Assembly: GCA_036172245.1 (NCBI GenBank)
Contig: JAYWIR010000007.1
Coordinates: 2,294,001 to 2,358,000 of the forward strand
From: Raillietiella orientalis
Taxonomy: Eukaryota
Direction: 5' to 3'
DNA length: 64,000 bases
A program made the position numbers and the translations under genes. Below the pieces are notes generated by a model. The model was given only the letters and a program-made list of their open reading frames with translations, had not been told where the DNA came from and did no database searches. Shown one piece after another: positions 1-64,000 of the stretch (position 1 is its first letter; each line of letters opens with the position of its first letter).

Positions 1-1646
1 TGGCAGCAGTTTTCATCTTGGTTGCAGGAATGGCAGGGTGTGCACACATTTGCAAGTAGGTCCATCAGATCATAGAAGCAATCTTGAGACTTCTGTCAGG
101 TAATAATGAAGACTCATCTGATAGTGCAGAGGGAATATGTACTGTTGCACAGTTAGTAGGGCCTCATGGAATAGGAAAGACTGCTATTGTGCATGCTATA
201 GCTGAACTGCACGGGTATCATGTAAGTAGAAATTTTCTGTTTGCCATTTTAGGATTACTGGTTCCCTTTTAGGTATTGGAAATGAATGCTGGAATGTGCC
301 GTTCAGGAAAATCTATTCAGCAGCACTTTAGAGAAATTACGCGAGTATGTGGATTGCATACAGACCTTAAGACATTTTTGTCACAGGCAGCAACTGAGGA
401 TAAGATGCAAACAAATGTATCTACTCGTCTCTTGGTTTTGTTTGATGAGGTGAGTGTGCTTATTTGCCACATTACTTACCTGTTCATAGGCGGATATCAT
501 TTTCGATCATTATGATGAGGGATTCTGGCATGCAGTCAATGTTATGGCTTCTACTTCTCATTGTCCTATTGTCCTCACCAGCAACCATTATTGTCAACTA
601 AAGCAGCCTCAGCATGTGATCCAGCTGCAACCATTAGACATCAATTTTACTGGTAGGTCCTGCAGCAAGCCTTTAAATGTTTAGCTTAAGTTGCTTAGCT
701 TGTTATTTGCTCGTAATTGCATCTTTGGAGGGTGTGAGCTTATCTTGGCAAGAAGCTTGCATATTAGTATCAGTGTGTCAGTGTGACTTGCGTCATGCTA
801 TTTTGATGCTTCAGCTGTGGATGAAAGGATGTCCCCAAGAGGTACATTATGAACAGAAAGTTTAGTGGGTTTTATTCTCTTTATTAAGGGCAGTGATGCA
901 TCCTTGATAGAATTTTTGCTTCTGGCTGAAGGATTCCTTTGCTCAAAAGCTTCCAAGGTAGAATCAAGTGTTCAAGATAAATTTTTATTCATTTGTAGGC
1001 AGTTATTCAGAGCAATAATGTTGCACTACCTTCTTCAAAGGATCTGCATTTTGTTGCGTTATTGCATGCTAATCTGGAAAGACTCTCCTTACCTACACTG
1101 CATGTGCCTTCTAGTCCTCAGTCACAAACTAAGAATGATAAACATCAATTAAAAGCAATTGCTGGAGAAAGAAATTCACTTCAAGGCGAATTATGCTGCA
1201 TGGCTTTAATGTTGGATTCATTTTCGATTTCTGATTTGAATTCCAATAGTTATCGAACATGCAGCTGGGACTTTTCTGAATATTATGCCATCTTAGGCTG
1301 CAGTGTTGGGCTGCACAAGTTTGGCATAACTTCATTCTGTCATAAAACTGGTTTTCACCATGCTAGTCCAGCTGCAAATTGGTAAGTCTGTAGTGTTACC
1401 AGTATTAACTTATGTAAATCTTTTAGTGCACAGTCTTGGTTGGCCTCTTTGAAGGAAGGCCAAGATGTCATTCATTGTGATTACATGCCTTACATACGGC
1501 AAATGCATCGAGCAGAAGTCCATCGTGCTTTATTGAATGATAGACATACTAAGCGCTTTTGTCATTATCTTTATGACAAAGGCATAGTCTTGGATGCTGA
1601 AAAAGCTGGATTGCTTTATTCTACTTTTTCATCCAAAGAGAGTTAA
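1..1646 (+). CDS. ATAD5: ATAD5/Elg1 RFC-like PCNA unloader, 3' portion (5' end lies outside the window)
   Basis: Exons 1-55, 100-221, 273-449, 490-652, 699-841, 889-957, 999-1381 and 1427-1646 join in frame via GT-AG introns of 40-51 nt. Walker A GPHGIGKT, VLEMNA, the Elg1-type LVLFDEADIIF...DEGFW...PIVLTSN segment, CDLR sensor, and C-terminal DYMPYIRQM...RFCHYL typical of ATAD5. Confidence 0.88.
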
Positions 1647-2000
1647 TGTTGAGTGCTGTTGTTAAACAAAAGAACACTGAATTGATGTAATCACAAAGAT
1701 ACTCCAAAGCCTGGGAATCTTCCTAAAATAAAATCTGGTTCTATCCATGTGAAGCTGAATACAAGCCAGTTATTATGCAATTATGTAATTGTCACAGACA
1801 TATGAACTGTGGAATCAAGAATAAAAAGAAGATAGTAAAGCAACAGTTTTTTGGAAATTTCACAGCGTATTTAAAAATCTGCTTCGATATTTATCTAACA
1901 TCTGGTAATAAAAATGCCAGTGCATATGGATTCATTTCTCATGAAAACCATATTTTATGAGGACAATTTTTATGCTCAGTGTAATTAAGTTCCAGCTGGC

Positions 2001-2572
2001 TTATCCACTTGCCAGTTTAGCAAAAAATTTATCAACTTTATCTTCATCCTGTACTCCTACAAAACGATCTGCTACCTTACCATCTTTTATGGCAATCACT
2101 GATGGTACAGATGCAACCTAACTTGGCAAGTTTTAGTGATTTACCAATTTTCCTTGCTATCTAACCTCATAATTCATGGCCACATCAGGAAGTTTATCAA
2201 TATCTACTTTTGCAACTGAAATCTTTCCAGCATATCTCTCAGCAGCTTTCTCTATTCTGGGGTCCAACAACTTGCATGGATTACACCACCTTCACCATTA
2301 AAAGAAAAAATCATATGCTTTTGTGAGTATCCTGACTTTCAAAAATGTTTGAGTTCAGCATCACATTTGCAAACTTACGTGGCATGGAAATCTATGATCA
2401 CTGGCACATTACTTTTGATTACTCTTGCTTCAAAATCTTCTTCATCCTGTACATGAAAAGTATCTTGCAAAATGCGACTCATATGCAGGGTTTTTGAAAA
2501 CCGAGGTGCTATTAAATGCATCATGTAATTTCTGTTGCATAGACACCATTTCCATGGTGCAACAAAATTCAT
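2001..2572 (-). CDS. TXN2: Mitochondrial thioredoxin (about 144 aa)
   Basis: Exons 2572-2379, 2289-2166 and 2117-2001. Basic N-terminal presequence-like region, TFHVQDEEDF...PVIIDFHAT-WCNPCK active site, VAKVDID, YEVASVPSV, FVGVQDEDKV. Confidence 0.92.
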
Positions 2573-4758
2573 TTTGTATTCACAACTTTTAGTTTCACAA
2601 GGTCTGTTTGAATAACCTCAATATAATTCACTAGTTGGCCAAGAACCTTAATTTACTTTTGGTGGCAATTCAAGCACTGATGAAATATTGGCCTATTAAA
2701 TCATTCTGTAATGAAATCAGTGTTATACACACGGCACAAATTAATTTAAACTTTTCGAATTTAACTGATACAATAATGTTATTCAGAAAGGCTTTGTAAC
2801 CCAACATCCTTGAAATGGGCACCTACAACTACAGTTTTCAAATTCACTACATAACTATCCAAATTATACCCTACGATATTCGTAAACACAAGATTATTTA
2901 AAAATTACTGAAAAGATTGCACCATAAAGTTTCACTTCAATTTTTGTAAAGGAACAGAAACGGCAATAACCTGAAGAATAAGTTCATCAATTTAAAAGTC
3001 AGTAATTGAACAACTGAGCTAATTTTCCCCTAATCATTCCATTTGGTGACTTGCATCGATTTCACCAATGAGTACCCGCCGTTCAACTGCAATCTGTACA
3101 GACACCGTTCCGACATAAACTCTTGAAGTACCGTGCAAAGAATTTTCGAACTTTTCGTTATCGTAGGATTTTAATGAACCACGAAAATTAATTTTGGAAG
3201 TCAATTTTCATTTTTAGAACTGATCAATATCTTTATCTCACTTTGCAAATTTCATGTATACCTCTGAAGAAAAATTACATCCTATTTTTATTTTATTACA
3301 ACCATACACCATCAAAGTTGAAACAGCTAAGTATACGAATACATGAATTAATAATACCTTTTTTTTTTTAATGCTTTTCGAACCTTCAATCTTGATTTTT
3401 CTGTCGTATACTTTTAGAAATCTGTGCTCACGGAATTTCTTAGACCATCTTTGGAAAACAAACCATTTTCAATTGCTCTCCAAATGCTTTCAAAATTTGT
3501 CGTAAATGCCGTGAAAATTACTCGAAAATTTTCTTCCTTTCTACGTAATATTACCCGAATGAATTATTAGCATGTATTTCGCCTGAAGAATACATATCAT
3601 TACATCATTTGTAAGCTAGTATTGCAATCTAAAGATGAAGGAGGAAACAGATCTAGAGAGAAATCTAGAGAAAGAAAAAGTACTAAATAAAAAGCATAGG
3701 AAGTACATGGGAAGTAACCAATATCTCTAAAAAGACAACTGAAATGCATTGAAGAGACTTTGAAAGAAATTTTCACTTCTAATAAAATTAATTTATAGTT
3801 ATTGACCAACGTTTGATAAATAAAAAGGAAAGCAAGAAATATTTCCTCCTAATAAAATGCATTACGAAAAATTCGAGATTTCTGGTAAGTACTGACAATT
3901 GGAGGCGTTTAAATTTCACAGCACATCCTAGGTATAGTTAGTTTTCAGCTGCTAATTTTAACATCCCTCACCAAAAACTTAATCTAGTCGTGACTTAGTA
4001 GCATACTGCATTCATATGACATTTGACCAAATAATACTTGAATTACATCAATTCCTCTCTCGATCTCATTTTGCAAAGTTTCCCTAAAAGTGTCTTCTAT
4101 AACCATCGAAAATTGGAATTCCTTTAAATAGAGGAATAAACATGATATAAGAAAACAAATCTTCAAAAATGATTCAGTTTCGAAAGTGAATAGTGTATAG
4201 AAATGCTTCTCTGTGATCACAAATGTCGATGTGATCAAAGTCCGCAGAGATTATTTCCCAAACTGTAAGTACCATAAGCTAGTAGCAATGAGAAAAGCTT
4301 TCCAATTAAATTTTCAGACCAGCCAAAAAATTATAAAGGCAAAAATTCACTACTGTTGCTGTTGCTTTTTTCTATCATATGAATGTATGCTGATATATTG
4401 TGTTGCTTACTCTGAAAAAAGTAAAATAATTCCCTGAAGAATGCTTGGGATTTTATCTTGATGTGTCCCAAGTTCCATCAGACAGGTTAATTTAAAGTCA
4501 ATTACCATATTTTTCGGAAAAAAAATGAGAAATTGTGATTGGCTTTGATTCATGGATATGTATACGATCTATGAAATCAAATAAGAAGGCAGCATTTTAT
4601 AAAATGCTTTCTTAGACATTTATATTGCACATTTGACGCTGATATGGAACCGGATATGGTATTTATTCTTGTCTTCAGCAAATATAAGATAATCAATCTA
4701 TTTGTATATGGGATGCTAGGAATGTCTTCAAACCTGCGATGTTTCGAGTGTTCAAATA

Positions 4759-4880
4759 TTATGGATCCTTATGGATATTATTATGGATATTATGGATCCT
4801 TTTCCTTATGGATCGAAATGCCAAAATAAAGTACATGCCTGCATTATTCATGAGCATAAATCCATAAGAGCATTATGGAT
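4759..4880. repeat. Irregular cluster of TTATGGAT octamers
   Basis: Direct copies at 4759, 4769, 4781, 4790, 4806 and 4873, and one inverted copy at 4860. Confidence 0.85.
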
Positions 4881-5821
4881 ACCTGCATGAGATATTTGCA
4901 TATATTTGCTCCGCATGTTACTTATCCCACAAGGCATGCAGAAAAAGATTGATGTATGCTTGACTTTGTTCTTTGGAAGTTATCAGAAGAAATGATTACA
5001 TTTTCCGCACTTGTACGGGTAGTCAACGCTGGGAAGCTGAAGATGATACAAGGGCGTTTGTGTTTTCTTTATTAAATCTCCAAAATGCTACCTTATTAGA
5101 TGTTTATTTCACTATGGTACTGTGAAGGAAGAGGGATTTATGAAATATATGCATCTTGTAACAACTTGTTGCATCGTTTGTAGTGATAAACTTTTGTACA
5201 AGGATTAATTGCATTTGAAATAATATGAAATCACTGTTAGAGGACATGCATTGCATAAGAACTAGTAACAAACAATTTACTGAGAATACATATTAAATAA
5301 ATATATTTAAGTTGTTATTATACACTTGTTTCGTCGGTATAGTTTTTGTTCAAAAGACTAGTGCTATAAACCTCATTAGTAATCCAACGAAGAGATATTA
5401 GAGTGATATGGGATATATTCCATTCACGGTGTTGATACTAAAGTTTCCAGAAAGATCATTTTCGTCATTCGTTTATTATTCGATCACACGCTATAGCATT
5501 CATTAAACGATGTTGAACTATTTACATAAAATTATGGAATGTTTTGATTTTTTTATTTTTATTTTAGTAGAATTTCCTCTTTGAAATAATCTCAAAATAA
5601 GTTCTACATTGTTTTTTATTTTTCAAGGTAAATTGTATCTATGAAGAGAAGATGCAAATTATTATGAAGGCAGTTTAGAAGGAAGGAATACAAAGAATGA
5701 TTTTTCTGTAATGAATTAATTTTGTTTACTGCTTGCATTTGTTAAGTTTACTAATGTAATTTTGGCTTGCCGTATTTATTTCTCATTTTTAAAAAACTTC
5801 AAATATTTGTGAAGTGTATGA

Positions 5822-5868
5822 TGATGTGGATTCAGATATTTGAAAATCAAATACCTGAATCCACATCA
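5822..5868. repeat. 22-bp inverted repeat (1 mismatch, 3-nt loop)
   Basis: TGATGTGGATTCAGATATTTGA (5822-5843) and TCAAATACCTGAATCCACATCA (5847-5868). Confidence 0.9.
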
Positions 5869-7130
5869 GTCGTTGTGTTCGTTGAAACTTGTTCATTTTT
5901 AACAGCATGCATCAAAGAATTAGGACGCTAGAATTTTTCCATGAATGTTTGTGTTGGAAATTCAAGATTAAATGTATATGTTTATAGAGGTACAAACATT
6001 ACTTTCTTTTGTATCTGTATCTGTACCTTATGTGTTAGTAATAACTTTCCAAGCGGATTATTTTTTGTCCTTTTCTTTGTACTTTGTATTGTTTGCTAGA
6101 TATTTTGGAAGAGTGAGTTTCCAGTTTTTTCATTGCACATGTGATACTTGGTATTCCTGAATTTTTATTCTCATTGAGCAATGTAATGTTGGAAGTTGAA
6201 GTGGTGGTATTTCAAGTTATTAGGTAAAGCTAAAGATGTTTCGATTTTCTGTGTAAGTGACGCGCATCACAGCGCCATCTAATCATTAAAATGAGGTAAA
6301 TGTCACTAATTGTACTATTCTCTTTTGAAATAATAAGTATCGTAACTAAATTGTGTTTAAATTGCCTGTTTTCTTAAGAGGGTTTGTGATCCCCTGCATC
6401 TTCCAAAGTGTTGGAAACGGCAATGTGTTCTCTTCCAGCCTTGTGTTTACGTTTTCTTTGTAGTTAAAATAGAATGAAATTCATGATTTGTAATGATTTA
6501 TGGTTGGAATGAACGGGTAAATACTAGAGTCCAAGAGTGCTTGCGTGGCTGCATGTTATATTTGCGTTTATCAACAGTTGTATTTCTTAATGGCGTATAT
6601 CCCAAATTTTGGCAACGTGAATGCCTCGGCTATTGTTTTCATTTTGATTTGTTCTGTGTATTTTTCCATTCAGGAAACTTTTCCTTTGGTTAATGTCGAC
6701 GAAATAAGGCATTTCGAAATTCTTTCTCCCGGTAAGCAGTGTTCGAAAATAAAGGGCATTTATTATTATTGAATGCTCAATACGGTGCGTTTCGTAGCCA
6801 AAGGGTACCTCCTTCTAGGTGTACATACACGAATCTAGTTAATGCTGTTATGTTATAATTGGTTTTCGCGTAATTTCCTCCTTGAAGTTTTTCAGAGATT
6901 AGAACAACATCGTCAGCAGCAGGATTTCGAACTGTAGCCTGTTAATGAAAGTAATGTTTTAAAAGATAAAAATTCGTTCATTTATGGGTGATCTGATACA
7001 ATATTTTTGATTTCAAGTTGCATATTGTTTTGAACTTTGGCGTACTTTTATGCATTGAAGTAGCAGATGATAATTGGAAGTAGTGATAGTAAGTAATAAT
7101 AATAACCTGATGTTTATCTAGGTTTTCAAC

Positions 7131-7250
7131 ATGGACCCCCGTGTTTGGGATTATTTGCAATATAATTGGAGTACAGTGCAAAATACATGGCTACCTACAT
7201 GGATTTGGCCCCATCTTGTATGGGGGAGGAGGAGCATTTGGATAATCTAA
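7131..7250 (+). promoter_or_regulatory. Out-of-frame uORF (39 aa) overlapping the ATF4 start codon
   Basis: ATG 7131 (caacATGg, good context) to TAA 7248-7250. It overlaps ATF4 ATG 7187 in a different frame, the canonical ATF4 inhibitory uORF layout. Confidence 0.7.
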
Positions 7251-7799
7251 GCTTTGGGGATTTGGATGACTTTTGGACAGGTCTGTTATTAATTTTTAGA
7301 GGGTTCTTATTGTGCTTCAGGTGATAATGCATTTGCGATGGCTGTAGATACTGTGGATTTGTTAGCTTTGGATTCTACTCTATTTTCTACAAAGGAGATA
7401 CACTCTAATTCCTTAACTGATTACTTATTTCATGAAGATAACTTTGAGCATGCAGATGATTCTTATGGCGCTGATTCTTTACCAATCAGTATTCAAGATG
7501 AAATTTTGTTGTCCAGTGCTTCACTTCCTGAGGAGAACAAGGTGTCCAGTGCCCAATCTACCAAAAAAAGACAAGTGGCATTAGATCGGCATCTGCGTAA
7601 GAAAGAACAAAACCGAGCTGCAGCACTTAGGTATCGGCAGAAAAAACGAGCTGATCACCAAGACCAAAAATTGCAAATTGAGGAATTGGAAGCAAGAAAT
7701 AGCAAGCTAAGGAAGCAGCTGGATGACTTACATCAGCAATTCACTTTTCTGAAGTGCCTGTTCAGGGATACCCTCCATGCTCAGGGCGTTTTAGTATAG
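7187..7799 (+). CDS. ATF4: ATF4/cryptocephal-like bZIP transcription factor (about 190 aa)
   Basis: Exons 7187-7280 and 7321-7799 (40-nt intron, phase 1, in frame). Acidic N-terminus; bZIP RKKEQNRAAALRYRQKKRA...LEARNSKLRKQLDDL..QFTFLKCLFRD matches the ATF4/ATF5 basic region; overlapping uORF upstream. Confidence 0.88.
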
Positions 7800-7923
7800 A
7801 TTTTTTTAAACACACTGTTGTCTTTTGACATTTATGTATATCAGTGGAAGCTAGTAAAGCTGAGACCACTGTAATAGGATACATGAACACACTTATTTGT
7901 TTCTCAGATCCAAACACCTCAAC

Positions 7924-8412
7924 ATGGCTAGCCAGTCCCAAGGAGTTCAGCAGTTATTGGCAGCAGAAAAAAGAGCAGCAGAAAAAGTAGCTGAAGCACG
8001 CAAACGTAACCTACAGAAGTGATGGGTGGGGTAACAAATTTTTAAGCATAAGCTGTATAGGTAAAGCCAGACGATTGAAACAGGCTAAGGAAGAAGCACA
8101 AGCAGAGATCGAAAAGTATCGCCAAGAGAGGGAAATTCAGTTCAAAGAATATGAGTCTCAGGTTTGTGCTAATGTGCTCAGTTTGGATAAATGTGCGTGT
8201 TTAGCACATGGGATCCAGAGATGATATTGCATCAAAAATTGAGAGTGAAACTCAACAAAAAATTAGTAACATCAACAAAACTGTTCAGCAAAATAAGAAT
8301 GAGGTATGAGCACGACACATTATAAAAAGAGTTTTTGTTTTCTCAGGTAATCAGCTATTTAGTGGACCTTGTTTGTGATATTAAGCTAGAGCTGCATAAA
8401 AATGTTCGTTAG
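7924..8412 (+). CDS. ATP6V1G: V-type proton ATPase subunit G (about 115 aa)
   Basis: Exons 7924-8005, 8061-8161, 8205-8303 and 8347-8412 give [52 protein letters not shown]...[12 protein letters not shown]. Missing from the ORF track because every exon is short. Confidence 0.97.
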
Positions 8413-9474
8413 TTTAGATTCTTAGTGCTAGTCTAGTCAGATAAGCTGTAGATGTTGGAATCTTAATAAGCTGGGTTAACTGTTGGAAATACATCAGTTC
8501 GTATGCAATTTTTAAATATATAAATTGATTACTTCAAGAAAATTTCATGATTTTGACAAATCAGTTAGCGTAGGTTAGACGAAAATGGTATTCAGTCATA
8601 CCTATAGGTATCTGTGTATGTTTCACATGAAGTGTATGTATAGAATGCCCCTCAGCCTTCATCAAAATAAAGGTTTTCCAAAAATACTGCGACAGATTTG
8701 CACCATTATGTAATAAACTTGGTAATTGTATAGTCATTTGGTTGCGTTTTTCTTTTCTTCGCCCGAAATTCATGGAAGTATCATTAGTTTGATGCATTAC
8801 TAGCGATAGAAGAGTTGACACTGTATGATACGAAACACTGTGTGCGTTTCCCCTCGGTCGTGTCCATTTGCATGGCCGGACGGTGTTCGTATGCTCACTG
8901 ATATAATTCACGTGATATTACCGTGTATCTCATGAGGTAATTTTTGACGTGCTAATGGAAATTCCAGGTCAGCAATCAGTGACGTGAAAATCGAAAAATA
9001 GCCCTCTCTTTGATCAATACCGTATGAAGGTAAAGCACGTGAGTGTTGTCAATGTAGGTGTAGACAGACGACAACCTTTGGGTAATGCCTGAGGGGAGCA
9101 AGCTGTGGGGCTTTCCGAGCCGACAATTTAAGATCCAGTAATGGTAGCTAATTTGGTATCACGCGTTTGTGTGTTTTCTCATTTTGGTTCTGTGTGCATT
9201 CTCTCATCAGTGAGGATTTTCTCCGAAAGTTAGGGGTAAGTTTGAAAGTTGCAACTTTGAGAGCATCGGCGGCGCGGTCACTGTCGATGAATGCCCGTGC
9301 CGTCATAAGAGGAAGTTATCGTGCGTTTGGACGTGAGGACCACACATTCTGCACAGAAAAGAAAATGGGTTGCGTGGTTTCCGGCGCAAAGTGAGAAGGT
9401 CGTGGTCGCATCTGCCGAGCAAAGTGGAGAAGGTTTCCAAGAAGGAGTCCAGGGGAAGAGACGTGCCTGCTCAG

Positions 9475-12110
9475 TTTCTGGAGGAGGAGTTTCAAGAGAT
9501 CAACCAAGTGCTTAGTACGCCAAGTTTGGCAGCAGCGGGGTACACATCCAGCAGCAATCTAGAGACAACTTGGCAAGGTGTTCAATCAATCGTATTCGAT
9601 GAGCATTGGTGCCAGAAAACCGCATAAAACTTATCCGAAGGATTATATGTGCAGTCTTCAAGATCAGAGGAACCTGGAAGAAATCGCATTCTGGCGTTCA
9701 TTGGGTTTCTTCTGTAATGTAAAAAAAAGAAGAAGAAGAAGAAAAAAAAAAAAACGGGTGGAGTATTTCAATTTCAAGATTGCAAATGTTTTTTTTCCCT
9801 TGGTGATGGACGGGTAGTCGGTGAAGAGCCGAGCCCTTCCATTCACCGCAAATCAGTGCTTTGTGGCGTTGCCGGTCGGGAAGTGAAGAAGAAGGGAAAA
9901 GCCTTCCGAATGCGACCCGCGCCATGGAGAGAATTGCGTGGTTTGACCTGAAGCTTTTTGGACAAAAATCTTGTGGATGACCAATCGTTATGTGCGTTGC
10001 ATTAAAGTTCCTTGGAAGAGGCTGCGGTCTGTTCTGCCACCTTTTTTGAGTGCCGATGCAGAAGGCGCACTTTGAGAAAATTCCCTTTTTGACTTGAAGG
10101 TAATCCCATCGTAAGTACAGGAGGGCGTTCCGCAAACTGGGACGTCTCAGAATTACATTTGATCCACCAGCCGAAAAAGATTGAAAATACAGCTGGCAAA
10201 TTTTATTCCTTGCCTCAGTGTTTGCGTGCTCAGATCGTTGATTACGAAGTTTCAGATCATCGTCTTCACAACTTTTTTTTTTTTTTTTATTTGGAAGGGA
10301 GGGGGGGGGGAGGCAACTCGTGAATGCTTTCGCATCATCATTAACTTTTTTCCCAGTCGGTGAAAAGTGCAGGTAGTTCGGAACACCGAAAAGCGAGCGG
10401 GGAGGGTTTCCTCACGTTTCTGCAGGTTGGAAACCGTTGTCAGGCCCTTTTTTCGCCAGTCCGTTTTCTCTTACAGGAGCACTCCTGATTCTGTGTCAAG
10501 CGGTTTATGACTCTCTTTTCGTGTATCATTGGTGTGGTGTGCAGTATGCATATCGCACTGCACTCTTGCGACACGGTAGGTTCCCTCGTCTTGCGTTTTC
10601 CAGATTGATTTTCCATGTGTACATTGCACCCGTGCCCAGCCCCTTTCATCAGTATCATCTTGATAGTGCTGCATCTTGCGAATTTGGGTATCTTTCTAAA
10701 GTCCGGCACACGTTTATCTCGTTTTGCACGTATGGACGCAACCTCCTCTTTTCGAGCCACCCGCCGAAAAGGTATCACCAGACTCTGTGGACAGATCATT
10801 ATCTGCATTTTATGAATCCAGCACGGATTCGTTTTTTCTTTTTTCTTTTTTTCTTTTTCCAAGTAGAAGCAAGCACTGCCAGTGCAGCTCCTTCCGATCT
10901 CAGCCAACCGTGGAACACCAGTGCGTTGTATGGTTAGCTGCAGTGTTTTGTGTTGAAGCAGCTTTCTAAAGCAGGATGACAAGCAGCAAGGCAGGTGGTT
11001 TGAGGTCGAGGAAAAGTTCTGAATAGTCAAACAGAAGTTTCTTTCGGATATCAACCCCCAAATCTACCATTAGGAGCAATCGACAACTCCTACAGACAAT
11101 AAAAAAAAAGTTTCGGAAAAGTTGGACGCTAATTTCGTGGTGGATGTCCACGGGAAACAGTTTCCTTACATGCAGTACGCGATTCCAAAAAAGTGACTGA
11201 ATTTTTAGAGTATAATCCTCAGCAATGTGCGTAGGAAACTCATGTGGGTGAACACTTCTGATCAAAGAATTGATGGCCCTCGAAAGCCGTACAAGACTTG
11301 CTAACACTTTTTTGACTGATGCTTTGCAATGCACCGCTACAGTTCAGAAAGGTTTTGTGATTGCAATTTGTTTTTAGATTTTCTTCTTTTTAAGCTGACG
11401 CCTATCACTTATGTGATTATTTTGTCATGCAGTCCACATTTGTACAGCGATTCATCTGAAATTGCGTTTCACCGTGCTTTTGCCCTTTGAGGCATAGAGA
11501 GATTTCAATTCTCGAAACTGGATTCGGACGCGAAGAAACAGGAGCGAGCAAGCGAACCTGCTTGCCCAGAAAAAAAAACTGAAGTGCAGCAACCTCACAG
11601 GAATACACACGTACACCGCGAAGCAGCTGTGGACCCAGCGCTATCAAAGACCTACGATCGGAGAGGAGGCAAAATAATGTCTCGAGAGGATGGCAAAACA
11701 CACACCTCGCTGAAATGGGGGGTCCCTAAGCGGCGGTTCGTTGCCTGTTGTACGGAACAGTGGGTTCAGGTTAATGCAAAGTTCTGCCACTCGTGTGAGA
11801 CAACGGTAAGCAATGGTATAATAAGTTTGGGTTTGATTCCATCTTGGCTGAAAGTGGTGGTGCTCTTGGGGACTTACACGACTCTTAGAGATTGCGTCCT
11901 GTAATTGCACTTGGGGGGCAGAAGAGCGTGTCTACTGCAGAATAATCGTTTCTGCGTTGTTGAGGGTCATGGAATATTCCGACTTACTGAAATTCAACTA
12001 CTTTACAGTGGTTTGAAGAAGATGCGAAAAGCAGCAAGAGTGCTGTTTCACAGAATGGAGGACAGGCAGTTGCTGGAATTGACGAAGGCACTCAGCCGTC
12101 ATCATATGCG
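9475..12110 (+). pseudogene. Candidate heavily decayed tandem-domain protein tyrosine phosphatase
   Basis: Motif-like fragments in PTP order but in different frames: FLEEEFQEIN (9475-9504), YPKDYM..Q..EEIAFWRSL (9632-9703), EGVPQTG (10121-10141), HVSAG (10413-10427), WGVPK (11716-11730), LKKMRK..LFHRMEDRQLL..KAL (about 12013-12093). Stops and indels lie between them. Judged by eye only. Confidence 0.35.
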
Positions 12111-13267
12111 TCTTTTCTCAGAAAGTAGCAATTTGTGAGCTTCAGGCGGAAATTCCATTGCCTTCGTATATCCTATCCAGAATTATTTATAACAAATTTG
12201 CGTTCATAAAGCTTTGCTCTAGCCGATTCCCTGTGTGTTGTCAATGGGTACCCAAGTTTTTTTCGTGAACTTCTTTACCTGGAGGTATTCGACCAAAGGT
12301 GTGCTTTTCCGTTACTGCATTGCAATGAGTTCTTCGACTCGGATGCAGTTCCGTGCACAGCAATCCAAATGTGATCTGTGAAATGGAAAAATCCGAAGTC
12401 ATCGAAAATGAAATTCCAAGTTCAAGAGCCAACGTTGAGCTGCTCAGGAGCTGGTAGTTATCTTTTGGGTACCACCAGGCCGTTTTTTATGTTGCATTAG
12501 CACTAACAGGAAAACAAGGACTATTTTTATTTTATTTTATTTTAATAAAGTTCCCATTCTTTCCAGATTGCTAATTGCAGGCGTAGAGTTCTTTGATCAC
12601 ACTGCACATTGGCGCAGTGTAAATGCAATGTGCTTTTACAGTCTCGGTCCTGCCCAACGGTTAGCATTTATTCCTAGAGAGTGTTGCATCTTCACACTTT
12701 GGCATGCCCTCTAGGGCGAACAGTTTGAAAACGATTATAACGTGGAAGAGAAGCTTCGAGAGAGATTTTAAATCAAGGACCTCATTTTCTTTCTGCTCGA
12801 CCGGAATCCAAAAGCATTCCCTACCTTACATCGACAGACAAGCACCCGAGTCCGTGGGGATGCTTCACATACAGTTCAGACGCTTCGCGGTCGTGGCTCA
12901 GCTTCTCCAGAAAACAGCTCAATTTCTTGGGAAGCCTCTGGGGGGTTCCTGGATTTGAGTTACTTTCACCATAAAACTAGGTGAAAGAATCGAAACAAAC
13001 GGAGAACAGGCAAACGAAAGGGTAAGTAGTAGATCACTTAGAGTGGAGTGAGAACGATTTTCACATCAATGACATCCTCGAATCAAACGTGACGGAAGAT
13101 TCGTTTTTGGCACTTTTTCACTGCAAACTCTGTCAAGGAGAAGACACAAACAGCACGAATCTCCATGACTATGCGAAGTCCCCAAATTTGCAGGCTGATC
13201 GTGTCACAGGCGGAGTTGCGTAGTCCGCTGGGCGTTTCTTGCCTCGTCGCCTAAGAGCTGCATCGAG

Positions 13268-13374
13268 TCCGAGTGGAGATTAGTGGTGGAGATTAGTGGA
13301 CTCCACTCGGATGGCAGGCACACTCAGCGCACAGTGGCTTCATCCACCACTGTGCGCTGAGTGTGCCTGCCATC
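13268..13374. repeat. Double fold-back: 11-bp inverted repeat plus a perfect 28-bp inverted repeat
   Basis: 13268-13278 pairs with 13301-13311 around a tandem GTGGAGATTAGTG duplication. 13310-13337 pairs perfectly with 13347-13374 around a 9-nt loop. Confidence 0.95.
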
Positions 13375-13405
13375 TCTGCTCGCTCAACTTCCCCTGCCGG
13401 ACGCA

Positions 13406-13661
13406 TCAGCGAAGGACCTTTAAGGCGAGGAGGTCGATGAAGACGATCGCATTGACAATCGCTCTCGAGTAAGTCTCGCAGAAGTTGTGGCAGTCGAGGT
13501 GCGGCCTGCAGTAGCTGTAGATGGCCGGCGTGATGTCTTGGGTCCTGGACGTACTAACCACTTCGTGAACGGGTTGGATCGCGTCGAAAGTCGAGGAGAA
13601 CCCGGAGAACAGGAAGAGCAGGGAAGCAAAGACGATCGGACCAAGGAAAATGGCAATCTCG
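13406..13661 (-). pseudogene. Decayed ABCG1/4 (white-family) transporter C-terminal exon
   Basis: After a ctctttcag acceptor (AG at 13663-13662) an 84-codon open frame reads EIAIFLGPIVFASLLFLFSGFSSTFDAIQP...AIYSYCRPHLDCHNFC...FIDLLALKVLR*. It resembles the ABCG TM5 (FLGP...LLFSGF...FDAIP) and ECL3 (IY...R..L.C...C) but is shortened by internal deletions. An H-loop-like SSILFRIFD lies upstream at 14020-13994. Confidence 0.55.
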
Positions 13662-16600
13662 CTGAAAGAGCCAGATCTGATTCAGCCGATGGTTTTCTTT
13701 TTCATCTTTCCAGGAGAGAAGGGGGGAAGGAAGCATCTTCGTAGTCAAATGGGATCCCCGAACAGCAGTATGGAGATCCGTCACTTGAGTCTCTTTTCTG
13801 TGGAAGAAGGGAACCCCAGGGAAACAAAAAGCCCAGCTTCTGCTGGTCCTTTGATGGATCCGACGCAACCCGCTCCGTGATCCTTGGCGACGTCCGCGTG
13901 CACAGAGTCGGTTACGGTGCCTTGCTTCCTCGTTTCCACAGCAACGCTCGCAAATGTCGGTGCGCGTTTCCATCACTGTCAGTCAAGACAACCATCGAAA
14001 ATTCTGAAGAGAATGGACGAGATGAGATGGCAGGGCAGAAGGGACGTTTGCATGCCACAGGGTTCACCTCGCGCTCCATGCACGCGTATTGATGGTGGTG
14101 ATGGTGGTGCGCGATGAGAAGCATTCGACAGGAGGAGGGGGGAAGGGATGCGTGCAAGCCGACCTCTCCCCCGACAGAGGAAGAAGACTGAACACTTCTC
14201 TCTGTAGGTCTTGGAACCTTTTTTGTAGGTCCCCGTCTTCGCCTCCTTTCTCTTCCGGGAACCGATCCAGAGGGTGCCTCGGTCATCAAATCGTTCAGCG
14301 GAGGTCGTGGAACGAGTGTCGTCCTCTCGTTCGATTACTGCAACTTTATCGGTGCTTGAACTTCCAGTGGACAGAGCGGTCACACGATGTCAAGAGGTTC
14401 CGTGGTGCCCGGTTGACGGTGATTGCGTCTGGCGCTCTGCCATCACGGTTGCGCATCTGTCGTTTTGTCTGCTCTCGCGCTTCCCTCCGTGCCCAAGAGA
14501 GACAAAGTCTGCAGCCCCTCCCGATCGTTCCAGGAGATTCCTCCTGCTCACTTCTTCGAGTGGAGGGCAAACAACTTTGCAAGGGGAGCAGCCCGAGCTC
14601 AAGGAGCAAAGTTAACCGAGTTCTAAAGGTCGTCACGAGCGGAGATAACGTCGCGGAAGAACAGTGACGCCTCCTGGAAGAAAAGGGAGAGGCAGGGAGG
14701 AGTCACAACCTGAGCTTTGAATGATGGGAAGATGTAATTCCAAACCTATAAAAACTGGTCAAGGTCTGGCCAACGAATCAAAGAAAGGTAGGTGGGGTGG
14801 AGAGATGATAGGTGGACCCAAGGAGCGGGTTCGGACCATTAAACGAAGGTAGGTGATCGGAAGTTCGACAGCTGACGCATCTGCATGATCTCTTCGCTTC
14901 CTCTCGAAGGCTCTGTCTCTGTTGAGGACGAACTGTGATTTGCTGCTCCAGGAAGCATTCCATCCGGGGCTCAAGTTTCTGTTAAAGCCCTCTAAGGTCG
15001 TCGTGCACTCGGGCTAAGGATGGTTGACCGTATTGCATGCACATGCGTGTAGGCAGGCACATGCACTGCTGACCACCGAATGCAACGTCTCGAAGCTATT
15101 TTGTGACATCCTTAACCGCGGCCTTAACTTTGGTGCGTCGAAGCTGCACGCACACACGAGCTGGTGACCTTCTTGGTCATGCCTCGCCGTCGTTATGCCT
15201 GTCGATAGGAAGGATTGCTATTATCATTACCTTATGATTCGAATCGACAAATCTACGTCTCCATGTGCACATTCAACTACGAAGCTTTTTCCAAGTTCTC
15301 CTTTTGTCCACGTATGACTTCGCTTTGTCCACAATTCATAGAATATAATATTTACGGATACACTTTGATCATAGCTCGTATATTTATTTCGCCCATGTGT
15401 GGGACTCCATTCTCCCAAGAACAATCTGTTTCTGGCAGCGTCGACTTTCGTTCGGATGGTCGTTCAAAGACGAAGCCACGCTCTTGTTTCTTGATTCCGG
15501 AAACCCAGCACACGAAGCACACAGTGGCATTTCCAACAAAAATTCTGCGGCGACAACCCTTTCTCGGAAGTCATTTTTTTTTTATGGATTTATCCGATGG
15601 ACCCTTCGAACTTGTTTACCATAACGAAAATATTTTTAAAAACATTTCACAAACCATGGAATCTCGATACTTCTGGATCTACTCTGATTACATAATGGAA
15701 ACTGATGGAAGTGTTTTAGGATGTAAATAAACTTCACGTGAGAGTGGGTTGGACGTTAGCGGTTATTTGGAGCCCATTTAGAGACTCTTCTCCGTCCGAG
15801 TTTTCGAGTTGATGGTCGTTGATGGTCGTGTCGCATCACGACAATCTCTCCATCATCTTGTCGATGCACGATGCTTGTGTGTTAGGTCACATCGGGTGCT
15901 TTTGCATGTGCACGTTGGACACAGGCGAGAGCACCAATAGATTACTAAAAGGAAAAGCATGAATGTCTTCTACCCTTGCAGTGCTGGCTCTGAACAGCTC
16001 GAAAAAACAGCAAGAACTGGAAACTTCACCAGGGCATTTAACCGAATTCTTAGTAGCTGGCAATGCGTCAGGCATCGCGAATTCGATCTGTTGAGAGCTG
16101 AACACCTCCTTGAGAAATGGGAGGCGACCGCAGTGAAATTAACTGCAGCCTTGAACCTTTTTTTTTTTTTTTTTTGCGTGTGAGAAAAACCACAGCATCT
16201 CATCAGTCAGAAACACACGCACTCTCTTTCAGTTCTACAAATGTGCTGAAGAAATTTTCCCTGTTTCAGAATCGAGATCAGGAAGTAGCTGGAAAATTTT
16301 CATTTTATTTTAAATAGGTTTTTGGTGAATCCTGTAAAGCAGATATGCGGTTCGTGCACCCTGGCTGAGACCTGTGATCATCTGGTGATCCGATTCAGTA
16401 GGCACTTTACGGCTAACTCTCCTCATGATTTCATGGCTGCCGATGACTACTAACCTTAATCTTGCCGTAGACGACGTTCCTTCCACGAAGATAACACCAA
16501 CTCACGTAAAGGAAGAAGGCAGGAGAAAATGATGTTTGTCTGCTCCAAACTTCTCAACCGAAAATGGCACCCGTCAGGAAAGGCTCCAAAATCAGGTCTC

Positions 16601-18379
16601 GGATCGAAAAACCTTGCGATGTACGATGCTGGGCGAGCTCCTTCCTCGACTGGTGCTGGAATAGAGCCAATGCTTTCCAGAAGAAGGCGCGAGACTTTCT
16701 CTGGAAGTTCAGGACACAGAATTACCATTTCATGGAAACGAATATAAGAATGAATGAATAATATGATTAATGAGAACACTGATGCATCCAGGTGTATCCC
16801 TACGTGGTGTTCGGAAATGAAGATGGAAGAAACCACCAACAGTCATATTTCAAGGATGTTTCTTATTATATTTGAAAATGAGATGGCTTAGAATCATTTA
16901 AAACAGTGGCGATATCAGTGAAATCTAAATTCAGTAACACTGATTGGGCCATTTTCCTGAATATTTACTTCGATACATCGCATTCGGTGAAGAATTAGGG
17001 GGGAAGCTGGGTTTTGTAGGGATCACATTTTGCAGTCTTTGGTGAGCAACACAAACGACCCTTTGATCACGACAGCAATTGATACATCAGTGATGTACAC
17101 TGCTGAGTAATCCCTTTCATGGCCTTCTTAGATACCTCACGATCCACCGGAGCGGAACCGCTTTTATGATACATTTCTCCTCATCCGTGGAACGTAGAGA
17201 TAGAAGAATGTGAGCAATCTGTAATCCCATCTTCAGTACGAGATAAAACCAAAAATCAGATACAAGGAATCTTGCATAGATAGATAAGCACAGCACAGCA
17301 AGTCTCGATTTGCTGGCTTTATTTCTGAAGCCATTTGTCATACGTGCAGAAACCAGTGACAGTGCGCTATCGCATGCACATGAGTCCTTTCTACCTGAGG
17401 GGCGCCCCAATAAAGAACAAGGGTCGGTAATACCATCTTTGCAATCTGAAAGGCTACCAAATATGGAGTTTAATGGGACACGGTTGGCATAGTGCAGGGA
17501 GAGTTATTCGCCGCAATGCCATGGAGTGGAAAAGAAATGTACCACCAAATCTAATGACTGAGCATTGTGAGGGTCGGCACCCGACTTTCGTAACAGAAAA
17601 CCATTTGAAACTTGCTAACACCATAACAAAGAACTGCAGACTTGCTATCGTTCTTGAAAGGGCTCCAGAGTCTGCATCAGGGACGAATCAACGAATTCGA
17701 ACAATAAGGGTATGCGAAACGGGTACAAAATGCTCCGAAAGGCATAGACAGAAACCTCCATCATGCCTATGTGTGCATTTGAGGAGTTACATAAATGAAA
17801 AAGTGGTAACTGTTGTGCAGACATGATTGCGCAATTGGGAGTCGAAACTCAAACGACAGTTTTAATAAAACTATCTTCAATCATCGGAGCTCAAAAATGT
17901 CAAAAATCAGACGTGCTGGTAATTCATGTAGATTACCTTGTACGAATCACGCGAAACTTAGCGTCCGAAACGAAGTACAGATGGAGATCGATGCGCAAAG
18001 TAATGCCAGGCAATTTCAGTTTTCATTTTGATCCCAAAGTGAGAGAATGTAGTTCTAGTGAAATCATCTTGCTTCAGTGTGCTGCCTCATGCTTTCAAAC
18101 ATATTATTCAGACCCCGGAAGAATTCAAGTTTGAAATATTGCAATCATCGATCACAAAACTTCACGTGGTCTGCACTTGCTAACCATTTTAAGGATCCGT
18201 GAAGGATGAGCTTGGAATGCAACTCAGAACCGGAGAACCATTGAAAAAGTGGCGCACGATTTTTGGAGAGCACAAGACAAAAAATTTTCTCATACAAAGA
18301 TGCAAAAGATTGAGCTGATCAAATATATGGGAAAGGACAGTCATATTTGTATTCAATAATGGAAAATACAAAACTTTAT

Positions 18380-18615
18380 TTTGATTTTTCGGTTTAGCTC
18401 GTACACAGCAGATCTTCTATGCATACTCCTCTTAAAGGAAGTGTTTGTGAGCCTCATCTTGATACACAATAATTATAAAAAAGTTTTATTCGTAGAAAAA
18501 ACTAATAATTAGCATTACAAGAATTTTAACGCTTTAAAATTTTTTGAGCTACAGAAGTTATCGGTACTTGAATTCCAAAACACACACACACACATACAAC
18601 TAGTTCTTCTATATG
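18380..18615. mobile_element. Possible remnant of a non-autonomous (Helentron/DINE-like) repeat ending in (CA)n
   Basis: Ends in agaagttat...(CA)n-catac...ttctatat, a layout reminiscent of arthropod non-autonomous element termini. Only one copy is visible in the window. Confidence 0.2.
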
Positions 18616-19705
18616 CTTATTTATTCCACTTTGATATTTACTCCACATGCTAAATATGAGTGGAGTTTTAGCTACAAATACCTCCCCCAAAAACCTACTT
18701 TGGAGCTCCCAGAGTTTCCATACACACTAATTACAATCGCGAATTTCGGTAAGCAGATTTATGAACAAGTTGTTTTTACCTAAATCCACAGCTGATATTC
18801 ACATTTTCAATTTTTCTATGTTCACTATCCTGCTAATTATACTTCCAGCATTCTACTTTTAGTACAATCAATGGTCGAATAAAAGGAACTTTAGTCGAAC
18901 CAAACACTTCCATTAAAACAAAGTCCTAATACAAAATATATAATATTTGTTGTTCTATTCAGTAAACAACTTTTTCATCATGGCCATGGAGACCAAAGGT
19001 AACACAGATGATTCCAATGTTCCTGTGAATGACTAGCGCCTCATCCGCAAATATTGCTCGCTGAAGTTTCTAAGCATATAAATTTATGTTAAGCTTAGCA
19101 CCGTGCTCTATCAAAGGGATTCTCATATAGATAATGCTCCTATATTAATCATGGAGTTTTGTAGGGTTATTGGTTTTAAATAAGTTTGGATTTCATGAAA
19201 AACTGTTTCATAGATAAGTTTAATGAATATAGAAATAAAAATAAAATTAATAACTCGTTTTTCAATCAGAATATATGTCTAATTGTCAAAACAGTGATTT
19301 TTTAAGCATGATGAGGCTAAAAGTATTGATGACATTTAAAATCCTTAATGGAATTCTTATTTAAACATGTCTCTCGTATTTAGTGAGCTCACGAGCAGTA
19401 AGTTATTTAGCTCATTCTCACGGAAGTCGAAATTTATTCTGCTCAAAAATTATTCTCTATGTAGTATTGCAAATTGCTTAACCAATAAGGGTATTTTGTT
19501 TTAGAATTTTATTTAGTACGCTTGTTAGTTTCATGTTTTCCCAAGCACACTTTTTGTATTCTGATGTAAATCAAATTAGCTTGGTATTTCCTCAAATCAT
19601 GTGGTGATGAGTACAATTGGTCGTAAATGTAAAGGTTCTTTGTAAGCATTGCCGATGTTTTAATTTTCAAGATAAATATTAACGAGGAAAATGGTATTTT
19701 CAGCA

Positions 19706-22237
19706 ATGCAGAAATCTTATCAGCAATCCTTACCTGTGAGATACGATATTCCTGTAAGTTTTTATGGAGATGATTTTGAGACAAGTAATTGCTTGTCGGA
19801 GTGTTTAACTCAAATGCATAACTCAAAGAATAAAACAGTTGGAGCCGATATTTCTGATATCAGCAGTGGTAGCAATATAGTGATCGATAAGAATCCAGCA
19901 GCAGATCATGAGAAATTTGATTCACGGACGTGGACTAAGCAAGCTTCATTTACTATTAAGTAATTCATTTGTTTGTATAATGCAGTGTTCTGTCAAAATT
20001 GCTGTCAAAAATTAAATTGGCGTTGTTTCTGACTAGTTAAACTGTTGCATATTGTAACTGTGGTGGTATGCTCAGTAAGTTAGACAAGTTTGAAAACCTT
20101 GTTCAGCGGATTAGTATTGTTTATCATGTTGATCATCCCCGAAATCGCAAACTCCATGAGAAGTTGAATTGCTCGCAAGGAAATTTGTTTTCTTATAAGT
20201 GCTATACACATACTTTAGTAATGCAAAGACGATATGAAAGACATCATATGTTTACATTCATAATGAATTTCGAGTTGCTGTGTTTATAAGGAATCACTGC
20301 GGTTCTTTATGAGCAGAAATAAGGATTCCCGATTGATATACGAATAGCTTTCTATGTCTGTTGTTTTTACATTTGATTTTAAGTTTATTTTTATATCCAC
20401 TGTAAATTATTTCTCAGATGTGCACAGGTTTCTGATAATGTTATTATCTTAATAAAACACAAACATGTTTATCGTTCTATAAAAAAAGGTTTACAGGAAA
20501 TTCTCTCATTCATAATATGTTTCATGAGTTTAGAATATGAACTTGTGATGGATCATTTAATAATTTTTTTATTTCAAACAAAAGCCCCAAGCACTAAATA
20601 AGTTGTGTTTGGAATCTAGAAGAAGGCTTTCCTGAGATCAGTGGATTGACTGTTGGAGAAATTTTAGGTTTCGATAAATGCAAATGCATTTCTGTAAGTC
20701 TGTCTTTATGCCAGTACTTTTAAATCAGCATTTTAAAATGTTTGAAGATATATAAAGATGTAAAAACAGAATGAAATAGGAAAGGAGTAAGTTTGTTTAG
20801 TTCCATGCTAACATGTTCACTGAAAGCCCTAATTCCAGAACGGTTGAGTATCCCTAATTCTGCGGTTTTTATTTTGTGATTTTTAAAGCATTAAAACTTT
20901 GTTTTTATTATGAGTTATCTGATTGATAAATGGCATTGTAGATTACTTTTGAGAAGTATTCATTCTCCCTTTGTGTTTTGAGCATTGTAAAAGTATGTGG
21001 AAAATTAGTTCCTTTGCTGAATAAAGTTATTTTGTGTTTTGCTATAATAGTATTACTGTTTGGACATAAGTGAATTGCTTGGTGTTTTCTTTGTATGATG
21101 ATTTCATGCAGTTACAATTATGTAAATTTGTAGCATATCTTGGATATTTTATATAGCATATTTTATGTGGTTTGTGTAGTAGATTTAGTAAGCTTTATTT
21201 CATATTTTGTGTGTAAAACAAATTGTGATAATAAGCTAGTTCAGTGTTTGTAACACTGATTTTTACTTTTATGGGATAAAGCTGGAATAAAATGTTAAGC
21301 TCATTAATGATCCTAAATGTAATCAAATCTTATTCAAGATTCATACCATAAGTTGTTTTAATTAGCCTTTTACTGGACTTCAAAAATAGGAAGAAAAATT
21401 CTCATCAGAAATGTTAACTTTTTTTATTTTTTTTTGAGAATATTAAGAATAATGTTTTTTTTTAACATTTTAGCATTCTTTTTTAGAAAGATACTTCAGC
21501 CGTCATCCTATTTGAATTCACATGTGGATTTGACATCTAATCCATATATTGATGCCAAAACTCAGAAGTGTAGTACTAGTGTTCTAAATGAAGAGCTAGT
21601 TCAAAAATTTATGGGAAATTCTGTGTTGTATGCAGCTTTAGAGCAGCCAAATGAGCCTTTCCCTGCTAGAAAGGGAAAAAGGCAGTTGAAGAAGCAAAAA
21701 ACAGTAGGTTAATGGATGAATATTAAACTTTACTTGTGATCCCAGATGGAAAGAGAAAAAACCAAAGGTGCAATGTGGTTTCATATGCCAGCGACTGAAT
21801 TGACAGAAGAAAGGAGAAGAGATCTAAAGATTATACAGATGCAGAATGTATTGGATCCGAAAAGGTTCTACAAAAAGAAGGATAAGAATTCTCTACCTAA
21901 ATATTTCCAGGTATGGAAAGGGTATTTAACAAAGTTTTTGTTATTGCTTCAACTTTTAGATTGGGAAAGTCATTGAAACACCAGCAGATTTTTATCATAG
22001 TAGACTACCAAAAAAACAAAGAAAAGCAACCATTGTGGATGAACTGTTGGCTGATGCTGAACTTCATAGGTATTCTCTTTTTGCATTATACCATATGACT
22101 CACAAAGAAAATGCTGTAGATATCAGAAAAAGAAGTACACTGAGATCTTAAGACAGAGGATGTATAGGAAAGGAATACGCTCATGGCCAAAAGGTTCAAT
22201 GAAACAGCGAGCCAAAAATAAAAAGAAGCATTCATAG
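19706..22237 (+). CDS. DNTTIP2: Fcf2/DNTTIP2 (Tdif2)-like pre-rRNA processing protein (about 287 aa)
   Basis: Exons 19706-19959 (alternative in-frame ATG 19691), 21487-21703, 21746-21910, 21960-22069 and 22120-22237 splice in frame. Fcf2 domain WFHMPATELTEE..RDLKIIQMQNVLDPKRFYKK...PKYFQIGKVIETPADFYHSRL...TIVDELLAD. The first coding exon is less certain. Confidence 0.88.
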
Positions 22238-25151
22238 TATTTATCTGAGTGAACTTTCACATTTCTGAGCTTTGTATTTCTCCTCAATGAGAAACATCTT
22301 GATACTTTACAGATGGTTTGGTAATGAAACTTGGAAAATCAGTTTAAATTGCACATATACATGATCATTTTCCAATATTGGCTCATCCAAGCATTACATA
22401 CAGAATATTTGTTCCCGAAGTTTGAATGAGGACTTTCATCTACAAATTTGGTTCATTTTTATTACATTCGAAGTATCAGTGTGCAGATGGTGTATTGATA
22501 AGGAAAATTTGTTAGCACATTTCAATAATTGTTTCGAATTATGAGTTTCGAAATTCATTTAAGTTATTTATGGTGTAGAATGATAGTAAATGACATAATA
22601 TAACAATAATGTCACCATGGCTCCTTTGGTTCCATATCTTACTACTGATTTTAGTGCTTTTGCCTGTTCTCCCAGGTGATTATTTTCAAACAACCCAAAG
22701 ACATAACCTGGTCGAACCTTCCCCAAGAATATCATATTCGTGCAGGAAGTAAAATCTAGTTGGGACAGAAAATGCTCTGTTTCCTATCAGGGGATTTTTT
22801 TTTTTCTGGAATTGATGGAACCTCCGATCTTTCCAATTCTTTTTTAACATGGAGGAAAAATATTTGATCCAATTATTGTGGAAAGTTTCGATAGCATAGT
22901 ACTTCATTTTTTTCTGTTAAATGACTCATAAAAAATCTCCGGAGGAGTGGTTTTGTTAATTCCTTTTATCTTATTGTATGCTTCTAAAGCTACTATTAGA
23001 ATCTTGAGGTGTTTGATTTCAGTTATTGATTCCTTTTTCAATGCTTTCCAACAACGATGGGAATCCTTGAATCTTCTGGTCTTTGCGGTTCTCTAACTCT
23101 CCATGACCAGTAATATTACCACACTGGAAAAAATACAGATTTTGCCGTTCGGTTTGTGGAACCTGGATTCCTTTAAGCAGCCATAAATATGTGTACCTAG
23201 TATTTGTATATGTGGACATCTGGACAGTCTTTGAATTAATTAACTCTGAACTTGTTTCTCGACTGCCTTAGTATCCTTAATTTTGAAAAGCGGGCCCATC
23301 ATTGACAAATATTACGAACATGAATATCATCATAATCATCACCACAATTATAGAAACAATATTTGCTCTTCCGTAGAACTGACAGGAAGTGCAGATTTGT
23401 TTAGTGAAGCCATTATCAAAAAATAGCCTATAATAATGTTGATGTTGACACTTTGGATCTTACATGGGGAAGGTTTTTAAAATCGCCTACAATTCTCACC
23501 GAACTGCATTGATAGCAGTGGAAATTGAGTAAAATGCTGAGTTAGTCTATTAAAATCGATATCAGTAACAATTTTCGATCATGGTATTGTACTTTGTCCA
23601 GGGGTACAAAACTGAATTTCTGCATGTTAAATTCATTGAGTGCTGAGAAAAGAAAGGGGGATTCAAAGCTCCGTTATGTGACGGGCACAAAATGATATAT
23701 CAGCAGCCAGGTTGTCTTTGGTGGTTGTGAACGAAACTACGTCTAGTAGAAAAGCTCTGCCAGTTGGTATGCTATTTTTTATGCTCAGTCATCCTTAAAC
23801 AAGTTTTTTTTGATCATTTTCTGCAGTTCTATTGCAAATAACTGGAATATAAAGAATATTTTTTTAAAAGAATAAAAAAACGTATTCGAAAAACATGGAC
23901 TAAATCTATTGTATTATTAACATGTTAATTTTTGGTGGTCTCTTTTGCTTGGTGAACTTGAAAATATATAAGAACAATAGTAATGTGCTCAATATTTCCA
24001 CAACATTTTTTTGTTTTTTATAAAGGCAAAGTCAATTTAGTTGTTGAGAATGAAATGATCCAACAGTACATCTTTTCGAAAGATTAAATTCTTCACACAA
24101 AACGTACACAAATTTTGAATAAAAAAATCGCTTGTTGCTTAATGACAATACTCTAGATGAAACTGAATGTAAGCCATAAAAGATGTAAATTAATTTGAAA
24201 TACTACAGAAAAGATTAAGATGCCACTATAAGTTTGTTTTTTTAACACAAAATGAATGAACTCATATTTAAAAAACAGTACTTTAAATAAATGAAAAGAT
24301 CACTTATAATTGGCATTTGTGTTTCTGAGGAAAAGAATGGAATCTTGAGTGGAACAGAAGCAACCTCTGAGAATGTTTAAAAGGAAATGTAGCAGTGAGA
24401 TATTCAGTTAACCGCAAAAGTATCAGCAAGAAATTATAATTAGATGCGGACTTTATGCTGAAATATATCGAAAGATAAAAACATATACACATATGTGAAG
24501 GTTGATTGATTGATTCCATGAAACCGCCAGTAGCTGGTCGGATGAAATTTCCTTGAATGGGGTTGCTCATGGTATATACCTGGAAATAGACTGTACTGTT
24601 GAACTACTGCAAACAATACTGTTCGGAGACTTGAGGTTTTAATATAATAGCAGTGTTTATTTTGATGGTAAAAGTCATTGAATGGATTTTGTTCTCCATA
24701 CTTTACATCCAGAGATGATTGAGGCTCTGCTAAGACTGTATCATTCAATCTCCTACTCATCATAGAAACTCTCAATCACATCACAGAAGAATAAATTGAT
24801 ATTAATTGAGTGATAGAGCCGTAGAGATTTATATTTTCTGATCTTTAGCTGACTTACCGAATTTAGTTTAAAAAACAATTATTGGTTTGGTAGCATATAA
24901 TTGAATCATTAGATTACTAACTCTGTAATTATATTGATACCACTTGTTTTGTAAATATCAAAGCTTTACACCAATCTCGATTAAAAATTAAAACGAGAAA
25001 ACAAATTTGTGCACACATAAAGAGATACTGGAAAGCTATTTTTCAATTTACTGTAATTTAATGTTTTAGATCATTGGAATAATTCCAAAATGAGAAAAAA
25101 TAGCTCATCACTTAGAAATCAGCATGAATTTGTTCTCTCTATGTAGGGATT

Positions 25152-26366
25152 ATGAGTAGAATTCTGAGTAACCAGAAAAGTGCAACGTTTGCAACCCTGA
25201 TTCTCGGTAAGGTACGAATAAGTGCTATCAATATGCTTAAAAGAGGATGTGCATAAATTTTCTACTCTTCGAAAAACCTCCATTGTAAGGATTAGTCACA
25301 ATTGTCTGTTCTAAAAGCAGTCTCAGGTGTAGTTTATCTATGTAAATTTTACAGTACAATGCTGGCTTGTTATGGAAAAGTCTGCCATAGAGGAATTCTT
25401 ATGCGGATGGGGCGCGGCATTTATCAATGTTGTCTGCACTTTTCCGATAAATAAAGTCATATTTCGTCAGGTTTGTGTATTTTTATAATCAATCACAATG
25501 TAATGCCGTGTGTAAGTACCCAATTTTTTGTCATATAATTTTTTCAATCGCTCATATAGTGTAGTCTAAATGGTTTTAACTTTATTGAATCATAATTTAA
25601 CGCTTTCCATCAGATGCTGCATGGAATCGAAACAAGGAACGTTGTTGTGCAACTGAAACATGAAGGGTTCCACAATCTCTATAGAGGAGTATCGTTTCCC
25701 CTTTGCCAGAAAACTATATCAGTGTCCGTTATGTTTGGAATGTACGATGAATACCAGAAGATTTTGTTGAAATTATTTCCCAGTTTAAACCCTGCCTTAA
25801 ACAAAGCAGCAGCGGCCCTGATTGCAGGGTGTACAGAAGCAGTTTTAACTCCTTGTGAAAGATTGCAAACTCTAATGCAGGACTCAGCCTATCACAAAAA
25901 ATTCCCAAATTCTTTTCATAGTTTTGTTTACTTAAGAACCTATGGTGTCAGAGAATATTATCGTGGACTGACTCCAATACTCCTACGCAATGGACCAAGT
26001 AATGTTCTGTTTTTCACTTTAAGAGAGCAACTGAAAAGCATTTGGCCAAGGAATAACAGCTGGTATAGATCCTTAACTCATGACTTTGTAAATGGTGCAC
26101 TGCTTGGAGGTCTAATTAGTACTTTATTTTATCCCATCAATGTAGTGAAAACTCGAATGCAAAGTACTCTAGGTGGTGAGTTCCCAAGTTTCATTAAAAC
26201 CTTCCACATGATTCTTCTTGAAAGAGAATACAGTTGCAAGAAACTATTTGCTGGGGTTCATGTTAATTATTCACGTGCCATAATCAGCTGGGGAATAATA
26301 AATGCCTCTTATGAAATGCTGAAAAAGTCATATAAAACGTATTCTGATAACACTCAAATTAGGTAA
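25152..26366 (+). CDS. SLC25A51: Mitochondrial NAD+ carrier SLC25A51/MCART1-like
   Basis: Exons 25152-25206 (tentative), 25355-25470 and 25614-26366; alternative start ATG 25372. EFLCGWGAAFINV..TFPINKVIFRQMLHG, LTPCERLQTLMQ, GLTPILLRNGPSN, YPINVVKTRMQ, SWGIINASYE. Confidence 0.93.
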
Positions 26367-26581
26367 GCATGTAAAGAAAATGAAACATTCAAAAAGAAAA
26401 TAAACATGTTTGAGGTTATATTTCTTTTGCGACGTAACTCATTAATATAATGAGCAGTAACTCATTAGGGAATACTGAAATTGCTTATCTCACAGTTCAT
26501 AACTTTCAGGAGAAAACTTATTTCTTTTTATGTATGCTTATGGCATTATGCGATCACTGCCACATTTTAGAGCTGCAGGCC

Positions 26582-26910
26582 TTAGTTTACTGTTTCTCTC
26601 TTCACTTTCTCATTTTCAAGCAGTTTCAAAACCTCTTCTGGAATTTTACCTTCATCCAGTGCTTTTGCCCATAGACGATACTATTAAATAAACATTCATT
26701 ATGAACTGTTGAGAGCACACATGTCATGCAGTTAAAGTAAAACATCCGAGTATGGATAATAATAAAGCATACCTGTTCTAATTCTTTGCGTAGAGTTATC
26801 ACGGCTCTTTCTCTGCCCGTTACCAGTTCCTCGAGGTATTGGTAACGTAACTTTTTTCGAGCTCTGCATTCCCTCGCACTCTGTCTACTTCTTTCTAATC
26901 TAGTCTGCAT
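26582..26910 (-). CDS. CREBL2: CREBL2/REPTOR-BP small bZIP protein (about 78 aa)
   Basis: Exons 26910-26773 and 26680-26582 give MQTRLERSRQSARECRARKKLRYQYLEELV..RERAV..LRKELEQYRLWAKALDEGKIPEE, near-diagnostic for CREBL2. Confidence 0.92.
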
Positions 26911-29900
26911 GTTTTACCTGATTTCACAGCACAAATGCAACACCTAGTTTCAAGGTCACGGGAGACAATCCAAAATTGATCGCAATTCAAGAATGTGAAT
27001 GAAATGCACCCATTTTAGGCTCTACTGCTGCTCTCAACTTCGCAAAGCTGCGTTCTGATATTGAACTCAGGAGTACCAGCAGAACAAATAACGGTTTATA
27101 AGGGGTGTTAATAAGCTGGTTAATAAAATTCCGTTTATTATATGGTCCATGATCTCATAGGACATAGATCGCACTATCTAATTTATCACTACAGAATGAG
27201 ATTAAAAAATTGTGAACAGTCAACAAACAAAGCATGGAAAATATTGGAAAAGCGTATGAAGGAAAATCAAAGCTTTTAATACAACAAAGGGGGCATTCAT
27301 AGATAATAAGGTCTGTGATGAAAATTGACGAAATTCTGAATTTTGGAAAAGATTTTGCAGGAAGAATGCTGATAGATATTATTCAACAATTACGTCATAA
27401 GTACCACTGCACTAAAAGAAAGTAAAATACGCATTTTTTTTCTTCTAATGATATCAGTAGTATTGTCATGGAACTTATTGAAGAAGATATCTGAATTTTC
27501 AAGAAAGAACACGTTTCCATTTTATTATATATTGGGCTGAAGAGAGATCAACATTTACTTCCATTTGAGACTACGCTTGATGTTCCACCCATATTTTTAA
27601 GTCAGAAGTCATCCATATTCTTCAGTCGTCACACAAACGCCCCCAGGAGACAGTCGACTCGATCACATTTACCCCCATCTGCAACAATTCTGAATCCTCC
27701 GCATATTTGGATGGATAAGGGTCGGCCTGTTTCTTACTGAATCCTGACTATTCCCGGTGTCTTTATAAAATTTTCCCGATGGCTCCCTCGCCGAGTTTTT
27801 ACATCAGAACGAACCATTGGACTGCGTGCCAAATGAGCGAAAACCTCTTTCTTTTTCTCTTTTGGTTACACATCCATATTCCCAAAGCGGTCGAGTAAGA
27901 AGATCTGCTTTGCTGCTTCAATATTGTATGTGACTTTCTCGCTTCTTTTTCGTTGCAGCCCACACTTTTTGAAGGAGTACCAAATCGGGCACAATCTCAG
28001 TACATCTCGCGTCACACGAAACTGCAGGGAAACGTGCGATTCGAAAGAAATTTACTGTCCTGAGCTCCCTGGTCGCCATGGAAGTTGGGTACTTCACCAG
28101 GACTTTGACCACATGTACTGGTTTGCAAGCAGCATGTTTATTGTGAAGCTTTTTGTCACTCTCCTCCCCTAGATCAGCTACTGCGACCATCCGGATTTAC
28201 AACTTGTCACTCTGATCGACCATCCTTCCGGTCTGGAAGATTGTGGATAAGCAGGTTCAAGGTATAAGTGATGATGGGAGCGAATTGCGCATGTCTTCTT
28301 GTTTTTCTCCGCCACCTTCATCTGATGCGATCACTTTTAGTTTAGCTCATCTTTCATTGAAGATCAGAGTGTTGGCTGTCTCAATTTAAGCAATTTTCAT
28401 CTGAATTAGAGACAGAATGGCACGAGTATCTTCCATATTATTCCCATGTTAGATGCCTCAGTAAATGCAAAATGTTAAGGTGCCTTTGGGAATTCGTGGC
28501 TGTCTGTGAACTGAAAGCCAATCTCTTTCGTTGGGGGTAAAGCACGATTGGTTTGTGATCCTGCATTTCTTGCAGATACTGTTGCCTATTTATGAATCAG
28601 GATATCAAACTTCAGGGTTCTATAATCAACCCACTCTACTGCGATGCCAACACTACTTAAACAAAGCTTGAATTGTGGGAACACAGCCCCCTAGCAATAA
28701 CTCAATAAGCCTTTGCCCACTCTGCAGTCAGTAATTCCATCTACTGTGAAATATGGGAAGGATTGTCGAAGGCTTGGAAAAGAATCTTCTTACGAAATAT
28801 TTGGAATACTTAATGCAGCTCTGTTGGAACTGCTATGCTTTCTACTTCCCTCTCCATGCAACCAGGGGTGGCTCCTGCCGATTTTCATATCTATGTAGTT
28901 GCTCCGTAGGGTGGCGCTTCACCCAGGGGCAAAATTCAGCTCGGTCCTCCCATGAGGATTTTCTAAAGTGCTTTCTGGAAGAAATGATATCCGTGCAAAA
29001 CGACATGCTTTGAAAATATGAACTCTGGGATTGCATTTCGGTGCGGACACTTTTTTGCCAAAAACCGTGATCGCAAAAAGTAAAAACGGATGTAGACCTA
29101 CAGATGAAAATTTGCAGGACCCTTCCCGCCTCCTGGCATAAATAAGTTTGCGCAAGAGACACAAATACAGAAATCCCATGAAAATAAAACTTCACATTAA
29201 AAATCGACTTTATTGGCATATACATTACAGGGAAGTTGCTAAATGCCGTAAATACGTTCATACTAAATTTGGACTGTTTTTCTATTGTTTTATTAAACAT
29301 TTTTGCAACTATAGAAAAATGGTGAATTTTCTGCAGATAGACATGCGTGATGTATTGAACCTACTTATGGAAAACAAAGTGTCAACTACAAAATCTGATG
29401 GATCTGAAGTTTTAAACCAAATGGGAATTCATTAATTACTAAGGTTTCCTTCATGCTTTTTCTCTTTGCTTCGCCTCTATAATCCGTTTGCTTTATGTTT
29501 CATGAGTGTAAATGTTGTTTAATAGCTGTAAGAATTTATTCTGCAGTCACTTTTGCTCGTTTTCCTTCAAGACAAACTTCCAATGTACTCGCAACTCGAG
29601 AAAACTTTAGCATCTGAGAGTTTGACCGGTCAATTTAGATAGCATTCTTAAAAACTTGGAAAAAAAATTCTAATGTTAAGAAGTTAAATATCTGAATTTA
29701 AGCGTTTGGTATTCATCGTCCATAAAATTGGCAATTGCAGCACATTTCCTGAACTGCAATGTGGCGTGTTGTGACAAAAGTGCCCCCGTGGCCACGTCGA
29801 ATTCTTTGCTTCTTAATATCCTTAGGAAATTCTGAAACGAAACTTAAAAGAATAATTTCTGTTGGTGTTTCCCTCATTTTCTTTTCCTATAGCGCATGTG

Positions 29901-32900
29901 GATGCGCTCTTTCGGCGATTCAAAGCCCACTGCTTTCATGCAGACTAAGAAAGTGTTCCCTGGCTTTTCCGGATCGAAAGGCTCCCAAATTCACCATTCG
30001 GATTTGAAGTTTGCCGATTTCATCACTCTGTGAACCGAACGATTCTTCTTCGAGGTTTCGAGTTCGATGGATTCATCTAGATGGATGCTTCAGCTGATAG
30101 GGGAATTCTGTTTCCCGGTGATTCTCTGGACTACGGCAGGTCAAAGTACTCGACTTTACAAACTTGAACAGCGGATGTAATATGGTTCACTGTGGCTCGT
30201 CTTTTACGAAGTCTTCCCTGCCGACGACTTGACTTTTGTTCCAAATTCACTTTTCAATTTCGCCGTTCTCTATGCGGCTTAGTGATGATGAGGTCGAAAA
30301 CATCAAGACACTCTGTTGCTGCAGAAGCCAAGCCAACCGAAGGGGCATGCCTTTTCTAGACTTCAGAAAGCTCCCGCCTCGGCATTCGCTCCCGTTTCCG
30401 TTTTCTGATTCCAGACCTGACGTGGAAACGAGCACCCTTGCTCATCTTGGCCGGCCGTCGACTACTGATTGGGAGATTCGAAGTGCTTGAGAAGCAACGC
30501 CCTAGCTCCACAACGATTGTGTTGATGTAAAAATTGAGCAAGGTTCGCAAGCGTCTTGCACCTCCTCTGGATCACCATCCTTTCGTGAATGCCGCTTCTT
30601 CCGCGGAACGAGTTCTTGAGCTCGTCCAGCCGACAGTGGTCTGTGCAAAAACCTGATCACAGCATCATTAGGTTCCAGGTGGAAGCGTTTCGTTTCAGCC
30701 ACCAGCGTGGGATTCACTCCGTGTTAAGAAAACTAGAGCATGACGTCACAAGAACTCGGCACGAGGTCGCGAATGGATAGGTTTGACCATGCCGGTTCAC
30801 ACGGTCTTTTCTGTGATTCGAAGCTCAAAGCTCAAACCTTGCTCACGGGCAGTATCCCGCCGCTGAACTTCAGGGAGGCGCGATTATTGCTAGTTGAAAA
30901 CTATACCCCAGATCCGTCTGCTCTCGGGTCTCCAGATGGCTTTGTAGAGACGAAGGAAGGTTTCAGGCAGATTTTTGGAGTGGCCGGCTTTTCAGTGTTT
31001 CAAAGGGGCAGCGTTCCGAATGATGACCTAAACTTGGGACCCGGGTTCCCTCCCCAGGATTTCCAGAGCGCTTGTCAAGAGCCCCGGGTAGATTTATCGA
31101 GGGAGCTGACTCTTCGCACAGGAGAAGATGGATCCCGGGTTCGGCGACTTTCCAAGGACGGCCGTCGGTTGCAAGAGCGGATCGCAGAGGTTCTGGACGC
31201 CTCAGAGGATCTCCGGGATCACTAAGATTTCGTTTTTGCATTTCGATTTCCCCCTTTCGCACCACCTGACTTGGATCTCCAGGAAACGGGATGACCGACA
31301 GAGGACAAACGGACAGGGACTCCTTCCCATCAGCCGGTTGCTTGCTGACGGAGTGGTACTCCTTCCCTTTTCTCCCCTTCCCTCTGATTTGTGCACCCTG
31401 TGTGGTCTGGACCCTTTCGTGCAGAGTCTACCACGAACGGACGGCGAAAGGACTCCCTTTCCGGAGGACGAAGGACAGCGCCTCCGTCCTCCGAAAGGTC
31501 CTCCCCTCCTAGGACCTACCCTGTCGCGAATTCCATTCGTTTCTTTGAAATAGGTGGAGATGGTCCGGCAAGTTCCGGTTGAGGACGTTTTCTTTTGGGT
31601 TGTCTTTCTCCTGCCAGTCTCGAGGGCTTTCCTTCCCGTTGTAACGAAACGGTTTGCGGTCCGCACTCATAGCTGAGTTCCAAAGAGGGAAGACCTCATG
31701 TTCTGTGATCCCCCGCAGCCCACCCTGTGGTCATTTCGTCTGAACGTGATGCCAGCCATCGCGTCCCTCACCACCGTGTGGGCTTCGCGGCACCATGTGT
31801 GGTGCTGACGGGCTGCTGACCTTCGAGACTTGGGCATGCAGCACGCAGCCAGCTCCATGGACCACACCGAAGGACGTGGTCCAAGAAATGCTGACTTGTT
31901 TCCAGTTAACCCCTGATGACTTAACTCTTATTATTCAGGATTACAAGGAGGGATCTGCTTTCCACAAATCACCCATCTATCTACGTGTCCAGCTTCATTC
32001 TTGTTGACGAAGCACTGCGTTGGCTGTTCAGTGGGAGGAAGGAGGTAGGATGGGGTATCTTAGTGAGGAGAGGGCTTTGTCGAGCTAGTTCACCTCTGAG
32101 ATTTGAGCCTGCAGCCCTCTGCCCGGCACCGGACGTTTCGCCATGGGACCAACGATGCTCGCTCGAGTCTAGTCGTTGAGAGGTCCTCAAGGTTGGCCTT
32201 GACCTTCTTGTGGAGACCCAACTATGTAGATCTGCATCCCGCCCTTCAGAGAGAGTCCTAGCCGGTAGATCCGGTAAATGTCCCTGCAATTGGAAGACAT
32301 CGGTTGCAGGGGGCACTGGAAGGGAGCTGGGAATTGGTTTCCAGTTTCATTTTTGGAGCGGACTCTCGCCTCCTTTCTGTTGTGGTCCACTCAAAAGGGA
32401 AGGCATAATCATCGTCCTGGATGCGATCTGTTTCTTTAAGAGCACCCCAGATATGTTCAGTACTTCTCGAGAAAGGAAAGACCAAATACAAAGACCTCGC
32501 TGCCTCCCTGCTGACATCGTTGTTCAGGGGACTGTCGGAACCCTAAAAGCACCAATGTTCCCAAATAAAGTGAAGAGTTGATAGAGGACCGGATCCTTAT
32601 GGTTACCTCCAACATGGAGGCGATGCCTACTGGACCAATTAATTGGGACATATTCCCGATGGAAAAGAAGCTCTGAATGTGGACATCCAGGAATAAGTGA
32701 TACCTAACGATGAGGATGTGGAACGAGGATCCCTGGGAACGATCCATAACTCCATATGAACACAAAAAAGGAGAGAACGACTTGAAGATTAAGACGGTGA
32801 AGGTCGTGAAGATAATAAACCCCTTTTTATTCTATGCAATGCCTGTGTTTACTCGTAACTTTTTCAGAACGTCGTCGTTCTTGGGATTTCAGGATTCCGA

Positions 32901-35900
32901 TGATCTCATGATGGAGGAGCGACCTCGGGGGTTCCTAAGAATAAGCGGGTAAGTGAGATATCCTCATCATCTTGAGGTCGGAGCCTTCATGGCGCAGCGG
33001 CCGAAATCGCATCGCAAGTAAGTCTCCTGGAGTGGCTTTGAAACAACTTTCTTCGTGACTCGCGTCGAATCCTCTTCCGACTGCTCTTGATGCACTGTTG
33101 CCAACGTTGTTCTTATCTAGGATACTTAACTCTCATTCTCAGTGAGCAGCTTACTAAGGCGCATTCTGTTGTTGCAGATTTGGTTCGGCTCCTTCATCCT
33201 ACTGTCCAGACAACTTGTCTCCTGTATGTTGAGCCTGTGCCGTATACCATTTTGCGTGCAATCTGGACTGCTTGCTCCGGAGAGATCTCATGGAATTTAA
33301 GGGTTTGGGCAACCGCCATCAATGTCGGGACCTCTCCTGGAGAAGTGATTTACCTATTTGATGGGAGCAGGAGGACTCGATCCCAAAAGCAGACGGAAGC
33401 TTCTGGTCAGATGTTCTCTGAGTCACCCGGACAAAGGCTCCACGCATTAGAGAAGATGCCTGTGCCGCTGGATGGATCTTTGGGGACCCTCTTTAAGGAC
33501 TTTGTGTTTCGCTCTTTGAGTTGGGACGGCTTCACGTTCTCTCCATTTCCAGTAGGTGTGCTGTTCTTCCCGCACTGGACCATCCACTGCAACGAGCATC
33601 GACAGTGCGTGGAGAGGATGAGTGCCTCTGCGAACGATGCGGGGTGCTAAGACGTTCCTTCTATCTGCTGCTTGTCCGCATTAGGATTCGACTGGGGGTT
33701 GGGTGGTGTGAAAGGACCTCACGGCGACCCCATGCTGCTCGAACGGCTCTCCCTTAAGTCTTCTGCGATGGTCCTCCGCCAAATTGGGACTCTCGGACCA
33801 GGTGTTCCGGCTGCAACGTTAGCTGCACGCTGCTCCCGCTGATGAGTAGGTGAGGACACCTTGAGCGGGTTGAGGAAGCAGCGGCGGCCCATATCCCGTT
33901 AATACTCCATCTCCCTTTCCTTCCCCAAATGCTTTTTTTTCTTATTTTTCCTTTTTTTTTTTTTAATCTACTGCTTCCTGCAAACTTCGCTGCGAGCTGG
34001 ACCTCAGCCGACCCTCGAGTGGGCGCTTCCCTTCCTGAAAAAGAGCTGAATTCAATAGGGACATGGTCCCTACTTTCAACGTTCGTTTCCTTCTTTTTCT
34101 TGTCCCTTGCCAGGTAGTTCCGACCTGACCAGGTGCCACGTAAAATATCGTGGGGTTTCCTGGCGATTGCTTGCGTCCAATGGATGGGTCCCAGGCTGCA
34201 AGGAAGCTGCCGAAGCCTCAGCAGCCAGCTGCTCCCAGTTTTGGGAATGCAGCTCAGTCCACCCTATTGATCCGAGACGGAGACGAGTTTGCTCTTGAGC
34301 GCGCGCGCGCACTGATCCGGGTTTCGGGGGCGTCGGCGGTTTCCTAGTTGAACGCGCAGGTCGGGTTCGGCCGCTCGAACCTGCCGAGCTCATGTTCGGG
34401 AACAGAACTGCACGCACACAGAGCTTTTGCTGTGGGGAGTTCCGGACTGTCACTGGAAAGCTTCCTTCTCCAAGGTCAAGAAGGCTTCTCCGAGTGCGAA
34501 AGATAGCGCCTGCAGAATTCGCTTCCTTCACTTTCGAGGGAGATCCCCGTCTGCTCTCCCTGGACTTCGATCGAGCTGGTTCCGAGCGCTGCTTTGCAGC
34601 TGCAACTGCCTGCACGGAGTCCCATGCCTGGTGCAGGGGGCGTTTCCGATTCCGGGATCGGCAGCCGACAATCCCGGACGGATCGAACGGTTTCCTGTCC
34701 GAACCACGTGAGCGCCCAGTCGAGCCGAACGGACGTTCCTTGCGCACGTGTCGTCCCGTGTGGAACGGCGAGCGCTGCCGCCATCGCCGCCATCCCCTCC
34801 GCAGTGCCTCCTGTTCACCGTTTCGCACGGAATGAAGCGGGACGGCTTGGAGCGTGGCGAAAGCTTCGGGTGGAATAAAAAGAGAAAGGAGAGGATCAAC
34901 TACGCTTCGCACCGTGATCACTATTGGATGCGACGGTGGTCCGTCTCTTCGCCGATGGATGAAGCAGAGCGCGGAAGGGATAAACTCCCGGAACTCGACG
35001 GGACTCGTCCCAGGAACTCGACGGGACGAGCCATTCGAGCGCTTCTTCCCCACCCACCCCCAAAGATAGCGTCCGCGGCTGAGATGTGCCTCGGAGGCAA
35101 GAAGAACTTGCATCCTCTTCTTCCCACGGAGGATTCCACCGGCCTGCGGACTGTCACACGGCGCCTCCACTTTCCATTGGGCAGCGCTTGATTGGTGGTC
35201 TTATGGGCTTTCTAATGTTGCACGCCCACATGCTTGTTTCAAGAAAAAAGCAGTGCCATCGTGGTCCGTCATCTATTCTTGCGTGGATTCCGGGAACTGT
35301 CAAGTGGATTCGCCTCCAGAGCTCCGTTATGCATTAAGGTGCGCGCTCGCTAAGTCTAAGTGGACGAAAGGAGTGGGGACTTGGATGGAAACGGATGGCA
35401 CGGATGGGCAAAGGAAGATGTTTTCCAAAGCTCCCTCACAGCAGAGAGAAGCTGAGAAAAACCAGCGAACGACTTCATTCAACCTCCTGTGACGGAAAGA
35501 ATGTTGAGAATACCTAAGGATCTAGCAGCCTCCTGCTCTCATCCTCACGTGGGCAGCTGTCTCACAGGGAGTCGTTCCTTCAAGTTGCAATTGAGCCCAA
35601 CAACGATGTCGTTTTCAGTGGTGCTTAAGCACCGACCCAGTGGTAGCTTTGAGAAACACTGACCTGGGCAAGGACAGAGTAGGATTCATAGAGTCCTCGA
35701 AATTCGCTTCAAAGTCCTATCTTCTCCAGAGACTTTCTCTACCTGGTACTAATGGGAACTATTTAGATTGAAAATTCATGAAAAAATAAAAAAGGGGAAA
35801 CACGGATTCTTTGCTGGAGAATAAGGGAGCATTGCAATTTTCCTGAACGTGGATAAGTCAAATGAGCCGCTCTCCAGCACGTGATTCACACAATGGATGG

Positions 35901-36484
35901 ATGAACGGCTCAAAGCTTTGGCGCAGCATATCGAGCCAAGTACTGCAGCCAGGGATGCTGACTGCATTTCATGTCCAGAAAATTCACGGTCTCAGAAAAC
36001 TTTCCTTGTATTCGTTTCCCTTCAGTTCAGATTCCCCTCCCCCTATTTTTGTGGTTCAAGTTAATGGATGGTAAGAGGTCAGATTACAAAAAGATTAGCA
36101 CGTAGGTCACAGACTACATTCTCAGCTAGTGATCTCATAACTAGTGAATTACCGAGGCACCCACTAGATGGAGAAACAAACACTAAGGCCAGCTCAACAT
36201 ACAGAAAACTTGCTTCCTCGGCAGTAAAGATGCAACTCCTTAGTTGCATCTTTATTATATTCGATTCGCCTTGATAAACAAGACCAACAGTCATGCGCAT
36301 GGATCTCCAGATCAGGTAAACCCGTCGGATAAGATCAGATGCCAGCATCTGATAAGATACGTAATAAAACAAGCTGCATCCAGCGATGAAATCTATTTCC
36401 AGTTTACTAAATATTTTCTTAACAACAAACCCTCAAGCAGGATGTTTTTGTTCTTCCAGAAGTATTTCTTTTAAACAGCAGCAA

Positions 36485-37480
36485 TTATAAGCCGCAGACT
36501 ACTTTGTCCAAGGCGGATTCCAAAACTGTTCGCACTGTGGGAAGAATGGAGTTATCGTGTGGTAGCAGTGAGTTTGGATGAAAGACACCACACTGCATGA
36601 TTTCGACAGGAAGCATTGGCCTCTGTCCATTCCCAGTGGGCACTTTTTCCATAATGTTAAGGACATCTTCACCTTCGATGACTTGCCCGAAGGCAGTATA
36701 TTTCTTGTTCATCCAAATACATGGTTTCAAAAGAATGATGAACTGAGAAGTACCGGTGTTTCTTCCATGGTTAACCAAAGACACAATGCCTCTCTTTGAA
36801 TGAGATATATCAAAGCACTCATCTTCTAAGAATTTTCTCGTGTATCCTTCTCCACCATTTCCCTTTCCGTAGTAAATGTCCCCTCCTTGTATCCATTTAT
36901 TCTTCTCAATCCTATGGAAAAACGTGTTCTTGTAACTGAACTTTGTCTTTGCAGATGTCATTCTGTCCGCAACTCCTTTACAAAGACAATAAAAATTATA
37001 GCAAGTTTCAGGCACTACATCATTATATAGTTCAATCAGCAATCTCCCAATCGTCTTCTCGTTTACAGCAATATCCATGTAGACAAGAGGGTAGCCTTTG
37101 TTTTCCATCATTTCCCAATATCCAGTGCGTGCTCTGTTCTCAAACACGACATCTGGGAAGCAAGTGTTATAGAGGAGACGGCTAGACGCCCATTCGAGAA
37201 AACACTTGCCATCTCCCCAAAACGAATCGTTTAGAAATACGTACACTGGAACACATGTTTCCCAGTATTTCCGCACACACGATTTTTGAACGTTTTCCGA
37301 GTAACTGATCCATTCCAGCTCACCGAGAGCTCTGAATTTTGGCACATCAAATAGATTAGGATTCTCTTTATGCAAGACCAAGGCGCACTCCTTGACTTTC
37401 TCATAATATACGCTGAACACAAGACCAGTGATGCCGACTGTTACTTTCGAGTTTTTATCCAGGGGCAGAGACCGTTTCAT
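36485..37480 (-). CDS. PPIL6: Cyclophilin-like PPIL6 (probably catalytically inactive), single exon, about 331 aa
   Basis: Single ORF from ATG 37480. PPIL6-type N-terminal extension plus cyclophilin domain VYMDIAV..IGRLLIELY..VPETCYNF..LC..FHRI..WIQGGDI...SQFII..PCIWMNKKYTAFGQVIEG; W in WIQGG and Y replacing the usual His are PPIL6-like. Confidence 0.85.
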   Translation of the reverse strand: MKRSLPLDKNSKVTVGITGLVFSVYYEKVKECALVLHKENPNLFDVPKFRALGELEWISYSENVQKSCVRKYWETCVPVYVFLNDSFWGDGKCFLEWASSRLLYNTCFPDVVFENRARTGYWEMMENKGYPLVYMDIAVNEKTIGRLLIELYNDVVPETCYNFYCLCKGVADRMTSAKTKFSYKNTFFHRIEKNKWIQGGDIYYGKGNGGEGYTRKFLEDECFDISHSKRGIVSLVNHGRNTGTSQFIILLKPCIWMNKKYTAFGQVIEGEDVLNIMEKVPTGNGQRPMLPVEIMQCGVFHPNSLLPHDNSILPTVRTVLESALDKVVCGL

Positions 37481-39380
37481 CGTGAGAATTTGAAACCATG
37501 ACAATTATAATGAACGGATGACCGCAAGAATAAATGCATTCGATTTCATATTCTTTTTTGTTTTTTTTACATTTCAACATGCATTCCATTTGTGAGCAGT
37601 TACTTTTGCAAAAAACAAAAACACTGTTTACTTATGAAATAAGAATATGTGCTCCGATAAAAGGCAAAGCAGTGGCATATTGGTTCATGAGAATGCGTGA
37701 GAATGCAACAAATTTAGTAGGATTATGTAGCGCAGGGTACCCACTTGTCCAGTTCCAAGCTATCAACTAGAATTTGAAAAGATTCATATGTTAACCAGGA
37801 AGGTTTATGTATTTTTCAAGCCCGTTAAGAAGTCTATTAAGAAGAAGTCTTTCCAAAAAAACTTGCAACGTGACTCGGTTCCAGCGCTTTCAGTCTACAA
37901 AATTTCATTTGCTTTGACCTTTTTGCTCCCAAAGTAAAACCAACTTGTCCCACGATTTGCAACTTCAAGATCAAGGCCTACTGAGCTCCCCTCTGACTTC
38001 AAATAGGGCTGTCCGTTTTCCTCAATTTGATGTTTGCCAATTCCATTTGAAAACGAAGCGATTGGGGATTATGCATTGAAAGTCTGTTATCTGCCATTTA
38101 AGTACAACGTGGAATGGTGCGAACAGATCTGCAAAGGCACGCGTTATAGAATCTTGGCTTTCTATGGTACAGAATCCCTGGTAGTAGAAATGCTTTGAAA
38201 CGATAGATTCGCAAGCCGTTTATAGGGTTTTGGGTGATCACGTAGTGACCGTCGGCCCTCTTAGCTGCGCAGCCATCTTGGGTCCCCGGTCTTCTTAACA
38301 AAGAAGACTGCAGCCAGAAGAGCTTGCCTTACTAAAAGAACGAAACGTGCAAGAAGTCGCTGCTGGCGGAGTTGGGCTCCGTGGAGGCAAAAATTCACGC
38401 CTTTGCACCTCCTGGAAGCCACGCCCCACGCGGCGGTGCGATGCGAGCGGCGCCATTTGCTGCCGCGGGCGGCGGGGACCTCCACGAACCGAGCCCCCGG
38501 AGGGGGATAAAGGGGGGTCGCCCTGCAGCCGCCTCTCTTCGGCTTGCCAATAAAGCTCCAACAATGTCCGTTTCTTTAAACAATGATCCAAGAAGCAGCG
38601 GTCTGTTCCTGAAGACGGTGAATTGTTGCCAAGCGCGTCCGGAGGCGCAGTAGCCGAAGAGTTTGCTCGGAGGTAGCCGGTCGGGTGCGTTCCGTGCTTC
38701 CTGCTCTTGCAGTTCCCCCTGCGCACGTGTGAGGTTCATTCGAGAGGTTGTGGCAACCTCGGAAGTGTTCCCTCGACGTCCAGCCGGCGGCTCGGTCGTG
38801 ATCGGTGGAACGCTCCTTCCCCGGCATTTGTTTTACGCGCCGTTCGGCCACACGTGGCAGCAATTCCCTCCCCTCGTTGAGAGTGCGTCGCGTGATCGGC
38901 GAGCAAGGTGAGTCCAGCTGCGTACGTGCGGATGGCACGGCGTGCATTCCGGGTTAAGTGCTTTTAGGGTGGTGTTAATAGAAAAAGTCGGCATCTCATG
39001 CGTCGTGCTGGGCTGACAAAACGCACACCGTTTTGGCCGCTCTCCCGCATAGGCAGATGTGGCTTTCAAAACATGCTCCCGGCGCCCATTTGATTTTAGC
39101 GTAGCGTAACAGGTGCATCTCTGTTGTGAAAAGTATTCGGCCCACCCATCTCATACCGCAGCACAGTGGCTTCATCGGCAAAAATGTAACATCGATTGCA
39201 AGGTGTTTGGGCCTGCAAATCGTTGCCTTACTAAATTTTACATGAAGGAACTTGGCTTGCCATTGGTTTCAGTGTAATCATAATGCATGATGAAATGCCA
39301 GTTGGTTGGTGGCACTTGCTATGAATAAAGCAACTTTTATTCCATTTGCCTCCAAATGTTTTGTTTTCAGGTGGCGTGCT

Positions 39381-40395
39381 ATGGAATCATTATTAAGTGG
39401 AGTTTGTAGTGGTGTGTGTACCACGCTTCTGTTTCAGCCACTTGAATTGATAAAAACTAGAGTGCAGTTGCTTTCCAGGTTGTTAGTTTTATTTCCTTGT
39501 TATGTAGTGCATATTGCATGTTAAATTTGTTTTAGTCCCCAACCTCACCGTTTTCTTAGAGTGTCATACAATGTGGTTCACCAGGAAGGATTCACAGCCT
39601 TATGGAAAGGCACTGCTCCTGTATTTAATTTGTCATTAGAATTTTTTACTGTTTGTAGTCCCTACTGCGTTGTGTTCCAGGAATCAGTCTGTATTTCTTT
39701 TATATTGACCTGTTTAAGAATCATATAACAGGTCAGCAGTTAACTGCTAGTCAAGCAGCTTTTGTTGGTGCCCTATCCCGTACTCTTGCTTGCACCTGTG
39801 TTCTACCTGCCACAGTTCTTAAAACTCGGTTTGAGGTAGGAATCTTAGCTATGTAACCCCCAATTGAATATGACCTGCAGAGCAATGCCTTCCACTACAA
39901 GAGTGTGCTTGCAGGATTTCAGGAAATTTTGCAACTAGAAGGAATAAAGGGCTTGTTTCGAGGGTGGTCCTCAACTGTCCTGAGAGATGCCCCTTATTCT
40001 TCATTGTTTCTTGTGTTTTACTCCCAATTATGTTACTGGTCCAGCCTATATGCTAATCTAGAAATGCCCTTAATTTTGGCCAATGCAATAATAGCTGGGT
40101 CACTAGCCAGCCAATGCACCCAGCCTGTAGATGTCATCAAGACTCACGTTCAGGTTCATGCTTGCTCCAATTGGAAGGCTGTGCAAATCATTTACAAAGT
40201 TAGGAAACAAGTACACAAACACAAATCAAAATTTTGTAGGCAGCTGGAGTGCAAGGTTTCTGGAGAGGAACTGTACCTCGCTTGCTTCGACGCACAGGTA
40301 CTACTGCAATATCCTGGACCATTTATGAGGAGGTGAGTAGTGCTCTGAGAACATTTAGCATTCCTAATGTTGCCCAGTTGCATCGACGCCTATGA
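39381..40395 (+). CDS. SLC25A38: Mitochondrial glycine transporter SLC25A38-like (about 262 aa)
   Basis: Exons 39381-39478, 39536-39620, 39659-39835, 39881-40198, 40240-40332 and 40378-40395. TLLFQPLELIKTRVQ, SLLRCVPGISLYF, PATVLKTRFES, LRDAPYSSL, TQPVDVIKT, PRLLRRT...WTIYE. A possible extra micro-exon 39287-39300 would extend the N-terminus. Confidence 0.92.
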
Positions 40396-40542
40396 GGACA
40401 TCCTACCTGACCATCCCAGACCCAAAGAATACACAGAAAGTGCACTTGACAGTGTCACACCGGTCACCACTCAGTATTTGTCCTGGGCTCAGCAGGCAGT
40501 TTAGGAGAAGGGTAGGATAGAACTAGACACCATTGGAAAGAC

Positions 40543-41968
40543 TCAATCTAAACAATCATCAAGGCTCAGCATTTCAATCCCAAGACCAAAGTCACTTGAA
40601 TTAAAGCTTGGTGTTTCATCCAGCATATCTCTGAGCATGTCTATGGCAATGTACAGCCTTTCATCGCGTTCCTCGAGAAACTCCCACAGCAACATACTCT
40701 GTGAAATACCAATTGCACTAAAAGTAATAACACAAAGCAACTTACTGATAAAAATTCTACTTCATTGTCAGCATTATGCCTGCGGCGTCTTGGTGGTCCC
40801 ACATCAGCATGAGTGCCATCAGCATAGGCATGCAAATAAAAGCACTTATTGCCAAAGGGGCATTCTCCTCTTCCCTGCTCAAAGTACTTGCAAGCTTTAT
40901 TGCTATTAGAAATGAAATGCACGTAGCATTTACGTTTTTATCTTCAAACTAGCTTACCTAAGTGCTTTCAAGTACTCCTGGATCAGATGATCTTTTTCTT
41001 CTTTGCTCTCTACCCAGAATTTACTGGGCACAATAAAGTGTGATTCTACACGGCATTCTGGGCATGATCGGATAATGTGATTCTCAAACTGACGAGCCTG
41101 GCGCCATTTGCGAATACAGTTAAGACAGAAGATATGTGTGCAGTTGGGAAGAATACCAAAGCGGCGCTCACTCAGAGGTAGCTTTTCTTGCACAACATCC
41201 ATACAAATTCCACACACTTTGTCCCAAGAACGAGCCACTGCAAATGATAATTCCATATCTCTTTCATGAGCCTGAATGCATTCTTGATTGTGCTGCCGCC
41301 TTTGCTCCTGATCAACAGGATGCAGACAGGCATGGCCACAAAGCTCACACACATCACCATGTATATAAGTACATTCTTCTCCAAAGGGACACTCTCCCAT
41401 CATTGAAAATGGGCACAGCTGTCCCTCTATCAAAGGGTTCTCATCCTTAGGCTTGACCACCTGTGCATAGCTCTTGGGTGGACTCGAGGCTAAAGGAAAA
41501 CTGAGTATTAGGAAAACATTCAGCACTCTTACAGCAGCTTGGTGAAGGCACACTATGTTCAGCATCTATCCATGAGGAACTTGTATCTTGCTCATCTTGT
41601 TGAATTGATGTACCTGCAACAGTGTTTATTATTTGTGGAGATGAGATTTCAGAATTTCTTTGATTTTTATTAAAGACATTATTCCGATTAGGCTTCACAT
41701 GATCATAACTGGAGGAAGAAAAATCAGCCTTTTCAAGCCATTAGACTTTTACTTACATGCACTGACTGCCAAATATACAATGACCCATTAGATAATAACG
41801 GCATATTTGTGAAGGTTTGACTAATGTTGGGTCATGTGAATAGGCACAGCGTTCATTTTTGTTGCATGTTCCAAATTTGTAGTACCTTTGAAGATGATTT
41901 AAATTTACACAGAAATCAGATTTCGGACTTTACCTGCAAGGTACATTCTTTGTCCAACCCTCTGCCAT
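40543..41968 (-). CDS. MKRN1: Makorin RING finger E3 ubiquitin ligase (about 394 aa)
   Basis: Exons 41968-41934, 41885-41757, 41708-41533, 41489-40958, 40902-40746 and 40698-40543. Three N-terminal/central CCCH fingers, Cys-His motif, RING CGICMD...[21 protein letters not shown]...CPECR, and C-terminal [21 protein letters not shown]. Confidence 0.95.
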
Positions 41969-44900
41969 GGAGTTTACAGAACTAACTATATGACAATGCA
42001 CTACTGTTAATTGAGTGAATACACAAAGAACATGTTAAGTAAGACAACTGTTAATTTTATCTCTGATCCTAAGTTATAAAGGTGATTACTAACATATTTC
42101 ATATTTCATGACCAAAAAAGAATGCAATAGTATCTAATAAAACTCATGCATGACATTCAACAAATCATTTCTATATTCCAAGGGGCGATTCTCTTTAAAT
42201 TTTTGTGATTGAAAATGGTTAAGTTTATGCTATCACAACTGCTGCTCAGTACAGAAAAAAACAAATACAACAAATTAAAATACTGGGCTCATATGTAAAA
42301 TGCATCGGACATAGTTAATTTGCAAAGAATTTCCCATGATTCTATCCTGAGTTACGGACCCAATAACTGAAGGATGTGACAAATCTTCCATGAAAACACA
42401 CAGAGTGTTGTTTGCTGAAGATTTCTGACTGTCATACAATACAGAATTAACAATGCAACATGAATGTTGTTAATGGTATTGTTAATACAATGCTGTTTCT
42501 TTTTACACGAAAATACTAGTTTCAAAAAAGCATACTGGTATAAGATCTGAAGTGTCCTGAATGTCTAACATTTCAATTGAAATTAAGAAAATACAAAAGA
42601 CATTTGTTTGAAAGACAAAAAACATTTGTTTTCACGACAAATATTGAGAACTTATTTTACGACGTGAAGCATATGCCCTACATTACAGATGCACTATCTA
42701 TCACACAAGAAACAAAACAAAACTTCAATTATTCAACTTCAACAAATAACAGAGGTGCACACAAATGCACACAAGGTTAACAGCAAACAAAAAATTGAAA
42801 TTTCATTTCACATTAGGATTCACTAGCATTACCTAAAATTTCATCCGCAATTGATCTATTATTACCATACATGTTCAAATTCTAATAAAAATTTCTGATC
42901 GGGGATCTTTTATGGCATATCATCTATGGACACACTGTTAATTTACAGGAGGTCATTCAAATTTCGTTGATACATCTATGATGATTAAGCTTCTATAATT
43001 TTCTGCACAAGTATTTTTTTGATTTTTTCTGATACTGAATACTGACAGTCTGAATAATACGTGAATAGGCAGCCCAAGGAAATTGGGTAACTTTGAAGTG
43101 TTAGCAATAATTTCATCATACGAAACAAAAACATACAAAACTTTATTTGCCAGCGTAATTGTTTCAAAAAGCCTTTGAAGTTACCCGCGTAGGTCTACTA
43201 AAGAAACACTTTTGGCTAACCACCGTTTCAATAAAAAACTCTCCCCTTTACTGGCACAAATCAAGCACTAGTTCAAAAACAATATTCCAGATGTTGAAAA
43301 AAAATGGGTGAAACAGTTACGAAGTAAAACTACACCTAAAGCACAACATAATTCTCAAACATTCAGTATGCCATGCTACAACGTATCGTGGAGACATTAT
43401 TGGAAATCAAATGCATGTCCACCATATTTTCATGCATAACGATCCCCAAAAACACTTACGAGTAACAAGAAGGGGAGGGGGGGGGAGGGGGTGAAGAAAA
43501 AAAAAAAAAAAGGTTGCAGTTACATCAAATGAACATTTTTGGCAGAACAATGCATTCGAACAAATCATCAACCCACAACCTTCCAAAAAAAAAAGGAAAA
43601 AAAAAAAAGAAAAGTCAACCACCTGATATAGTGCAAACTGGCTCTACCCATTTTAAATGCTGCTTGTACCTTTATGAATACATGGCTGAGGTATAACAAA
43701 ATTCTGAACAAGGTTTCCTGCCCCGATCAGGAAAAAAAACACCACAATTCGTGCTTTTGCATTTGTGCGTGCGTACAATCGACGGAATCACAAATCGTCT
43801 CCTCTCCCGACTGCCGATGTTCACCAACGGTGTTAAATGTTTATGTCAGTTGATGCTACTCGGGGACGACTCGCGTGAATGAGCCTGGAAAAAAAAACGA
43901 CTGGGAGAGATAACTCCGACAGGAATACAGATTTTTCCCGCAGGCCAAATGCACACCTTCCCTGACTACACGCGTTTTCCATAATCAGCTTCCATCTTTC
44001 GTACGAAAGCAGCCTGACACCAATTAGTAGGGACTGCTCGTTGATTATCGTATGTATTGAGCTTGCAAATGCATGTCTTCCCCCCCCCCCCCCTGACCTG
44101 GAACCAAAATCTGAAGCTAGCAGTGACACAAAGGCCCAAGAATTACTTATGCGCAAATTTATGGTACACTGCTGTGTACACGAAGATGCCCGGAACGGGC
44201 AGCCAAACGCAAACATGAGCTGTACAGCGTTCTTTGGTTTCGAAGACCGCAGGAGGGGAAGAAAAAGGAAGTGGTAAATTCCATGCTGCTTAGACTTGGA
44301 AGATAATAAAGTTGGGTTATCGGTTTTCCTTTTTTTTCTTCTCCTCCTCGCTGAGATGTCAACCACACTGATTTACTCGACATGAAAGTACCTATGAAAG
44401 GATAAATAAATAATAAAAAAAAAAACATCACTTTGCTCTCGATCATATCGATTTAAGCCTTTAGTTTATATTTAGGCATTTTCTTTTACTAAGAACGTGT
44501 CCACACAACTTGCCCTTCCATATGATCACTGTATAGCATCTGTTTCTCTAAGAAAACATCATAAAAGTTGGTCCAAATGAGAACGAGAAGTTGTCAACGA
44601 TCAGATAAAATCGAATCCTCAGAAACTGACTTTTGTTATTGCAACTGATACTGAATAAAATTCAACTTTTACTGCATACCGTCACATTTGAACAGCTTCA
44701 AATACACCTGTTATTTTGGGGCCAGTGTGCTCCTAAATAAGATTCCCTAACGGCAAGGAAATCCTTGATAAGTTCTAAAGACATGTTGCAGGAGTTAATA
44801 AAGGTTAATAAAGACATGGGTTCAGAACATGGATGATAACATAACCATTTTATTATAGATAAAGTTGGAACAGTTTATGAATCCCAGAGACTTGCTACTA

Positions 44901-47900
44901 TGACAAACATTTTTAGACACAGTTTAGACATGGTAACACATGATAATCTTGTTTTATTTCCTTTGCTTATCATGCTCCATATACAATTCTTTTGGTATAT
45001 TTTTCGAAACTTGGAAAGTGTCAGTTTGCTGCATATGAGGAAAATGTTCATGAGATTATTGATTGATTCAATGCATTCAAGTCTACGCTTAATCAGTTTG
45101 TTTGCAATTAATTATTGATTTCCCTTTTTCCTTATCTTTTTCTGCTTCCATAATAAACTCTGCCAGACAAAGGGATTGGACTACAGTTCCACTTATTACC
45201 TCTTGAGTGCTAAAGAGTTGTGGATGATCGCAGCTGAAGTGTCATCAAGTTCATTTTTCTGCTGCTAACGTAGTTCCGTGTATACTTTTTCACATCTAAA
45301 CCAAACTGATTTCCATCATCACTTCCTGCAAGTTCTGTTATGTTAGTTCAAACATGCACCTTCAGTTTGGCATGCTCATACTTGGATGCTTTGCTTTGCT
45401 TCGCCTTTTGGAAAGCCATGCCCCCGAGCCAAGATGGCTCATCCAGAACCAACCGTGATTTCCGTATGGACTCTTTCAGCATTCTAGCCGTTCACTTTGA
45501 ACTTCATTCTCACCGTGAGAGGATCCTTAGTCAAGCCTTTTTGCTTTGTGCTTGACAGTGCTGTTGGTATACATTTGTCCCAGTGATCTTTTTAGATTGT
45601 GCATGAAATGTGCATTTCTCACACTTGTCGTATTCCTCCTATCCGGGACAGAGCTGAAATGGCAATCCGATCATCACATTCTGCATACCCCCAAATGCTC
45701 ATTTCCATTTGGTGACGTGCGTTCCAAAACTCGAGGGGAAATGGAGTTCGAGAGTCAATCTTTTGGAAATTCTAAAGCGCAAGAAACGATAGAGGACGCT
45801 CGGAATGAAATTCTTTCATCGTTATTCGCATGTGATGCAAAGTTTTTCTCCTTCTTCAAAGTGGAAGCAGTGTTCCTGCTTTCTATTTGATGGCAATGCT
45901 CTGTTTGAAAACGAACTTAAAAAATGCCAGGATCAAGAAACCACGTCTTCTTTCGGGGAATGCTTAGATTCCCTTTAGCAGAAAACTAACTGACGTTAAA
46001 GGAAGCACAATAGCAGCAAAATTCGCTTGAAAAATAAAGATTCACTCTGTATTTTTTGATGCTGTCAATGAAAGTCTTGGAAATATTGTCAGAGTACTGG
46101 TTTGAAAGATTCATTCCATCCGTAAAGACTGCTGTTTATGGCATCATTGCGATGACGCATAGTAACGACCATTCAACCGCCCGTGCTTTTCCAGAGCAAC
46201 GAGGAGCCGTTGGTATGGGTTCAAAATTGAAAGAATTCCGACTGTGCTTATCGGATACAATTTGGCCTGAACCGGCATCACGTGAGTGCCTTAATCACTA
46301 CACCGCTGTCTAATTAAACCACACAACCACAGTCTAATTAAACAAACTGTGCCATCATTTCATTTCGTGCCCAAGGAAATGAGCATGTCGTCCCGGTGTT
46401 TCAAACCGCCAACAGCTACTGTGTGATGGAAACTAAACTTTCGGGTTTCTGCAGCTGGGATGAACTCGAGGCTTCACTTAATGGAGTGGATTTGAGATGA
46501 GGTGCAAATGAGCTGCCTTGAATAATTTGAAATTTTGGAACGAAGCATACTAAAGTACAGGAGAATTGACTGTTCGGAAGAAACTTTGCGGAGGGCAATT
46601 CTGTATGGAATTTGAAATTTCCTGAAACGACAACAGCTCGCATCACTGTAAATGTGTCGCTCTCCGCAAGACAAATCAAATATGAAGGGGGGATGGATGA
46701 TGCCGACAGTCAGTCTCCCGTGTAGTCAAGGTTATCTTTGATGTCCTTGCAGATCTGTTCTGATGCCAGAATTTCCAGAATTTTCTCTTGAATCCTTCGT
46801 GAGCTTGGGTGGATGTTGTGCGTCTGCTGATTTCGATGCATCGAACTGCATGACAACCGGTTGTACGTGAGTTCACTCGGAGCTGGTCTGCTTTCGTGGA
46901 AACGGCCTCCGTCCAAACGTCGAAAACCGGGAGTTCAAGCTGTGACCCCTATCAGCCGTATCATTCGACGATGGCAGTGGCTCGACTATGTATGTGGTTT
47001 TAACTGGGCACGTGCGGGCCACAGTTGGCGCGTTTGTAGATCCTTTAGTAAGTATCGTTTCATTCTTCCTCTTATGAAACGTCGATCAGATTCCTACGAA
47101 CAACGGCGTTAAAGTTCTTCGACACGGTTCCACGCCACCCGAGGATGGACAATTCTTCAAGATAAGGGGCACCCCGGGAGGGCTCCGCCCTATGAATCCA
47201 GGAAGGACTCGGAGTCGATTCCTCTCACTCCTGGGGAGGGATCCCCGGAAATGGAGACCACCTCTACCTTGGTTGTCTCCGAAGGGGAATCCCGAAGGGA
47301 ATCTCCTTCCTATTCTCTCCGTCCATTTTTTCTTCTCTGAAGGGAACCCAGAAAGAATCCGCTACTGGAATTCTTCTCCGGAGGGATCCCCTGCAAGGGA
47401 TCCGCTCCTGTTTACTCCTCTAAAGATAACCCAGAAGGGACGCTTCGGACATTCATAAGGGCGCTGCTTCCCTGAAGGGATCTGCTCGCTTCTCTACACT
47501 CTCTGGAGAGGTGGTGGCGAGACACACCTACTCCATCAGTACGACGCGAAGGGGTTCCTCCCCGAGATGGGGGATCCACTCCTTCACAACCGGAGGGAAG
47601 CTCCCACTGCGTGATTCCTGGAAGGACCCGGAGGTCGACTCCCATTTGTCCCGGCCCTCATCGGGGGCATCCGGTTTGAACCGCTACCAGTCCCGCACCT
47701 GGATGAATGTAGGCCAACCGGCGTCATCTTTTGGGGTGAACTCGGGACCCACGACGCACTGCGTCGATTCAGTTCGGGGTATTCGAACCCACGACGCATG
47801 GTGATGCCACGCGCGGAGACACTGTACTGCCAAGAAAAAGCTCTTCAGGCCTCTGAAATCCACAATTTCGAAGCCAAAGGGGATGTTTTGGAAGTGCACC

Positions 47901-50900
47901 GGTGGGACTCTGCAATTTCAAGCAGAAAACAAGCCCACCAAGCAAGGCGAGACGGCTGAATCAATAAGTGGGGAACTCCACCATCTTCCAGTGGCAGACG
48001 CTTCCCCCTCCCTCCCTCTTCTACAAAACTTTTCTTTCTTGTGACTGTTTGCACACGTGTTCCGTCCGTTTTCCAGAATGACTTCTACGATTCTTGCTTT
48101 CGCTCAATTGAGATGTGCGCTCACATCGTGCTTCGCGAGCTGCTTAAAAGTCCTCGGAAGGCAAATACGTTGAGCACCGTTCGATGCCACTGGCTACTTT
48201 CAGTTGCTTGCAGTTGGCAAAGTTCGGACAGACACACCAGCACCAGCATGCATTCGATCATGCTGAAGTTCCATCGCTCTGCACGATTCCCATCCTCGTG
48301 CTGTTGCGTCGATCCACAACGACGAGAGAGGATCACCCGTGAAGATCTAATATTTGTGCAGGAACTTGGGTTGCTGCTTGGTCTACGGAGCAATCAGCAG
48401 CCAGGAAGGTCCAGAAACATTCACTGGCTTCGGGAATTCCAGCAGCCTCAGCCGAAAGATGATGACGAAAATATGCAACCGTTCTCAGTCATCAACGAGC
48501 ACAAGGTTAGGTTTCCAAGCAACGTGACCGGGAAAGATCCTTAACACAAAAGATGCCTCTATGAGAGACAAGGGAAGAGGAAGGAGGCCAATAAAAAAGG
48601 AAGCGACTGATTCCGTGAAAACATTTCAAGGGAAACGATCGTCTGGAAGCTCTGTCCGGATGCTTGGAATGATGCTGTGAGCACAAGCTGATTATTTTTT
48701 CCTCCTTCCAGAAACTGCATTTCTTTCGGTCGGAGCCTCGCTCAGCTGTGATGAAGCCGGAATTTGGAAATGCGTGGTCGAATTAGCGAGACGGTGTCGA
48801 TGGTAACCGGAAGTAGAATAAGCAGCAAAGATATACCTGATGTCCAGAAAGAATGGCCGAGAGATGCAACTGGCTGCAAAAGAGGCAAGGAGTCGACGGC
48901 CAGGGCAAGAAACAGGAGTTGCCACCGAGTGCCGCACAGATAGGATTATCGCGGGAAAAAACCGAAGATGACATCACTTGCTTGTCCGCATGGGGGCAAA
49001 GGATGATACAACGTAACAGAGCATGCGAGGCCCGACGCCTTCCTGGAGGCGATGTATCTTGAAGACAGTCGCTACAGTAATTTTTTTTTTTTCTTCTTTT
49101 TAACTCCTTGCTCCTCCACGGAATAATGCACGAAGGTGTTACGAACCCGTGCAGAGAAACACGCACACGTGCAGTTTGAAGGCGTGCACATAAAGCCGCT
49201 ACCGTTCCATGCCCACTTCAACACATTACCGTCCTGATGCCTCACAATCGGGTCGCGCCGACTGATGTCCACCAAGTCAGCGATCGGCCGATCAGCGACC
49301 ATTTGATCACTACATCATCACAACGACGGCACTGTACAAAGGGCATGCAACACACGCTGAGTGGGAAACGATGCTCGGAGAAACACGGACACAAGCGTAT
49401 CTTCGAGACGTAACTCATGCACTGGCTTTTGCGATCCAACCACTCGCATCTTCCTGGCATTCGGAAGACCGACTACGTTCAATGGGCGTCAAATGGACTG
49501 GGGCCTGCCTCCTTCGACGAATGTTACTTTCACTCAAAATTCTCTCATCGATTGGACACCAAACACCAAGCCGAATCAATGAGAAGGAACAAGGGCGACA
49601 GCTTTTTTTTTTTTTTTTTTTCCCGCTCCTGAACACAATTCGTTGTTTCCAGCCTTCAGAGCAAGGAATAACCTTTCATTTTTCTTGATCTTCGCCTATG
49701 ATAACTACGGAGGGACACTCCAAGAAGGCAACCATCCACGCGCACCAAACGGTTTCAATCCGGCGCATAGCAGATGCTGGGATCGCGTCTCGTGGGGCTG
49801 CTGCACCGGAAAAGCGTGCCATCGGTCCACGGACCCGTTTCTATGGAGAGGCTCGCAGGTTCCAGAGAGAAGTATAGAGTTTTCGAGTACGCAGTCCGGA
49901 ACCTGGTTATCCCGGCAACCCCAAGACGCGCAGTTGGCTGGCCCTACTTTCACGTGAGTGATGCAAATCGGTCCGATCGGGACTTTTCGTCCTCCGCTGG
50001 GTACCTGCTCGAAGCTCTCGATCTGCTGCTGCCGCCCGACTCGACGGCGCACAAGCGAGAGGCTGCTCCCGCATGGCAACATGAGCGCCGCGACACGCCA
50101 ACGGGACAGCGAACGTGGACTACTGCTTCTTTCGCTCGTTTTTCTTCTTCCTTTTGCTTCCTTTTGAGAGCCCCTCTGTAAGCTTACTGGAAAGCCCGCG
50201 CGCCAGGCAGGGCACGGAATCTGCGGATTCTTCCGAGCCAAGTTTCCGACGCACGCCACTGCGAGGTCCACACGGCCACTGGCTTGCGTGCTCCTCTGCG
50301 AAAAGGGAAGATCCAACTGTCTGCTGCTTCGCAGATCGTGCACGAGCTCGGCGGTGTGAGATGACGCCGTGACTAGGCAACGGAGAGAGTCTAGCCCAGA
50401 CACACCGACACACGCGGTCCTTACGTCAAGTGTGCGCTTACCATCGGCGTGGAGCGTTGCCGTACTCGGGTAGGTTCCTCTCTCCCTCTCCCGTTTTTTG
50501 TCGTCCAAGATGGCTGCGCGGTTTCTACTGGTGTTTCCCTCCATTGGCATTCGATTGGATCGACTCCTTCTCGGCAACCATTACGATCCCATCCCTTTTC
50601 CTGCGTCTGGGCCAATTTGAGCGGCGCGCGGAGACGACACGTCAGCTCGTTGCCATCACACACAAGACGCGCGCCTGCATACCGTGGAAGGGCGAACTGC
50701 ATTTCTACGTGGATGGTAGAATTTTCTTGACGGTAAAGAGTGAAGCACCACCCCTCCGGGGACAACGATGAAATGAATACAGGAAAAATGCCATGGACGC
50801 CACGTTTATTTGCTGAAGGCGTACACGAACGTGCGCGGGGGAGGGGGCGGTTTCCGACTCGTTTCTCGTCACCAAGTCGAAAAAGGAGAAAAAATCCACT

Positions 50901-53437
50901 ATGTGCAAAAGATCCGAACATCGAAGAGATCTTCGGGTCTGGGGAACATCCGCTACAGCTTCTTCGGTAGACCTGCCCGGCAGATCCGCAGGCGACCTCC
51001 GCCGCATTCACTGCGCTCCCCAGGGAACACTTTGAAGCGCTACTTTTCCTGCGCAGCGCTCGCTTGTTCCGCACCAGTGCTGGACGAGCCGCCGCTGCCA
51101 GAGGCAGGAGCAGCCTCGTCTGCTGTGTTCTGCCCGAATCTCAGCTTCCTCATCCCGGGGCGGTAGATCTCGAGCGATGGGCGGTCCTAGGGGCCGGCTG
51201 GTCACGGAAAGGCTTTTCGAAGGGCCCGTACCTTGTTCCTTATCCTTCTCTCAAGCCGCGGATCTTTCACGGATTCCGAAGCTTCGCTCTTTTTACTTTC
51301 TGCAGGAAACTTCGCAGCCTCGTTGTTGTTGCTTTTGGGAAGAAGACTTTCGCTCTGGTTCGAAATCTCTTCGGCATCTACACCAGCATTGGTGTTTCCC
51401 TCTTCTTCACATGGCAATCTGATTTTTTTTAAAAAAAAAAAATGGGGGGGGAGGGGGACGCGAAAGATTAGTTTCATTGAGAATGCAACGAGGCTCACCC
51501 TTCCGAGAGGTCATCATAGTTCGCGGACTTTGACATCTCCGGAGATTTTTGCTTCCTCTTCTCGCTTTTCCCCACTTTTTTTTCGAATTTCTTTTTTGTG
51601 CCGAAGCTACTAGCAGTCTTCATCGTGAGTCGAGGTTCACTTGATCTTCTCTCGAATTCTCTAAATTCTGTAATGTCTGTAGCAGTATTTACATGCTCCC
51701 GACCAGCATCATCTTTTCTCATCAGCTAAAGTTACGTTCCACTTACAAAATGTAAAGCTTCACAGGGTTATGGTAACTTGGAATTCAACATGCATCACAG
51801 ACAACATCTGACACAAGCATCAATTGACATAAGTTTCGGCTCGGCCTGGAGGTGGCTTTCGATCCGAGCGCCATTCCCAGACCATCCCTACTGCATTCGA
51901 AATCTCAAAGGGCCGTAAACGACGCTAAACGACGTGCACTTCACGTCTGGGACTGCGAGTCGGTGTCCCCGGGAACCTGGAGCAACGGCGGCCTCCTACG
52001 TTCAAGAGCTTGGAAGGAGTCGAAGGGCACTCGTCTTGCGCTGTTCCGTGACTGTTTTCGAAGGGCACCCAACTGCGGGCAGGCGCTGCATTTGGGGGGC
52101 CTGCGATTCTGAAAGCAAGCACGAGAACTCGCTCGGCAAGCGATCAGGAGAGTTGGCCACCCTTTTGCAGCCGGGAAGGCAAACAAACGGTCATTCCCTT
52201 AGCAGATCCGTCCCGCTGCCACAGACGAATCGTTCCTTCCACTGGAGGGAGGAGGGTCACGCCCAGCGTGGTCTGTACCGCCGACTCGATGCCGCACCAT
52301 CAGTAACAGTCCAATGATCACACATAAGAGAAAGAAAGGCCTGCGTGGAGCGCCGCTGCCTTTTTGTCTGCGGACCGCGAATCCCGTATTCCGCAACGGC
52401 ACGAGCAAAACGCAAGGAATGGTGTCAAGAGGAACGCCTACAGAGCAAGAAGTGATGCTTCCGAGAAGGAACAAAAGCATAAACTCGCGACTGCCTCGGG
52501 ATTTCACGAAGGAGCGACTTCCGAATTGTCCTTCGCGGATAGTGCACACACGGGAAACGCCGACACACGTACGATCGATTCCAAAAAGCAGAGTCCCCTT
52601 GGAGGTAGGGGACCGAGGCAGCAGGAAAATTCAAAAACAGTTCTGGAGGGGAATCCTGGTCGTCACAACTACAAATTGATTCTTCTGTGAAGCAACGAGA
52701 TTGCGCGGTCGGGAAGAATTCTTGCTTTCCCCACGAAACACCGATCTTCCTACCCTCCATGCAAAAAACAGATCAGTACAAAATAGCCACTCTCATGTAC
52801 AATTCGGCACGTAGGAGGAACCTGCATTTACAGAACGGAATCCGGACCCACATCTACGGAAGCATACCTATGGCTGAAAGCTTTCGGTTTCCAAGCTACA
52901 GGGGAAATGGTTACCCTCCAGGAAAAGTGACCAACCGGGCATTGCAAAGGCGCTGCAGTTGCCGATTATAGTAGGTGAACAATGACTCATTATACTTACG
53001 TGTCATTACTGTATGTACGATCACATATACATCCGGGCCTTAATTCAAAGTTTGTTAGTTTGTTTGTTTGTTTGTTTGTTTTTTTTTTAAAAAAAAAAAA
53101 TTTGAATGGTAGATGGATAAACACAACCAATAAAACGAAAAAGCATCCCACAAATCACACCTTTTACAGAGCTTTCAAAATGAAAGGCCATCGTCTATTG
53201 GAATGTTCGTTTATTCACAAGTCTTTACAGATGAAAACGCATAGGAGATAATTTTGCAAGCTCGAAGTTCGAAATGGAGGAACAATTCCATTTTCCATAT
53301 TAGGGCACCTTACGGTTAGCTACGATACTTAGTTATGGTTTCAAAAAGAAGAAACAAATCTCAATTTTCCGTCCATGATTCCCACAGATTCAACAAAAAA
53401 GTTTCTACGATTTGATTCCGCACATGATCTGAGCCGC

Positions 53438-53481
53438 TGGGGGGGTGGGGGAGGAGGGGGGAAAGGGGGGAGGGGGAGGGC
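53438..53481 (+). other. G-run cluster with G-quadruplex potential
   Basis: Six runs of three or more G with short loops, about 55 nt past the predicted UPF3 stop (C-rich on the mRNA strand). Confidence 0.6.
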
Positions 53482-53534
53482 AGCAAAAGCAAAAGCAAAG
53501 CGTACAAAGATAATGAAACCGGGAATCAAAAATG

Positions 53535-56500
53535 CTATTTTTTTCCTTCGTTCATCTCCGTGTTGCAAGATTCCTCGCTCCCTAACAGATTGGGCGATGG
53601 AGGCAGTTTCATGCCCAAAGTCTCTAAGTTAGTCCTCAGCGTAACGGCAAAAGAATTGAAGTCGCTAAAAAGGGACTTATTAAACTGACGGGCTGTTAGG
53701 TGGGGGAAATAGGTGAAGTGCCAATTAAATCTTCCTGCGTTGACGGATCTCGGAAAGTCGGGTGGCAAGCTCGGGAGAATGCCAAGGCCAGAACGATCTT
53801 TGTAACCCGCAAGTTGCAGAGAAGTTGCAGGCTTTGCTGGGGAGTCCTGACACGGTTCTTTCAGACCTCGGACGCTGCAGTTCGGAATGCTTCTAACGAA
53901 TTTCGAACACCTAGGCAAAGAGTGGTTCCAATGAAGCTTACTGAACAATGAGCTATACAAATGCTTGTCCTTTTCTTTGTTTCTTGTGAATTTCTCAAGA
54001 GCGCTAGAAAAACGCACTCTGAGTCGGTTCGAATGATCAAAAGTGCTCAACTGTACTGTTGGAGACAATTTACAAAACCGAGAATGGCTATTTGTAAGTT
54101 GACAGGCTTTGGGGAAGAAATGAGGTTTTGGAAACCGTGTCCTATTTTCTAATGAAATCTGATCAAAAAACTTTTTGTCATTTCCGGAAAGCTTTTCAAG
54201 GAGAAATTTTGTCCCACATCCATGATGAAAACTTTTTGATGTTATAGATTGGAAAGGGTGGTATGGAAAGAATAAGGATGGATGTGAAGGATTATTTTCA
54301 CTTTTTACAGAATTCTGAAACAAGAGATAGAATAGATAAAGACTAGTTTATTTTTAAAAAAATATTTTCAAAATATGTATCAATTTTCTAACTTATTGTG
54401 CTATAGCTTGCTTAAACTCACATTTCTTGTGGGCTCCGAAAATCTTGACACGACACAAGCTAAATTCAAAAACTTTGGTGCATACAATAGAAAAGCAACG
54501 CAATTATTCATCATAACTCTGGAAAGCGGACTTTCACGATATTAACTCAATTTCACTATTTAATCCGCATGTCAATTACGCGCGGTTAAACCACAAATGA
54601 AAAATGAAAGACTGTCTAGACATTTCTGATAAATACAAAAACAGCATTTTTTCTAAAAAAAAAAGAAAAAAGAAAAAAAAAAAATGCGAATTCAAATTCA
54701 GCATCATATTCAGCGATTATAAATTCAGGATTTAAAAAACATGTGAGGTACTGAATACACACAGTGTTTCCGGAGCTACAAAAACGAAAATTAAGGACTC
54801 AAACATATGCATTCATATCTGTTGACAAAACCTTGCAAACACATTTCCAGTAAAACAATTGAAACTGTACACGAAAATCCAAAAAGAATGAACCTTTAGA
54901 GAATCCTGAAACTCCTTCTGCTTATGTGAAACAAATTCATGCTTTTCTTCTTGAAGTTTTTTGAATTTGTCAATCTCTTTTTCCTTTATAGTACTTCTTC
55001 TCAATTTTTCTTCATCTTTGATTCGCTTTTTTTCCAGCTCAATCTTTCTCCTCCTTTCCCTTCTTTCTTCCTTTATTCTTTGCTTTTCTGCCTTTTTTTG
55101 TTTAATATATTCAATTAAAGGCGTTGCTGTTTTGAAAACTCCATTGCTCCCTGAAATTGAAGAAAAATTTCTTTATTAAAATCCCCAGCTAGGTGATTTA
55201 CTGAAGCAAAATACAACAGTCAATCAACAAAGACAAAAGAAGGTTCTACAATAAAGTAGAACCACATACTCCACTATTTCTTTGGAGATGTTCTGTCCCA
55301 AAAGTTTAGTCTTGAGCTTTTTCAAACACATACATTATAGCTCTTAAATAAGCTTTTGGTCATTTCATTCTCAATACTTATTCTGAATGGAACTAAATTT
55401 GCATTTCATCTGCATTAGATTGTTACAACGACTTCCTTTTGCAAGCTTTTCTCATGAATGGAAGCAACTTTTTTAAATACATATTGAAATGAAGAATAAC
55501 GCAATTCAAGGATTTAACTAAGCAAATCTCCCAAAGCATTTTGTTAAACTGTTGTAATCCATATTTTCTGGATATATACAGTGTTTGGAAAGATAAGATA
55601 TCATTAACAGGAGATCATCTTTTCAAATACAAACCTATTCCACCATACCTGCCACCAACTTATTCACTGTGGTAGAAACTGTTTTTAGTAACCATAATAT
55701 GTAACGTGATGATATTTCTATCAGTCTAACTGTTAGACTGATAGAACTAACAATCCCTGTCAGACTACAAACATCTATCAAAAGATTAACTACTACACAG
55801 CAAATTGACTTTTTATCACAACCTGCTTATTCTGATGTTTCAGTGAATCATTATTCACTGAAAGGAAAAGAATACTATTAAATAACTAGGACTTCTATTC
55901 CATAATCTTGCCTCCAATATAAGAACATTTTATACAACTGAACACCCTTTTAGTCGACTATGAAAACACCCTTTTTAAACAGATGAAATCTTTCAACAAG
56001 ATTCTTGAAATAATTAACGAACACCATTGCGTTTTTTCCCATTAATACATGCTAATAATCACTTCTTATTTTATGGATTCTTTCATGATCTATGAAACAT
56101 CATTGCAGATGTCTCTGATATTCATTTCTGGAGAGTGTGCAGAAGTCTAAAGAACAATGAAATGCAAGGGATCACTTGACTCTAAGCAGCTGCAATCCAA
56201 AATTCAAATTTCTGAGTGGATTTAATTACTTTAGGTGTAAAATTGATTTCATCCCCTGGATGTATGGATATAGTCAAAAAATAAAAAAAAAAATCCCATG
56301 TTCATACAAGTGCAAGCGAATTTCCTGCTATTTGCCCCAAAGATTTCACAGTTTCTCAAGTCCCATTTAGATCCTGCAGATAAAATCATCCTATTCTTGT
56401 GTGACTAACATTCACTACCTCCTGTAACTTATGCATAACATAAGAACCATTCCCACATGAAGCCATTTATTTGCCTTTTATGAACTATTTCTCAATCTAA

Positions 56501-57412
56501 ACCCTGACATGTTTGAAAAAACATCTTTGATTTGCACCAACCTTTTAATTCTTTTTCTCTGTTTTCAATTTCTTCAAGCAAGGCTTCAGCAGTCTGAACA
56601 GTAACTTCCTCAGGATTTTGTAGTGTTTCAAGAAATTTCTGATAATCTGGATCTTGTTCGATAAGACCTATCTTTGCATCTTTTTTTTTGGTTTTCCTTT
56701 TAGGTATTTTTTGGAAAGGTGCATACTCAACAACTGCTGGATATTCATTGCCTTGAAGAAAATTTCATGAGACAAAGATTATAATGACTTAGATTATAAG
56801 CCAAATTATAATGATTATGAAATGAGCACAAAACTGCTTTTGCAAGTGTAAAAACCACAACATTCAAATTTAAACTATCCCCAAATGATGTCTTGTACTC
56901 AAAAGTAAACAAGGCATCAATGGTTTCATGATATCTTGCAACATCAGCACGATTTAATAATTTATGTTTCCAAGATTTCCAATACATGAATACCTTTTGA
57001 ATCCAGAAATACATAATTATCAAACTTTTCTGTGAACACATACACATCTTCATCATGCAGAAAGTTCATATATGCTCTAGAAAATGCATATGGTCCTAAG
57101 CTCAAATCAGCCTTGGCAAAATATAGGTAATCATGATCGGCAAGAGGTGACACTTGTTCCAAAAAGGATTCTTCTGTCATTGAAGGAGGAAGTCTTCTTA
57201 TGATAATCTACACAACTCTGCAATCAAATCCTAATTATGGCTGTAAGTATTCATACCTTTTTTAATGATGATGTTTTTGTTTCATTACATCTTTCTAATT
57301 TCGTTTCCGTACTTGAATTGTCATAATGGTCTTTTGAGTCTTGTACAGTTATTTCTTCACTATTTGAAACATCATTCACGTCATTGGTTGGTATAATGTC
57401 AGTTACTGTCAT
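53535..57412 (-). CDS. UPF3: Regulator of nonsense transcripts 3 (about 538 aa; last exon tentative)
   Basis: Exons 57412-57257, 57207-56994, 56751-56542, 55150-54894 and 54314-53535 splice in frame. KIIIRRLPPSMTEESF RRM-like domain, SRAYMNF, FDNYVFLDSKGNEYPAVVEYAPFQK, DPDYQKFLE, TPLIEYIK plus a charged coiled coil. Confidence 0.9.
55716..55746. repeat. Perfect 15-bp palindrome with 1-nt spacer inside a UPF3 intron
   Basis: TTCTATCAGTCTAAC-T-GTTAGACTGATAGAA. Confidence 0.9.
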
Positions 57413-60400
57413 ATTATAACATAAAGGCTTGAATTTCTGATTGAATTATGCTACAAAACAAATTTGGAAACTGCAAAAACTTTTGCGGATTATGTTTGCC
57501 GAAAACTGTTAATGCATATTAATGTAAGAAATCCAAGTTTTGAAAATCACACGTATGGATACCGGATAATCAAAAAACGAAAAATCGCATTTCCCATATA
57601 CGTTATCAACCTTTCAAACGATCAGGCTTTACAAAAAACACCATGTTATAACATGGAATTCCCAATACAGCAAAGTTGTATAAGAAAGTCCATGCTGCAT
57701 TGAAAGGGCGTAGAAATGCCAAGATGTGATGTTTCCTCCTTGCCATGATCCGCGGCTCCATTAATAATAACAATAAAAAATTAAGATTAAATGCGCGTGG
57801 TTAACTGCTTGAGCAAATACTGCATTTTTTTTTTCTTTTTTCAAAGGCAATACGACTCAACTTAATGACCACCAAACTCGCGAGGTACACGATGACTGGC
57901 ACATTTTCCTGGTCGACAAACGAACAGCGACCTGTCACAGTTAAGTGAATTACTAGTTTCGTCTGCACAGTCAACGTGCTGCCTCGAAACCGAAATTTCT
58001 TTCGGAAGATTACAGATGCTTTCAGTTTGGTGGTGGACCGATCGATATGATTCTGGGTTTACCAAACGCCTGCACATTGACATGAAGGCTCGTTTTTGCA
58101 ACAACAACAACAAAAACACACACACACACACACACTGGAACCCCCCCTCCCCCCACTTATAAAGTACTGGCATCATTGCATTATCAAGAGACACGCAGCA
58201 TCGAATACCCAGGGCGCCACCGAATGCATGTACCAAGAGACACTCAGCACACTTTTGACATGAGCTTTGTTTTTCACACACTTTCAGGGTGGGGGGGGGG
58301 AAAAAAAAGAAAGAAAAAAACACGTCCACGCGTTCACGAAAACTTGGAACGTCCTCGCTCCAACACGAAACGCGGCAGGGTGTTTCTCCGTTTGAATTAC
58401 TGCTGCAGCTGATGGTTGCCACCACTTTCACGAAGAATGCTTGCCATGGCTCCCTAATTTGGATGGAGCAAAAGGCAATGCACGGGTGGTGCAGTCGTGT
58501 TGTCGACGGAATTCCATCTTCGGATGGAACTTTCCTTGGCTCGAGATTCCTCGAGAAGGTTCCATCCACCGGAGTTCACTGAGCATTCCCTCAGTTTCCA
58601 CCATTTTTGAGGGTGATGAGAAACGGAAAGGGATAGTAGAATTTGCTCCTGTGCAAGCAGAGAGTTGCTGCTTCTTGCAGCATCTGTGCAAAACGACCAG
58701 AGGATTGACGGAGTGATGTGCACGATTTCAGTTGAGCGTTTCCGATCTGATGCAGACAATCGCGTTACAAAAACCTTCACAGTTTTTTGAATGTAGGATC
58801 ATATCGAGACAATGCCATAAAAACTCCCTACCTCTATTATTGCTTTGAATCACGGCTGCCTATTTTGCAAAAGAACACTATTGTAGCATTATTGTCCAAT
58901 CTTAAAAAGTAGCAGAGTAACGTTCAGAACCTCTCCATCCAAGTTCAGGATGAAAGCTTTGCTGCATTGATTCACAATCAGCACTTCCTATAGAGACTAC
59001 GTATATGGCTGCCTCAACCAAAGTACATTGCATCGCCAACCAGCAGCTACTATCCTACTCTAATTACTCTTACTGGAGTAAGCGTTGCTTCATTGAAATT
59101 GCCTTGATTCATGGTGAATTCTGTGATTCCAAATATTTAGATTATTCCCCAAGGTAGTCGGTTTTCGTTAATGCTTGTTGTAATCTGCTTCATCTGAAAT
59201 AAACATGGCGAAGAATAAAATGTTCCCTGACATAATCTGTACATTCACCGGTAAAAGATTTTCTCCGGTTAAAAAACTATGCGTTAAAAAAAAAATTCTT
59301 TTCAAAAGACGTAAAAAGGTTGTAATATTTGGCAAGCCTTACAATCTTTTTACAGTTTGCTTCCTTACAAAATTTGGAATAGATATTCATTAGAGAGAAT
59401 CATTCTTTTTTTAATAATTCTGGTTTTGCAAGATGGTATTTTACTTGGGGCTTCATTTCATTCATTGATCCGATCTAACTTCATTTTAATATACAAACCT
59501 GTATGCATGAAATTCTGTATAGATAAAGTGTTGACGATATTTTCATTCATAGTTTGAATGTGCAAAGTAAAACGGATACTGCAAGAACGAACTCTGTATA
59601 CAAGAATACATTTATGAAAACGAAAAAAAAAGGAAGTACTTGGTGTAGATTCACTTTGCTTCACATTCTCATGCAACTTTTCAAAAAAACGATTGTAGGA
59701 GATAAGGAAAAGAGCTGATCAAAGGATAAAATAGTTGCTGCTTAATATCGGAAGATTCTACAAATAATAATGTAAGCAAAGGTGCAGATAGAAAAATCTC
59801 TCAAAACCTTTGCAAAGAAAACAATACTTCATCAGGATCTGTGATACAGGATGATTATCATGGAACAAAGGAAATAATGATTTGGATGGTTTGCTTTCAA
59901 GCTACGCCGTGGAGCTTCGGTTATACTGAAGCAATCTTCATCTAAAAAGCATACTATTTAAACAGTTGGGCAGAATGCTTTCGAGCAGCTAATTGCATTC
60001 CTAAACTGCTGCTTTCATTAAAGAATGCAATTATGTCAATTATCTGAATTTAAATGGTACTCCATACTGGACAGAGACATTTTATCCGAGGAGAGGAATT
60101 TAGAATGTCATTAAAGAAGACTGAGCTTACACACTAAGAGCAAAGAAAAGTAGCATCGAATTATTCTTTTATGAGGCACATACTCTAAGAATGTACAGTT
60201 ACTTTTTTTTTCTTTTTTAGCTAGATGCCCTATTTCTTCACTTTCAAATAAAGCAATAAATTAATAATCAAAAATCCTTATTTGACCATGTTGTCATCCG
60301 AAATACTATACTTTGTAAAGTGTATTTCAAAATCAAAGAAGACTCCCCTGGCTGGAATTGTCATTCATGAATCATGAAATTCTCCAAAAACTACAGGATT

Positions 60401-63400
60401 CTTAAAGAAGAAGCTATCATATCGATAATACTGATGAAACAGGATGACAAACTTTACTTTGGAAAAAGATTCGCCAGAAAAATAAAATGAAAGGAAGCAG
60501 TTTACTCTCTGAAATCCGTTGTCTAATTTTGCTTTCAATTAGCAGTAGGAAACAGAGTACATTACCCTCTAATTAGTAACATGTAAGCCTCTCGAAGTCT
60601 GAACGGTCGCTTTCGTTAAGCAACTCAGAGTGAAGGTAGCGCGCTCTCTTAAAATGCCTTTTGATGCTATTAGGATAATCTGGGACTAGCATGATGGCTA
60701 TTCCTTGAAGCAGTGCATCTGGCTTGAAGCTACGCTTCGTGATTTGATCAAAGTTTTGAAACATCCTTCTCAAGCTTAGAGCTAATCAATTCTTGTCCCG
60801 AACAGGAAAAGAAACATCGACGGAAGCCACACTGCCCACTCGCCTGAGAGAAATATTCCTCCTGCCAGGGTCACCAAGGTGATCCCTTCAACGTCTTGGT
60901 GCCTTTGCTCAGGAACCGTCGGTCCATTTCAGACGTCCTGTTTTCGCATATTTCCTGTTAGATCCTTTGCAAGCAGCGAACGGAGTGAGCTGTCGCGCGT
61001 GTTGCGTGTTCACATCGCGGCCTCGCACGGAGGGAGGAACGGATTTTCACCCGGTGGCGCCAGGGTATTTATTCTATGAAAAAAACATAAGCAAGCAAGT
61101 TGGGGAAAGAGCGCTTCCCGGAACAAAAACAAAAAGAAAAGTACCTTTGGAGAGTCCACCGACGCGCAGATTTCCAAAAGTCCGGAACGGGAGGAAGGGG
61201 AGTAGAAGTAAATAACTCAACGTGGAGATTGAGGACAAGGGTCTTTGGTGTGTCTTGTTCCTTCGGCTGAACCCTTCTTGAAAACCCGGAAAAAGTCCAG
61301 AACGAGTGGGAGAGGAAAAATCGAAACACAAATGAACAAAAAGATAAAGGTGGGGACAGGGTCGTCAATGATCTCCTCCTTGACTCCTTCTGGCCACCTA
61401 GCAGCCGTCCTCATGTAGACGGCTGCCATGAAGGTCACCCTCCCTTCTCTGCCCCCGAAACTCCAACACATGGCGGGCTGTGACGATGGAGCGGATGCAG
61501 AATGTCGTCGCAATCGCAGCACCTGTCGTGACTCCACATCTCGAGAAGAATCGCCGCAGCAAGTGGTGTTTTCGGGATGCAGGGGTGCCCGATGTCCGCG
61601 AGGGCGCTTTATTCCAACAAGGGGTGAGGGAACGATCCGATCGCGCCGAGCCTTAAACAGTTTGGGGATGCGACTGCCCCGGAAATCAGGTGCATGGAGT
61701 GCAATGGAGACCCCGGTGCGGAAACAGCAGGACATCCCGTTTCCACCTCAAGTTGGAAGTGTTCACGCACAGGGGAGGGACAGCGAGTTCGTCGCTCCAC
61801 CGAAGAGGTCTCTTCTCCTGACAGGGAGGAACGGAGGGCCTGCCGACGACAAACTACCAAGCGTGCAAACAGAACACCGCTTCCAGGATCATTGCAGACC
61901 TGGTGACGCTCTGTCGAGGTTTGTTCTCTCCCTATGCAGGATGAGAGTTGCCCGACTCTTTCTCCGGTGAGGGTCGAGAGCTGGGCCGTTTGACTGAGGA
62001 GGAGGAGAGTGCACGGCGTGAGCGCACATCTTCGTTTACACGATGATGAGCGCATATCTTCGTTTCGATGCTCAGAGCTGGGTCTCGCGTTTCAGATATC
62101 TGCACGATATCCTCACGCCGATTTACGGGTGGTGGACGGAAGAGGGGGCGTAGAGCTCCACGTTCTAATCTGAATGCGCCCCAGCAAGTAGGTCAATTCA
62201 AGCACTCAAGAGTACCGCACTTCGAGGCTGCTAGTAGGACTCTCTGATGTCCCTCGACGACGACTGTTGCTATGGTCGCGGAAGCCTGACGAATCGGTCC
62301 CTGCTGTCACGCTTTCCGTGGACACTCACGCGAGAGTCGTCCAGCTGGAAGCAGCCGTTGCGGAGGAGGCATCTGGATCTGTCTTCGTTCTTCCCGGAGT
62401 TCTTCATCCCAGCGATTCCCAGTGAGACGAAGGGGAGGCATTCTGACGAGAGCTCCGTCGTTCTCGAACGAAAGAAAAGATCGCGAAGCTGGCTCTGCCG
62501 AGGCTTCCCGGACGAACGAAACAAAGGGAGAGGGTGCTTCGGCAAGGTCCGCCTGTGAAACGCTCCCATGCAACATTGTCTTCGTGGTTCCTCGCGAGGG
62601 ACCCTCTATCCCTTCTCTCGTTCTCCGACGGCAGCAAAGTCTTCGGACCCGGGCCGTAGGCGGCTGCATGGAAACCAGTGGTGGGGGCTCGCATGTTCCG
62701 CTGCCATTTTCACCTCGTCCTTCTCTTGCACCAGCACGGACGCGAGTTCGCCTACTTCCAGGTCCGGATGGGAATCTCTGCTTCCTGGTGGAGGGTGCAG
62801 GTAAAAAGAAACAAATGCTGTCAAAGGCCTTCCCCCACCCTTTCGACAGTGGGTGGGCGTCCCTTCAGTTGCTTCTCTTCGAAGCTTCTTTCTCTGCCTG
62901 CGAAACGGGGCTTCGGCTGAACAGTGTCTACATTAAAGAGGGTGGCAGCGTCCAGTTTCCAGGGATGACCCCAGTGAAAAAAGGATCCTTTCGACTCGTC
63001 CCGAGGAAGAGAAGTGCGAGCGATGCAGTTGCAGCCGTCGGCCGGCTGCTGCCGAGGTGATGCTCCGAGAGTGATAAGCGCTGAATGGATATCCTCTCTG
63101 TTGCCGAAGAATTCTCCTCGACCTCAAGAACGCATACCGTGCACGAATGAAGGCCAACCTTCCTCTCGCCGCAAGGTTTCCTGCAGAGAGGGAGTCCTAG
63201 AAACCTAAAATGACACGACAAACAGAGTCCGCTACGCTTTCTTGCAGAGACGGGGATTGGGGGTGGGGGGTGAGAAAAGGTCAACACAAACGAGGTATCC
63301 AGCGCAGAAAGGAAAAAGAGGCTTGCAAGACAGGTGACCAGGAGAGGAGGCTCGAAAGGCTGTGGCGGAGACAAGGTTGTGCAAAGAGCGGTGTGCAGTC

Positions 63401-64000
63401 TACACGCTGACCCTAAACCCCCTGTCCAAGAATTTGTCTGAAGCACTCCACCCTGGGGAATCAAAACTTATGGTGATCAGAACTGAGGCTACGGTGACAA
63501 TTTCCTTGTCTTTCGTTTCTGCACCGTTCTTTCGCCCACATGGCAAAGAGGACCCTTCCTCCACGGTTGGGATTCTGTCCTCTAGGCGTAGCTGACTCTC
63601 CTGGTGTTCGAGTGGATCCCTCTCTTTCCTCGTCTTCCTAGCTCTGCGGCTGACGTCCCGGTAATCCGCGCTTTCGCGTTTGCTTTCCAGGTGGATCCCA
63701 GCCCGGCTGAATGGAAGCGCTGGCAAAGTAGCGGAAGGAGCTACCGTCCTCCCTTCCTTCCCCTCCTCCACGTCCCTCCTTCTCTCAGGGCTCTTGAGGA
63801 TGTTTCGCCGCCGTCAACAGCTAAGAGCAGGGACTGGTTTTCGGAGCGTCTGTCCCTCTTTTGCCTTCCCGGAACAATTTGAGGACCCTGCGCTTTCGGG
63901 AAGCTCTCCATAAGGAATGCTTCGGAGTGGTTCTCTCCCGTCCTCTTCCCGCTTTTTCTGACTGCGATTCCAGATCCTTCCTTCGCGGTATCCCGTATCT

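Follow-up and report, generated by a model that had tools for sequence, protein, structure and literature searches.

How does the second of two closely spaced genes come by a message of its own? The question is raised by a locus in a 64,000-nt stretch of a 210-Mb genome in 491 contigs (G000:C7:2294001-2358000, hereafter the window), where the stop codon of an ATF4-like gene ends at 7799 and the ATG of the gene for V-ATPase subunit G lies on the same strand at 7924, leaving 124 nt between them. The gap contains no AATAAA; it does contain AGTAAA at 7853-7858 and a splice acceptor that ends at 7907, 16 nt 5′ of the V-ATPase G ATG. Further upstream, the TCT-like motif TCTTTCTCCC at 6721-6730 precedes a G/GTAAGC donor at 6732, and another acceptor lies at 7121. 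A first-pass annotation, whose positions and spacing for all of these elements are confirmed on the sequence, read the pair as one transcription unit and offered several ways in which it might be resolved: nesting, a shared first exon, a dicistronic mRNA and, named last, trans-splicing. RNA and genome support the last of these and do not support the other three.

The gene pair and its surroundings

Two RNA runs, X1 and X2, which contain a small share of the stretch, were aligned to window positions 1700-9200 and yielded seven contigs, which must come from relatives because they are 90-99% alike to the window; X2 is a metatranscriptome run, and the RNA status of X1 is a guess. Together with gene models and domain searches, these contigs define the following features of the upstream gene.

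6674..6731, + strand: probable ATF4 5′ exon of 58 nt, predicted from sequence by an acceptor at 6673 and the donor at 6732
6693..6707, + strand: candidate uORF1 of 4 codons plus stop, by analogy with Drosophila ATF4 (PMC4433282)
6721..6737, + strand: TCT-like motif with the GTAAGC donor at 6732, a putative start site by motif
6896..6950, + strand: possible further 5′ exon, suggested by an acceptor at 6895 and a weak donor at 6951
7131..7250, + strand: uORF2 of 39 codons, which runs across the ATF4 start in another frame
7187..7280, + strand: ATF4-like coding exon 1 (gene model; presumed start codon)
7281..7320, + strand: 40-nt GT-AG intron of ATF4, its 40 letters skipped by X1 record 2, whose short side spans only 18 letters
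7321..7799, + strand: ATF4-like coding exon 2 with the bZIP domain (gene model, domain search, RNA contigs)

The interval and the downstream gene follow directly.

7800..7907, + strand: 108 nt comprising the ATF4 3′ UTR and an intercistronic stretch or outron, with AGTAAA and no CpG
7893..7907, + strand: trans-splice acceptor of V-ATPase G, a leader being joined after the AG at 7906-7907 (RNA contig)
7908..7931, + strand: predicted frame of 8 codons opened by the leader’s terminal AUG, out of frame and overlapping the V-ATPase G ATG
7924..8005, + strand: V-ATPase G exon 1, coding part (domain search, gene model, RNA)
8061..8161, + strand: V-ATPase G exon 2 (domain search, gene model, RNA)
8205..8303, + strand: V-ATPase G exon 3 (domain search, gene model, RNA)
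8347..8412, + strand: V-ATPase G exon 4 to the stop (gene model, RNA)

The gene names given at first pass are upheld by the domain searches and by the introns that RNA skips. The upstream product, 190 aa in all, matches bZIP families, with human ATF-4 as its only PDB match (E 2e-8) and one protein matched in a homolog search; an ATF4-type bZIP together with an out-of-frame uORF overlapping the start is the combination that marks the ATF4/ATF5 family. The downstream product is 115 aa long and carries PF03179 on three of its four exons. Genome-wide, PF03179 gives two matches, both at this gene, which is the only locus found. The accessible text on Drosophila ATF4 (crc) describes paired uORFs in its mRNA (PMC4433282), and the bZIP gene here likewise combines an out-of-frame uORF across its start with a short upstream candidate; it differs in that uORF1 here hangs on the predicted exon 6674-6731.

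The 5′ end of ATF4 can be drawn in more than one way. The TCT-like motif TCTTTCTCCC could also be the last part of an exon of 58 nt at 6674-6731, which would carry a short uORF. A CpG-bearing stretch at 6258-6305 holds the motif GCGCCATCT, which we take to be YY1-like, and a donor at 6296; it is a possible promoter and first exon for ATF4, further upstream than the motif at 6721. Pyrimidine-rich acceptors as good as that at 7907 have a frequency of 0.14 per 124 nt, and TCT-type motifs one of 1.4 per 600 nt; neither motif alone exceeds chance. A TCT motif directly 5′ of G/GTAAG occurs once in the window, at 6721-6737, by a post hoc test.

The window at large (1-64000) alternates between AT-rich gene clusters with introns of 40-55 nt and stretches of 50-59% GC with no obvious genes. 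On the minus strand, a thioredoxin gene (2100-2560; PF00085), whose 89-nt intron is confirmed in both RNA runs, converges on a gene at 1-1646 that is presumably ATAD5-like. The active-site motif of this thioredoxin is WCNPC, the usual one being WCGPC. At 39370-41990 a mitochondrial carrier gene (+; PF00153) runs toward a CCCH/RING makorin-like gene (-), the two converging ends lying near one another, and a CpG-rich stretch separates the carrier from a divergent cyclophilin gene (36485-37504, -).

A leader at the V-ATPase G acceptor

RNA evidence at the acceptor comes from a 467-nt contig (X2 record 7) that aligns to 7907-8492, skips all three V-ATPase G introns and bears 25 loose letters in front of 7907. 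The G at 7907 is at once the G of the acceptor AG and the last letter of the leader, such that the join reads as leader...GATG followed by 7908. The acceptor is beyond doubt because RNA shows its use, not because of motif statistics. A single contig documents this junction, the relative it comes from differing by a few percent, and the contigs report no strand, start or level.

With as many as 3 mismatches allowed, the leader still finds no match in the window. Elsewhere in the genome, at up to 2 mismatches, there are nine matches on nine other contigs, four of them exact, and the reversed control gives none; a DNA search with the leader gives 15 matches, none on the window’s contig C7. The part in common is 45 nt long (L005:787-831) and ends in ATG, and on L005, a GC-rich contig of 971 nt, it is directly followed by a GTAAGC donor. 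We thus have a leader with no cis source upstream (in one relative’s contig), a join at an AG, and a remote copy of the leader with a GT donor, and we hold with high confidence that V-ATPase G is spliced-leader (SL) trans-spliced at 7907. No papers were found to match terms derived from the leader sequence. Two metagenome matches to a 20-letter part of the leader were rejected as chance, their flanks being unrelated.

Where might the leader be made? We read L005 and its fragments as a repeated, badly assembled candidate SL RNA gene. A 772-nt contig (L013) matches L005 over 771 nt at 92% and ends immediately 5′ of the donor; another (L011) carries the damaged end of the leader with an identical GTAAGC donor; and L008, L011, L014 and L021 contain pieces of the L005 sequence 3′ of the donor. 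Further searches for a full SL RNA gene gave two matches and then four; L049 was dropped as a candidate, having only 23 nt in common. Rfam recognizes no SL family in L005 or L008 (two sub-threshold matches in L001 were set aside), and the 140 nt after the L005 donor hold no canonical Sm site. Hairpins are predicted for the candidate RNA, which folds no better than its shuffles (z -1.1 and -1.0), and L014 shows one compensated pair, read by eye. Beyond those 140 nt, L011 and L021 have GAGAGAATTTCTTA in common, after which a hairpin comes next in L011, and they likewise have AATTTCTTA in common at a distance of some 190 nt or more from the donor region; U1 has AATTTTTAG. If GAGAGAATTTCTTA were the Sm site, which is a lead only, the candidate RNA would far exceed the 108-158 nt given for copepod SL RNAs in the accessible text of PMC4664967. 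If this downstream similarity marks its end, the RNA may be about 250-290 nt long.

U1 itself has 42 matches in the genome, 37 above the cut-off, and the U1 snRNA sequences at L034-L039 fall into two types that differ in their upstream regions. By eye, no upstream element is common to L005/L013 and the U1 genes in six of the 42 U1 matches.

A test of trans-splicing from DNA comes from loci where the leader is present but is not followed by SL RNA sequence. Three of these ten loci were traced, and proved to be intronless copies of a PKD-like gene on C9 (L002; parent L027), a Brix-domain gene on C1 (L003) and a longin/synaptobrevin gene on C25 (L009; parent L041), the last of which we take to be YKT6; the untraced loci are L004, L006, L007, L010, L018, L022 and L023. 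In all three retrocopies the leader replaces the parent’s sequence at an AG position (for L009 by eye across a one-base insertion). The parents bear introns and lie on other contigs, and the leader is absent from all seven parent loci examined. Such retrocopies are evidence of trans-splicing from DNA alone, read as relics of leader-bearing messages, and by this proxy, together with the V-ATPase G RNA, the leader is found on several unrelated messages: PKD-like, Brix-domain, longin-SNARE and V-ATPase G. An extra G precedes the leader in both full-length retrocopies, at a position where L005 has T, a hint that it may be the trace of a hypermethylated cap.

Among the untraced loci, L022:1490-1540 (G000:C59) is a leader copy in AT-rich DNA, with a pyrimidine-rich AG before it and without the terminal ATG or donor, and L023:1501-1770 (G000:C2) is a decayed ubiquitin copy (PF00240) under a decayed leader.

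The terminal AUG of the leader may have different fates on different messages. It is in frame with the gene in all three retrocopy parents. On the PKD-like copy (L002:1481-1916, G000:C20) the leader joins at the acceptor directly 5′ of a ubiquitin-like domain. The leader AUG may be the start codon of this gene, because the parent has no in-frame ATG between the previous stop and that acceptor; alternatively, an internal exon may take the leader. On V-ATPase G the AUG instead opens the short overlapping frame listed above. By the Kozak rule, which we assume to apply here, the leader AUG stands in a weak context and the true ATG in a strong one, and leaky scanning past the former to the latter therefore looks like the plain reading.

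Probable co-transcription of the pair

Given SL splicing, it is quite likely that ATF4 and V-ATPase G are co-transcribed, and we judge the pair to be, probably, a two-gene operon resolved by SL trans-splicing. The genes share a strand, with 124 nt from stop to ATG and 108 nt from stop to acceptor, and the downstream gene is trans-spliced. For co-transcription speaks also that the gap lacks AATAAA, a signal likewise missing from upstream cistrons of Ciona and Oikopleura operons (PMC1488885). Transcription would begin upstream of ATF4, where CpG is at a normal level, and read through; the ATF4 mRNA would end inside the 108-nt gap, via the weak AGTAAA or via cleavage coupled to trans-splicing; and the downstream RNA would receive a cap and the 45-nt exon from the SL RNA, so that each gene ends up with a message of its own. 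Operon genes and stand-alone genes alike appear to draw on a single leader, as in Ciona, Oikopleura and flatworms. The first-pass claim of one transcription unit is likely to be right, although none of the seven contigs bridges the two genes.

The leader by itself does not prove an operon, because it also heads genes that appear to stand alone: within the 1.5 kb examined, neither the PKD-like (L027) nor the YKT6-like (L041) parent has a gene close upstream. For the Brix gene, by contrast, a same-strand frame ends 360 nt 5′ of the acceptor. The pair could then be mere neighbors, with V-ATPase G trans-spliced onto a short outron transcribed from its own promoter in the last ATF4 exon or the gap. 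SL splicing in parasitic flatworms affects many monocistronic genes (PMC12582326, accessible text), and no contig bridges the two genes, cover ending at 7814 and resuming at 7907 in what are shallow contigs only. (Cover begins at 7260, and the gaps at 6700-7260 and 7815-7906 carry no evidential weight.) Even so, we consider this reading unlikely. The ATF4 3′ UTR, with RNA cover reaching at least 7814, would also have to fit into the 108 nt, and there is no CpG-normal patch before 7907 of the kind seen before three other leader-taking acceptors and in the ATF4 5′ region. Over the 400 nt preceding 7907 the CpG observed/expected ratio is 0.35 (6 observed, 17 expected), but most of these 400 nt are ATF4 coding sequence, which is depleted for reasons of its own; in the gap by itself there is no CpG where 2.8 are expected (P 0.06). 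The same ratio is 0.95-1.02 before the three other acceptors, 0.77-1.07 at the ATF4 5′ end and about 1 over 6200-7121. In the window, gene bodies give 0.22-0.44 and several 5′ regions about 1, with one at 0.65. The depletion before 7907 is suggestive of a methylated gene body rather than a promoter. Folding of the gap is unremarkable (z -0.6).

Could a cis-spliced message account for the acceptor instead? The first-pass annotation had entertained a 5′ exon ending at 6731 and spliced to 7908, with ATF4 nested in between or the first exon common to both genes. The strong donor at 6732 behind a TCT-like motif, a combination unique in the window, is what recommends it; moreover, flatworm acceptors often serve both cis- and trans-splicing (PMC12582326, accessible text), and contigs drop rare forms, which leaves room for a minor isoform. 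As the main route it is very improbable: the sole contig across 7908 joins a leader absent from the window, and the four joints in the aligned contigs include no cis joint to 7908.

That the main product is a mature dicistronic mRNA, with or without a mini-intron at 7854-7907 and with V-ATPase G translated by re-initiation, is scarcely credible. Only the short gap and the absent AATAAA speak for it, whereas the leader opens the V-ATPase G contig and none of the contigs contains both frames; the mini-intron proposed at first pass, with its weak donor at 7854, is without support. (The X1 contig of V-ATPase G starts at 7998, beyond the acceptor junction.) Least probable of all is that the contig acquired its leader through chimeric assembly and that the genomic copies are an unrelated repeat: chimeric ends do occur in X2, where record 6 covers ATF4 (window 7580-7814) and then runs into a 20-letter tail, probably chimeric, that matches neither window nor genome, and part of the leader turns up by chance in two metagenome contigs, but the join falls exactly between the leader’s donor and the AG acceptor, and three DNA retrocopies show a like join with no RNA assembly involved.

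An operon resolved by trans-splicing need not imply joint regulation of its products. ATF4 output is probably set by uORFs at translation, and the two proteins therefore need not be coupled by a common transcript. No evidence was found for the proposal, made at first pass, that the pair couples ATF4 and the V-ATPase in the integrated stress response and TORC1 signaling. That the two messages, each with a predicted overlapping uORF, jointly answer eIF2-alpha phosphorylation is decidedly improbable. The pairing of ATF4 with V-ATPase G itself looks incidental, and no paper was found that joins ATF4, uORF, V-ATPase and operon.

Relation to known leader systems

Mitochondrial sequences point to the lineage of the genome: we regard an arthropod as very probable and, within that, a pentastomid or branchiuran, hence a parasitic crustacean, as likely. 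For the intact COX1 (L029), three pentastomids are the top three among the 120 matches listed, at 72-73%; it groups with them at 100/100 in a 17-row tree of those sequences and 13 insects, in which the query is flagged as a long branch, and of 32 diagnostic sites, 21 place it on their side. In most arthropods trnK lies between cox2 and trnD. In the mitochondrial contig here cox2 is directly followed by trnD, as in Armillifer moniliformis and Argulus japonicus, and trnY-trnW-cox1 departs from the order tabulated for those two species in the accessible parts of the papers (PMC12856591, PMC10999652). A trnL was read by eye between cox1 and cox2, where ARAGORN made no call, and leucine tRNAs are labelled otherwise in the accessible text of PMC5266366. 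On L029 (G000:C282:1-3086) a tRNA-like stretch occurs twice after cox1, about 520 nt apart, before cox2. COX1 has 54 matches in the genome, mostly fragments. A 255-aa carrier from the window has Limulus and Strigamia as its first named matches, at 53-55%.

Several animal groups offer points of comparison, drawn here from the accessible text of the papers cited. The operons of Oikopleura dioica and Ciona intestinalis are similar, with one leader for operons and stand-alone genes, very short spacing and upstream cistrons without AATAAA (PMC1488885, PMC7986045); the present case differs in being in an arthropod, with 108 nt from stop to acceptor and a precursor that we infer. SL2 operons of Caenorhabditis elegans likewise have spacing of about 100 nt and a trans-splice acceptor before the downstream gene (PMC1488885, PMC7986045), whereas the leader here is not specialized, heading apparently stand-alone genes too. 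In flatworms, operon candidates are delimited by a spacing of at most 300 nt, and the leader ends in AUG before a GU donor, an AUG that can be in frame with the gene (PMC9851317, PMC12582326), as it is in the three retrocopy parents here. The differences are the lineage, the absence of any match to an Rfam SL family and a candidate RNA that may reach about 250-290 nt. We infer that the AUG-ending leader is convergent with that of flatworms.

Among arthropods, leaders are known from copepods and from the amphipod Parhyale (PMC4664967, PMC5111886). Calanoid copepods have a 46-nt SL exon, extra hairpins within the exon and non-standard Sm sites (PMC4664967), and the four leaders given for Parhyale in the accessible text of PMC5111886 are without a terminal AUG and, by eye, unlike the leader here. 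As of 2021, operons had not been reported in copepods or amphipods, according to the accessible text of PMC7986045. For pentastomids, Argulus and Branchiura, no report of SL splicing was found in the literature searched, which covered few subscription papers and no supplements. Douris et al. is said to be the paper on leaders in amphipods and copepods. The mechanism is thus of a kind already known; the leader, the candidate SL gene and the use of such splicing by this lineage appear undescribed in the papers searched.

On balance, we lean toward the view that tongue worms, or fish lice as their relatives, have an SL system of their own that resolves many operons in an arthropod. Such a system might combine an AUG-ending leader with an unusually long SL RNA and a non-standard Sm site, and may have evolved convergently with that of flatworms. 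If this is true, the leader AUG would act as the start codon on some messages and as an overlapping uORF on V-ATPase G. A further arthropod leader with operons would bear on how often SL splicing and operons arise and on which drives which, and an AUG-ending leader outside the flatworms, in another group of animal parasites, would amount to a clear case of convergence. There is also a practical use, in that the leader would serve as a primer for pulling parasite mRNA from host RNA.
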